Shown piece by piece: positions 1-64,000 of a stretch of 64,000 bases of DNA (position 1 is the stretch's first letter; the number at the start of each line of letters is the position of its first letter). Position numbers and translations under genes: made by a program. Under the pieces are notes generated by a model that saw only the letters and a list, made by a program, of their open reading frames with translations, searched no databases and was not told where the DNA came from. Origin of the DNA: Eledone cirrhosa (Eukaryota); the NCBI GenBank assembly GCA_964016885.1, contig OZ024751.1, forward strand, positions 24,118,001 through 24,182,000. The letters are read 5' to 3'.

Positions 1-175
1 TATTTTTTTCTTTCTTTCCTGAAGAATTTTTTAACCAAGAACTCCTAAGACCTAACCAACAACCAACAACTTAATTTATAAAATTATTTTTTTTAAGAAA
101 AATTCTTTTTGGATTTTGTGAAGAAAATAAATTTGTTGAAAGCACAAGTGAAGCCATTTTTTCTTCCCCCCTATC

Positions 176-258
<83 letters not shown>

Positions 259-595
259 GTGTGTTTGTGTGTGCGCGCGTGTGTGTGTGTGTGTGTGAGT
301 GTGCATACGTGAGTGTGTGTGTGAAAGGTAGACGGAATCAACAAAGCAAACAATACAGTACAATAAGTCAACGTTACGAATTCTAGTCCCAGATAGACAA
401 GACTTAACATTTTGTATCATATATATATAGTATAAAAGAAAAAACACAGGTAGGCATTTTCTCTTTTATACTTTATACTCCAAGATTGAACGGAATTCTT
501 ACAAACTTGTGGAGTTACCCCGTTGAAACAGTTCATGAAACTGGGTTTCTTAACCACGAACTGGATCACAATTAGCAATTTTCTGCTTCCCTAAC

Positions 596-627
<32 letters not shown>

Positions 628-928
628 TATTATCGGATTTACAGAAACCTAGTGAAGATGTTATATAATATTATGTAATATGTCCATGATGGTCAAGGTA
701 ACAGTCAAACTTTTCCCTGAGTCGGTTTTTTTCGTCGTTATGCTCCTAGCGGCTCGCTTTTCGGTCGCTGGCTTCAAATTTGCATAGCTGTCTAAACGTA
801 ATGTTATAACTCTAAGGTAAAATTCCTTATTGAGTGCTTTTGGCTGCAGTTCCCGACAGCATTCATTAGCTTGCCCGCAACCAGAGCTTCGATTATTCTG
901 TACTACCTTCTTATATATATATATATAT

Positions 929-1220
<292 letters not shown>

Positions 1221-1539
1221 GTGTGCGTCTGTGTGCGTGTGTGTGTGTCTGTGTGTGTCTGTGTGTGTGTGTGCGTGTGTGTGCTTGTGTGTGTGCGTGT
1301 GTGTCTGAATTTTTATTCGATTTCCTTGGTATAGTTTGATTTTTCTCTAAATGTCTATCGTCAGTTCCAGCAATCACTCACTAGACGCATTTGTTCCAAT
1401 AACCAATAGTTTCGATTCAATACTACATATTTAAGAATTCAGTCGGCATTCATCCATCAAATTGATGTAATAGTCTTCGATTCTGTTTATAATATACCAT
1501 TTCCATTAACCCTTCAATTTCAGCCCAAAGCTAACAATG

Positions 1540-2565
<1,026 letters not shown>

Positions 2566-2809
2566 GACTGCAGCTTTGCATGTCTGTGTGAAATCACTTC
2601 ATATAATGGAATATATAATTATTAAATTTTTGCAAATAAACATTTTTTATTATGATGAAATTTTCATTTGCTTACATTTTCTATTTGCTTACATTTATAT
2701 CGACTTCCAGTGACGCCGCCCCCAGACAATTAACTTCTAGTATATATAATCTTATTCATTGTGTGTATATGTGTGTAGGTGTATTTCTTCTATGTGTATG
2801 TGTATTCAG

Positions 2810-2950
2810 GTGGCAAATTTGCATAATCGTTAGAACGTCGAATAGATTACTTTGCTACTCCCTGCGTTCAAATCCCGCCGAGGTCAACTTTAACTTTTAT
2901 CCATTCGAATTCAATAAAAATAGTACCAGTTTAATACTGGGGTCGAATGT
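2810..2950 (+). mobile_element. tRNA-derived CORE-like SINE (family A), partial
   Basis: gttcaaatcccgccgaggtcaactt (B-box-like) followed by agtaccag...actggggtcga. Confidence 0.75.
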
Positions 2951-3292
2951 TGCTCAATATCTCTTTCTCACTTTCTCATTCTCTATCCTTCTCTGGAAGA
3001 AATCTGCTGTATCACAACCTGAAAATCTCGTGTATCATTACGGCGCCTCAATGACTCTCTCAGATGTTAAGAGACCATGCATGTATGTGTGTGTATTCAT
3101 GAGTGTGTGTGTGTGTATATGTATGTGTATTCATGTGTGTGTGGCTGTGTATGTGTGTGTGTGTTTGTGCGTGTGTGCATTGTAATGTAATTATTAACAT
3201 ATAAAAATTAATTAAGTAGACATCAATATCTACAATCTCGACTTATGATATAAACTCGTACCTACATAAATATGTAATTTATTTAATTTAAT

Positions 3293-3565
3293 GGTTTCTG
3301 ATTTAGTCACAATGCTAACAATTTGTGCGAGGGTCAGAGGAAAGTCGATTAAATCGACACCAGTGCGTTACTGGTACCTTATTTTATCGACCCCCCCCCC
3401 CCCCCGTAAGGAAAAAACGCAAAACTAACCGCGGAGGAATTCCGAACATAAAGTTTCGTAAATATATGCCAGGAAGCATGTTGACGGAGGAATTCCGAAC
3501 ATAAAGTTTCGTAAATATATGCCAGGAAGCATGTTGACCAATGTTTTACCGATTCTGCTAATCCC
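3293..3565 (-). mobile_element. SINE family A with an internal ~54-bp tandem duplication
   Basis: Reverse complement of the family A body; cggaggaattccgaac...gcatgttgac occurs twice. Confidence 0.75.
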
Positions 3566-4165
3566 CTATTCTTTTAGTTTAGTGACTGTAATAGTAAAAA
3601 AAATATATAAAAGATGATTAGGAATTATTGTTCCATTATGAATAAGATAACCAGGTTAGCTCAATAAAGATACTTAGCATCCATATCTCAGCTATACATC
3701 CGTGTGATACAATATAAATACAGATAACTGAATCAGAAAGAAAATGATATTACCAGCCATGTCCTAGCTGTAAATCCGAACGGAACCCAAACAAGTACTT
3801 TTATTCTCAAACTTAAATGATTTTCAGTTGTTTTTGTTGTTGTCACTGTTCTACAACAACATTTATGAAGAAAATGTGCCATAGCTGATCAGTAAGTTAA
3901 ATAAATTTTATGTGAACAAGTTTATTATTGGAGATTTATCTGTAAAATAGTTAATGTATTGTGTGATGATGATTATAATAGAAGTAAAAGTGAAAATATA
4001 TGTTTTATTTGTAATATTGCAGTAGAATTATAAACGTAAAGCGGATATTTATTGTGGTGAAGTTTCTTGACGTAAATGAATTTATTAGCTGAATCTACAC
4101 ATATGTGAAATTGCATTTACATGCGATAACGTCACACAATTATTGAGACACTCCTACACATATAA

Positions 4166-4287
4166 ACAGGCATTCGTACATACGATTATATATATATATG
4201 TGTGTGTGTGTGTGAGTGTGTGTGTGGGTATATATATATATATATATATATACACCCACACATACACACACACACACGCACACACAC

Positions 4288-4329
<42 letters not shown>

Positions 4330-4574
4330 TGGTGTGTGTGTTGGTGTGTGTGTGTGTGTGTGTATATAGATATATATGAGTGTGTGAGTGTGTGTGTGTG
4401 TGTATGTGTGGGTGTATATATATATATATATATACCCACACATACACACACACACTCACACACTCATATATATCTATATACATACACATACACACACACA
4501 CATATATATATATATATGTGTGTGCGTGAGTGTGTGTGTGTGTATGTGTGGGTGTATATATATATATATATACC

Positions 4575-4618
<44 letters not shown>

Positions 4619-4640
4619 ATCGTATGTACGAATGCCTGTA
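4166..4640. repeat. Fold-back made of mixed (TG/CA/TA)n bounded by ~25-bp inverted repeats
   Basis: acaggcattcgtacatacgattata ... tataatcgtatgtacgaatgcctgt. Confidence 0.8.
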
Positions 4641-4660
4641 TATATATATATATACACACA

Positions 4661-4735
<75 letters not shown>

Positions 4736-7734
4736 TGAGAACATTTTAGAGGATCTTGCATTATTTGTGATAAAACTTGGAACATTAATAATAGAAAGAC
4801 ATAAAGTCAGACACTTTCAATAAATGTTTTCGTATTTATGAGTTAATACTCTGCAAAAGCTATATAAAAATTTGTTTTCGCGTGAAAAGCAATTATTCCA
4901 AAATTAACATATAGTCAAAGCTGTTTCACCCCCAACGAACAAGGAATGACCTCACTGTAACGTGGATTTCAATTATATGTATCTGGAAGAATTATATTTA
5001 GCATTTTAGTGTCGGTTAGATATTAAAAAACGAAAATAAAAATGCAAAAGAAAAGGAAAAAAAAGCAGAAGAATATAACCTGAAATGAAATTGTTTTCAT
5101 GTAAAAAAGAAAGCAACAACAACAATAAAGAAATACGTTAATATCCAACATCGATAATTTTGCCTAAAATAGGCAGTAAAATTGTAAATGTTTTGGAATA
5201 TTGGATGGGATGATTTCAGATTTTCGTTTCTATTCTCTCCACTCCCAGATCAAATCCTGTCAAGGTCAACTTTGCCTTTCATTCTTTCGAGGTCGATAAA
5301 CAAAGTATCAGTCCAGTACTGTACTCAATTCTTCCTCTATTTCTCCTCTCTTTTTATTTATTTCCCTTGTATGAATTTCCTGTGTTTAGACATGGAAAGG
5401 AATGGGCTCCGGCAAGTTCTAAATGGCCAAAACATAACAGAGCTCTTATATCTCCTTTAGGACTTCCAAGCCATCACGCTTACAAAATTTAGATAGTTTT
5501 AGATATCTATCATTATCCAAAGTGATATGGAATCCTATTTTTGCCGATTGTATTTGTGATCGTATTCTTTCGGTTATTACCCAAGATTCATAGTTAGCGA
5601 TAAACACGAACACCGAATTGAAGATAACAATTCAAACATTTACACCTACCTCTTTTCTTCTGAAGGATGAAAATCAAGGCTGAGTTTGGTAGGATTTGAA
5701 CTCAGAATTACAGAGCTAGTACATATACCACAATCCATGTTAACCATGGTCCTTCAAATTCTGCCAATTTCCTGCCTAACATTTACTATCATAATTACAT
5801 TTCATTTCCAAGTTTTATATTACATCAACTTTCGTCTCCTGAAAATATCTTCATTTTATTAATTTGAAATTTCTGGGTGAAAATAGCTACAAAAAGTAAA
5901 ACTAAAAATGACATTTGAATCATTTAATAAGTTAATTATACGCTTTTATTATTATCATTATTGTTTGTTTTTTTCTCAGAAAATTTCAATTGTTCACTTG
6001 TACAAAATAGGAAATGTTTATATCAATCAAGATGTATAATTCTAAATATATATTATCACCAATGATATGAAGTTAACCAGAAAATCAATCCCAAATACCA
6101 AATGTAATCACAGTGTTCACATCTGCACGACTTCAAACAAATGAAAAGGAGAGAACAAAAATAAATTTAAATATTTTCTTTTGATTTGCTTCCTCCTTTA
6201 TCTTGCCATTTAGAACAAACAGATGTCATTTCTAGTTGAATTAAATTAAAGGAATATATTTACTGCTGACTAAACTGAGATTGATCAAAGAATATATTTA
6301 GACATCACCTAACTAGCAATAATGTTAAACTCGAGATTCTGTTGTCTTATTTTTATCATTCTTTCTCTCTCTTTGTTTTAATTCAATCTTAATATTAGAT
6401 GAAAGCGATTTCAATAAATATGCGAATTTCTAAATCTAGTTCAATTGTTAACTGGTTTACACGTAAATAAACACCACCATTTTAGACAACTAGAAAATAA
6501 CAGCGAGGGTGGGTTGATGATGTAGTAACCTTTTATTTAATTGATTTTGTTTAGATATAAATAATCTCTGATCGAGCTAGCATAAAGTTAGAAATATCCA
6601 CAGTTTCTGGTCCTGTAAAATCCTCTCCATGGTGCAAGCCTGGGCAAGATATTTTTACGGAAGACCAACAATCACCCATACATGTTAGTTTAACTTCTGT
6701 TTTTTTTTCTTCATTTCTCAAATATTTAAGTTCATTATTATAAGTGTAAAAGGGCGGTGGATTGGCAGTATCAGTAGAGGGTCGGACACCATGCTTTGCA
6801 GCATAGAGTTACGGCCCTTTATGATCTGAGATTAAAAGCATCAAAATATGACACATACGTATGTTTATGAAGCAGAAATATTTTTAAATATAAAAAAAAA
6901 AGGAATGTTAAGGATATCAAATTCCTAATATATAGAACTCTGAATTTGAATTACATATTGGATTAATGGAACACACGTTGTCGAAACCGACGAAGGTCCT
7001 TCCCATCCGGCGGCAAGTAGAAGCCTCACTGCACTGCGAATCACTGACTGAATCCCATTCGTTTAAGCATTAATGATATTACTAACAATATCTCTGTCAA
7101 AATGTGTTATTCTATCGGGTAGCTTGTTTTCTTTCTGAGCAATATTTCAAATTTAATTACCTAAAATTTTTAAAATTTTAAGACATTCATCAATATTTCG
7201 GAGATTTTAGTAATAAATCTAGACATTAAATGCAATTTCCAATGGAAGCTGTTTAATAAATTGCATTTACAGGTGGTAGATTGCGAATAGCTATTTATTA
7301 GATTGCATTTACGGAAAGAGTATGCAGAAATGACAGAGAAGCGAACCGAAATGTTTGCGTCCTCGATAACGCCTCTTTATATTCTGAGTTAAAATGTCGT
7401 CAGATTCTAAATTGCTTAACTTCATTTTGGGTAATTTGGAGATTCCATTTAATCGGTTGTCGTTCTTAATGATTGCGACCGTGTGACAATATCACTTAAT
7501 AATATTCCATTAATAAAGGCACTTAGGAGCAGGACGGATAGACTGCTGGGCGAAATACCAAGATATAGAACTTCTACAATATTAGTTGGACTAGCTGAAA
7601 TTCCAATTTTTCGCCATTATTAAAACAATTAACACTCAAATAATGAGCTTGAAATAAACGTATTCTCAAATGTCTAACCTTGTGCAATGTCAGAAAGAAT
7701 AATTTTGCAATTATTCATTAAGGTAATTGTTAAT

Positions 7735-7905
7735 TTTAATCTAAGTAGCAAGGCCAGCAAGTTTAAGAGATGGGCAAATTTGATTAAATCAAACCCACTA
7801 CTTCAATGGTACTTTATTTAATCGGTCTCTAAAGGATGAAAGCCAAACTTAACCACAGATTTGAACTTAGAATGTAAAGAAGCAAAACAAATATTGCTAC
7901 GAATT
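7735..7905 (-). mobile_element. SINE family A, degraded
   Basis: caaggccagcaa...ggtactttatt...aggatgaaagccaaac. Confidence 0.65.
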
Positions 7906-8428
7906 TGACACCTTCCATTTAATTATTTAATTATTGAATTATTTAATTATGAGTGAGAGCTAATTATGAGTGAGAGCTAATTTTTCACAGCTGTATTCAT
8001 ATATCTGTATTCATATCTTCAGGACAGTTCATGATAACAGCCAACGTTTGAACAATTTTGACAGAACAGTTTTAAATATGGAAGCACACAAAGAATAATG
8101 AAAATTAAGAGAAACCAAAGTATGGAAGCAATTGGTATGAATTTGGTCATAGGTATGATTTCTTAGAGCAGACCTACGGTTATATCGCAAAAACAACAAA
8201 AGCAACAGCAGCAACAACAACACTATGTTATCACTGTATTTCCAGATAACCCCTATGTCCTAATTTGAAAATAAATCGGTTTGGAAATGGCGCAATATAT
8301 GAGGGGTAAAATCAATACAATTGACCCAGTGTTTCTATCGATTCTGAAAAAGGAACCAAAAATATGACATCGACAATCACCAGGTGTATATGCAGTGTCT
8401 AAATGCCTTATGTATCATAAGCTATATA

Positions 8429-8628
8429 CGAGGCTCGCCTGAAATCTTCTTAGGCTGGCTAAGAAAGGAGTCATACTAGAGTTGTGAAATCTTGCAAGAA
8501 TTAATTTCAAATCTTCTTATTAATAAGTGCATTGTTTCTTTCTAGAGAATATGTTGAAAACATAAACCTTGTTTGGTCATTCCAGGAGAGTATTTTGGAC
8601 GGCCTATGAATTTGTCAGCCGACCCTTT
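8429..8628. mobile_element. mariner/Tc1-derived MITE
   Basis: Imperfect TIRs cgaggctcgcctgaaatcttcttaggc / gcctatgaatttgtcagccgaccc, flanked by TA. Confidence 0.65.
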
Positions 8629-9080
8629 TATAATCCATTAAGCTAGTGTAATGTCATGACCATGTCATTACTCTAACAGTATGTAATGTTGATTCTCTAC
8701 AACGTAGATATTTTGACATAATCTAACTGAACACCATTCATCCAATCTCTTCACATACCTTGTACAGATTTTAGACTTTGACACATAGCATACACACACA
8801 TACGCACGCATACACACACATACACTATATATATATATATGTATATGTATATATACATATGTATCTTTATATATATATACGTATTTATGTAGACATGTGT
8901 ACATATATATGCATAATATATATATATAATATAATACATATTACATATATATATATATATATACATATATATACTATAATATATATACATATTATATATA
9001 TATATATTTATATATATATATACACATATATATACAGTATATATATATATATACTTATATATATGAACATATATACATAC

Positions 9081-9199
<119 letters not shown>

Positions 9200-9559
9200 T
9201 ATATATATAAATCATTACTAAAATAAAGTAATGTTGGTTCCAACTGGAAAGCAGACGATTTGGCAGACATGATTCATTATAAATATCTTATGGTTTCTTC
9301 CAAATATAGACTACTTCTCATTGGATTTATCGAGTATTCAGTAATACAGTGTAATCGAAACATGAGAAGCGGCGTCTATTATACGTTTAGGAGGAAAAGA
9401 AGAATGAAAAGTAGAATGAAAGATGAGAGAGGTGGGTGTAAACCCTGATTAGCAACACAAACTCACCGACTTTATATGATTACTTGATCTGTATCCAGTT
9501 TAACTGATGTCTTATGCTCGTGCTCACATGCGTGTAGATATATTAATTTTATTATATGT

Positions 9560-9825
9560 CACCTTGATCACCTTGACCGACCAGTCTGTCGGGCGTCCAA
9601 TCGCCGCCGCTGGTCACAGCACGTCGTGCTGTTTTAGCCATAAGATAACGTCATCCCACTGGCTGGGCGGGCAGGCCGGTACTCATTTCTACAGCTGAGT
9701 AAACTGGAGCAACGTGAAATAAAGTATCTTGCTCAAGGAAACAACACATCCATCACTCGTCCGAGCATTGAACTCACAACCTTTCGATTGCAAGCCCAAT
9801 GCTCTAACCACTAACCATGCGCCTT
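9560..9825 (-). mobile_element. tRNA-derived SINE family B
   Basis: Minus strand has A/B-box-like tRNA head (tggttagtggttagagc...gagttcaatgc) then ccttgagcaagatactttatttcacgttgctccag. Confidence 0.8.
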
Positions 9826-9869
9826 CACTTATTATTATATATATATACGTATATATATATATATATAAC

Positions 9870-10050
9870 AATAATTGTTTCTACTTTAGGCACAAGTCCA
9901 GCAATTATCCAGTGCATTACTGGTACTTTATTTTATCGACCCCGTAAGGATGAAAGGCAAAGTCAACCTCGGCGGGATTTGAACTCAGATCGTAAAGGGA
10001 CGTAACTATGCTGGAAAGCATGGTGTCCGACCCTCTACCGATACTGCCAA
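9870..10050 (-). mobile_element. SINE family A, short subfamily
   Basis: High identity to 47147-47332 and 55515-55690. Confidence 0.85.
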
Positions 10051-10214
10051 AACAATAATAAAAGGACGATTGTTATGTCTTCATTACATTTATTGATTGG
10101 TGAAGCACCTTTCGCTATTGATCATCTCAAGTTTCGATCTGTATCGATCTGGCCAAACTCTGGAATCAAAAGCTCGTCGGACCTCTGCTGTGGTAATGAC
10201 AGAATGTGGGAGTC

Positions 10215-10251
<37 letters not shown>

Positions 10252-10614
10252 AATAGGTTTTTGTTGTTTCAGACAAACCTGTAGAGCTTGGATATAATAT
10301 TTAATTTGTCGACGTTTCTATAAAAGAAGGCTTGAATTGGCAAAGTGGTCAAGTGTGTCTTTGATAGAATATGCCTCGGTTTTGTTCAGACTTAATGTGC
10401 TTTGAGTTCAACCTTTCGAGGTCGATAAATAAAGACCCAATCTAATAATGGAGTATCAGCATGTGCACCATTATTAGACTATATTTTGTTATCAATTTTA
10501 TGGAGACACTTCTATTTTTATTCCAATTCGAAATTTTCACAATCTTCACACGCCGTGTTCCAAACATATTTCCTTTGTACAATTTATTGATTTAATAATT
10601 GAAACTAATATATT

Positions 10615-10732
10615 TTGTATTCAAATCCCGCTGAGGTTGACTTTGCCTTTCATCCTTACGGGGTCGATAAAATAAAGTAGCAGTAATGCACTTGGTAATT
10701 GCTGGCCTTGTGCCTAAAGTAGAAACAATTAT
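10615..10732 (+). mobile_element. SINE family A, 5'-truncated
   Basis: ttcaaatcccgctgaggttgactttgcctttcatccttacggggtcgataaaat. Confidence 0.85.
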
Positions 10733-11094
10733 TTTTTCACTTAAATACTTGAGGTATTTTGACATCAAATGTCAATCTTCTTACAAAATATTATTCTAAT
10801 GTATAGTCGCCTCAAGGTGTAAATATCTATTGTACAAGGGATTAAAGAAAGGCTCATTTTTAGACAGAGAAAATGATTTTGCTTTTGATGACATTAATAA
10901 TTAGTTGAAAGTAAATGATTTCTAAATGATTCCCTAGAGAAATTCCTCAGCTATATGATATTCCATAGTTACTTTATTATGCAAATCTTCCTTCTCGAAT
11001 CTAATATCCCGAATGCTAATAATGTGAATTACTCGTGTACGGAATTACTAATCAATGAGCTGCGTTTACTTATCAATATTGTGGTATATAATGA

Positions 11095-11760
11095 CAGTAG
11101 ATTGGCAATATCGGTAGAGGGTCGGACGCCATGCTTTGCATCATGGAGTTACGGCCTTTTGCGGTCTGAGTTCAAATCGCGCCGAGGTTACTTTTCCCTT
11201 TCGTCCTTACGGGCTCGATAAAATAAAGTACCAGTAATGCACTGGAGTAATTGCTGGCCTTGTGCCAAAAGTAGAAACAATATTGTCGTTTACAGCAGGT
11301 TTACAGCAGATTTCAGCATTGGATGAGTTGTTAGAGCACCCAGGCAAAATGGTTTGTGGAATTTAGTTATGGCCTTTTATGTTCTGTGTTCAAATCCCAC
11401 CAAGGTTAACTTTGCCTTTCATCCTTACGAGGTCGATAAAATAAAGTACCAGTAACGCACTGGGCTCGAAATAATCGAACTTCACGCCCCTCATTTGCTA
11501 GCCTTGTGCCTAAATAAAAAAACAAATGTTTCGTTTACAGCTGGTCTATACGTTAGTGGAATCGTTAAAGTGCCCGGGCAAAACATCTTGATGGATTTAG
11601 GTACGGTGCGATTAAAGTTCTGAGTTAAATTTCCTTTCACCGAGGTCAAATTTGCGTTTCATCCTTCCAAGGTTCATGACATAATGTACCACTCAAGTAC
11701 TGGGGTCATTGTTATCGACTTCCTCCTCCCCTAAATGTCTGACCTTATGCGTATTTCAGC
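11095..11760 (+). mobile_element. Three head-to-tail SINE family A copies
   Basis: Copies at about 11095-11283, 11315-11525 and 11550-11760. Confidence 0.85.
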
Positions 11761-12227
11761 CAACAGTATTATCGTTTTCAGTTGAATGCCCTGTCTCTTT
11801 CCTTACATATTACTAAACCGTTGACGTCCCAATGTTTGCTCGAAGCAGCACTTATGTTCGTGTTAAGTTATACAAACACAAGACTATTAAATGTTAACCT
11901 GTTATAGTAATATGATATAAACAAGATATATGGATGATGTTTTTAACAGTTTTTCCTTGCCATTGATCGGTCAGTACACAAACAATAATTGTTACTGAAA
12001 TGTCAAACCTGATTAAATATAATTAAATGCTTACACAAATAATGTGTGTGACTGCAACGTAGCCCAGCCACCATGGTGTAATAATCTCCACAGTTACATT
12101 TATAAAGACGATGTTATTGCTACACTAAATAATTCATCGTATTTTATTGTTCAAATGATCACTTTGCTATCACGTTATCCGTGCTTTATCACATTGCATG
12201 CCGCTTTAGGAAAGTGTCTTCCACAAA

Positions 12228-12528
12228 GTCAGAAAACAGAATAGCTCTCATGATTTTCGGAAACATTTTTTACGCTCAGAGTTGCTGAAGCATGGAACAA
12301 ACTACCTGTATCAGTTGTTAGCTGCCGAGACACTGCATCCTTTAAAACCTCGATGCTTTCGGAAATTCGCCAACACTATAACTGATACACCCACTCCATA
12401 CACACACACACACACGTATATCATGACTCAAACACTGTTCATTTTCCTGAAATTTGTACATTGTTTTATGTGTTGTGCCTGCACCTTTGATGAGTTTTAC
12501 CTGAGCACTGTACACAATAATTTCATTA
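12228..12528 (+). mobile_element. CR1-type LINE 3' end relic
   Basis: Frameshifted translation HDFRKHF/TLRVAEAWNKLPVSVVSCRDTASFK fits the CR1 ORF2 C-terminal pattern (FFxxRVxxxWNxLP). Confidence 0.75.
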
Positions 12529-12750
12529 CGGTGGATTGGCAGTATCGGTAGAGGGTCGGACGCCATGCTTTGCTGCATAGAGTTACGGCCCTTTATGATA
12601 TGGGTTCAAATCCCGCCGAGTTTAACTTTGCCTTTCATCCTTACGGGGTCAATAAAATAAAGTACCAGTCACGCACTGGGGTCGATTTAATCGACTTCCC
12701 CTCCCCCAAAATTGCTGGCCTTTTGCCTATATAAGAAACCATTATTATTA
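12529..12750 (+). mobile_element. SINE family A, full-length long form
   Basis: Head, core, gtcgatttaatcgac hairpin and (att)n tail. Confidence 0.9.
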
Positions 12751-12934
12751 TTGTTTCAAATACGTGGCAAATGGCCTTGGATGGACGCAGATTCTCTGGA
12801 AGCCTATCCGAGGAAGTGTATCTAAGTCGAATTTGAATGAAATCTTAAAAAAAAAAAATCAAATGCAAAGACATATTTCATCATGACGAAGATGAAGCAT
12901 AGAAAGGACAGTTTGGACATAGCTATAGACCCAC

Positions 12935-12966
<32 letters not shown>

Positions 12967-13160
12967 TATACACACACACATACACGCGTGCACACCCACT
13001 ATCGAAGAAATTAAGGAGAAATCTGCCAGAAATCTAAGCAAGGAGGATGAATCCGATAAGTCAATATGATATGTTCGTCGATATTATTAGATATTATACA
13101 CTGTACAGATGGGAAGTGGATCTGGTCATTATAATGAACACACATACATTATAACACACT

Positions 13161-13240
<80 letters not shown>

Positions 13241-13275
13241 TTATATATATATATATTATATATTTATATATATTT

Positions 13276-13334
13276 ATAGGAAAAAGTATGACCCCGACGG
13301 CAAAGCTCAAGCCGTTTCAACGGCTATTTCTGGA

Positions 13335-13369
<35 letters not shown>

Positions 13370-13432
13370 GAGTCCAGAAATAGCCGTCGAAACGGCTTGA
13401 GCTCTGCCGTCGGGGTCATACTTCTTCCTATA
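13276..13432. mobile_element. Fold-back of repeat family 4
   Basis: ~63-bp inverted arms around (CT)n(AT)n; same sequence at 46328-46392 and 54748-54817, related at 31825-31926. Confidence 0.8.
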
Positions 13433-13433
13433 A

Positions 13434-13500
<67 letters not shown>

Positions 13501-13676
13501 TATATATATATATATGAGGGTGGAGTCTTCGACTGAGGGTGAAGTCTTCGACTTGGCCTGAGCATGGACTCAAACTCAAATGAAATGAAATGAAATGAAA
13601 TATATATATATATTTGGGTCGTTAAGTATGAAATTTGTAGAAATTTGTTTTTTCTACAAATTTCATTCTTGACGAC

Positions 13677-13759
<83 letters not shown>

Positions 13760-13808
13760 AGGTAAGCAGAACAAGCAAAATTCAACCAATTTTTCAAAAT
13801 AAATCAAA

Positions 13809-13852
<44 letters not shown>

Positions 13853-14823
13853 ATACAAAATGAAATGGTGTGCGTATTTAAAATGAAAGCGAGAGGAGTA
13901 TCACACCTCATATTTTCTACATATCATAGACATCTTAAATTCCCTTTCATAGTACTGTGGAATGTGTGGGATGTGATAACATGCAAGCTAGTCCAGAATT
14001 AAACAGCAACGAGGTATGATCTTCCGAATTAGACAGGGCTTTAAGAAAAAAAGGATAGACAATGCGAAAAGAAAGGAAATAATAGAAAGAGGCGTCCAAA
14101 AGGAAATTGAAAAAGATATTTTTAGATTTCTATTTCTATACAAACCAAGTAAAGTCAATCAATAATATGGGTAAGATAACATACGTAAGTGATATGTTCT
14201 GTATACTAAATATATTGGGGTATCATATATTTAATATGGTGAATTGAAAATCCTTCTATCACCATAGATAACCGAAGCAATTAGGAGGAAATTCTGTGAG
14301 AAGCCTAAGCAATGGAGTTAAATCCAATAAGCCAATATGATATATTCATTGATAATTTTAGACAATATATACAATACTGATAGGAAGTGGATCTGGTCTT
14401 CATAATGAACTTGTAAAGCAACGAACGAAATATATTCTACATAGTTGCCAGGACTGGGACAGATCGATATATAAAGAGAATATTTTTGCTTTTTATCAAT
14501 GTCGGTTATATGAGAAAAGTACGTTGGTTTAGAATCATTGTTTGTAATCGACACAGTGTAACCTTTGAATTTTGACTTTGTCTTGTGATTGATTGTTTTC
14601 TCATTTTCTTTTTCTCTTTAAATAGAGTCTCATGTTAGCATAGACATTATAAAAGTTGAAAGTTATCATCGAATTTATAGCGTCTCTCTCAATTTATCAT
14701 TTTATAATTTAGAAGAAAAAAAAGCGATCGTTATACAGCTGAAGCTGATGCAATAATGTGCGAGTTTAGCACTCGCTCTTTTGAAGAATTGTAGGCATAA
14801 ATTCCAAACTCGCTAGCTTCTGT

Positions 14824-15277
14824 TCTGTGTTCTAGCCTCTCCTTATCTATGGTTATGAATCTCGAGCAGTGACTGAAAGAATACGATCGCGAATACTGGC
14901 GGCCGAAATGGGGTTCCTCCAAAGGGTCTTTGGGGTAACGTTACTCGATAGAATGCATAGCTCGGAGATCTAGAAGTCGTTCCAGGTAGAGCCAAGATTC
15001 CTCCAAATCTATAAATCATAGCTACCGTACTACGAGCATGTGGTTATAATGTGTAAGGACAGATTTTATGTACAAAAGCAACCGGCACCAGATCCAGGGA
15101 TGTACAAAGTCGTTTGGTGTTATTTAGAGACAGACACTTTTGATAGGACCCTCTGAAGAAGAAGAAGAAGAAGAAGAAGAAGAAGAAGAAGAAGAAGAAG
15201 AAGAAGAAGAAGAAGAAGAAGAAGAAGAAGAAGAAGAAGAAGAAGAAGAAGAAGAAGAAGAAGAAGAAGAAGAAGAA
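14824..15277 (+). mobile_element. RTE-clade (Rex3/Expander-like) LINE 3' relic followed by (GAA)n
   Basis: Translates SVF*PLLIYGYESRAVTERIRSRILAAEMGFLQRVFGVTLLDRMHSSEI*KSFQVEP...YYEHVVIM. Confidence 0.8.
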
Positions 15278-16159
15278 TTAAGCGACTGCCTTCGCGTCCA
15301 TTATTATATAGACGAGCAACTATTATTCAATTCATTGTGGGAGATTATTTCAATGGAAATGTGTATTAAATACGAAGTAAAAATGTTAATTCAATATGTA
15401 ATTTCACAGTTTCCAGTTTAATGTGGTTCAATAACGAGATTATAGATAGAAATAATAGATCGTATAGAATAAATGACGATATGTTTAACAAATAATAAAC
15501 GTTCATTAAAGCAAATAAGTTGAAAAGAAAATGAAATAAATTATTGAAATAGAGTAACTGCATCGAAGCCAATATTAATTTAGTGGCAAAAACAATATTA
15601 TAAATTTGAAAAAATAAAATAAAATAAAATAAAATGAAATAAAATGAAATAAAATGAAATAATATAAAATAAATTAAAATAAGATAAAACAAAATAATAT
15701 AAGATAAAATAAAATAAAATAATATAACATAATATATTGTTATAGAAATATCCTGAGGATACATGTCTAAGTTGTAATGAAGTTTTATTTATCCTTCATA
15801 TCAAATTAGTTGATAATTTTCTTTTCTTTACATTACTATAGAGACCTTCTAAATTTACGTTTTTTAACCGTACTTTGTTGAATAACAAGTCTAAGCTCTT
15901 TTAAGAATACATAATCACACATTTTGTTTAAGTTAAAGGGACAGCAGACAGAGATAGAACGCTTAATAAGAAATATCTATTAAAAAAATATAACAAAACT
16001 AGAAATGTTGACCACACAAAAAATATGCTGTTGAAACTAAGAAGAGTTTCAAACACAGTAAGTACCAAATCATAATAAAACCAAATTTGAGAACACATAG
16101 AAACTGATCAGCAACCAATATTGAAATAGAAAAACACCAGTAAAAAATAGACATTTATA

Positions 16160-16315
16160 ATAATTGTTTCTACTTTTGGCACAAGGCCAGCAAATACCCA
16201 GTGTATTACTGGCACTTTATTTTAAGGATGAAAGGCAAAGTTAATCTCGGCGGCATTTGAACTCAGATCATAAAGGTGCAAAGCATGGTGTCTGACCCTT
16301 TACCGATACTGCTGG
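16160..16315 (-). mobile_element. SINE family A, short subfamily
   Basis: Reverse complement of the family A body. Confidence 0.8.
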
Positions 16316-16465
16316 TCCACACTAGTAAAAAATAATGTGTTGAAGATTTACGAATAGAAAATGAGATGGCGAATATACATTTGAAGTACGTGAATTTGTA
16401 TCGATATATGGTATGAATAAACATTTTAAAAGCGTTCAGCTTTGTATTTGCAAACTGATAGCTTA

Positions 16466-16524
16466 GCGCCATCTAGCGGATTCCAACAGAGGCTAAGGAT
16501 AGGTAACTAATGACAATGACGTCA
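16466..16524. promoter_or_regulatory. CTCF-like motif and nearby CRE palindrome
   Basis: gcgccatctagcgg (reverse complement ccgctagatggcgc) at 16466-16479; tgacgtca at 16517-16524. Confidence 0.4.
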
Positions 16525-16764
16525 TCGTTCCTGACTCTGGTCGTTATCAAACTAGTGCTTGATACGGTATGTTTATAAATAAGCATTTTAAAGCCTTCAA
16601 TTATGAATTTGGAAACTGATGGCGTGCAAACGATACGACCCCACACCAAAACATTGTATTAGTCGTGTATTTAATTGTGAATGAAAACTAAAACTAAAAC
16701 GGTTATTTGTTGAATGAGGAATCAGCAACAGCAATACAGAAAACAATATATGTATATATATATA

Positions 16765-17106
16765 TTTGTTTTGCGAGGTTTTTGATATGAAATCATGTGT
16801 CGAAACAAATATTGTTATACAGAAAGATTGCGTAGATATACAATACAACAGGAGGAATATAATAGCAGCACTGACGATGTTGCAGATGTGCAACGAAAGA
16901 ACTTTTTTAGACTATATATATGTGTTTGTGTCAATATTATATCTGTATTTTTTACCGTTGGTCAGTCAATGGTAAACATTGAGGACCGAATAAGTTAACT
17001 GATATAAAAGATACAGAAGCGAAAACCAACCAAACAGTGAATGTGTTCTGTTATTAATTCTGGCAATATTATTACAACAATATGATCCTCCCCAAGTATA
17101 ACAATA
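16765..17106 (+). mobile_element. Diverged PLE family-5 inverted element with HHR core at 16871-16904
   Basis: CTGACGA-T-GTTGCA/TGCAAC-GAAAGAACTT with decayed stem I; both termini homologous to 57847-58830. Confidence 0.7.
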
Positions 17107-18029
17107 TATATATATATATATTGAGAATTGTTACCCGATTACTTTTAGGTAGATATCTTTGTCTTCGACTCGTAACAACCGATGATCATGGGAGCACCAC
17201 AGTGACGTATGAAGTTTCTTAGGTATTTTAAAGCTTCCAGAGCACATCTCATTTACATGTTTGAACAGCCGATTTCTTCCAAAGAAGGAAAGAGAGTAAG
17301 AGAGAGGATGTGAAAACGAAAGACAGAGAAAAGAATATACCCTACCTTAACACTATATTGGTAATTTTAGTCAAATGCGAAAGGATGAAAATCAAAGTTG
17401 ACCCTGGCATCATTTGAACTCGGAATGCGCGTACTACTAAAACAAATAGTGGCCGCAACGCATTCCAGCCAACTAACACTCTAACGGCACCACCAATCCA
17501 ACACCGTTTTAGATAAATATATACACTTTAAAACAGTTTAGTATTGTAGAAGCGGGGGCGGGTTCAGGAAGTTTAGGACGTAAAAGATTTTAGTAAATAT
17601 TATTTTAGCAGAGGCTCATATAGCTAAACATTTTACAGCCAAGTTGATAGCATCAATGTCCGTCTAATTATAAACTTTGAATCAAAACATTCTACAAGCA
17701 TTTTAATTACCTCTAGGAAATTGTTTCACATATTCAAGATATTCAATGATTAAAAACATGACATCAAAATAGTAATCGCATTTTAGCCAAATATAAATGA
17801 CCCAAAGGCATAAAGCAAGTAACTACGAACAGAATTCATTTAAATTTCGATTTAACATTATATGACAAATAATTACCCTTTAATAATTATAATTATTATT
17901 TTCTGGTATTTGAAATTCAGTGGCTACGGAAGATGAAGTCGACATCTATTTTAAAATAAAGCTTTTGAATTTCGAAACCAAAGTAGACCAATACAAAGTA
18001 TTCGTGAACAACAAAAATAATAACAATAA

Positions 18030-18250
18030 TTATTATTATTTCTACTTTTAGGCACAAGGCCAGCAATTTGAAAGGCAGGTAAAAGTCACTTAAATCGACC
18101 CCTGTGCATTACTGGTGCTTTATTTATCGACCAAGTAAGGATGAAAGGCAAAGCTAAACTCGGCAGGATTTGAAATCAGAACGTAAAGGGGCGTAACTCT
18201 AAGTCGTAAAACATATTGTCCGACAATCTCCCGAAACTGCCATTTCACTG
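18030..18250 (-). mobile_element. SINE family A, long form
   Basis: Reverse complement of the family A body. Confidence 0.85.
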
Positions 18251-18261
18251 CCATATACTTG

Positions 18262-18340
18262 TTTATTTGGTTCCTTTACCGGTTTCGCAGTTCTTCTGCT
18301 TTTCAAAAGTAGAGTTGAGATGGAGGGTCTGTGGTTTTTC

Positions 18341-18342
<2 letters not shown>
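18262..18342 (-). ncRNA. Family-3 module with U3:A8 hammerhead variant
   Basis: Reverse complement reads ctactt-TTGAAAA-GCAG aagaa CTGC-GAAAC CG GTA-aagg. Confidence 0.6.
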
Positions 18343-18401
<59 letters not shown>

Positions 18402-18573
18402 CGTGTGTGTATGCTGAACCATATATATATATATATATATATATAATGTAGGAGGTGAGTTTTATTGTAGTACAATAAAGCAATGCAGATATCGGATAAG
18501 AAGCACTCTACAGTTTGTGGGACTGGAGTATACATAATATATAAGAACAAAAGATGGTTAAAGGAGTTCCATG

Positions 18574-18643
18574 TATTTTATTATACGTATTTCAAAACAA
18601 ATAGCATCATGCAATAATATTTGTGTTTTCATCAGATAAAACA
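18574..18643 (-). ncRNA. Hammerhead ribozyme family 2 (stem III ATACGTAT)
   Basis: Reverse complement reads tgttttat-CTGATGA-stem II-GAAA-TACGTATA-ataaaata. Confidence 0.8.
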
Positions 18644-19230
18644 GGAGGACATGATATGAACGCTAAAAAACACTTGTGGATAGTTCAGTTTTAAATCAAC
18701 ATATGAGAAGTAGTTTTAGATTGATGTGTGATATTGGGAAAAATATTTTATTTAGAGGGAGGGGTGGAATGGATGAAAAAAGAGGAGGAGATGAGAGTGA
18801 AGGTGGAGAGGGAGGAGTATAGTGAGGAAGGATGAGATAGGAGGAGAGATGGGTGATAGAGAGAGAGAGATAGTTTTTATAACTGAGAAAGATATATTGT
18901 TGTACATAGAGAGGTTGAAAACCGTTGGAAGATAATGTATAAATTAAAAGAATTTTCAACCTCTCTATGTAAAACAATATATCTTTCTCAGTTATAATAA
19001 CTATCTCTCTCTCTCTATCATCCATCTCTCCTCCTATCTCATCCTTCCTCACTATACTCCTCCCTCTCCACCTTCACTCTCATCTCCTCCTCTTTTTTCA
19101 TCCATTCCACCCCTCCCTCTAAATAAAATATTTTTCCCAATATCACACATCAATCTAAAACTACTTCTCATATGTTGATTTAAAACTGAACTATCCACAA
19201 GTGTTTTTTAGCGTTCATATCATGTCCTCC

Positions 19231-19301
19231 TGTTTTATCTGATGAAAACACAAATATTATTGCATGATGATATTTGTTTTAGAAATGCGCATAATAAAAT
19301 A
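19231..19301 (+). ncRNA. Hammerhead ribozyme family 2
   Basis: tgttttat-CTGATGA-stem II-GAAA-TGCGCATA-ataaaata. Confidence 0.8.
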
Positions 19302-19329
19302 CATGGAACTCCTTTAACCATCTTTTGTT

Positions 19330-21483
<2,154 letters not shown>

Positions 21484-22574
21484 ATGTTTAATATAGAAAT
21501 GTCTTCTAAAGGAGTAGAACTTCTAAAGAAACCACCAGGGTTGAAAATATACACGTGATATGTACGTATATGTGCATACTCATATATCCATTTCTCAGAA
21601 AACTTTATATAATGTCAATTATATATTCCTTATTTTATGTTTTGTATTATTAGTGAAATATAATCAAGAGGAGACCAGAAATTATCGGAGACTCATGATT
21701 GTATCCCGTTCTTTTTGGCACCTGCAACTTTAAAAATTATATTCAACATAGAAATGTATTATTTCACCGTATAAAAATTTATCATTTTAACGTAAAAATA
21801 TTCAAGAAACGAAAAGAAATAAACGTATCTAATCACACATAAAATATCTTATAATTAGACAAAGTTGCATAAAGTTTTCCATTTTACTCACTAAACAGTG
21901 AAACTTTCAATATTCAATTTCGCTTAGATCTTTAATTTCGCTGACTTTGAGAGGTAATTTATTTTTTCTCTGCAGAACTTTAATCACGTCACAGATTTGC
22001 AAACTGATTGGAACAGTATACCTACTTAGCAAATGTATTGTAGTATTATCTCGTCAATTCATCCAACTCGATGCATGTTCATTTTGTATTACAAATAAAT
22101 GAGTCTCGACCAATCTTTTTGTATTTTCTACATTTCCTCTTTCTTCCATCAAGCCAGAGAATCGTATGGTTAACCCACGGATTCTACTGGAGCAACGTGA
22201 AATGAAGTGCTTTGCACAGAAATACAACGCGCTATCTGGTACAGTTACGTACTGATGTCGATTAAATCGACTTGCCCACATTCTTCGCCTTCTCCTAATG
22301 ATAGAACTATTTTTATTATCAAGTCTGATGATATATTTTTGTTTGTATTCAGGAAATAAAAAGACGAATTATAAAACATAAATCTTTATCAAATTTTCTC
22401 AACTATTAATTAAATTGATCGACTATAGTTATCATGATCACTTGTCTTAGTGCGTACACATTTCACTTATAAAATTGTCATAAGTCAGTCGGAGTTTACA
22501 ATGATAACTACAGGCTTAAAGTCTTCTAAACAGTCGAAATTGTTGCCAACCAGCTGTTTAGTGTAACAGTTGGC

Positions 22575-22945
22575 GCACTGAGTTAAAATCCTGCTGAGGT
22601 TAGTTTTGCATTTCATCCTTACGAGGTTGATAACATAAAGTACCCGTAATACACTGGGGTCGATTAGATCGACTTTCCCCTCCGCTAAAATTGTTTGCCT
22701 TGTGCCGAAATCAGAAACTATTAAACTTGTTAGTTAAAGTGGTGGGTTGACTGTATCAGTGAGCACTGAACACCATGCTTTGCGGCATAGATACACGTCC
22801 CTTTACATTCTGATTTCAAATTCCACCGTGGTTAGCTTTGCCGTTCATCCTTACGTGGTCGATAAAATAAAGTACCAGTAACGTACTGGTGTCGATTTAA
22901 AATGCTTTCCTCTGGCATTGTGCCTAAATGAGAAACCAATATAAT
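22575..22945 (+). mobile_element. Two head-to-tail SINE family A copies
   Basis: Core motif occurs twice. Confidence 0.8.
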
Positions 22946-23729
22946 AATGGTTAGAAAGGTATTTTTCGTCCATTTTGTTTTCGTCTTTATCTTCTTGGTG
23001 TGGGGTAAGCTGTAAATGGTTATTAAGAGGGATAACAAACACGAGCTATCATAACAAGCTATATCTTCAATATCTAATCAGGAATCATTCATTCTTTCTT
23101 TCTTATTTTTTTTATTTCTATTCTTCTTCGTGCTGTGTAATCTGCCCTGCGTTATATTATACTGATAATAGCTGCGTTGATTTTATTCAAATCCCCATAA
23201 AAATTAGGTATTCAAGAACAGAAAATGATTATTTCATACAGATTGATTTTAAGTCTATTAATTTCATAATAATTTCTCGAATTTTTGTTAGTTTTAAGTT
23301 TGGATACTTCTCAATTTCAATTAGATACAAAATTGCTATAAAATATATTGAAATTACGTAATCTCTACTGGAGGGTATTTTACTGGAAAAATAAGTAGGC
23401 TTCCGGCTTTCGGTGTTTTGTGTCCTCCCTGGTGATTGTTTGTTTGTTTGTTTATTCTTCTTACAGCTGACACGCCTGTTTGCATCTGATGAGAATTTCC
23501 TAGGTTGTCGTAAGCTCTCTGAGTTTCATACTGCGTTGAATGGAAATAGTGTTCATTGAATACGTGTGTGTGATTGCTTCTATTCATTTGACTGCAACGC
23601 TGCTTGTTAATAATGAATTTTGTCCAAATTGTTTGAGTGTTGGTAAAAATGTCTTGCGGTGTATATTCACCATGCAATGTTTTGGGAGAGTTGCTACAAT
23701 GCCATGAGAGAGTCCATATGACGTTGTAT

Positions 23730-23850
23730 ATAATGCTTTGCAGCATTTCTTCCGGTTTTCTACGTTCTGAGTTGAAATTCCGCCGGGATCAACTTTATTT
23801 TTCATCCTTTCAAGGTCGATAAAATAATACAATTCAAGTACCGGGTTCAA
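23730..23850 (+). mobile_element. SINE family A, partial
   Basis: ttctgagttgaaattccgcc...tttcatcctttcaaggtcgataaaat. Confidence 0.7.
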
Positions 23851-24783
23851 TTCTTCCTCTATACCTCTGTTTTTATTTCCTAGAAGAAATCGGTCTGTTC
23901 AAAGCAGGAAAGGGGATGGCTTCCGCCAGGTTTAATAAGCACCCAAGGAACGCCGTATAACACTAGATGTTACGGCTCCATACATATATACATATACATA
24001 TATTATTGCATTTAATTGCTACTGTTCATTTTTTTCCTGCAGCCCCGCTTGCTAATGATGGCTTTTGTTAACATTTTTAGGGCGCTGGTAATATATATTG
24101 CGATATGTATGCTCCACCATCGTAATGACGGAATGCAAAGATAACTTCGACTGGATTTGAACTCAGAATATAAAGGAGAGCAACTAAATACATTAGTTAT
24201 TTTTGTTCAATGTTTTAATGATTCCGCTAATCCAGTGATAAACACTTTCTACCGCCGTGTACCCCACCATTATAGTTGTTGAGACACGTGTATATATTTT
24301 AATCGCCTTTTTTTTTAACGTATTTCTCTATATTATATGTTTTGAGATAGTTATATAGCGTCAATATAGAAGAATTATATAAATTCTTATCACTATCTCA
24401 TATAGCCTTGCAAACATCTGTTTAATAGGCATTATTAGACATCGTTTGATGATTGGCTTTTTCTGAAAGAAATTGATGAGGTAATTAAAATTATCTCAAA
24501 CTATAATCATACCAAGTCATGCAAACTATATTTATTTAAAATTTATTAGTTATTCTGCGGCAAATATGTCTGTTGTTTTTATATTTTCATGTCAGATGAA
24601 TTCTATCGCTAGATACTCCATTAAAATCTATAAATGATATCAATTTTTTTAAAGGACCTGCGTAAGTTTCGACGATAATTGTTCTAATTGTTCGATCAGG
24701 AAATTATTGTGAAATAAGTAGGTGGGTGAGCATTCCATAGGCATGTGCAATTTTTAATCAGGCTCAGCGTGACACATGTGTTA

Positions 24784-25036
24784 GAAGAATACGACTCGTA
24801 CAGGCTCACCCCTTATCTCCCTTTGTTGTGGAACTCTTCTTTGTTAGACGTCAAAGCACATTCGTCACTTTGCAAATGGTTTCCTCGTGGACACATACGT
24901 GCTGAGAACTTCTTTTGTCATTGCGTCAGAATTAAAGTCGTGAGAGAAGCAAAAAGTGTTCGAGACTCATTTATGACAAAAGAAGAGTTCCATAACACGG
25001 GAGATAAGGGGTGAGCCTGTACGAGTCGTATTCCTC
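24784..25036. mobile_element. MITE-like element with ~60-bp TIRs
   Basis: gaatacgactcgtacaggctcaccccttatctccc ... gggagataaggggtgagcctgtacgagtcgtattc; TA on both sides. Confidence 0.7.
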
Positions 25037-25149
25037 TATGTATAGTTTTTGCTTTGAAATTTTTATTATATATATAATCAATATATATATATATATAATC
25101 AATTTGAAGACTATATATATATGTATATATATGTTTATATATATATAGT

Positions 25150-25237
<88 letters not shown>

Positions 25238-25238
25238 A

Positions 25239-25285
<47 letters not shown>

Positions 25286-25385
25286 ATAATAATAATCTGT
25301 TCTTTTGATAAATATATATATATGTGTGTGTATTTATAATTATATATATATATTTATATATATCTTTATATATATATATATAAAT

Positions 25386-25487
<102 letters not shown>

Positions 25488-25824
25488 GTTTATATACATG
25501 TGTGTGTGTGTGTATTGACCGCTGTACATCTGTGAAAGAGATAAAGATCCGCGAAAACAATAGACCGGTGTTTTATTTTACCTCCCATCGCAATTCTACT
25601 GCAGATTGATCTGGTGAAAACGTAGAATTATTGATGTTTTCATTTGCGAAATGGGATAAACAAACGAATAAAATACGTATTATATATAGTATAATGTGAA
25701 ACACCTCATGAATATATTCAAATGTTTTTCATATGTTATATGTTATTCCATTCCTCTCCTCTGACAATCGAATTAATGTATTTTCATATATATACTTTAT
25801 ATACATTATGTATATATGTGTGTG

Positions 25825-25856
<32 letters not shown>

Positions 25857-25858
25857 AT

Positions 25859-25898
<40 letters not shown>

Positions 25899-26418
25899 TA
25901 TATAGAGAGATACATGAAATATAATGTTTTGTTCAAAGAATAGTCGAACTCACAATCTTACTATTGTAAGTCAAATTCACACAACACTGAGCCACGAGCT
26001 TTCACTAAGCCATATATATATATATACAAAACATAAATACTCACAAACTAACAGACAAACGGACAGGCTGATAATGCCAGAGTCAATGAATGAAATGTTG
26101 AGAAACAAGCAGAAAATCTTTGGCAGATTCACAAATATAATCTTGGAAATTTTCCAAATATTTTAAGTGTACGATATTGTAATAATATGGTTTGGTATAC
26201 TTGTATTCAATGTTTATCTAATGACCTCAATTTTGGATAAATGTATTCATCTGACACATGACAAAATATCTGCATCTATGTCCATTATCCTCACCCTGCG
26301 TGCATTTATGTATGTATGTATGTATGTATGCATGTATGTATGTATGTATTTATATATGTTTGTGTGCATACAATTAAGTATACATGTATGCATATATGTA
26401 ACTCTCTTTCTGTCTCCA

Positions 26419-26473
<55 letters not shown>

Positions 26474-26628
26474 GTTTGTGTGTGTGTGTGTGTGTTTGTG
26501 TGTATGGATGAGATGTTACCAGTAAAACCATTAATTATTCACCCTAATAACATATTCTTTAAAAGAAGCTAGATCCTAGATATTCTATGGATTCTTTGTT
26601 TTCAGTTTAAGCTACCGCAGACCAAGTC

Positions 26629-26668
<40 letters not shown>

Positions 26669-26669
<1 letters not shown>

Positions 26670-28380
26670 GATAACATCAGACAGTTGTTGAGCAAAAGTA
26701 TGAAGTCCTGGAAAACAGAGTTAGCATCAACTGGAGAATCCCTGGGAGGCGTGACGATCAAGAGAGGTATCTTCCAGGGAGATAGTCTGTCTCCTCTGTT
26801 GTTTGTCCTTGCCCTGATGCCCCTGACCATTATACTGCGAAAGGTGAGAGCAGGATACAAGTTGGGAAAGGGAGAGCTTAAGCTCTTCGGGAAGAGTGAG
26901 AAGGAGTTGGATGTGCTTGTTGACACTGTCCGTATTTTCAGCAATGATATATGTATGCAATTTGGTATTAGTAAGTGTGGAGTCCTTGTGATGAAGAGGG
27001 GTAAATTGAGCAGAAAAAACGGAATCCAGGTACCAATAGGTGAGATGATAAAGGAAATTGAAACTGAAGAAGGATACAAGTATTTGGGTATTCTGGTGGC
27101 TGATGACATCAACAACAACAAAATGAAGGAATTGATAAGATCTGAATACATTCGGAGAATAAGGAGCGTATTAAAGTCACATCTGAACAGTAGGAATGCC
27201 ATAAGTGCAGTAAAATCCTGAGCTGTGTCTATTATTAGGTACAGTGCGGGAATTCTGAGATGGAATGTTGCTGAACAAAAAGAAATGGATAAGAAGACTA
27301 GGAAGCTATTGACTATCTACAACATGTTCCACAAGAGGAGTGATGTCGATAGACTCTACTTAAGGAGATCTGAAGGTGGAAGAGGTCTTATTAGCATAGA
27401 GGACTGTGTTCAGATTGAGAAAAACATCCTACACAAATACGTGACCGATAGTAAGGAGCCAATGCTCAGAATTGTACTGAAGGAGAGGACAATAGACCAG
27501 GGGATGTCCAAGGAGGAAATAACAACGAGGAGAAAGAGCAGCCTTCATGAAAAATCCCTTCATAGTACCTTCTTTGAGAAAACGGAATTCAGAGATCCAC
27601 AGACATGGAACTGGTTGAGAAGAACAGACCTTAAAAAGGCTACAGAAGGAATGCTAATGGTTGCGCAAGAGCAGGCCCTCAAAACGAAGTGGCTGAAACA
27701 CCATATTTACAAGGAGGAGACTAGCCCACTGTGCAGGATCTGTGGAGAGAGAGAGAGGAGACTGTGGCTCACATTGTATCCGAGTGTAAACACCTAGCCC
27801 AGACTCACTATAAAGGCTGGAGACATGATGTGATGGGCAGGGTGATCCACTGGCACCTATGCAAAGTAAACAACTTACCACATTCTGAGAAGTGGTATGA
27901 GCATAAGCCAGAGTAGGTGATAGAAAACGATCAGGTAAAGCTGCTATGGGATTTTAGTATACAGACAGACAAAAAATTAGAACACAATAGGCCTGACCTG
28001 GTGGTTTTGGACAAGGAAAAAAGGTCATGCCTGATTGTAGATGTAGCCTTCCCATTTGACATGAGAGTGCAAGAGAAGGAGGGGGAGAAAATTAACCAAT
28101 ACCAGGACTTAAAGTGGGAGGTAAAAAGGATTTGGAACTGCCATGAAGTCAGAGTCGTCCCGATTGTCATAGGCGCACTAGGTACTATCTCAAAAAGTTT
28201 CCAAGGATGGTTAAAGAAAATTGGCTCCGCCCCGCTTTTTGGAACACTTCAAAAGGCATGCTTGCTGAGAACAGCAAGAACCCTCCGATACGTCCTGAAT
28301 ATCTGAAGCTGCATGTAGCGGCTTGATATTCATTTCAACAAACTTTCCAGTTAAATAACAGCAATGACTGAAACTCAAAG
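26669..28380 (+). mobile_element. 5'-truncated R4/Dong-clade non-LTR retrotransposon (RT C-terminal half, CCHC knuckle, REL endonuclease), pseudogenised
   Basis: GIFQGDSLSPLLF; YKYLGI; CRICGE..ETVAHIVSEC; RHD; RPDLVV..DVA..EK...Y; stops and frameshift; the YxDD segment is missing before LKLFGK; (TAA)n on both sides. Confidence 0.92.
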
Positions 28381-28399
28381 AATAATAATAATAATAATA

Positions 28400-28565
28400 A
28401 TAATGTTTCTAGAGTTGGTACAAGGGCCCCAGTGCATTACTGGTGCTTTATTCTATCGATCCCGTAAGTTAATCTCGGCGGATTTGAACTCGGGTCGTAA
28501 AGGACCATAACTCTATGCTGCAAAACATGGCGTTTGACGCTCTATCGATACTGCCAAACCACCAT
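28400..28565 (-). mobile_element. SINE family A, internally deleted
   Basis: Reverse complement of head and core. Confidence 0.75.
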
Positions 28566-28605
28566 TGACGCAAGCTTTGTTGTTTACAGAGCAGGCATCA
28601 TCCAG

Positions 28606-28607
<2 letters not shown>

Positions 28608-28636
<29 letters not shown>

Positions 28637-28646
28637 GCTGCTGCTG

Positions 28647-28710
<64 letters not shown>

Positions 28711-28868
28711 ATTCAACAACTTCTTTGTCTTGAGTGGTCTTTGGTATTTGTGTTTGATATTAGTGGTCTCCCATGGTAAAAGTTGTGTAGCATCTTCGTT
28801 GTTTCTCATGACATGACCTGCAAGTTGAAGACACCTAAAGCGGAGGGTATGATTAATGGGCGGGAGTT
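28608..28868 (-). mobile_element. RTE LINE 3' relic with (TAG)n tail
   Basis: LPPINHTLRFRCLQLAGHVMRNNEDATQLLPWE...QRP resembles the RTE pattern RRLRLAGH..R...LWEP...GRP. Confidence 0.7.
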
Positions 28869-29019
28869 TGCGGGAAGTAGCGAAACACATGCGAAAGTCA
28901 GATTCATTTAATATTGATAATTTCAAAGACAAAAATACAGTAAAAAGGAGATTAGAACGCTGAAGATATAAACATTTTGATGTTAAAGAAAATAGATGGA
29001 CCATATGTGAGGGACACAG

Positions 29020-29385
29020 AAGCTGAAACTGATGTGGGAAAATGCACCCTTGATATGTACCACTCTTGAGTAGGCCCTAAGACCGAACTATATAAACCAT
29101 TGTGTTAACCACAAATTAGAAAGGGACTCATGTAGAATGTGTTGGGGGAAAGGTGAGACTCTGGGGGTATATCACGAGTGAATACATAAAACTAGCCACA
29201 AAAGACTACAAGCTAAGTCATGATGATGTGGCAAGGAACGTACATTGGGAGCTGTGCAAAACGTATGGCCTTGAGACGGCAGGTATAGTTTACGAACACA
29301 AACCAGGACGCATTGGGGAAAATAATTGGGTCAACATCCCGTGAGATTTCGTGGTCCAATGTGACATAGGAATCCAAATCTCATG
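29020..29385 (+). mobile_element. Older R4/Dong-like fragment (zinc knuckle region)
   Basis: SCRMC..GET..YITSEYIKLATKDYKLSHDDVARNVHWELCKTYGL...YEHKP is homologous to about 27650-27960. Confidence 0.75.
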
Positions 29386-29409
29386 GCGCAATGTGACATA
29401 GGAAACCAG

Positions 29410-29448
<39 letters not shown>

Positions 29449-29514
29449 AGACAGCCTCCAAAAGTAATGGTTGTATTTTAAAAGCGTACGTCAAACCTAT
29501 TTGTAAAACTGTTA

Positions 29515-29591
29515 TATATTGTATTTTGTCTGATGAAGGCATACCATAATTTAATGTGGTATCCCTGAAATATGTATAATGAAATAAATAT
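29515..29591 (+). ncRNA. Hammerhead ribozyme family 1 (in a ~165-bp repeat at 29445-29607)
   Basis: atattgtattttgt-CTGATGA-aggcatacca/tggtatccct-GAAA-TATGTATA-atgaaataaatat. Confidence 0.8.
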
Positions 29592-30060
29592 GGTTTTATA
29601 AATATAGTTTCCATTTATTAATATCTTATATATATATATATAACGTATTAAGCGAGTAAATTACGTTGTACACATTAAGTATTCGCAAATGTTTTTTTAG
29701 AAACATTGATGAATAATTTATGTGGGTTATCAGAATATTTCAGGATTTGCTTATACTTTACATTCTTAACATGAATACTTTAGGGTAAAAAATAACGAAA
29801 CAAAAGCAATAATTCACGAAAATATATACCGAGTCATATTTCTACAGAAGGTCAATCGTTTTATGTTTCCAGTCTTCTTTTTAACAAGAATCAACAGAAC
29901 TAAGATCAAAATTTTATCGGAATATTAAATATGCATATATGAAGAATCCAATGGTTCACTCAAGGAACTAAGGAAAATATGAGTTTTAAAAAATAATAAA
30001 ACTCTCTTAACACCGTCAAACTAGAGTAAGCGGAATATCCATTTATCTCGATGTTCTATT

Positions 30061-30095
30061 GATGGTGATGGTGATGGTGATGGTGATGATGATGG

Positions 30096-30141
<46 letters not shown>

Positions 30142-30231
30142 GAAGAAGAAGAAGAAGAAGAAGAAGAAGAAGAAGAAGAAGAAGAAGAAGAAGAAGAAGA
30201 AGAAGAAGAAGAAGAAGAAGAAGAAGAAGAA
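30061..30231 (+). repeat. (GATGGT)n(GAT)n(GAA)n compound microsatellite
   Basis: Direct reading. Confidence 0.95.
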
Positions 30232-30605
30232 AGTGTATATGTACTAAAATATAATATGTTTATGCGTAATAAACATACGTATAGGGTGAGTGTGAATATT
30301 TTAAGCCATAGTGATATCACAGGTAACTTATTATCCGTGTAAAATCAGAATATATATATTTCAAGATTGTCAACCATCTTCAGTTGACGTCTATATGCTA
30401 CCGGATTCTAAGATACGAAAACCAATATATACCCGTTCGGGTTAGGTTTAAGGCTAAGGTTAGTCCTGCAGCATGGCACCTTTAGAGTTATCTATTGTAG
30501 CCACGAGTTCTCGAGTTGACTAATGTCTTGGAAGTGGAATTTGGTAAACGGAAGATGAAAAAGGCCATTGTATATAGTTTTATATATATATATATATATA
30601 TATAT

Positions 30606-30813
30606 ACTAGTACATCGTTCCTTTGTTGAACAAAAGGGCAACGATGGTTGCTAAACATTGTACGGCTTAATTCGGGATGTTTGTTTACAAACAAACCGAG
30701 CATTATAATAAATGCTCGGTAAAACCATACGTACTTATATATATGTGTGCATGTATGTATATATATACATACTACTGTACGTCTGTATACATATATGTAT
30801 GTACGTATACATA

Positions 30814-30818
<5 letters not shown>
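30606..30818 (+). mobile_element. Fragment of the 57-kb HHR repeat family, beginning within stem III (ACTAGTA)
   Basis: Homologous to 57575-57790; bounded by (TA)n. Confidence 0.75.
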
Positions 30819-30884
<66 letters not shown>

Positions 30885-31562
30885 TTATATATATGTGTAT
30901 ATGTATGTGTTTGTGCATTTGCGTCCAAAGGTGTGTAGGTTTATGTATGCATATGTTATCCTGTAACTGGTGTAAACATGGGGGAATATTACTAAGATTA
31001 ATCGCTAGCCACAAGCATTTATCAACAACATTATTTATAGTCTAGTCCACATATATGTCTGTATTTAATGATTGATATCTACTAACACTTCAAATGAAGT
31101 ACGTATGTACATAAGAGGATAAATACCAAGTAGATTATTTAATATAAAGACATTATGTTGTTTAAAAGAAAGCTAATAGGCAGGACGACTTTATTATGTT
31201 CGGCACATGAAAGGCGCATTGGAGAATGCATATTTAACATGTTACACAGTATTTATTGACAGATTATCCATGTAATTGCATATACCTACTCGAGAATAGA
31301 TATTATTCAATGATATCTGTTTACGACGTCATGTTAGGCGGACAATAAGTTGGTTTAGATAGACGTGCTGGCCGTTATGAGATATGCTGTTAGTGAAAAC
31401 GGATTGGTGTGAACTCCATACAATTTAAAGGATATTAGTATCATATTACTAAAATATGCTTTGATTATGGAATCTAATAAGCGTGAAACTTGTCTGTTAC
31501 TTTCACCATTTAATATAAATCTGAGCCACTGTGAATTGCATTGTCTATTTTGTTAAAATATA

Positions 31563-31631
<69 letters not shown>

Positions 31632-31824
31632 GGGGGGGGGGGATGATGGCTATTAATTCTGCTAAGAGTATTGCAATCGTTTGTTAGATTACAGAAAATG
31701 GTACACTTTTAGGCTACGGCCAGCCACACGAACTTGTCACAGATCCTGAACTTTGCCTGTACTTTGAAGGTTTTTTAAGTGTGGAAAGGGCTTGCATTCG
31801 GGTAATATGGGTAATATGAAAAGA

Positions 31825-31926
31825 GTCAGGACCCTGAGTCTGAGCTCCGGCCGTTTCGACAGCTAGATCCGAACTATCGGATCCAACTGTCGAAACGGCC
31901 GGAGCTCAGCTCTCGGGGTCCTGACT
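31825..31926. repeat. ~100-bp GC-rich palindrome related to family 4
   Basis: gtcaggacc...gagctccggccgtttcgacag / ctgtcgaaacggccggagctc...ggtcctgac. Confidence 0.8.
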
Positions 31927-31963
31927 ATTTGTGTATATATATATAAATATATATATATATATT

Positions 31964-31994
<31 letters not shown>

Positions 31995-31999
31995 TGTGG

Positions 32000-32151
32000 T
32001 TTTATCCAACCATCATGCTAGGTGTCTACCCCTGAGCCTCTTGCCGGTTGGTTTTGCTCGTAAAATCTCTCCAACGATTCTTTCCTGAGACAATCTAACC
32101 ACATGCCCGTATTATCGGAGCTGTGATCTCTCAAGTCGAAAACATAACGAC
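32000..32151 (-). mobile_element. RTE (Rex3-like) LINE 3' relic
   Basis: Minus-strand translation RLERSQLR*YGHVVRLSQERIVGEILRAKPTGKRLRGR. Confidence 0.75.
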
Positions 32152-32980
32152 TGTATCAAGTATCAGAGGAACCTGATTTCGGTAGTTTGAATTTGCGATT
32201 GTATTCTTCCGGTCCTTATCTAATCCAAGATTCATGTACATAGGTAAAGATTGACTCGAAACCCGAATTGAAGATACTAAGTTTCTCTTTTTTATCATAT
32301 AAATGATTCTGTCAATGACCAGCTTGCAAAATGTGCGACTAAGCTTTAATACCTTCATATATATGATTATTAAATAAATGAGAAATTCAATCCAACAGAT
32401 TTTGCCCTTTTTATTAAGTATAAATCGGAAATTTTAAATTCTATAAAGGCATAATATACAGAAGATGATATTATACACTATTAAACGTCTTCCTCATTCA
32501 AGACAATAATGTGTTCCATAAATGAGATATAACTGTCATTTTTAGCATGCTCGCCAGTCACGTAGCACCTGTATCGCTGCTGGAATATTTTGTGTGGAAA
32601 TGAATAGTAGATTCAGATAAATGTTGATGTCGTGTAGACACGCAAGGAATCTACTCATTGACCCTTTAAATAGTGAATTGATTTAATATAAATAGATGAG
32701 ATTAGTCTAATGAACTGGGTAGGATATAAACAACATGAAGACTGGCAGGTAATACAGAGCTGCTATACAATATTACAATATACGAAAGAAGGAAAGAAAT
32801 AATATTGGTTTCGTTTCAATAGTAACAGATGTTAGCAAAATTTCGGGGAGAAAATATAATTGGTTGCTAATGTATTCATACTTTCAATTTGAGCATAGTT
32901 CTTGTATTCAAATACATCATGGATACATGTATGCATCTATATATGTATATATATATGTATGTATGTATGTATTATGTATT

Positions 32981-33595
32981 ATGCTACTGGTAACATGTAT
33001 CCCAGTACAACCTGTCTCATGGTCGGATCGTTGGCGACTAAACTGGCAACCCCACCAAGGTTTCTTGGTGAGGAGGGTGACTTTGGACATCCTGCAGGAC
33101 TAAAAACAAAACCTGTCAAAGGGCAAAGGAGCTCTTAAGAGTCAATGGCCATCCAAAATCACCGGGAGAGATGACCCCTTAGCCTTTGTCAAGGCAGAAT
33201 TCTAGGAGAAGGAAAACTCTGATATAACACCTGCAACCCTGATGGTATCCAATGATGTTGACTTGTTCTTCTTTTTGGTAAACATCATCTTGGTTAAGAG
33301 AGTGGGACTGGCTTTGTGCAGTGCCTTTTCTCACTATAAAAGCTTCACGGCACAGGCATTGCTTTATATCTGGATATCTCTCTGCACTTGTCGTCACATG
33401 GTACCATGGGCCCAGCACTATGTGTCAATAATTGTCACAAGTGTAGTGTCTGTACCAGAGTTTTCAAGTCGCTGGCTGGACTAAAAGGTCACACTCATTC
33501 TGCACTTCGGTAGGGGTTCTCCTACATGGATATAAAGTAGTGGCCGTACTCGAAAACGAGTTGGTAGCCACCATGTATTATGTATGTATGTATGT
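32981..33595 (+). mobile_element. ~600-bp non-autonomous LINE derivative (probably RTE-related) with (TATG)n tail
   Basis: Highly similar inverted copy at 37680-38289; contains ctaggagaaggaaaactctga; flanked by (TATG)n. Confidence 0.7.
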
Positions 33596-33599
33596 TTAT

Positions 33600-33925
33600 T
33601 GTTTTCACCTGGTAGTGAAAGCCCCAGTTGTTGTCACAATACCTTTCTAGGAGAGGGTACCTCTGAAAAAATAAAACCTGTGGCTTCGGAAGCATCTGAA
33701 GATGTTGACCAGTTCTCCTTTTTGGGTAGTATTTTCGATGCTCAGAGAGTTGGATTGGTTGAGAGTTGGATTGGTTTTAAAAAAAACCCTCAAAGCACAC
33801 TCATTGCTTGTTCAGGATATGTTACGGGTTTGTGTGGCTAACCGTAGCCTAAAAATGCACCAAACTCTATAATTTGACAAGCGATTGCATTACTCTTGGA
33901 GGAGTTTGCAGCCATAATGTACGCA
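33600..33925 (+). mobile_element. Degraded RTE RT fragment
   Basis: EDVDQFSFLGSI resembles VxxFxYLGS; 3' end gagtttgcagccataatgta resembles the neighbouring element. Confidence 0.5.
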
Positions 33926-34513
33926 TGTATATATGTGTATGTGTATGAATGTGTACACATGTAAATGTTTCTGTATCTATACACAACTATATACTGTTAT
34001 TATATGCTGAATTTCTCAAATGTTTTACATACATATATATACTACATATAGTTCTAATTTTACAATATATTCGCAAGAAAAATGTGTAGCCTATTGAATC
34101 GATCTCAATATACCTCCACATAAATTATTCTTCAAATAGCGAATTACCAACCACATAACTACACGCCTACACCTACACCGTGTATAAAACACTGGAATAT
34201 TCTCATAAAAGTATATCAACCCCTCGTTTCTATGTTTGAAGCCCTGTTATGTTCAGTAGCCTCAGCAAAATAATTAATACATATCCTATTTTTTTCATTA
34301 GTTATATTCATCGTTTCATCCAATCTCTCACACATAAAATGACATTATTCCCGTAAATACATGAATTTATACATACTTTCAATGGAAAATACAAGATTCT
34401 CATTTTACATTCAAATGATCCTTGGCCGTAATACATATCTTTGTGAATAATATAAGCAGTAAAGCTGATATAGTTGGTTATGTTCGGTTAGATATATCTA
34501 TGTATATATATAA

Positions 34514-34637
<124 letters not shown>

Positions 34638-34689
34638 GAAAGGTATAGAAAAAATAGAAAATATTGTAGCAAAAAGCCAACAGTATTCC

Positions 34690-34764
<75 letters not shown>

Positions 34765-34797
34765 GATATTAAATAAATGGAAACTATTTATAAAACC

Positions 34798-34874
34798 ATA
34801 TTTATTTCATTATATATATTTCAGGGATATCATATTAACAATATGTTATGCCTTCCTCAGACAAAATACAATAT
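34798..34874 (-). ncRNA. Hammerhead ribozyme family 1
   Basis: Reverse complement reads atattgtattttgt-CTGAGGA-stem II-GAAA-TATATATA-atgaaataaatat. Confidence 0.8.
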
Positions 34875-35212
34875 AGACAGTTTTATAGATAAATAGATTT
34901 GACATACCGTTCAACATCGACTTGTATTTGAAAAAGTTGATTTGGCAGTGAAAAAATTGTAAACAGAAAGAAAGAAGGAAAGAAAGAAAGAAAACGAAGA
35001 AAAAGAAGAAAAAGAAGAAATGCATGCAACAAAATAGAGAGATGGAAAGATAGATAAAGAGAAGAACTTCATGTAAAGAAACAGAGAGAGATATATATAG
35101 AGAGAGGAAATAGATACTAAATATCGTAAATATACTCCAAATACTTGTTGAGTGCTTTTATATCAGTTATAAATATTTACTAGTTGTAACCCAACAATTT
35201 AAATATAACTTT

Positions 35213-35250
<38 letters not shown>

Positions 35251-35365
35251 ACAGGGAGAAAGAGACGATTATGAGGAAGAAAAATATTTTTTTTCTTTTT
35301 TTTGTGTGTCTCGCTCTCTCTCTTTTTGGGTTAAAAAATGATTATATATATATATATATATATAT

Positions 35366-35910
35366 GTAGATAAATCTACCAAGAGTTTACGGTAGTGTCC
35401 AATCCGTATGAAGAACTCAATGTATTCCGGATATCATGGAAAGAAGAGATGTAATGAAAAATCACTTTCGGTGAAAGATAAACGGTATACAGAGTCAAGA
35501 TAAAATATTAAACAAATAATGAATAAACAATGAAACAGTTCCTTATATTAAACAAAAAAAGTTCATTATTTAACGATCGTTTCTAGGATATATATGTGTT
35601 AGAATTGGCATGCATATTCAACAGATCTATGTACAAAATTATACAAAATTATACAAACTATCAAGATTAAATATACATACCAACACATATATACGCCGTC
35701 TTCAGAATTATTTCTGAAGACGGCGTATATATGTGTTGGTATGTATATTTAATCTTGATAGTTTGTATAATTTTGTATAATTTTGTACATAGATCTGTTG
35801 AATATGCATGCCAATTCTAACACATATATATCCTAGAAACGATCGTTAAATAATGAACTTTTTTTGTTTAATATAAGGAACTGTTTCATTGTTTATTCAT
35901 TATTTGTTTA

Positions 35911-35919
<9 letters not shown>
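35366..35919. mobile_element. Apparently perfect 208-bp-arm palindrome with a ~135-bp left tail, in (TA)n
   Basis: 35500-35707 is the reverse complement of 35712-35919. Confidence 0.9.
35707..35854 (+). ncRNA. Hammerhead ribozyme with ~115-nt stem II
   Basis: ATTATTT-CTGAAGA-long hairpin-GAAAC GATC GTT-AAATAAT. Confidence 0.72.
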
Positions 35920-35997
<78 letters not shown>

Positions 35998-36246
35998 GTG
36001 TGCGTGTGTGTGTATGTGTGTGTGTGCATATATATATATATGTGTATGCAAATATATATATATGCATATTTATATATATATATATATATATATATGCTTA
36101 GTATATATATATATAATGTATATATATATACGTATATATATATATATTGCATGCATATATATACATATATATATAATGTATATATGTATATATATATATA
36201 TATATGCATATATATATATATATATACATATATATATACAATGCAT

Positions 36247-36297
<51 letters not shown>

Positions 36298-36351
36298 TAT
36301 ATACATATATACATTTGTATATATGTATATATATATACATGCATATATATA

Positions 36352-36399
<48 letters not shown>

Positions 36400-37073
36400 A
36401 TTATGTGCATACATATATTTATCAGAATGCTGTTATGTTACTATATATGTATATTCAGGAAAATGCACATAAATTAAAAAAATACTCACTACATCATTCT
36501 CTCATAATGTGTATACTTTTGCTAAAGTACAAAACACATGCTAAACGCTAAATGTTCACAGAACATAATATATCATAAAGAACAACAAATAGGTTTTCTA
36601 TTAAAAGTATATTACATTTATTGCCTGCGCTGTACATCATTGTTCTGAAATCAGTAATGGTTCCAACATGAAACTACGTATTTGCATTCATATCAGCTAA
36701 GAGTACATACATCCAAACATAGAGACATAGAAAATACTAACATAAATATTCAAGCTGACACATATATAGATACATATATACATTCATATATAGACACGTA
36801 AATACATACAAACATATATACATACAAACATTCTTACATATAAGCCTACCAACCTACCTACCTACCTACCTACATACATACATACATAAATACATTCTTA
36901 CCTTCCAATCGATCTACATACATACATATATACATACATTCTTATATGCCAACCTACATAGATACATACAGTCTTACATACCAACCTGCATACATATATA
37001 TATACATACATACATTCTTACATACCAACCAACCTACCTACTTACCTACCTACCTACCTACCTACATATATAC

Positions 37074-38289
37074 ATGGTGGCTGCCAACTCGTTTTAGAGT
37101 ACGTCCACTACTTTATATCCATGTAGAAGAACCCCTACCGATGCGCTGAACGAGTGTGACTTTTTAGTCCAGCCAGCGACTTGAAAACTCTGGTACAAAC
37201 TCTACACTTGTGACAATTATTGACACATAGTGTTGGGCCCATGGTACCATGTGATGACAAGTGCAGAGTGATCTCCAGATATAAAGCAATGCCTGTGCCG
37301 TTAAGCTTTTATACATACATACATACATACATACATACATACATACATACATACATACATACATACATGGTGGCTGCCAACTCGTTTTCGAGTACGTCCA
37401 CTACTTTATATCCCTGTAGGAGAACCCCTACCGATGCGCTGAACGAGTGTGACTTTTTAGTCCAGCCAGCGACTTGAAAACTCTGGTACAAACACTACAC
37501 TTGTGACAATTATTGACACATAGTGTTGGGCCCATGGTACCATGTGATGACAAGTGCAGAGTGATCTCCAGATATAAAGCAATGCCTGTGCCGTTAAGCT
37601 TTTATACATACATACATACATACATACATACATACATACATACATACATACATACATACATACATACATACATACATACATGGTGGCTGCCAACTCGTTT
37701 TCGAGTACGTCCACTACTTTATATCCCTGTAGGAGAAACCCTACCGATGCGCTGAACGAGTGTGACTTTTTAGTCCAGCCAGCGACATGAAAACTCTGGT
37801 ACAAAGACTACACTTGTGACAATTATTGACACATAGTGCTGGGCCCATGGTACCATGTGACGACAAGTGCAGAGAGATCTCCAGATATAAAGCAATGCCT
37901 GTGCTGTGAAGCTTTTATAGTAAGCAAAGGCACTGCACAAAGCCAGTCCCACTCTCTTAACCAAGATGATATTTACCAAAAAGAAGAACAATTCAACATC
38001 ATTGGATACCACAAGGGTTGCAGGTGTTATATCAGAGTTTTCCTTCTCCTAGAATTCTGCCTTGACAAAGGCTAAGGGGTCATCTCTCCCGGTGATTTTG
38101 GATGGCTATTGACTCTTAAGAGCCCCTTTGCCTTTTGACAGGTTTTGTTTTTAGTCCTGCAGGATGTCCAAAGCCACCCTCCTCACCAAGAAACCTTGGT
38201 GGGGTTGCCAGTTTAGTCGCCAACGACCCGACCATGAGACAGGTTGTACTGGGATACATGTTACCAATAGCACCAACTGGTGACCTGAC
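37074..38289 (-). mobile_element. Non-autonomous LINE derivative: one full copy plus two tandem ~238-bp 3' ends separated by (CATA)n
   Basis: Units at about 37074-37311, 37367-37604 and 37680-38289. Confidence 0.85.
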
Positions 38290-38771
38290 ACATACATACA
38301 TACATACATACATACATACATACATGCAAGCCTACCCACTTACATGAATACATATATTATTCATATATATTTACATATATAATACATGCATTTATGTAAG
38401 TGTGTATGCACATTTTTCAGTACGTATATATGACTTTCTATCTGTGTGTCTTTCTGTATATATATATATATATATATATGTGTGTGAATGTACTTCTGAG
38501 TTTATTGTTTACCGGCCACCTTCTTGGTGACAAGGTTGCAAAGAAAATGATATATTCTTCGTTCTTTGTACATTACTTCATCATGTGAATCCTGAGAACA
38601 TCTTATAGCTTTTGTGGTAATTTGTGGATTCGTACTTCCTCAACAAATTCGATTTCAATCACACTTCGATCTAGACCTGTAGCTCCAATGATAATATATA
38701 TGAAACTGAACGTATATTTTAGTTATTGGATCTACAAACACGTCATTCATTGTTCGTAAGATCTCCTCCAC

Positions 38772-38822
<51 letters not shown>

Positions 38823-39011
38823 AATATATATATATATGTATATATATATATAATATATTATATATATATAATATATATATACATATGTATATATATATAT
38901 ACTTATATTTATATGTACATATGTATATATATAAAAATGTGTATTTATATATATATGTATATAGATACGTATATATATATATATATACATATATACATAT
39001 ATATATACATA

Positions 39012-39434
<423 letters not shown>

Positions 39435-40333
39435 TTAGGGAGGGGGGGGGGGGTTGGAAAGGATGAAAAAAAGGGGAGGAGATGAGAGTGAAGGTGGAAA
39501 GGGAGAGATGGGTGATAGAGAGAAAGAGATAGTTTTTATAACTGAGAAAAAGATATAATGTTTTAATATAGAGAGGTTGGGAACCGTTGGAAGATAATGT
39601 ATAAATTAAAGGAATTTGAAAATTAACGAAGGGAAATTATGTATGAAGATAGAGAGAAAAAAATAATAATTGTGGGTGAATATTCTAACGTCAAAAGAAG
39701 AAATGTAGGAATTTTAAAATTAGCAAAGAGAAAAAGTTTATGTGTAGAAGGATTTGAGAAAAATAATGTGAAGTTAAAGTTTGTATATTGAATTCATATG
39801 TATTAATAATGAGTTCGTTGATGGGGAGAAAAAAATAATAATAAATTAAGGATGAAATTGAGATTAAAAAGATTTATGATAGAGAGAAAAAATAATAATG
39901 ATTGCGGATGAATACTCAAAATGTCAAAAACAAATGTTATTGTTTTACGAGGAGATAGAATGAGGGTAATGAGTAAACGAGTATTATAGAGTGTATAATG
40001 CCCTTTAAAGTAAGGTAGATGGGTATATTTTAAAGAATATATGAGTATATATTAAAAAAAAAAAAAAAAAAAATATATAATAATAAATTAAGGATGAAAT
40101 TGAGATTAAAAAGATTTATGATAGAGAGAAAAAATAATAATGATTGCGGATGAATATTCAAAATGTCAAAAACAAATGTTATTGTTTTACGAGAAGATAG
40201 AATGAGGGTAATGAGTAAACGAGTATTATAGAGTGTATAATGCCCTTTAAAGTAAGGTAGATGGGTATATTTTAAAGAGGTGTATGTATATGTGCCTTTG
40301 AGAAAAGATTCTAAATTGATAAAGAATTGAATA

Positions 40334-40696
40334 TTAACTGTATACTTTGTGAAAAGTTCTATGGAATTTATGCAGGCAGATAGAAAACAAATCCGAGCGT
40401 CTATTTATTATGGATTCTAGGTTAGAGATAATGGTAAATTTTTCATTTAGGCAGAGATTACAGATTTTAGATAGAGAGCTGTTCAAGTACGAGGATGCAG
40501 AAGAAATCTTTTTCCAAAAGATGTTATATTTAATGTTTTTGTCTTTTAAGGACCATATGAGTTCTGAGAGAGCAGGGTTAGTTCTTTTAAGTTTGTATTT
40601 GAAAGATGAATGATGATTATAGAGACGAGCTTTAAAAGAGGTGGAAGTGGAGCCAAAATAGGTGAAGGAATTGGTGCTAGTTATAATTTTACATTC
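40334..40696 (-). pseudogene. PLE GIY-YIG endonuclease C-terminal relic (one frameshift)
   Basis: ECKIITSTNSFTYFGSTSTSFKARLYNHHSSFKY...ALSELIWSLKDKNIKYNIFWK/SASSY...KICNLCLNEKFTII...IINRRSDLFSICLH. Confidence 0.8.
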
Positions 40697-40989
40697 CTAT
40701 CCTCCCTTCGTTAATTTTCAAAATTTTTAATTTATACAGTATCTTCCAACGGTTTTCAACCCCTCTATCTAAAATATATCTCCTCTCAGTTATAAAAACT
40801 ATCTCTTTCTCTCTATCACCCATCTCTCCCTCTCATCTCCTTCCCTTTTCATCCTTTTCTCTCCCCCCCCTCTCTAAATAAAATATTTTTCCCAATATCA
40901 CACATCAATCTAAAACCACTTTTCATATGTTGATTTAAAACTGCACTATCAACAAGTGTTTTTTTTTTAGCCTTCATATCATGTTCTCC

Positions 40990-41060
40990 TGTTTTATCTG
41001 ATGAAAACACAAATATTATTGTTTGATGATGTTTGTTTTTGAAATGCGCATAATAAAATA
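40990..41060 (+). ncRNA. Hammerhead ribozyme family 2
   Basis: tgttttat-CTGATGA-stem II-GAAA-TGCGCATA-ataaaata. Confidence 0.8.
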
Positions 41061-41181
41061 TATTGAACTCCTTTAACCATCTTTTGATCTTATATTATGC
41101 ATACTCCAGTCCCACAAACTGTAGAGTGCTTCTTATCCGATATCTGCATTGCTTTATTGTACTACAATAAAACTCACCTCC

Positions 41182-41264
<83 letters not shown>

Positions 41265-41395
41265 ATATGCATGTGTCTGTATGTCTGTAAGCATGTAACT
41301 ATGTATGTGTGCATGCTTGTATCTATGTATGTTTGTATATTTGTATTTATCTATATATGTATATATATATACATATATATATGTATATATGATGG

Positions 41396-41430
<35 letters not shown>

Positions 41431-41704
41431 ACACGTATGTATATATGTATATATGATTATGTGTATATAAATACGGCATACCTTTTCTTTCAAATATGTC
41501 AAAGTTGGAGTATTTCTCATTATAGAATCAATACGGTTCAAAATAACACTTATATTCTGTTAAACAATTCCCGACCTACACAGAAATTGCGTCTCGATAA
41601 GAATTGTACCAATGTGGTGTAATACGCATATAAAATATACGTACATAGGTACATAAACACACACACAAACTTATGGATGTACACACACACACACACACAC
41701 ACAC

Positions 41705-41838
<134 letters not shown>

Positions 41839-41868
41839 CATATATATGTATAATATATGTATATATGA

Positions 41869-41933
<65 letters not shown>

Positions 41934-42183
41934 TATGTATATACATATATACATATATATATATGTATACATATATATATGTACATATGTATATACATAT
42001 ATATATATGTGTGTGTGTATGTATATATATATGTATGTATATATATATATATATATTGGCTTCTTGCTTACATTAATTTCTCTATTTTCATTTATATATA
42101 TATAAGTTGGAATTCCTTTTATTAATATAATCTTCTATACACAATCATACACACCCGTGTATATTTATCTATCTATCTATCTA

Positions 42184-42228
<45 letters not shown>

Positions 42229-42529
42229 GTATATATATATGTGCGTGTTTAGGTGTCTTTAAAATAATTACCGTTTATTCTGATGTAACGTAAAAAAATA
42301 TGAAGTATGTAAGTATTTGGTTATAACGAACTAAGCAAAGTATCAGCCAATGATAACGCTGGATTTAACAATCAGAGTAATTAATTGGTCTTTGGAGACT
42401 GAAATATCGGTTACTTAAAAGTCATTCACTTGAACGAACATAGAAATCAGTATAACCAAATCTAGTGCATTATATATATTTCTCATGTAATAATCTTCAT
42501 AGAAGCTGCATATTATTTCTATATTCTGC

Positions 42530-42862
42530 GGGCGTCTGATTGGCAGAATCGTTAGAGCATCGAAGAAAATGCTTTGCGGCATGGTTTTTGGTTACGAAAC
42601 TTTACGCTGTGTTCAAGTCTTGCCAAAATCGATAAAGTACTGGAATCGATATAATCAAGTTGCCCCTTTTCACAAATTGGTGACTTTGCAGCTTAATGAG
42701 AAATCATTATTTCTATATTCATCATTACGTCCCTTTACGATCTGAGTTCAAATTGCGCCGAGGTTGACTTTGCCTTTCATCCTTACGGGATCGATAAAAT
42801 AAAGTACCAGTAATGAACTGGGTAATTGCTGGCATTGTGCCTAAAAGTAGAAACAATTATTT
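42530..42862 (+). mobile_element. Two SINE family A copies
   Basis: Head and core motifs. Confidence 0.8.
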
Positions 42863-42917
42863 CTATATTCATCTGAATAATATAAATGCAATATATATAT
42901 ATATATATATATATATA

Positions 42918-42966
42918 TTTCGTTTCTGAATTTATTGGCAATATGACCCTCCCAAAGTATAACAAT
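42918..42966. mobile_element. ~50-bp remnant of PLE family 5 (both termini only)
   Basis: tttcgtttctgaattt joined to attggcaatatgaccctcccaaagtataacaat, in (TA)n. Confidence 0.7.
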
Positions 42967-43187
42967 ATATATATATATATATATATAAGAGAGAAAGACA
43001 GACAAAGGTGTGAACTTTTCTCTATATATATGTATGTAAACCATGTTACTTCTTCCCCATATTCTTATTAATAGGCAATTTAATTTCATTATACACTTCC
43101 ATCGTATGAAGAAGCCTACAAGCTGAAACCGGTACAAATAATACGGAGAATTCTATTTTGTAAATAAATGTTTGGTTGTTATACATG

Positions 43188-43330
<143 letters not shown>

Positions 43331-43592
43331 GTGGGAGTATGCGTGAGCGTATGTGTAGGCGTGTATCTACGTATGAATGCATATACGTATGTGTGCGTAA
43401 TAGATATGTATGCATATATATTACATATAATGTAATATATATGTAATGTAATATATATGTATGCATATATATTACATATATGCATACATATATTAATATA
43501 TATGTATGCATATATATTACTATCCTGATGTCTTCCAAAAGTAACGGTCGCATTTTGAAAGGGTACGTCAATGTTTATTTATAAAACTGGTA

Positions 43593-43669
43593 TATATTGT
43601 ATTTTGTCTGATGAAGGCATACCATAATTTAACTTGGTATCCTTGAAATATGTATAATGAAATAAATAT
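43593..43669 (+). ncRNA. Hammerhead ribozyme family 1
   Basis: CTGATGA 43608-43614; aggcatacca/tggtatcctt; GAAA TATGTATA; stem I as at 29515. Confidence 0.8.
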
Positions 43670-44108
43670 GGTTTTATAAATATAGTTTCCATTTGTTAAT
43701 ATCGTATGTATGCATATATGTATGTTAGTATCTATCTAAATATGTAGATATGGATGTATTTGAGTGGGTATAATAATGCGCTTTTAGTTATTCACAGCTT
43801 CTGCAAACTGTATACTAACACATATGAGCGAATTTAATGACATTCTTACAACAAATATGGTATATATTTTTACGATGTGTTAAAATACGTTTTATACGTT
43901 TAGATTGTTATACGTAATGAAATAACAAATGGTTTATGTTTTTGACTTATGAAGACTAAAATGAAAATATCACTAAAAATATTCATGAATTATAATTGAA
44001 CCAAAAGATTGCCTATAAAAGACGTCAGAAGTATCTAAATAAAAAGTATACAGAACTTCATATCTTATAGAGAGTAAAGTCACCATAATAATTGATTAGT
44101 GTCTGCAG

Positions 44109-44177
<69 letters not shown>

Positions 44178-44852
44178 TATATATGTATATATATATACAT
44201 ATATACATCACTGCAGACACTAATAAATAGATAGATAGTTAATTATATATGTATATTTCCCTATATATACATATACATATATACACACATATTTATGTAT
44301 AAAATATATATGTTATAAAATATATATGTATCCACACGCGCATGCACGCACACACACACACACAGACACACACACACCCACACACACACACACACACACA
44401 AATATATATATATGTGTGTGTGTGTATATAATAAAAACATCTTGATTTCGTTGTTCTGTAAAGGCTCAATGGAGGTAAGAATTAAAAAATACTCTTTCAG
44501 ATCTCGGTTATTCAAGAATATTTCAGAGACCAAAATAATTGTGTAATGTAATATAGGAATATAAAATCAGAATATAAAAAAGTATTACTTACATTACGTA
44601 TTATACCTAAATTAATCGTACACAGATTTTCAAAATACCAAAGAAAATTTCATGAGTAACTATGTTTAAAATAAACAAAAGAGAATTAGTAGATTCTACG
44701 ACAAAGATTCTCTTCAGTAGGGATTGTCTTTGAACTAATACCACGAAATATCACCGTAGTAAAATCAGCAATGAACCACGCAGGAATGAATGCTACCAAT
44801 ATGCGCATTTTTTTGCGTCATATGGACAGTGAGAAAGTTATATATATATATA

Positions 44853-45199
44853 TAGAATAAGGAAATACAAAGTCTAGATGATAAAGTATTTTATTGATAA
44901 CGCCGGGATAGATATTTCGAGGTCGACAATGGTTTATGCAATACAGCGTAGAAGCTAGTGCCATACTCTCTTCTGACTGGGTCTTACGTACATAATAAAG
45001 TTACAATCAAGGAGGTAATCCAATCTGTACTGCGTAACCAATAGTAGTCCTCGAAATATGTATCACGGCCATATCATTAAAGGACTTTATCATCTAAACT
45101 TTGTATTTCCTTATTCTAAAGATACTCGGTCACTCCTGTGAGGAAAATTCACGTTGAGTTCTTGAATTGAATTACATCAATATTTTTATAATATCTTTA

Positions 45200-45202
<3 letters not shown>
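44853..45202. mobile_element. Diverged asymmetric fold-back with right-hand tail
   Basis: About 44853-44955 inverted to 45025-45118; contains only GAAATATGTATC (possible HHR 3' half); tail hairpin at 45132-45162. Confidence 0.7.
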
Positions 45203-45258
<56 letters not shown>

Positions 45259-45267
45259 TATACATGT

Positions 45268-45328
<61 letters not shown>

Positions 45329-46078
45329 TATATGTGTGAAATAGTGATGTATAGAATACGTTCCATTATCTTAATTCCAGTTTTAATCACGAAGAAATAT
45401 AGTTTGGGGAGGCCTACACCCCCAGGGCCTTTTGTCTGCACGTTGGACTACAGACCTCATTCTTTTCTGTTTTACTATTTCTCTCCTTTCTATATTTTCT
45501 TCCATCACACTCTTGTTAGGGTTCTCTTTTTTATGGAAAACTTGACATTTATGAAACAAGTTTCAGCTGAAAATTATGTTCTTTATGAATAGAATTTCTT
45601 CGCAAAAGCTCATCTTTCATTGTGTTTTAGTTTCCTTTCAAATATCCAGTTTGTCATGCAGGACTGCATAGGAAATCTATATTGATTATTTCTGTGCAGC
45701 CCAAGGAACATTTGAAATGCAAAATGTCAGTCGTTGTTTGATGTCATGTTGTTATAATTTTAGAAAGTGTTCTTTTACTCTTTTTGACGGTGTCGTTGGA
45801 ACGTCAGATTATATGATTTTTATGGCATTCATCTTGGCTCTGTGCATTCAGTGTTCAAATCCAGATATGTATGCACTGTCCGCTTCATATTTCCGTGGTT
45901 TATAAATAAAGGTATCTTTCCAATACTGGGATTGATTCTTCTTCTATCTCCTATCCCAGCTTTTTCTCTCTTAACATGGAAAATGTCGACTTAGTTCAGA
46001 TATAGAGAAGGATAGCATTAGCCAAGTTTCACTACCGAAGACACGCTGTATATCTATATACATATTTCTCATACATAA

Positions 46079-46114
<36 letters not shown>

Positions 46115-46159
46115 ACACACACACACAACAAACACATACACACACACACACATACACAT

Positions 46160-46210
<51 letters not shown>

Positions 46211-46249
46211 ATACATATATATATGTATGTATTATATATATGTATATTT

Positions 46250-46392
46250 AACGAAGGGATTGTGGTAAGGAACCAGATGGACCATAACACACCAGAGTAC
46301 TCAATACTTAGGGTAGTAGAGTGGGTAATAGGAAAAAGTATGATCCCGACGGCAGAGCTCAAGCCGTTTCGACGGCTATTTCTGGACTCTCT
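46250..46392 (-). mobile_element. Family-4 module with tail
   Basis: Matches 13276-13340; tail hairpin at 46296-46322. Confidence 0.7.
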
Positions 46393-46489
46393 ATATATAT
46401 ACATACACATATATATATATATATATACACACACATATATATATATATATACACACACATATATATATTTATATACAGAGAGAGAGAGG

Positions 46490-46564
<75 letters not shown>

Positions 46565-47146
46565 GGAGAAAGAACAAGAGGGAGAGATAAGAAGATTTTT
46601 TTTTTCAAGGATAATTATTTTATTAAAAGTAATTCATATTTCTGTACTTTGGGTAAATATTTTCAATGTCTCGAACAATTACTTACAGACATTTTGGACA
46701 TTATAATTTTCATCACTATCATGCGAATATCATTAGTAAACCAATATGTTTAGCCGTGCACAATTATATTTCTTTTTCACCAATTATTCTTTCGTGAAAA
46801 AACCTATTTATTCATTTATTGTAAACATTACATCTTTCTCATCTCTATTTTACGATCAATATGGCTTCTATCTCTAGGGTAACATTTCAGAACCAATTTT
46901 CCTTTAACATCCTAATCCATTCACAATCAGGTGGATTTTTCTTTTCTTTTTATTATTAATATCCTATTCTCCTAACATTTCGCATTTTGATATCTGCATA
47001 CAAAAATATATTTTGTAACGTGCATCTTCCTATATTGTGATATAATGTGGAAAATAAATTCTGTTCAGGGCATTTTTATTCATTACCCATTAACTGCTAG
47101 CGATTGCCTCAAGCATATGCATGTATTATATTATGTATGTGTGTAA

Positions 47147-47332
47147 AGCGGTGAATTGGCAGTATTGACTGTGGGTTGGACGCCATGCTTTCTAGCATAG
47201 TTACGTCCCTTTACGGTCTGAGTTCAAATCCCGCCGAGGTTAACTTTGCCTTTCATCCCTATGGAGTCGATAAAATAAAGTACCGGTAATGTACTGGGTA
47301 ACTGCTGGCCTTGTGCCAAAGTAGAAACAATT
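47147..47332 (+). mobile_element. SINE family A, short subfamily
   Basis: Intact head and core. Confidence 0.9.
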
Positions 47333-47608
47333 ATATTATATGTGTGAGTATCTATATATATATATATAACAATATATTTAGAAACACACAGATACATGCG
47401 GACACACACATATACATGAATGCATCCGCACCCAACCGTGAGTTAAGGGTGCCAACTTCACCGATGTTGCTCAATGAATGACTGGGACAGACCAATCCGG
47501 TTGAACTAGACTGAACCAGTATCAGAGTTAAAAATACATTATGAAGAGAGAAGAAACATTTAGGTATAATTAGTAATAAAATGTATCATACCTAAACTGC
47601 TCCTAGAT

Positions 47609-47698
47609 TCCTCGACTACGTAGTTTCGTGGCATAAACAAAAACAATACATCATAAAGATATAGAGTCCTTGCGAGGTCTGCCGACTTATCAAGAGGA
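47609..47698 (-). ncRNA. Hammerhead ribozyme with U3:A8 core
   Basis: Reverse complement reads TCCTC-TTGATAA-gtcggca...tgccac-GAAAC TACGTA GTC-GAGGA. Confidence 0.72.
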
Positions 47699-47924
47699 TA
47701 CCTCAATTTACTAGTCTCAAGAACGCGTCTACACGACGTGAGAAAGAATCCCAAAAGGCGGAGGGGGAGATAGTCACGCGATATAACGGTCGAGAAACAG
47801 AGCTAAGCCTCTTATACACAAATATAGGTTTCTTATTCATTAACCATGTATTACTAGGATTGCCTCAAGCATACATATGTATTATATATATATATATATT
47901 TGTTTGTGTGTGTATGTGTGTGTG

Positions 47925-47972
<48 letters not shown>

Positions 47973-48346
47973 CATATATATATATACACATGTATATATA
48001 TATATATTTACACATATATATAAATATAAATCTATACATATATATATATGCATACATATGTATGTATCTATGCATATATGTAAATATGTATATACACATA
48101 CATATATATATGTATATATATATATATATATATTTATACACATTCATATATACATGTATATATGTGTATATACATATGTGTATATATATATATATATATA
48201 TACATGTGTACATATATATATATAAATATGTACACACACACACAGAAATATATATATATATATATAATACATACGTATGCTTGAGGCAATCGCTAGCAAT
48301 AAAGGGTAAATTAATAAAAAACCTATATGTGTGTATGTATATATAT

Positions 48347-48883
48347 GAGAAAAACCACAGACCCTCCATCTCAACTCTACTTTTGAAAAGCAGAAGAACT
48401 GCGAAAGCGGTAAAGGAACCAAATAAATATATATATATATTTTTTAATAAGACTCCAGTTGCATTTTCGATTTCAGCTTTTTTTCTTTATACTTTCACTC
48501 GTGTAGTACACCTCGGTTATTTTTCATTTTGTAAAAAAAAACCTCACTTTCTAATATATATATATATATATATTAGAAAGTGAGGTTTTTTTTACAAAAT
48601 GAAAAATAACCGAGGTGTCCTACACGAGTGGAAGTATAAAGAAAAAGGGATGAAATCGAAAATGCAACTGAAGTCTTATTTTTTTAAAAAATATATATAT
48701 TTATTTGGTTCCTTTACCGGTTTTGCAGTTCACATCTCAGATGTGAGAAAAACCACAGACCCTCCACCTCAACTCACCTTTTGAAAAGCAGAAGAACTGC
48801 GAAACCGGTAAAGGAACCAAATAAATATATATATTTTTTTTAAAAATAAGACTTCAGTTGCATTTTCGATTTCATCCCTTTTT

Positions 48884-48890
<7 letters not shown>
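48347..48890. mobile_element. Family-3 forward/reverse/forward cluster; HHR variants at about 48377-48417 and 48777-48814
   Basis: CCTT-TTGAAAA-GCAG aagaa CTGC-GAAACCGGTA-AAGG at 48777-48814. Confidence 0.8.
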
Positions 48891-48936
<46 letters not shown>

Positions 48937-49262
48937 CAACAGGCTCTTCAATAGCCTATTGATCATATGAAGAAGTATACAAAGGAACGAAGGTACACTA
49001 TGTTTCCAGCTATTCAATAATGATAAATAATATTTTAATGCCTTAGAAAACATCTAGAATAAAAAACAAACCAGAACAATGCTCTCTGATGCTTTAAAGA
49101 AACGAATAAATAATGGCGGAACGAAATAGAAGGTGAACGAAATCTTTTCAGAATCTAAAACTTCCTCCCAAAGATAAAATATTTCTAAATCTAAAATATT
49201 GACACCCTTGCATAATTCATTAATTCACAATTGCTTTTGCTACAACAACAACAACAACAACA

Positions 49263-49357
<95 letters not shown>

Positions 49358-49978
49358 GACTGTGGCTCACATTGTATCCGAGTGTAAACACCTAGCCCAG
49401 ACTCACTATAAAGGCTGGAGACATGATGTGATGGGCAGGGTGATCCACTGGCACCTATGCAAAGTAAACAATTTACCACATTCTGAGAAGTGGTATGAGC
49501 ATAAGCCAGAGTCGGTGATAGAAAACGATCAGGTGAAGGTGCTGTGGGATTTTAGGATACAGACGGACAAGAAACTGGAACACAATAGACCTGACCTGGT
49601 GGTTGTGGACAAAGAAAAAAGATCGTGCCTGATTGTGGATGTGGCCTGCCCATTCGACACGAGAGTGCAAGAAAAGGAGAGGGTTAAAATTAACCGATAC
49701 CAGGACTTAAAGTGAGAGGTAAAAAGGATTTGGAACTGCCATGAAGTCAAAGTGGTCCCGATTGTCATAGGCGCACTAGGTACTATCTCAAAAGGTTTCC
49801 AGGGATGGTTAAAGAAAATTGGCCCCGCCCCGCTTTTTGGAACACTTCAAAAGGCATGCTTGCTGGGAACAGCAAGAACCCTCCGATACGTCCTGAATAT
49901 CTGAGGCTGCAGGTAGTGGCTTCATATTCATTTCAACAAACTTTCCAGTTAACTAACATCAATGACTGAGACTCAAAG
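49358..49978 (+). mobile_element. Second, more truncated copy of the R4/Dong LINE
   Basis: Highly similar to 27760-28380; preceded and followed by (TAA)n. Confidence 0.92.
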
Positions 49979-50001
49979 AACAATAATAATAACAATAATA
50001 T

Positions 50002-50091
50002 CGTAAATCCCAGGAAACCCGCGTATAGGAGAAATAAAAAAGATTGTACTAATGGGAACTGCCTATATACTAAGGAAGATTCCGTCAATAT
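50002..50091 (+). mobile_element. 3' tip of a different R4/Dong-like family
   Basis: IPGNPRIGEIKKIVLMGTAYILRKIPSI* parallels LQKACLLGTARTLRYVLNI*. Confidence 0.65.
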
Positions 50092-50599
50092 AAGTACATC
50101 ACAAGTCTAAGCACCTAAAGATGCATGTGTGTGTATGTAAAAAATATTTGTTAACTTTAATAAAAGAGCTGTAAGAAATTATAAAATTTCACCTCCTATA
50201 AATTGACATTTCTACGAAACATCATTGGGATTCATTGTGTATATTTTCTGTTTTCTTCTATTAATTTCTATCATTATATTTATTCAGCCTTGCTTCCTTG
50301 CGCTTAATAAATTAGAAGACGTCAAGACATTTACGTTTACCCATATTAATCAACATATACGCTCTGGTTATCTTGCCAAGTTTCTTTCCAAGACATTGTG
50401 GGAACATGAAGAAAAATCTACTGACACTATCATTAATCATGTACATCTGTGTGTAAGCAGTTATAGAAAGAAAGCAAAACACACGCATGGTAAAGCAGTA
50501 TCTTGATAAAATATGTATGAAGTTGTTAAAGAGAATAGCATATTACTTAACATAAAGTAAGATGGCAGATTCAACATAAAATATAAACATAAATGTGGT

Positions 50600-50825
50600 T
50601 TGGGTGTGGTGAGTTCGATCCTTGGAGAGTGTAGCTCACTATGCTATTAAGCAAAATTTCACATCATTTCACATTGCAACAGTATAAGCAGCTGGAACTC
50701 ATTTTCAGCTGAGTATACTTGAGAAACGTGAAATGAAGTGTTTTGCTCAAGAACACAACACAGGAATCGAACCCACGACATTATGATCGTAAGTCCAAAA
50801 CACTTACCACAAGACCACTCGCTTT
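50600..50825. mobile_element. Two SINE family B heads in opposite orientation
   Basis: gagttcgatcc...agcaaaat (+) and cagctgagt...ttgctcaagaacacaac...ggaatcgaaccc (-). Confidence 0.6.
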
Positions 50826-51711
50826 CACTATGCTGTATAAAGGAGGGAGAGATTTATTGAATTCATTCCAGTATATTCTAGTTTACTTATCCGCTGAAGT
50901 AGAATAAACCGGAAAGACAATTCCAGTGTGAAATCAACTTTGCACACAGAAAGAGGTTTTAAATCTTTGTCACTCCATCGAATTCATGAATATTTGCAAT
51001 GTTGCAAAAGTTTTACCAATTTTTTTCTTTTTTTTTTTTCTCTTTCGCTCAAAAAAGACATAAGTACTTTAGTAAAGAACAATGGTACACATACTGAAAT
51101 AACCCATACGCCCCTAAACTATTTGATACGTTGCATCGCATTCAATATATCTTCTAAACGCTTTCGGTGGGAAAATGATTTGCATAATTTGAATGAAAGT
51201 AAAAGAAAATAGAAACTGAAAGGAAACGAAAGCAAATAATATAAAGATTATAATTTTATTCAATTCAGAATCTATAGGTTTTCTAGGAGCTATATAACAA
51301 GTTTTACACTTAAAATTCTGTATCTACTTGTCACAACACAACTTGTAACATTTTGTAGAATTATTCTCAATTTTTATCTTCTGTTCTAGTTTATTGATTT
51401 TGTCAAGTTCATGGCGGTTACTTGCTTCCAATTCTTTTATTTGTCTTTGTTTCTTAGTAAATTTTATATTTACGTCAACCTTTTATTGTAATGTACTGAA
51501 ATAGACTTAATGTAGCCAAAATACCATGAACACGTTTTTTTTATTATTTCGCTACATAATAACAGAAATATAGTCGACACAGTGCAGATAACTATAAGTA
51601 TAGTTGTGTGCATCATAACAGGAATATATCTCGCCACGGTGCGAGTAACTATAAAAACAGTTGGCTTAGGGTTAGGGAGAATCATGGTATACATACGTTT
51701 TGCCTTTTTAT

Positions 51712-52575
51712 ACAAACATGCGTGTTGTTGTTTGACTTGTGTCGGTCCCGAGGGACCCGCGTACCAGTTGTTTGATCAGTGAAACAGTCTGCTCGTGAAA
51801 TTAGCGCGAAGGTGACTGAGCATTCTGCAGACACATCTACGACTGAAGTCAAGGAGAAGCTTCCTCAGCCATGTACAGCCCCTAACAACATCTTAGGAAA
51901 AACTAGACTACAGCTATGGGCTAGAAAGCTAGAGAATGACTCCCCTCCTATTGACATGGGAATCCCCCTTTCTGAAGCCCTCCCTCCTGGCTCAGAAGCA
52001 CCATGGGTCCAGTGGAAGACACTCAACCGCCTGAGAACAGGAATGGGGCGATCAAAAGGTGCTATGGCCAGATGGGGCTACAAGACCGGGACCCAACCAT
52101 CTGTGAATGCGGAGAGGAGGACCATACGATGCAGCACTGCCTTGTTTGCCCTCTACTACCCAACCAGTGCAGCTTAAAAGATCTTGCAGAATTTAATAAT
52201 AATGCAAAGGACTGTGTAAAGAAATGGGAACTGTCATATAACCACATGCTTCGAAGATACGAAAAGTAGAAGAATGCAAACATGCTTGTCGTTGTTTGAC
52301 CCGCGCACCAGTTGTTTGATCAGTGAAACAGTCTGCCCGTGAAATTAGCGCGAATGTGACTGAGCATTCTGCAGAGACATCTACCTATAACGTAATTTTC
52401 AGGCGCGTGGATCATAACAATATTAACTCTTTCAATTACAGGTACGATTTATTCTTGCCATCTGAGTCGTCTGGAGTAATGTTAAACTCACTATTCTGCT
52501 CAAGATGACAATGCACAAGCTGGAATCGAAACCAGAACGTTACAATCATTAGCCTAACATACTAACCACTAAGCA
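51712..52575 (-). mobile_element. SINE family B interrupted by a LINE fragment, with a duplicated segment
   Basis: 51712-51840 recurs at 52277-52385. Confidence 0.7.
51841..52275 (+). mobile_element. Vingi/Ingi-like LINE 3' end
   Basis: LPPGSEAPWVQWKTLNRLRTGMGRS..MARWGY / ICECGEEDHTMQHCLVCP (CCHC), frameshifted. Confidence 0.75.
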
Positions 52576-52619
52576 TATTTAGGAAACACTGAAACTTCAT
52601 AATCAGTTTTAAAACTAAA

Positions 52620-52850
52620 CAGGCCGGGCTTAGTGGTTATGTTACTCGGCTCACGTATGTGAGGTCGTTTGTTCGAGGTCTTCCCTGTACGTTGGGTCTC
52701 TGAACAGGACGCTTTGCTTCCCGTTACTGTAGTCGACCCATCTGGAATAAATGAATTCTACCTATGATACAAAGGTCCAGCTTTGTCACACACAGTGTCA
52801 TACTGCATGTCACTGAGAACTAAGTACTGTAAATATGACTCAACCCAACA
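52620..52850 (+). mobile_element. SINE family B, degraded
   Basis: ggcttagtggtta tRNA-like head; ccagctttgtcacacacagtgtca...ctgagaacta body. Confidence 0.6.
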
Positions 52851-53899
52851 TAAGGTAGACTGCTCTCGTCAATAGAATGGGAAAACACTTTTTATTCTTT
52901 CTGTGCGGCCCGGTACGAAACGATCCACGATCAAATGGCTGCGAACCGCTGAACTAGTAGACTGGACATCAAAACTGACTGAGATCTAATTCGTACACGC
53001 AGGAAAGACAAAATATAAATATATAAAAATAAAATACAGGAAAGATTTCTGTTAGTTATGCCATGTCATGCGATGAAACCTAATCACGTTTGACTTGGTT
53101 TGACTAAACTAACGTATTATGGATATGTAGTACTGTCCCTAGCATTATTCCTGTGCAATTTATAATATTAAAAGCATTAAATACACATAATTTGATTGTA
53201 ACTTTTTCATTAAACAAAATGGTTGACGAGAGATTCTTATTAATTAGTATTTAATTTAATTACAGAAATCCACCAAGTAACAAAAACAAACACGTAGCCA
53301 CTTTTACGGATAAATAAATAATTTTATAGTTCATTGAAGTCAAATGGAAGATTAGTTTCCATCAGACCAGTCTCTGTGGCATCTTGCGTGCTTGAGCAAG
53401 ACATTTTTCTTCACGTTTCTCGAGTTCACCTGACTGGAAAATATGAGTCGTATCTGTAACTTAAGGGACCCGCTTTGTTACCCACTGAGACACATTAAAT
53501 CTACCCGAGAACTTCGGTAAGACCATATGTATATATGGAATGCACAATCACACACGTCAATTTTACGAGCAGGCTGTTCAATTGTTTGAACGGAATCGAC
53601 GGAGGTCCGACATACACGGAGTGGCTATCAGCAATATCTAATGTTTTCTTGACGTTTTGTGTGTTTTTTTTAGAGAAAGTCAATTCGAGGAGGTATAGTT
53701 GAACCCTGAAATCACCCATCAATATCATTCCAACTTTTGCATATTTTACCACGTATGGTTTCTAGTCCAGTCTCAACGCGTAGAAACTTGGACAAGTGTT
53801 TTTTTATACTAAATTATGCTTGACTAGTGCCTTGTCAAGGGAATCTGATATACGGAAACGTGGAAGACTGTCGTTTATATCCTTTTAATAGCAATTAAG

Positions 53900-54085
53900 T
53901 TTAAACTTTGATGTGTCATTATATGGCAACAGCCTTTCGGTCTCGCGTGGCTTTTTCTCCAAACGGTGTGCTGGCGTCTTTCCGATTTTGCATAGGAAAT
54001 CGCAGTGCAGGGGCCAATGATACTAGAGGTGTCGACGGCGAGCGGTACGAAAAGGAAGCTTTCGTTATGGCCTCGGTATTTGTTT
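53900..54085 (-). mobile_element. CRE-like REL LINE relic
   Basis: KYRGHNESFLFVPLAVDTSSIIGP resembles KY...FVPxAVETxGxxGP. Confidence 0.55.
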
Positions 54086-54660
54086 AAAATTATTATTTTT
54101 AAAACTATTTCCAATGTTCTCTTCCTTGAAGCTGAACATCTACGTAGGATCTTTTTTTATTGTTCATCAAAATGATAATCCGGATATAATTTATTCTATC
54201 TGGGTACAATTTATTCTATATTTCTTCCATGCCTATTCATCATTTTTTTTTTTTTATAAACTGCTGAAGCCAGCTAAGTTTGATGGATGTATCAGTGATA
54301 TTCTTTTATTGTTATTTTTGATATTTTCGCCTCTGTGGTGTATAGGATTTCGCAAACGTTGAAATGCCAGGACAAAAGAAGATTGCTATTAGAATGATAG
54401 GTGAACTCTTTCATTTTAGAAATACGATATCATTTCTTTATATATTATTTCTTAACAATATATTTACGGTGCTAACGTTTAGGAAGTTTATATCGAATAC
54501 TACTTAGCAGCAGAATGACAAAAGCTGAGTATCGACGTAAAAATCATTTTAGTAGAAGACCATCAAATCTGCCATGAGGTCAAGCTAACCACGTATATGT
54601 TTACTTATCTGTAATTTGTGGAAAATATTTAGGCCAGCCCTTTAACAGATCAGAGATGCA

Positions 54661-54746
<86 letters not shown>

Positions 54747-54812
54747 CTATTTCTGGTCCAGAAATAGCCGTCGACATGGCTTGATCTCTGCCGTCGAGAT
54801 CTTGAACATTTT

Positions 54813-54865
<53 letters not shown>

Positions 54866-54947
54866 TGAGAAAGAGACAGACAGGGTGAGATTTATAGAAA
54901 GAGCTATGTGAAAACATTTTAGACGAAAATATTCAATATGACATATA

Positions 54948-55120
54948 CAATTGTTTCTACTTTTGGCACAAGGCCAGCAATTATACCAGTGCATTACTGG
55001 TACTTTATTTTAGCAAACCCGTAAGGATGAAAGGCAAAGTTAACCTCGGCGGGATTTGAACTCAGATCATAAAGGGACGTAACTCTAAGCGTCCGACCTT
55101 TTACCGATATTGCCAATCCA
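54948..55120 (-). mobile_element. SINE family A, short subfamily
   Basis: Reverse complement of the body. Confidence 0.85.
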
Positions 55121-55514
55121 ACATATACATACAAGTCTTAACTCGCACATATTTTCAACTTAGATGTTTCTATTGGTTCTTCCATGGCTTCACGCCGGTT
55201 AAATAATTCGTTTTTACTTTTTATTCTTTGTTCAATAGAATATATTTTATTTAGGAATGTGTATGTAATTATTAACAAACAGAAATACTGAAATTCTTTT
55301 CTTTTGTCTTTGATATTATTACATTTTATTTAAATCTGTTAAAATGTTGTAGTCAATGTAGTTACTACTCTGAATAATTTCATTCAACTGACAATGAATA
55401 CAGCACTAATTACATATGAAGACAATATTAATGAACACTTATGGCCTTTCTACAATATCATATCATATGACAATCCTTTCTATTGTAATAAATGAAGTGT
55501 ATTATCATTACATT

Positions 55515-56152
55515 AAGGCGTTGGATTGGCAGTTTCGGTAAAGGGTTGGACGCCATGCTTTCCAGCATAGTTACGTCCCTTTACGGTCTGAGTTCAAATC
55601 CCGCCGAGGTTAACTTTGCCTTTCATCCTTACGGGGTCGATAAAATAAAGTACCAGTAATGCACTTGTACCAAAAGTAGAAACAATTATTTTAAGTTGAT
55701 CTATGACGGAGGATTGGCAGTATCGGTTGAGCGTTGAACACCCTGCTTCACAAAGGTTGATTGCCTTTTACCTTCTGGGTTCAAATTACGTCAAAGTTAG
55801 CTTTGCCTTTCATCCTTACCAGATCGATGAAATAAAGGATCAATCAGTCATTGGGGTCGATTTAATCGACTCCCCCCCCCCCCATTCAAATTAGTGGCTC
55901 CGTGCCTCAAGTAGGAACAATTATTATATATATCCTAGGGTGATGGATTGGCAGTATCGCTAGATCGTCGGACACTCTGCTTCTCAAACAGTCACGGCCA
56001 TTTTTGTTCTAAATTCAAATCACGCCGAGGTTAGCTTTGCCTTTCATCCTTACGGGATCGATAAAATATGTACCAGTCACGTATTGGAGTCGACTTAATC
56101 GACTTTTCCCCTCCGTCAAAATTGTTGGCCTTGTGCCTAAATCAGAAATCGT
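55515..56152 (+). mobile_element. Three head-to-tail SINE family A copies
   Basis: About 55515-55690, 55705-55925 and 55940-56152. Confidence 0.85.
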
Positions 56153-56580
56153 TATAAGGTGTTGTAAATATGTAGATTTTTGTTTGACCAGATAAGAAAA
56201 ATTTACAAAATAGTTTTATATTTCAAATAGTGATTCTTTCATTTTGGTCTTTTAATTATTTTTCATCATTCACTGGAAATGATCCAATAGAAATATAAGT
56301 TTAAAGGCCAAGTGAGAGGAAAAGCAGTTAAAGTAAATCAAAAATGAATATATAAATTCTCTTTTGTTACGAGGTATTCATATCCCACTCACTATAGTAC
56401 AATAGACGTGATGAGGAAATAGAAAAGATAGGAACGTAGCCTGATGTTCCCTTGTTGCCCAGCAACACAGAAGGAATGATTAACATTCTGTGTAAAGTAG
56501 GATGTCTGAAAATAGAATCTCCGCCCCAAAATATTCATTTTGTTTCGGTTAAATATGGAGTATTGTAATTCTGGAGTTTC

Positions 56581-56719
<139 letters not shown>

Positions 56720-56815
56720 AGTGTGTATGTATACGTACATACATATATGTATACAGACGTACAGTAGCATGCACATATATACATATGTATGTGTACCTGT
56801 ATGTATATATGTATA

Positions 56816-56847
<32 letters not shown>

Positions 56848-56975
56848 GATGTATATATATGCATGCTACTGTACGTCTGTATACATATATGTATGTACGT
56901 ATACATACATACTTACATTTAAGTAAGTGCCATACTAAGTGTGAGAAATGAAATTTCGTTTTCATTTTATTTCAA

Positions 56976-57013
<38 letters not shown>

Positions 57014-57018
<5 letters not shown>

Positions 57019-57792
57019 GGAAAAAATGAAACGAAATTTCATTTCTCACTCTTAGTACGGCTGTTACTTAAATATAAGTATGTACACTTACATACATATA
57101 TGTATACAGACGCACAGTAGTATGTATATACATATACATACAAGCACACATATATATATGTACGTATGGATTCAGCGAACATTTATTATAATGCTCGGTG
57201 TGTTTGTAAACAAACATCCCGTATTAAGCCGTATTACAAACACACCGAGTATTATAATAAATGTTCGGTGAATCCATACGTATATATATATATATATGTG
57301 TGCATGTATGTATATATATATACATACTACTGTGCGTCTGTATACATATATATATGTACGTGTGCATACTTATATTTAAGTAACAGCCGTACTAAGAGTG
57401 AGAAATGAAATTTCGTTTCATTTTTTCCGTTTATCGTTTTCGGTGCACCCGGCCGATTAACCCACTCGATATGCAAATTGGGCTACTCAGCCGTTAATAT
57501 GCATAAGGTAAGTATATACGTTCAACAATCTGGCAGGAAGGTATACGTTGCTGACGATAGCTAATAAGCTTGAAACTATTACAGCGTTCCTTTGTCAGTG
57601 TTGAACAAACGAGCAACGAGGGTTGCTAGACACTACGGCTTAATACGGGATGTTTGTTTACAAACACACCGAGCATTATAAGAAATGTTCGGTGAATCCA
57701 TACGTACATATATATATGTGTGCATGTATGTATATATATACATACTACTGTGCGTCTGTACATATATATGTATGTACGTGTACATACTTATA
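57014..57792. mobile_element. Inverted plus partial tandem repeat (period about 424 nt) with HHR
   Basis: 57014-57209 inverted to 57234-57432; ttacaaacacaccgag recurs at 57234 and 57658. Confidence 0.8.
57545..57587 (+). ncRNA. Minimal hammerhead ribozyme (stem III mutated ACTAGT>ACTATT)
   Basis: ACGTTG-CTGACGA-tAGCT aata AGCTt-GAAAC TA TTA-CAGCGT; the paralogue at 30606 has ACTAGTA. Confidence 0.7.
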
Positions 57793-57825
<33 letters not shown>

Positions 57826-58043
57826 GTACATATATATATATATATATTTCGTTTCTGAATTTGTTTAGCAAGATTCTTTACCTGAAAACGTGTGTTGAAA
57901 CCGATATTGTTATACTTTGGGAGGGTCATGTTGCCAATAAGAAACACACGCACCAGTTGCTTTCACTTCAATTTATTATAAATTAAATTTATAAATTTCC
58001 GGTTGGTTGGTTAGTTCCACAACCAGACGATTGTTCATATATT

Positions 58044-58086
58044 GTCAAAGTTCTTTCGTCACACATTCTGTTACCTCTTCAGTGAC
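58044..58086 (-). ncRNA. Hammerhead ribozyme family 5
   Basis: Reverse complement reads GTCA-CTGAAGA-g-GTAACA gaatg TGTGAC-GAAAG AA CTT-TGAC. Confidence 0.7.
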
Positions 58087-58633
58087 TGGGGATTCTTTTC
58101 TTTGTTTTTGTGCCTCTCCTTTGTTCTGTCCTACGCCATCTTGTTTTTGTGTGTGTTGTGTGCTTAGTTTGCGCATGTGTTACATCCGGGTGTCTGTGTG
58201 AGTTTATATTTGTTTATTTATTTGTTTATTTATATGTTAGTGGTTGGTTGTTTGTTCTATGTGTGTGTGTGTTTTCATTTTGTCCTTAATTGTAAGTTGT
58301 GATGTTGCTATTCCATTAATGTTTTCTATTTAATTTTGGTTGGCGTTCATTTATGTTTATTGCCTTTGTGGTTTGTCTAAACATTGCGTCTTTTCTGTGT
58401 GTAGATTCTATTTTTATTTCTAACTTACAATTAAGGACAAAATGAAAACACACACACATATAGAACTAACAACAAACCTCTAACATGTAAATAAACAAAT
58501 AAATAAACAAATATAAACACACACAGACACCCGGATGTAACACATGCGCAAACTAAGCACACAGCACACACAAAAACAAGATGGCGTAGGACAGAACAAA
58601 GAAGAGGCACAAAAACAAAGAAAAGGATCCCCA

Positions 58634-58676
58634 GTCACTGAAGAGGTCACAGAATGTGTGATGAAAGAACTTTGAC
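58634..58676 (+). ncRNA. Hammerhead ribozyme family 5
   Basis: GTCA-CTGAAGA-g-GTCACA gaatg TGTGAT-GAAAG AA CTT-TGAC. Confidence 0.72.
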
Positions 58677-59484
58677 AATATATGAACAATCGTCTGGTTG
58701 TGGAACCAACCAACCAACCGGAAATTTATAAATTCCTAAATTTATAAATTTAATTTATAATAAATTGAAGTGAAAGCAACTGGTGCGTGTGTTTCTTATT
58801 GGCAACATGACCCTCCCAAAGCATAACAATATATATATATATATACAGTCACTCTACTTCCTAACTCTTCTCCTCTTTCCTCTCTCTCTATACTATTCCG
58901 TTTGTCCCCTCACCTTCTAATTCCTCTTCCTCTCTCTCTATACTAGTAAATACAATTAAAAAAAATATATTTCTCTCTATATATTAAGAACTATTTCAAG
59001 AGTAACTTACTCACTATTTTGAAAATCTGGACGTGAACAACAATTATAATTGAGTGGCTGCTATTTGCAGTATAGCAATATAAGGTTGCACTTACCAATG
59101 AAACGGTCGTAAATACCTGGATAAATTCCTTCTCACGAAGTGTTCAACATATTCTATCTAAATGTACTATTTTTATAAAGATAGGAATTTAATAGTAAAC
59201 AACATATTACGTGACGCCTTGGGACAACAAATTTCAGTGAGTGAGTATGTTTATAGTGAAGGAGATTAGCTGAGTGGGTAGATAATTAGATTCGTCATCG
59301 TGAGGTTGTGAGTTCGATTACTGGACAGGGTGACGTGATATGACTTTGAGCAAGATATTTTATTTCACGTTCGCTCCTTCTACCTGGAGTTGCGACCGAT
59401 AGATAGTATAGGCAATTGGAAATACCAATGGAAACATTGTTTCCTCGGTCCGATTTGACGAAAATCGATCTACTGTCGATATAA

Positions 59485-59822
59485 TGGTATTTGAATTAGG
59501 CACAAGGTCAAAACTTTTGGGGGAGGGTAAAATCGAATAAATCGATCTCAGATCGTTACTGGTACTTTATTTTATCGAACCCGTAAGGATGAAAGGCAAA
59601 GCTAACTCAGATGGGATTTGAAATCAGAACGTAAAGGGACGTAGCTGCACGCCATAAAAGCATGTTGTCCGACGCTCTACCAACGTTACCAGCACGCCAC
59701 TTTATGTAAGTATATATATAATTGTTTCTACTATTGGCACAAGGCCAGCAATTATCCCAGTGTATTACTGGTACTTTATTTTATCGACCCCGTAAGGATG
59801 AAAGGCAAAGTTAACCTCGGCA
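59485..59822 (-). mobile_element. Two SINE family A copies
   Basis: Reverse complement cores at about 59485-59700 and 59720-59822. Confidence 0.85.
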
Positions 59823-60210
59823 CAAGTGAAATGGTTACACTTGTTCGTGAATGGAAATAATTCTTTCAGAGCTTTTCATTTCATTTGTCCAACAGTGCCC
59901 CCTTTATCTCATTTTATAATAATTTATTGTTAAAAGTATTCAGCATTGTAATTGAAGGTTTTCGTCATGTTGCAGGTCAAGCAATACATTACCACATATG
60001 AAGCTTTTTATTTAAATATTGGATATAGAATGTAAAATAATGGTGATAATATCACTATACTGTGAATAGTTCTTGTATTCACGCATTTACCAATTATTCC
60101 ACTGTCTGGCTGACGCTGACAAAATTGTAGGCTTTATATGTATTTATCTGATTTCGTTCTCTCTTATTTATCTCATAGCCTCAGGTAGAGTGAGACTGAC
60201 AATCGAATAT

Positions 60211-60259
<49 letters not shown>

Positions 60260-60265
60260 TGTATG

Positions 60266-60297
<32 letters not shown>

Positions 60298-61085
60298 CAT
60301 ATACATATATATATACATATATATACACACATATATATATACATATTTCTATCTATCTATCTAACTATCTGTCTATCTATCTGTCTCCCTCTCATTCTTA
60401 CTCTCTCTCTCTCCCCTCTTTTTTCTGTCTGTTTCTCAATTCTTGATTCGTTATCTCCCATTGCTTAAATATTCATTTGAATACATTAGTTAAAAGTCGA
60501 ATCTACCTGATGTGAATATATAAATATATATATATATATGTATACATATATATATAGGGAGAGAGAGAGAGAGATGAGAAAGAGTGTGAGAGAGAGAGAA
60601 ATAATTATATATATATATATATATATATCATCATTTAGATTCGATTTTAACGAGTCTATTCAAAGGTGCATTTAGCCTATGGGTGACAACGAAACAGGAC
60701 TCTAGAATGTTGATGATAGTTGTGTTAATTTTATTAATAACCCTAATTAATTATTGCCACTTCACTACTAAATCTTTATAAGTATATTCTATTTCTGGAA
60801 GTCATTTCAGTTATCATTGAGTAAGATGGTTGGTGGCACAGAGTTACAATGCCATAGGTACATAAATAATCTTATGGAAATGTGATATTTCATAAATTTA
60901 TAATACACATACACACACAGACATACACACACAGACATACACACACACACACACACAAACACATACACACACATACACAGACACACACACATACACACAC
61001 ACACGTCTTATCCGACAAATTCGTCTCAGACTGCCAATACTGGAATTGAAAGATCAAGACCATAGAGGTATCTCATATATCAAAT

Positions 61086-61162
61086 TATATATTTTATCTG
61101 ACGAGGACGTATTGGAAAAAAATCAACACAGTACCTTCGAAATATATATAATAAAGCATATA
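61086..61162 (+). ncRNA. Hammerhead ribozyme, distant family-1 relative
   Basis: tatatattttat-CTGACGA-weak stem II-GAAA-TATATATA-ataaagcatata. Confidence 0.62.
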
Positions 61163-61294
61163 TTTTGATTATGCGAATATCTTCATTTGTTAATATTTTG
61201 AATAATGTTAAACTCCAGGAATATTACATATTGAGTGCTTTTAATCTATTGTAAAACTGTATTCATTGAGTAATCAATGACCATATTAATCTTT

Positions 61295-61350
<56 letters not shown>

Positions 61351-61465
61351 GATTCCAGTTCCTCAGAGAAATACAACAACCCAACCAGGAGCTGGACATA
61401 TCGGAGTATTGACGGAGTAAAACACTTTAACAACATGTGTACCTGTCTCTACCACACCAAATCGA

Positions 61466-61520
61466 ACTGCCTGAAGAGGTCACAGCCAATGATGGCTGTC
61501 ACCGAAATATATATAGCAGT
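61466..61520 (+). ncRNA. Hammerhead ribozyme, well formed
   Basis: ACTGC-CTGAAGA-GGTcACAGCCA atga TGGCTGTcACC-GAAA-TATATATA-GCAGT. Confidence 0.85.
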
Positions 61521-61582
61521 ACATCTTTAATAAACGAAGCCAAATCTTAAATATTTGACTTAATTACTTTATTTTATATATA

Positions 61583-61658
<76 letters not shown>

Positions 61659-61691
61659 GTATATAAATGTATATATATATATATTTATATG

Positions 61692-62493
<802 letters not shown>

Positions 62494-62726
62494 TTACAAT
62501 AATCAAAGTTCAGTTTAAATCATTTATTTGCTTACAATTGTTTCCTCCAAACCGAGGTTTGGATTCTTCGGAGCAACTATTTAATGATCTATAACATACT
62601 TGACCTCCTTTTCAACACAAGAGACATATAAAAATATATGCATATATTGACCCACAGTGGGATGACATCCATCATAATGATATAGTATGGCAATTTACAT
62701 ATAAAGGTTAAAGGATAAAAATAAAA

Positions 62727-62780
<54 letters not shown>

Positions 62781-62794
62781 TTATATACTTGACT

Positions 62795-62925
62795 GCTACT
62801 ATTTTATCGACCTCAAAAAGATGAAAGACAAAGTTGACCTAAGCGGATTTTGAACCCAGAACGCAGAGAGCCAGAGCGAATATTACAAAATATTTTATGT
62901 GACATTCTAATGGCTTTGCTGGTTT
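62795..62925 (-). mobile_element. SINE family A, degraded
   Basis: ttttatcgacc...gatgaaagacaaagttgacc...tttgaacccagaac. Confidence 0.65.
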
Positions 62926-63667
62926 GATTTAATCTAGGTTAAATATGACGTATTTTCAGGAATTAATTAAAACGCATTATATAACATCTCTATTAGCTGT
63001 GATAAAATTCTTAATGTGTGAAATAAAGCCAGTATAATTAAATATATAAAATATTGTAATAGGATAATGAAACACTGAGAATGTTAATCTAGATCCATTA
63101 TCCGTTACCATTATATTGGCTATGTCAGTAACATTTCTCATATACATAGAAGGAAGCAGAATAGATAGGCATAGAGACGTTCAAATGAACAGTATTGATT
63201 TCACAAGATGAATCTTCTTAATTTCATTGAGCATGAACGGATAACAGCCGAAGAGGAAATTTACATTTTCTTTACATCAGTCAACGTGACTACATAGCAG
63301 AAAGAATAGAAACTAAATTAAATAGCGTGTAAGCTACTGTTTCTCAGATTCTACTAATATTAAACTATACATAAGCCGTCTTTATATCTCACTGAATGTT
63401 AGACATACAGGCGCAGAATGTTCAAGGCTGTTGAACCTAAGTAAGATATAGAAAGAATTTTAAATCATCCCGATAGTTACCCAATATGTGAATGTCGAAC
63501 AAGCTTATTTATCTATATAGCAGTGTCTTGTAGTAGATTTTGTCGTTGATGCTGTTGTTGAGGTTGCTGTTAACACAATACATTTCTACAAAGATTTTAT
63601 GTTCTGCATCAAAAGTATTGGAATCTGCATTCTTTTTCACACATTGTGTAGAGCTATCTCACTCCTT

Positions 63668-63802
<135 letters not shown>

Positions 63803-63914
63803 ACCGTTAAGGCTGTCTTTTTTTCCGGGTATGTCAATATTTATTTATAAAAGAAATCTGTATTTTATGTGATGAAAGCGCACCATAATTTGCCTTGGTT
63901 CCTCTTGAAATATA

Positions 63915-63979
<65 letters not shown>

Positions 63980-64000
63980 TTATGAAATACCAATAATGAA

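What the first reader, a model, noticed from the sequence alone, without database searches (positions are those of the whole stretch)
39430..41186. GIY-YIG coding relic ties HHR family 2 to a Naiad-like PLE
Seen: minus strand 40334-40696 gives ...TYFGSTSTSFKARLYNHHSSF...LSELIWSLKD...W...CNLCLNEK...INRRSDL...C.H, which the ORF track missed. It is followed by a long AT-rich 3' region, and an inverted copy of that region carrying the HHR lies directly upstream (40700-41186). From recall, this YIG..FKxRxxNH..LSxxIWxLK..CxLCLxEK..LNxRxE..CxH pattern matches Naiad-type PLE endonucleases. Inference: this is the autonomous parent type of the non-coding copies at 1750-1915 and 18446-19334.
Basis: partly seen in the sequence, partly recalled or inferred. 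Interest (0 to 1): 0.72.

Follow-up and report, generated by a model that had tools for sequence, protein, structure and literature searches.

The report
Young flipped Hydra-clade Penelope insertion
This 1.8-kb stretch is a recent, cut-short and partly flipped copy of an abundant Penelope-like jumping gene of the known Hydra group (not Naiad), and the shapes of its sister copies suggest that the element likely copies one RNA into both ends of a cut TA repeat, starting at two fixed points.

Summary
The peptide is real (minus 40696-40334, no stops) but is neither a relic nor Naiad. It is the C-terminal GIY-YIG end of an 800-aa RT-then-endonuclease ORF of a very young family: 150 of 150 scored genomic hits are 99-100% identical, 21 in full-length frames. 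Naiads have an N-terminal endonuclease with CCHH and no hammerhead; this family has the Hydra-clade marks (DKT, CxCx5C, no CCHH, CxxC/CxH, hammerhead, (TA)n target). The plus-strand piece 40698-41185 is not an inverted copy of the 3' region but its continuation, flipped; 14 nt are missing at the flip. The copies at 1745-1920 and 18446-19336 are short truncated copies of a sister subfamily that has its own coding copies. Family-wide, 79 of 80 two-armed insertions with standard ends pair one arm ending at unit position 3893 with one ending at 3806. Two insertions are rolled tandems of a 185/204-nt unit without ribozyme or ORF, whose private junction lies in both arms. Best reading: both DNA ends are primed on one RNA at two start sites (inferred). 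New member of a known clade; moderate mechanistic interest.

The parts
39395..39429 (.). (TA)n target, left flank; its last 6 nt (39424-39429) also fit the element
   Evidence: sequence; alignment end at 39424
39424..40696 (-). Inverted arm: unit positions U2120-3395 (end of ORF plus first two thirds of the 3' UTR); outer end at a TA-rich site, not at the family's usual U3806
   Evidence: 98.2% without gaps to L022:5772-7050; unit = L022:3656-7548
40334..40696 (-). C-terminal 120 aa plus stop of the Hydra-type GIY-YIG endonuclease (YFG, R, H, CxxC, E, N, CxH); lacks linker, LIY motif and a start codon, so predicted non-functional
   Evidence: fold of the intact domain matches I-TevI
39829..40278 (-). 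Two 208-nt copies, 242 nt apart, 98% alike: an internal repeat of the family's 3' UTR, present in intact copies too
39426..39634 (-). First of two ~210-nt C/T-rich UTR repeats (B1); 80% alike to B2 in the other arm, which mimics an inverted repeat
40697..40699 (.). Head-to-head junction: one base (40697) fits neither arm; alternatively 2 nt of microhomology with a mismatch
40698..41185 (+). Forward arm: U3410-3893, the 3' end of the element (B2 repeat, hammerhead, 87-nt tail)
   Evidence: 99.6% without gaps to L022:7065-7563
40992..41058 (+). Type I hammerhead motif: stem I TTTTAT/ATAAAA, core CTGATGA, long stem II, GAA, 8-nt palindromic stem III, predicted cut 41052|41053; predicted to work only as a dimer
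   Evidence: dimer rule from PMC4209133 passages; no Rfam hit at gathering score; cleavage untested
41099..41185 (+). 87-nt tail (U3807-3893) between the family's two fixed 3' ends
41186..41254 (.). (TA)n target, right flank; a target-site duplication cannot be read
   Evidence: sequence
18446..19336 (.). Separate insertion of sister subfamily B: head-to-head pair of short 3' ends, one with the tail (outer end 18446), one without (19336)
1745..1920 (+). Separate single-armed 176-nt 3' end without tail, closer to subfamily B

Best explanation
The stretch 39424-41185 is one recent, 5'-truncated insertion of an intact-ORF Hydra-clade Penelope-like family into a (TA)n repeat, with its two parts joined head to head; it was likely made by the element's enzyme priming both cut DNA ends on one RNA. 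Shown: family membership, youth, domain order, the two arms and their coordinates. Inferred mechanism: the C-terminal GIY-YIG domain nicks both strands of (TA)n; each 3' end is extended by the telomerase-like RT from an internal start site of the RNA, normally one at U3893 and the other at U3806 (hence the tail on one arm only); the two cDNA ends are then joined. In this copy the second end would have started at a TA-rich site (U3395, 6 nt pairing with the target) and the first cDNA stopped 14 nt short of it. The hammerhead is likely not needed for insertion. The copy itself is predicted dead.
For: 150 of 150 scored hits 99-100% identical, 21 in 821-aa frames; 24 Met-to-stop ORFs counted in fetched loci, one a double count. 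RT N-terminal and TERT-like (VIA Z 17.5, rmsd 2.8-3.5, 274-288 aligned); C-terminal domain GIY-YIG (I-TevI Z 8.9, rmsd 2.3, 89 aligned). Hydra motifs. Arms contiguous in the unit. 117 loci, 96 head-to-head junctions, 6 cut by the locus edge; of 90: 79 pair U3893 with U3806, 1 pairs like ends, 10 have another end. In 38 of 65 simple pairs neither arm can be a copy of the other. 10 of 45 U3893 segments with inner end above U3000 stop at U3775-3800, beside the second start site (38.5 per 100 nt against 1-6 in all other bins but one). Two insertions are tandems of a permuted 185- or 204-nt unit with the same two outer ends; each junction occurs at one locus only, in both arms (3+5 and 2+2). In vitro precedent for two internal start sites, extension of both strands and a dispensable ribozyme: PMC11167929.
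Against: No activity was measured. The window copy is the exception: its U3395 end was found at no other copy (1 of 1 and 1 of 3 pattern hits), no hairpin is predicted beside it, and inner ends cluster at U3380-3410 anyway (6 of 45), so the 14-nt gap is weak evidence for this copy. In most pairs the arms overlap by hundreds of bases, which on one RNA needs strand displacement or successive copying. 27 of 65 pairs are nested and 8 of 65 are near-perfect fold-backs (2.8 expected, p 0.006), so some second arms may be copied from cDNA. In the mini-tandems one arm could be a fold-back copy of the other. Loci were chosen by endonuclease hits, so they are long, young copies. Tail hairpins are not significant (z -0.7 to -1.5).
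Confidence: 0.7

Rival explanations
1. Same family, but this copy was first a standard U3806/U3893 pair and later lost U3396-3806 by slippage or recombination between the TA-rich U3385-3395 site and the flanking (TA)n.
For: The U3395 end is unique; a forward arm starting near U3410 is common anyway (6 of 45); the site has 6 nt in common with the flank.
Against: The copy is very young (0-2 substitutions per piece to nearest relatives); the arms abut within 14 nt; a few other copies also end at other TA-rich sites (L037, L126).
Confidence: 0.3
2. Inverted arms arise by self-priming or fold-back (one primed cDNA or an antisense RNA turns back on itself) and the tail by endonuclease resolution, as proposed in PMC3846280 and PMC8557442.
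For: 8 of 65 near-symmetric junctions; 27 of 65 nested; passages.
Against: 38 of 65 pairs cannot be copies of each other; the window's arms share no unit sequence; PMC11167929 maps the tail ends to RT start sites.
Confidence: 0.12
3. Both ends are primed on RNA, but on two RNA molecules held by a protein dimer whose two halves use different start sites.
For: Explains long overlaps between arms without strand displacement; a dimer is predicted for PAc.
Against: One-off 185/204-nt junctions lie in both arms; U3893 arms pile up just past U3806.
Confidence: 0.15
4. One reading: a decayed Naiad endonuclease, parent of separate non-autonomous hammerhead elements.
For: GIY-YIG fold; (TA)n target and inverted structure are shared with Naiads; the other copies are 81-90% alike.
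Against: C-terminal endonuclease, no CCHH, DKT, hammerhead present, no in-frame TGA; in 77 of 77 homologs where both motifs were found (of 150) RT precedes EN; the other copies have their own coding subfamily.
Confidence: 0.01

Closest known systems
Hydra clade of C-terminal EN+ Penelope-like elements, e.g. Hydra-1_Obim (Craig et al. 2021, PMC8557442)
   Same: Single ORF, RT then GIY-YIG; DKT; CxCx5C linker; no CCHH; CxxC and CxH around E and N; canonical hammerhead; (TA)n target; motif blocks match the Fig. S7 rows by eye.
   Different: Unit 3,893 nt (Hydra 'generally <3 kb'), with a 1.4-kb 3' UTR holding two internal repeat pairs; RWT for RWK; an Asn-rich disordered insert before the linker (model residues 590-652); hammerhead sequence and protein differ from Hydra-1_Obim; thousands of ends in the genome; tail 87 nt rather than 30-40.
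Poseidon element PAc of Anolis carolinensis (Frangieh et al. 2024, PMC11167929)
   Same: Two internal RT start sites bounding the tail; both strands cut and extended; AT-rich target; ribozyme dispensable; sequence 3' of the start sites needed.
   Different: Other clade; here both start sites lie before the ORF; the one-site-per-DNA-end pairing was not reported for PAc (no strand difference seen in bulk).
Naiad clade (PMC8557442)
   Same: GIY-YIG PLE, (TA)n preference, inverted 5'-truncated copies, one-sided tail.
   Different: Naiad: EN N-terminal, CCHH present, DKA, CxC, no canonical hammerhead, some selenoproteins; none holds here.
Twin priming of L1
   Same: Head-to-head arms that are contiguous in the RNA, with a small loss or gain at the flip and pairing of the target with an internal site.
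   Different: In this family two-ended priming looks like the rule with fixed start sites, and arms usually overlap.
Metazoan non-LTR retrozymes (bioRxiv 10.64898/2026.07.22.740005; PMC7229834 listing only)
   Same: The two mini-tandem insertions (L165, L166) are short non-coding tandem units taken from a PLE's pLTR region.
   Different: They lack the hammerhead, occur at one locus each, and the window's 'non-coding' copies are plain truncated ends, not tandems.

Membership tests
Naiad PLE | GIY-YIG endonuclease N-terminal to RT | tested here: not met
   EN is the last ~140 aa of the 800-aa ORF, RT before it
Naiad PLE | CCHH motif with two cysteines between GIY and YIG | tested here: not met
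   one Cys (703) between LIY and YFG, not conserved in homologs
Naiad PLE | DKA motif | tested here: not met
   DKT at 144
Naiad PLE | No canonical hammerhead | tested here: not met
   hammerhead motif in the pLTR of intact copies
Naiad PLE | In-frame UGA / SECIS (optional, some members) | tested here: not met
   0 in-frame TGA, stop TAA; no Rfam hit in the window; SECISearch not available
Hydra PLE | Single ORF with RT and C-terminal GIY-YIG | tested here: met
Hydra PLE | DKG changed to DKT | tested here: met
Hydra PLE | RWK motif near the N-terminus | tested here: met
   RW at 58 in the aligned column, third residue T instead of K; homologs vary there too
Hydra PLE | Linker CxCx5C | tested here: met
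   C680-x-C682-x5-C688 plus C694, invariant in 68 of 68 aligned
Hydra PLE | No CCHH; CxxC and CxH around catalytic E and N | tested here: met
   CNLC 780, E786, N799, CLH 808
Hydra PLE | Canonical hammerhead near the 3' end | tested here: met
   core, stems and palindromic stem III by pattern and fold; cleavage itself untested
Hydra PLE | Insertion into (TA)n | tested here: met
   flanks; 5,385 and 7,930 exact end-plus-TA matches
Hydra PLE | Length generally under 3 kb (tendency) | tested here: not met
   unit 3,893 nt because of a long 3' UTR; not a diagnostic feature in the paper
Hydra PLE | RT groups with Hydra in a tree or CLANS map | not testable with these tools
   named reference sequences could be read in the supplement but not entered into a tool; compared by eye only
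Non-autonomous retrozyme (copies at 1745 and 18446) | Tandem hammerhead units with no link to coding sequence | tested here: not met
   15 of their 20 closest fetched relatives run into the family's ORF; not tandem

The most novel reading that the evidence does not exclude
Penelope-like elements integrate by programmed twin priming: one RNA, two fixed start sites 87 nt apart, one for each end of a double-strand cut in (TA)n. This family records it almost without exception (79 of 80), and two one-off insertions show that a circle of 185-204 nt spanning both start sites and 75-88 nt downstream, without ribozyme or ORF, is enough to be copied by rolling round from both DNA ends. That gives a natural minimal template, a birth route for retrozyme-like tandems, and an intact, very young Hydra enzyme on which to test it.
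Probability: 0.55. Interest if true: 0.65.

Novelty: new member of a known kind. Interest (0 to 1): 0.42.

Why it matters
The window copy is an ordinary dead insertion. The family matters because how PLEs make their inverted arms and one-sided tail is an open question (stated in PMC8557442 and PMC11167929), the one full-length PLE protein assayed in PMC11167929 is of another clade, and this family offers many intact ORFs, two exactly mapped ends and two natural mini-templates, which turn the question into a simple assay. It also corrects annotation: such hairpin-shaped hammerhead pieces are truncated PLE ends, not a separate element class.

Tried and rejected
Rfam scan of the window at gathering score: 0 hits, the hammerhead was found by pattern. 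Pfam: GIY-YIG E 0.0021, below cut-off, for the 120-aa piece; nothing relevant for the whole ORF; 3 of 23 aligned members hit RVT_1 and 1 of 23 GIY-YIG. Word-index protein search with the short peptide against longer proteins: 338 candidates, none significant. PDB by sequence profile: 3 weak RT hits. Foldseek with the EN model: no hit at E 0.001, though the top rows were GIY-YIG enzymes. Names for 10 homologs: none carry one. Sequencing runs: no RNA holder listed; contigs of 4 runs laid on the stretch gave no listed piece across the junction at 40697, which shows nothing either way. Unconstrained fold of the hammerhead region did not give the hammerhead and was not better than shuffles (z -1.3). 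Hairpins beside the two start sites: predicted but not significant. Linkage markers between the two arms: two window markers were private, so haplotype match was not shown. Search of earlier notes near this place and by sequence: nothing. Selenoprotein idea rejected (no TGA). No tree was built.

Full report
Observation. The minus strand 40696-40334 gives the quoted 120-aa peptide with no stop. It begins directly after a stop and has no start codon. A hammerhead-type motif lies at + 40992-41058 and three close relatives at 1813, 18635 (minus) and 19239. Rfam gave 0 hits at gathering score. The peptide has a weak Pfam GIY-YIG hit (E 0.0021, below cut-off).

The family. In the own genome (3.0 Gb; window = G000:C11:24118001-24182000) 150 of 150 scored matches, out of 55,656 first-look candidates, are 99-100% identical with no stop inside, and 21 lie in 821-aa open frames. 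Intact copies read RT first and the endonuclease last, with a hammerhead identical to the window's about 1.2 kb after the stop and again about 200 nt before the next ORF. The Met-to-stop ORF is 800 aa; 24 were counted in 22 fetched loci, one of them twice because two loci overlap; 13 of the 23 counts of 800 aa are identical to the reference. I took one natural unit, L022:3656-7548 (3,893 nt), as ruler 'U'. An AlphaFold model (pLDDT 89.5) matches telomerase RTs best over residues 1-490 (Z 17.5, rmsd 2.8-3.5, 274-288 aligned; other RTs close behind). The C-terminal domain folded alone (pLDDT 92.1) matches I-TevI (Z 8.9, rmsd 2.3, 89 aligned), T4 EndoII (7.4) and UvrC (5.8). Exact end-plus-TA patterns occur 5,385 times (U3806 end) and 7,930 times (U3893 end), the pLTR-ORF junction 46 times, controls 0; these patterns do not separate subfamilies. 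The host was not identified here; earlier scan notes call it an octopod (unchecked).

Clade. Craig et al. 2021 (PMC8557442; I read the abstract, introduction, first results, sections 11, 12, 15, passages, and supplement parts 1, 2, 58, 59 and search hits) define Naiad by an N-terminal endonuclease with CCHH, DKA and no canonical hammerhead, and Hydra by a C-terminal endonuclease without CCHH, RWK, DKT, CxCx5C, CxxC and CxH around E and N, a hammerhead and (TA)n targets. The protein has RW(T) 58, DKT 144, CNCRIKNKC 680, CNLC 780, CLH 808 and no cysteine pair between LIY and YFG. These cysteines and the catalytic Y, G, R, H are invariant in 68 of 68 aligned sequences (67 homologs picked from the 150 best). 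Among those 150 homologs both an RT and an EN motif were found in 77, RT first in all 77. There is no in-frame TGA. No tree with named references was possible. The family differs from Hydra-1_Obim in protein and hammerhead (by eye), is longer than typical Hydra elements and has an Asn-rich disordered insert, recalling the N-rich inserts of rotifer Penelopes (PMC3846280, passages).

Anatomy of this copy. The minus arm 40696-39424 is U2120-3395 (98.2% without gaps); the plus arm 40698-41185 is U3410-3893 (99.6%). So the plus piece continues the minus piece, flipped, with 14 nt missing, and both outer ends run into (TA)n. The apparent inverted repeat is the pair of ~210-nt UTR repeats, one in each arm. 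Nearest fetched relatives differ by 1-2 nt in the ORF part, 0-1 substitutions in 893 nt of UTR and 1-2 in the plus arm: a young copy, dead by truncation, not by decay.

The 'non-coding' copies. I fetched 20 of the 42 matches to 18446-18959. 15 of 20 run into the family ORF at 87-96% protein identity to the young type. Median identity of 1745-1920, 18446-18959 and 18953-19336 is 95.5, 96.7 and 96.6% to these loci against 90.4, 83.9 and 81.1% to the young type; the window's plus arm shows the reverse (84.3 against 98.5). The second figure is high by construction; the first is independent. This sister subfamily has at least 150 endonuclease copies at 95-100% (3 with a TGA inside), 3 in frames of 809-819 aa. 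So these are short truncated ends of a sister autonomous subfamily; 18446-19336 is a standard pair with the tail on one arm. Mobilisation in trans by the young type cannot be excluded but is not needed.

How it likely works. I mapped 117 loci chosen by endonuclease hits (120 fetched; L022, L025, L038 dropped as overlaps). Of 96 head-to-head junctions 6 were cut by the locus edge; of 90, 79 pair an arm ending at U3893 with one ending at U3806, 1 pairs two U3893 ends, none two U3806 ends, and 10 have another end (a looser merge that included the window gave 81 of 91). Independent choice of ends would give half like pairs (p about 1e-22). In 38 of 65 simple pairs neither arm can be a copy of the other, so both were most likely made on RNA. 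Of 45 U3893-ended segments with inner end above U3000, 10 stop at U3775-3800, just past the second site, and 6 at U3380-3410. Following closely spaced junction hits, two insertions proved to be head-to-head tandems of a permuted unit: 185 nt (U3795/7-3893 + U1-88; L165) and 204 nt (U3764/5-3893 + U1-75; L166), with outer ends U3893 and U3806, no hammerhead and no ORF (2 of 14 loci fetched). Each junction occurs at one locus only and in both arms (3+5, 2+2). The 204-nt unit begins 3-4 nt after the predicted ribozyme cut (U3760|3761). Inference: a one-off small RNA, likely circular, was copied round and round from both DNA ends. Frangieh et al. 2024 (PMC11167929; main text parts 1-2 read) showed for a Poseidon element two internal start sites that bound the tail, cutting and extension of both strands, need for RNA 3' of the start, and no need for ribozyme cleavage. 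Cervera and de la Pena 2014 (PMC4209133, passages) proposed circular templates and dimer-only hammerheads; stem III here is an 8-nt palindrome in 245 of 249 motifs matched. Together: the enzyme likely primes both ends of a cut in (TA)n on one RNA, one end per start site.

Against. Nothing was assayed. The window copy has a unique U3395 end and inner ends cluster near U3410 anyway, so twin priming at an off-site TA tract and a later deletion are both open (about 70:30). Long overlaps between arms need strand displacement or two RNAs. 8 of 65 junctions are near-symmetric (2.8 expected, p 0.006), so fold-back, as proposed in PMC3846280, may make some. In mini-tandems a fold-back copy, repeated template jumps or a lost DNA tandem source are not excluded. 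Hairpins at the start sites are not significant.

What is known. [quoted passage not shown] In six searches I found no paper stating one start site per DNA end or ribozyme-free mini-circles; 'twin priming' had 0 occurrences in the four PLE papers listed. The library lacks most subscription papers, and supplements of the bioRxiv preprint and of Frangieh et al. were not seen. L1 twin priming is recalled, not read. Earlier notes of this scan reached the Hydra and two-start reading for other windows of this genome; they are not independent support, and I had written that reading before seeing them.

Verdict. Interest 0.42, carried by the family's end-pairing rule and the two mini-tandems rather than by this copy.

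Noticed in passing
L165:1003-2356 (G000:C13, about 36269500-36270860) and L166:1160-1984 (G000:C2, about 216011660-216012480): Head-to-head tandems of a permuted 185-nt or 204-nt pLTR/5'UTR unit of this family, without hammerhead or ORF, with the two standard outer ends; junctions unique in the genome.
   Followed up: yes
window 39111-39391, 48346-48931, 18253-18340: Another fold-back family in (TA)n, directly left of the insertion, with the same shape (one arm about 85 nt longer) but no canonical hammerhead core seen.
   Followed up: partly
window 29530, 34860 (minus), 43608, and a weak match at 63734-63980: A second hammerhead family (different stem II, similar TA-rich stem I and 3' end), 67-88% alike among copies.
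   Followed up: no
window 57904-58832 and 61640-62469: Two further head-to-head pairs with outward hammerhead-like cores; the second has a 328-nt period.
   Followed up: no
window 26580-27795 (+) and 49224-49713 (+): Fragments that look like a non-LTR retrotransposon RT and its C-terminal region (R4/Dong-like by recall).
   Followed up: no
L149, L153, L155, L157, L160: More distant Hydra-type ORF pieces (32-62% identity) near subfamily B insertions: several Hydra families in this genome.
   Followed up: no
unit U3380-3410 and U3588-3622: Inner ends of arms cluster at the end of both C-rich UTR repeats, a possible RT stall or joining hotspot.
   Followed up: partly
runs X5 and X6 on window 40557-40696: Contigs from two other coded organisms hold the endonuclease stretch with one difference, at low depth; source unclear (diet, mixture or close species).
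   Followed up: no
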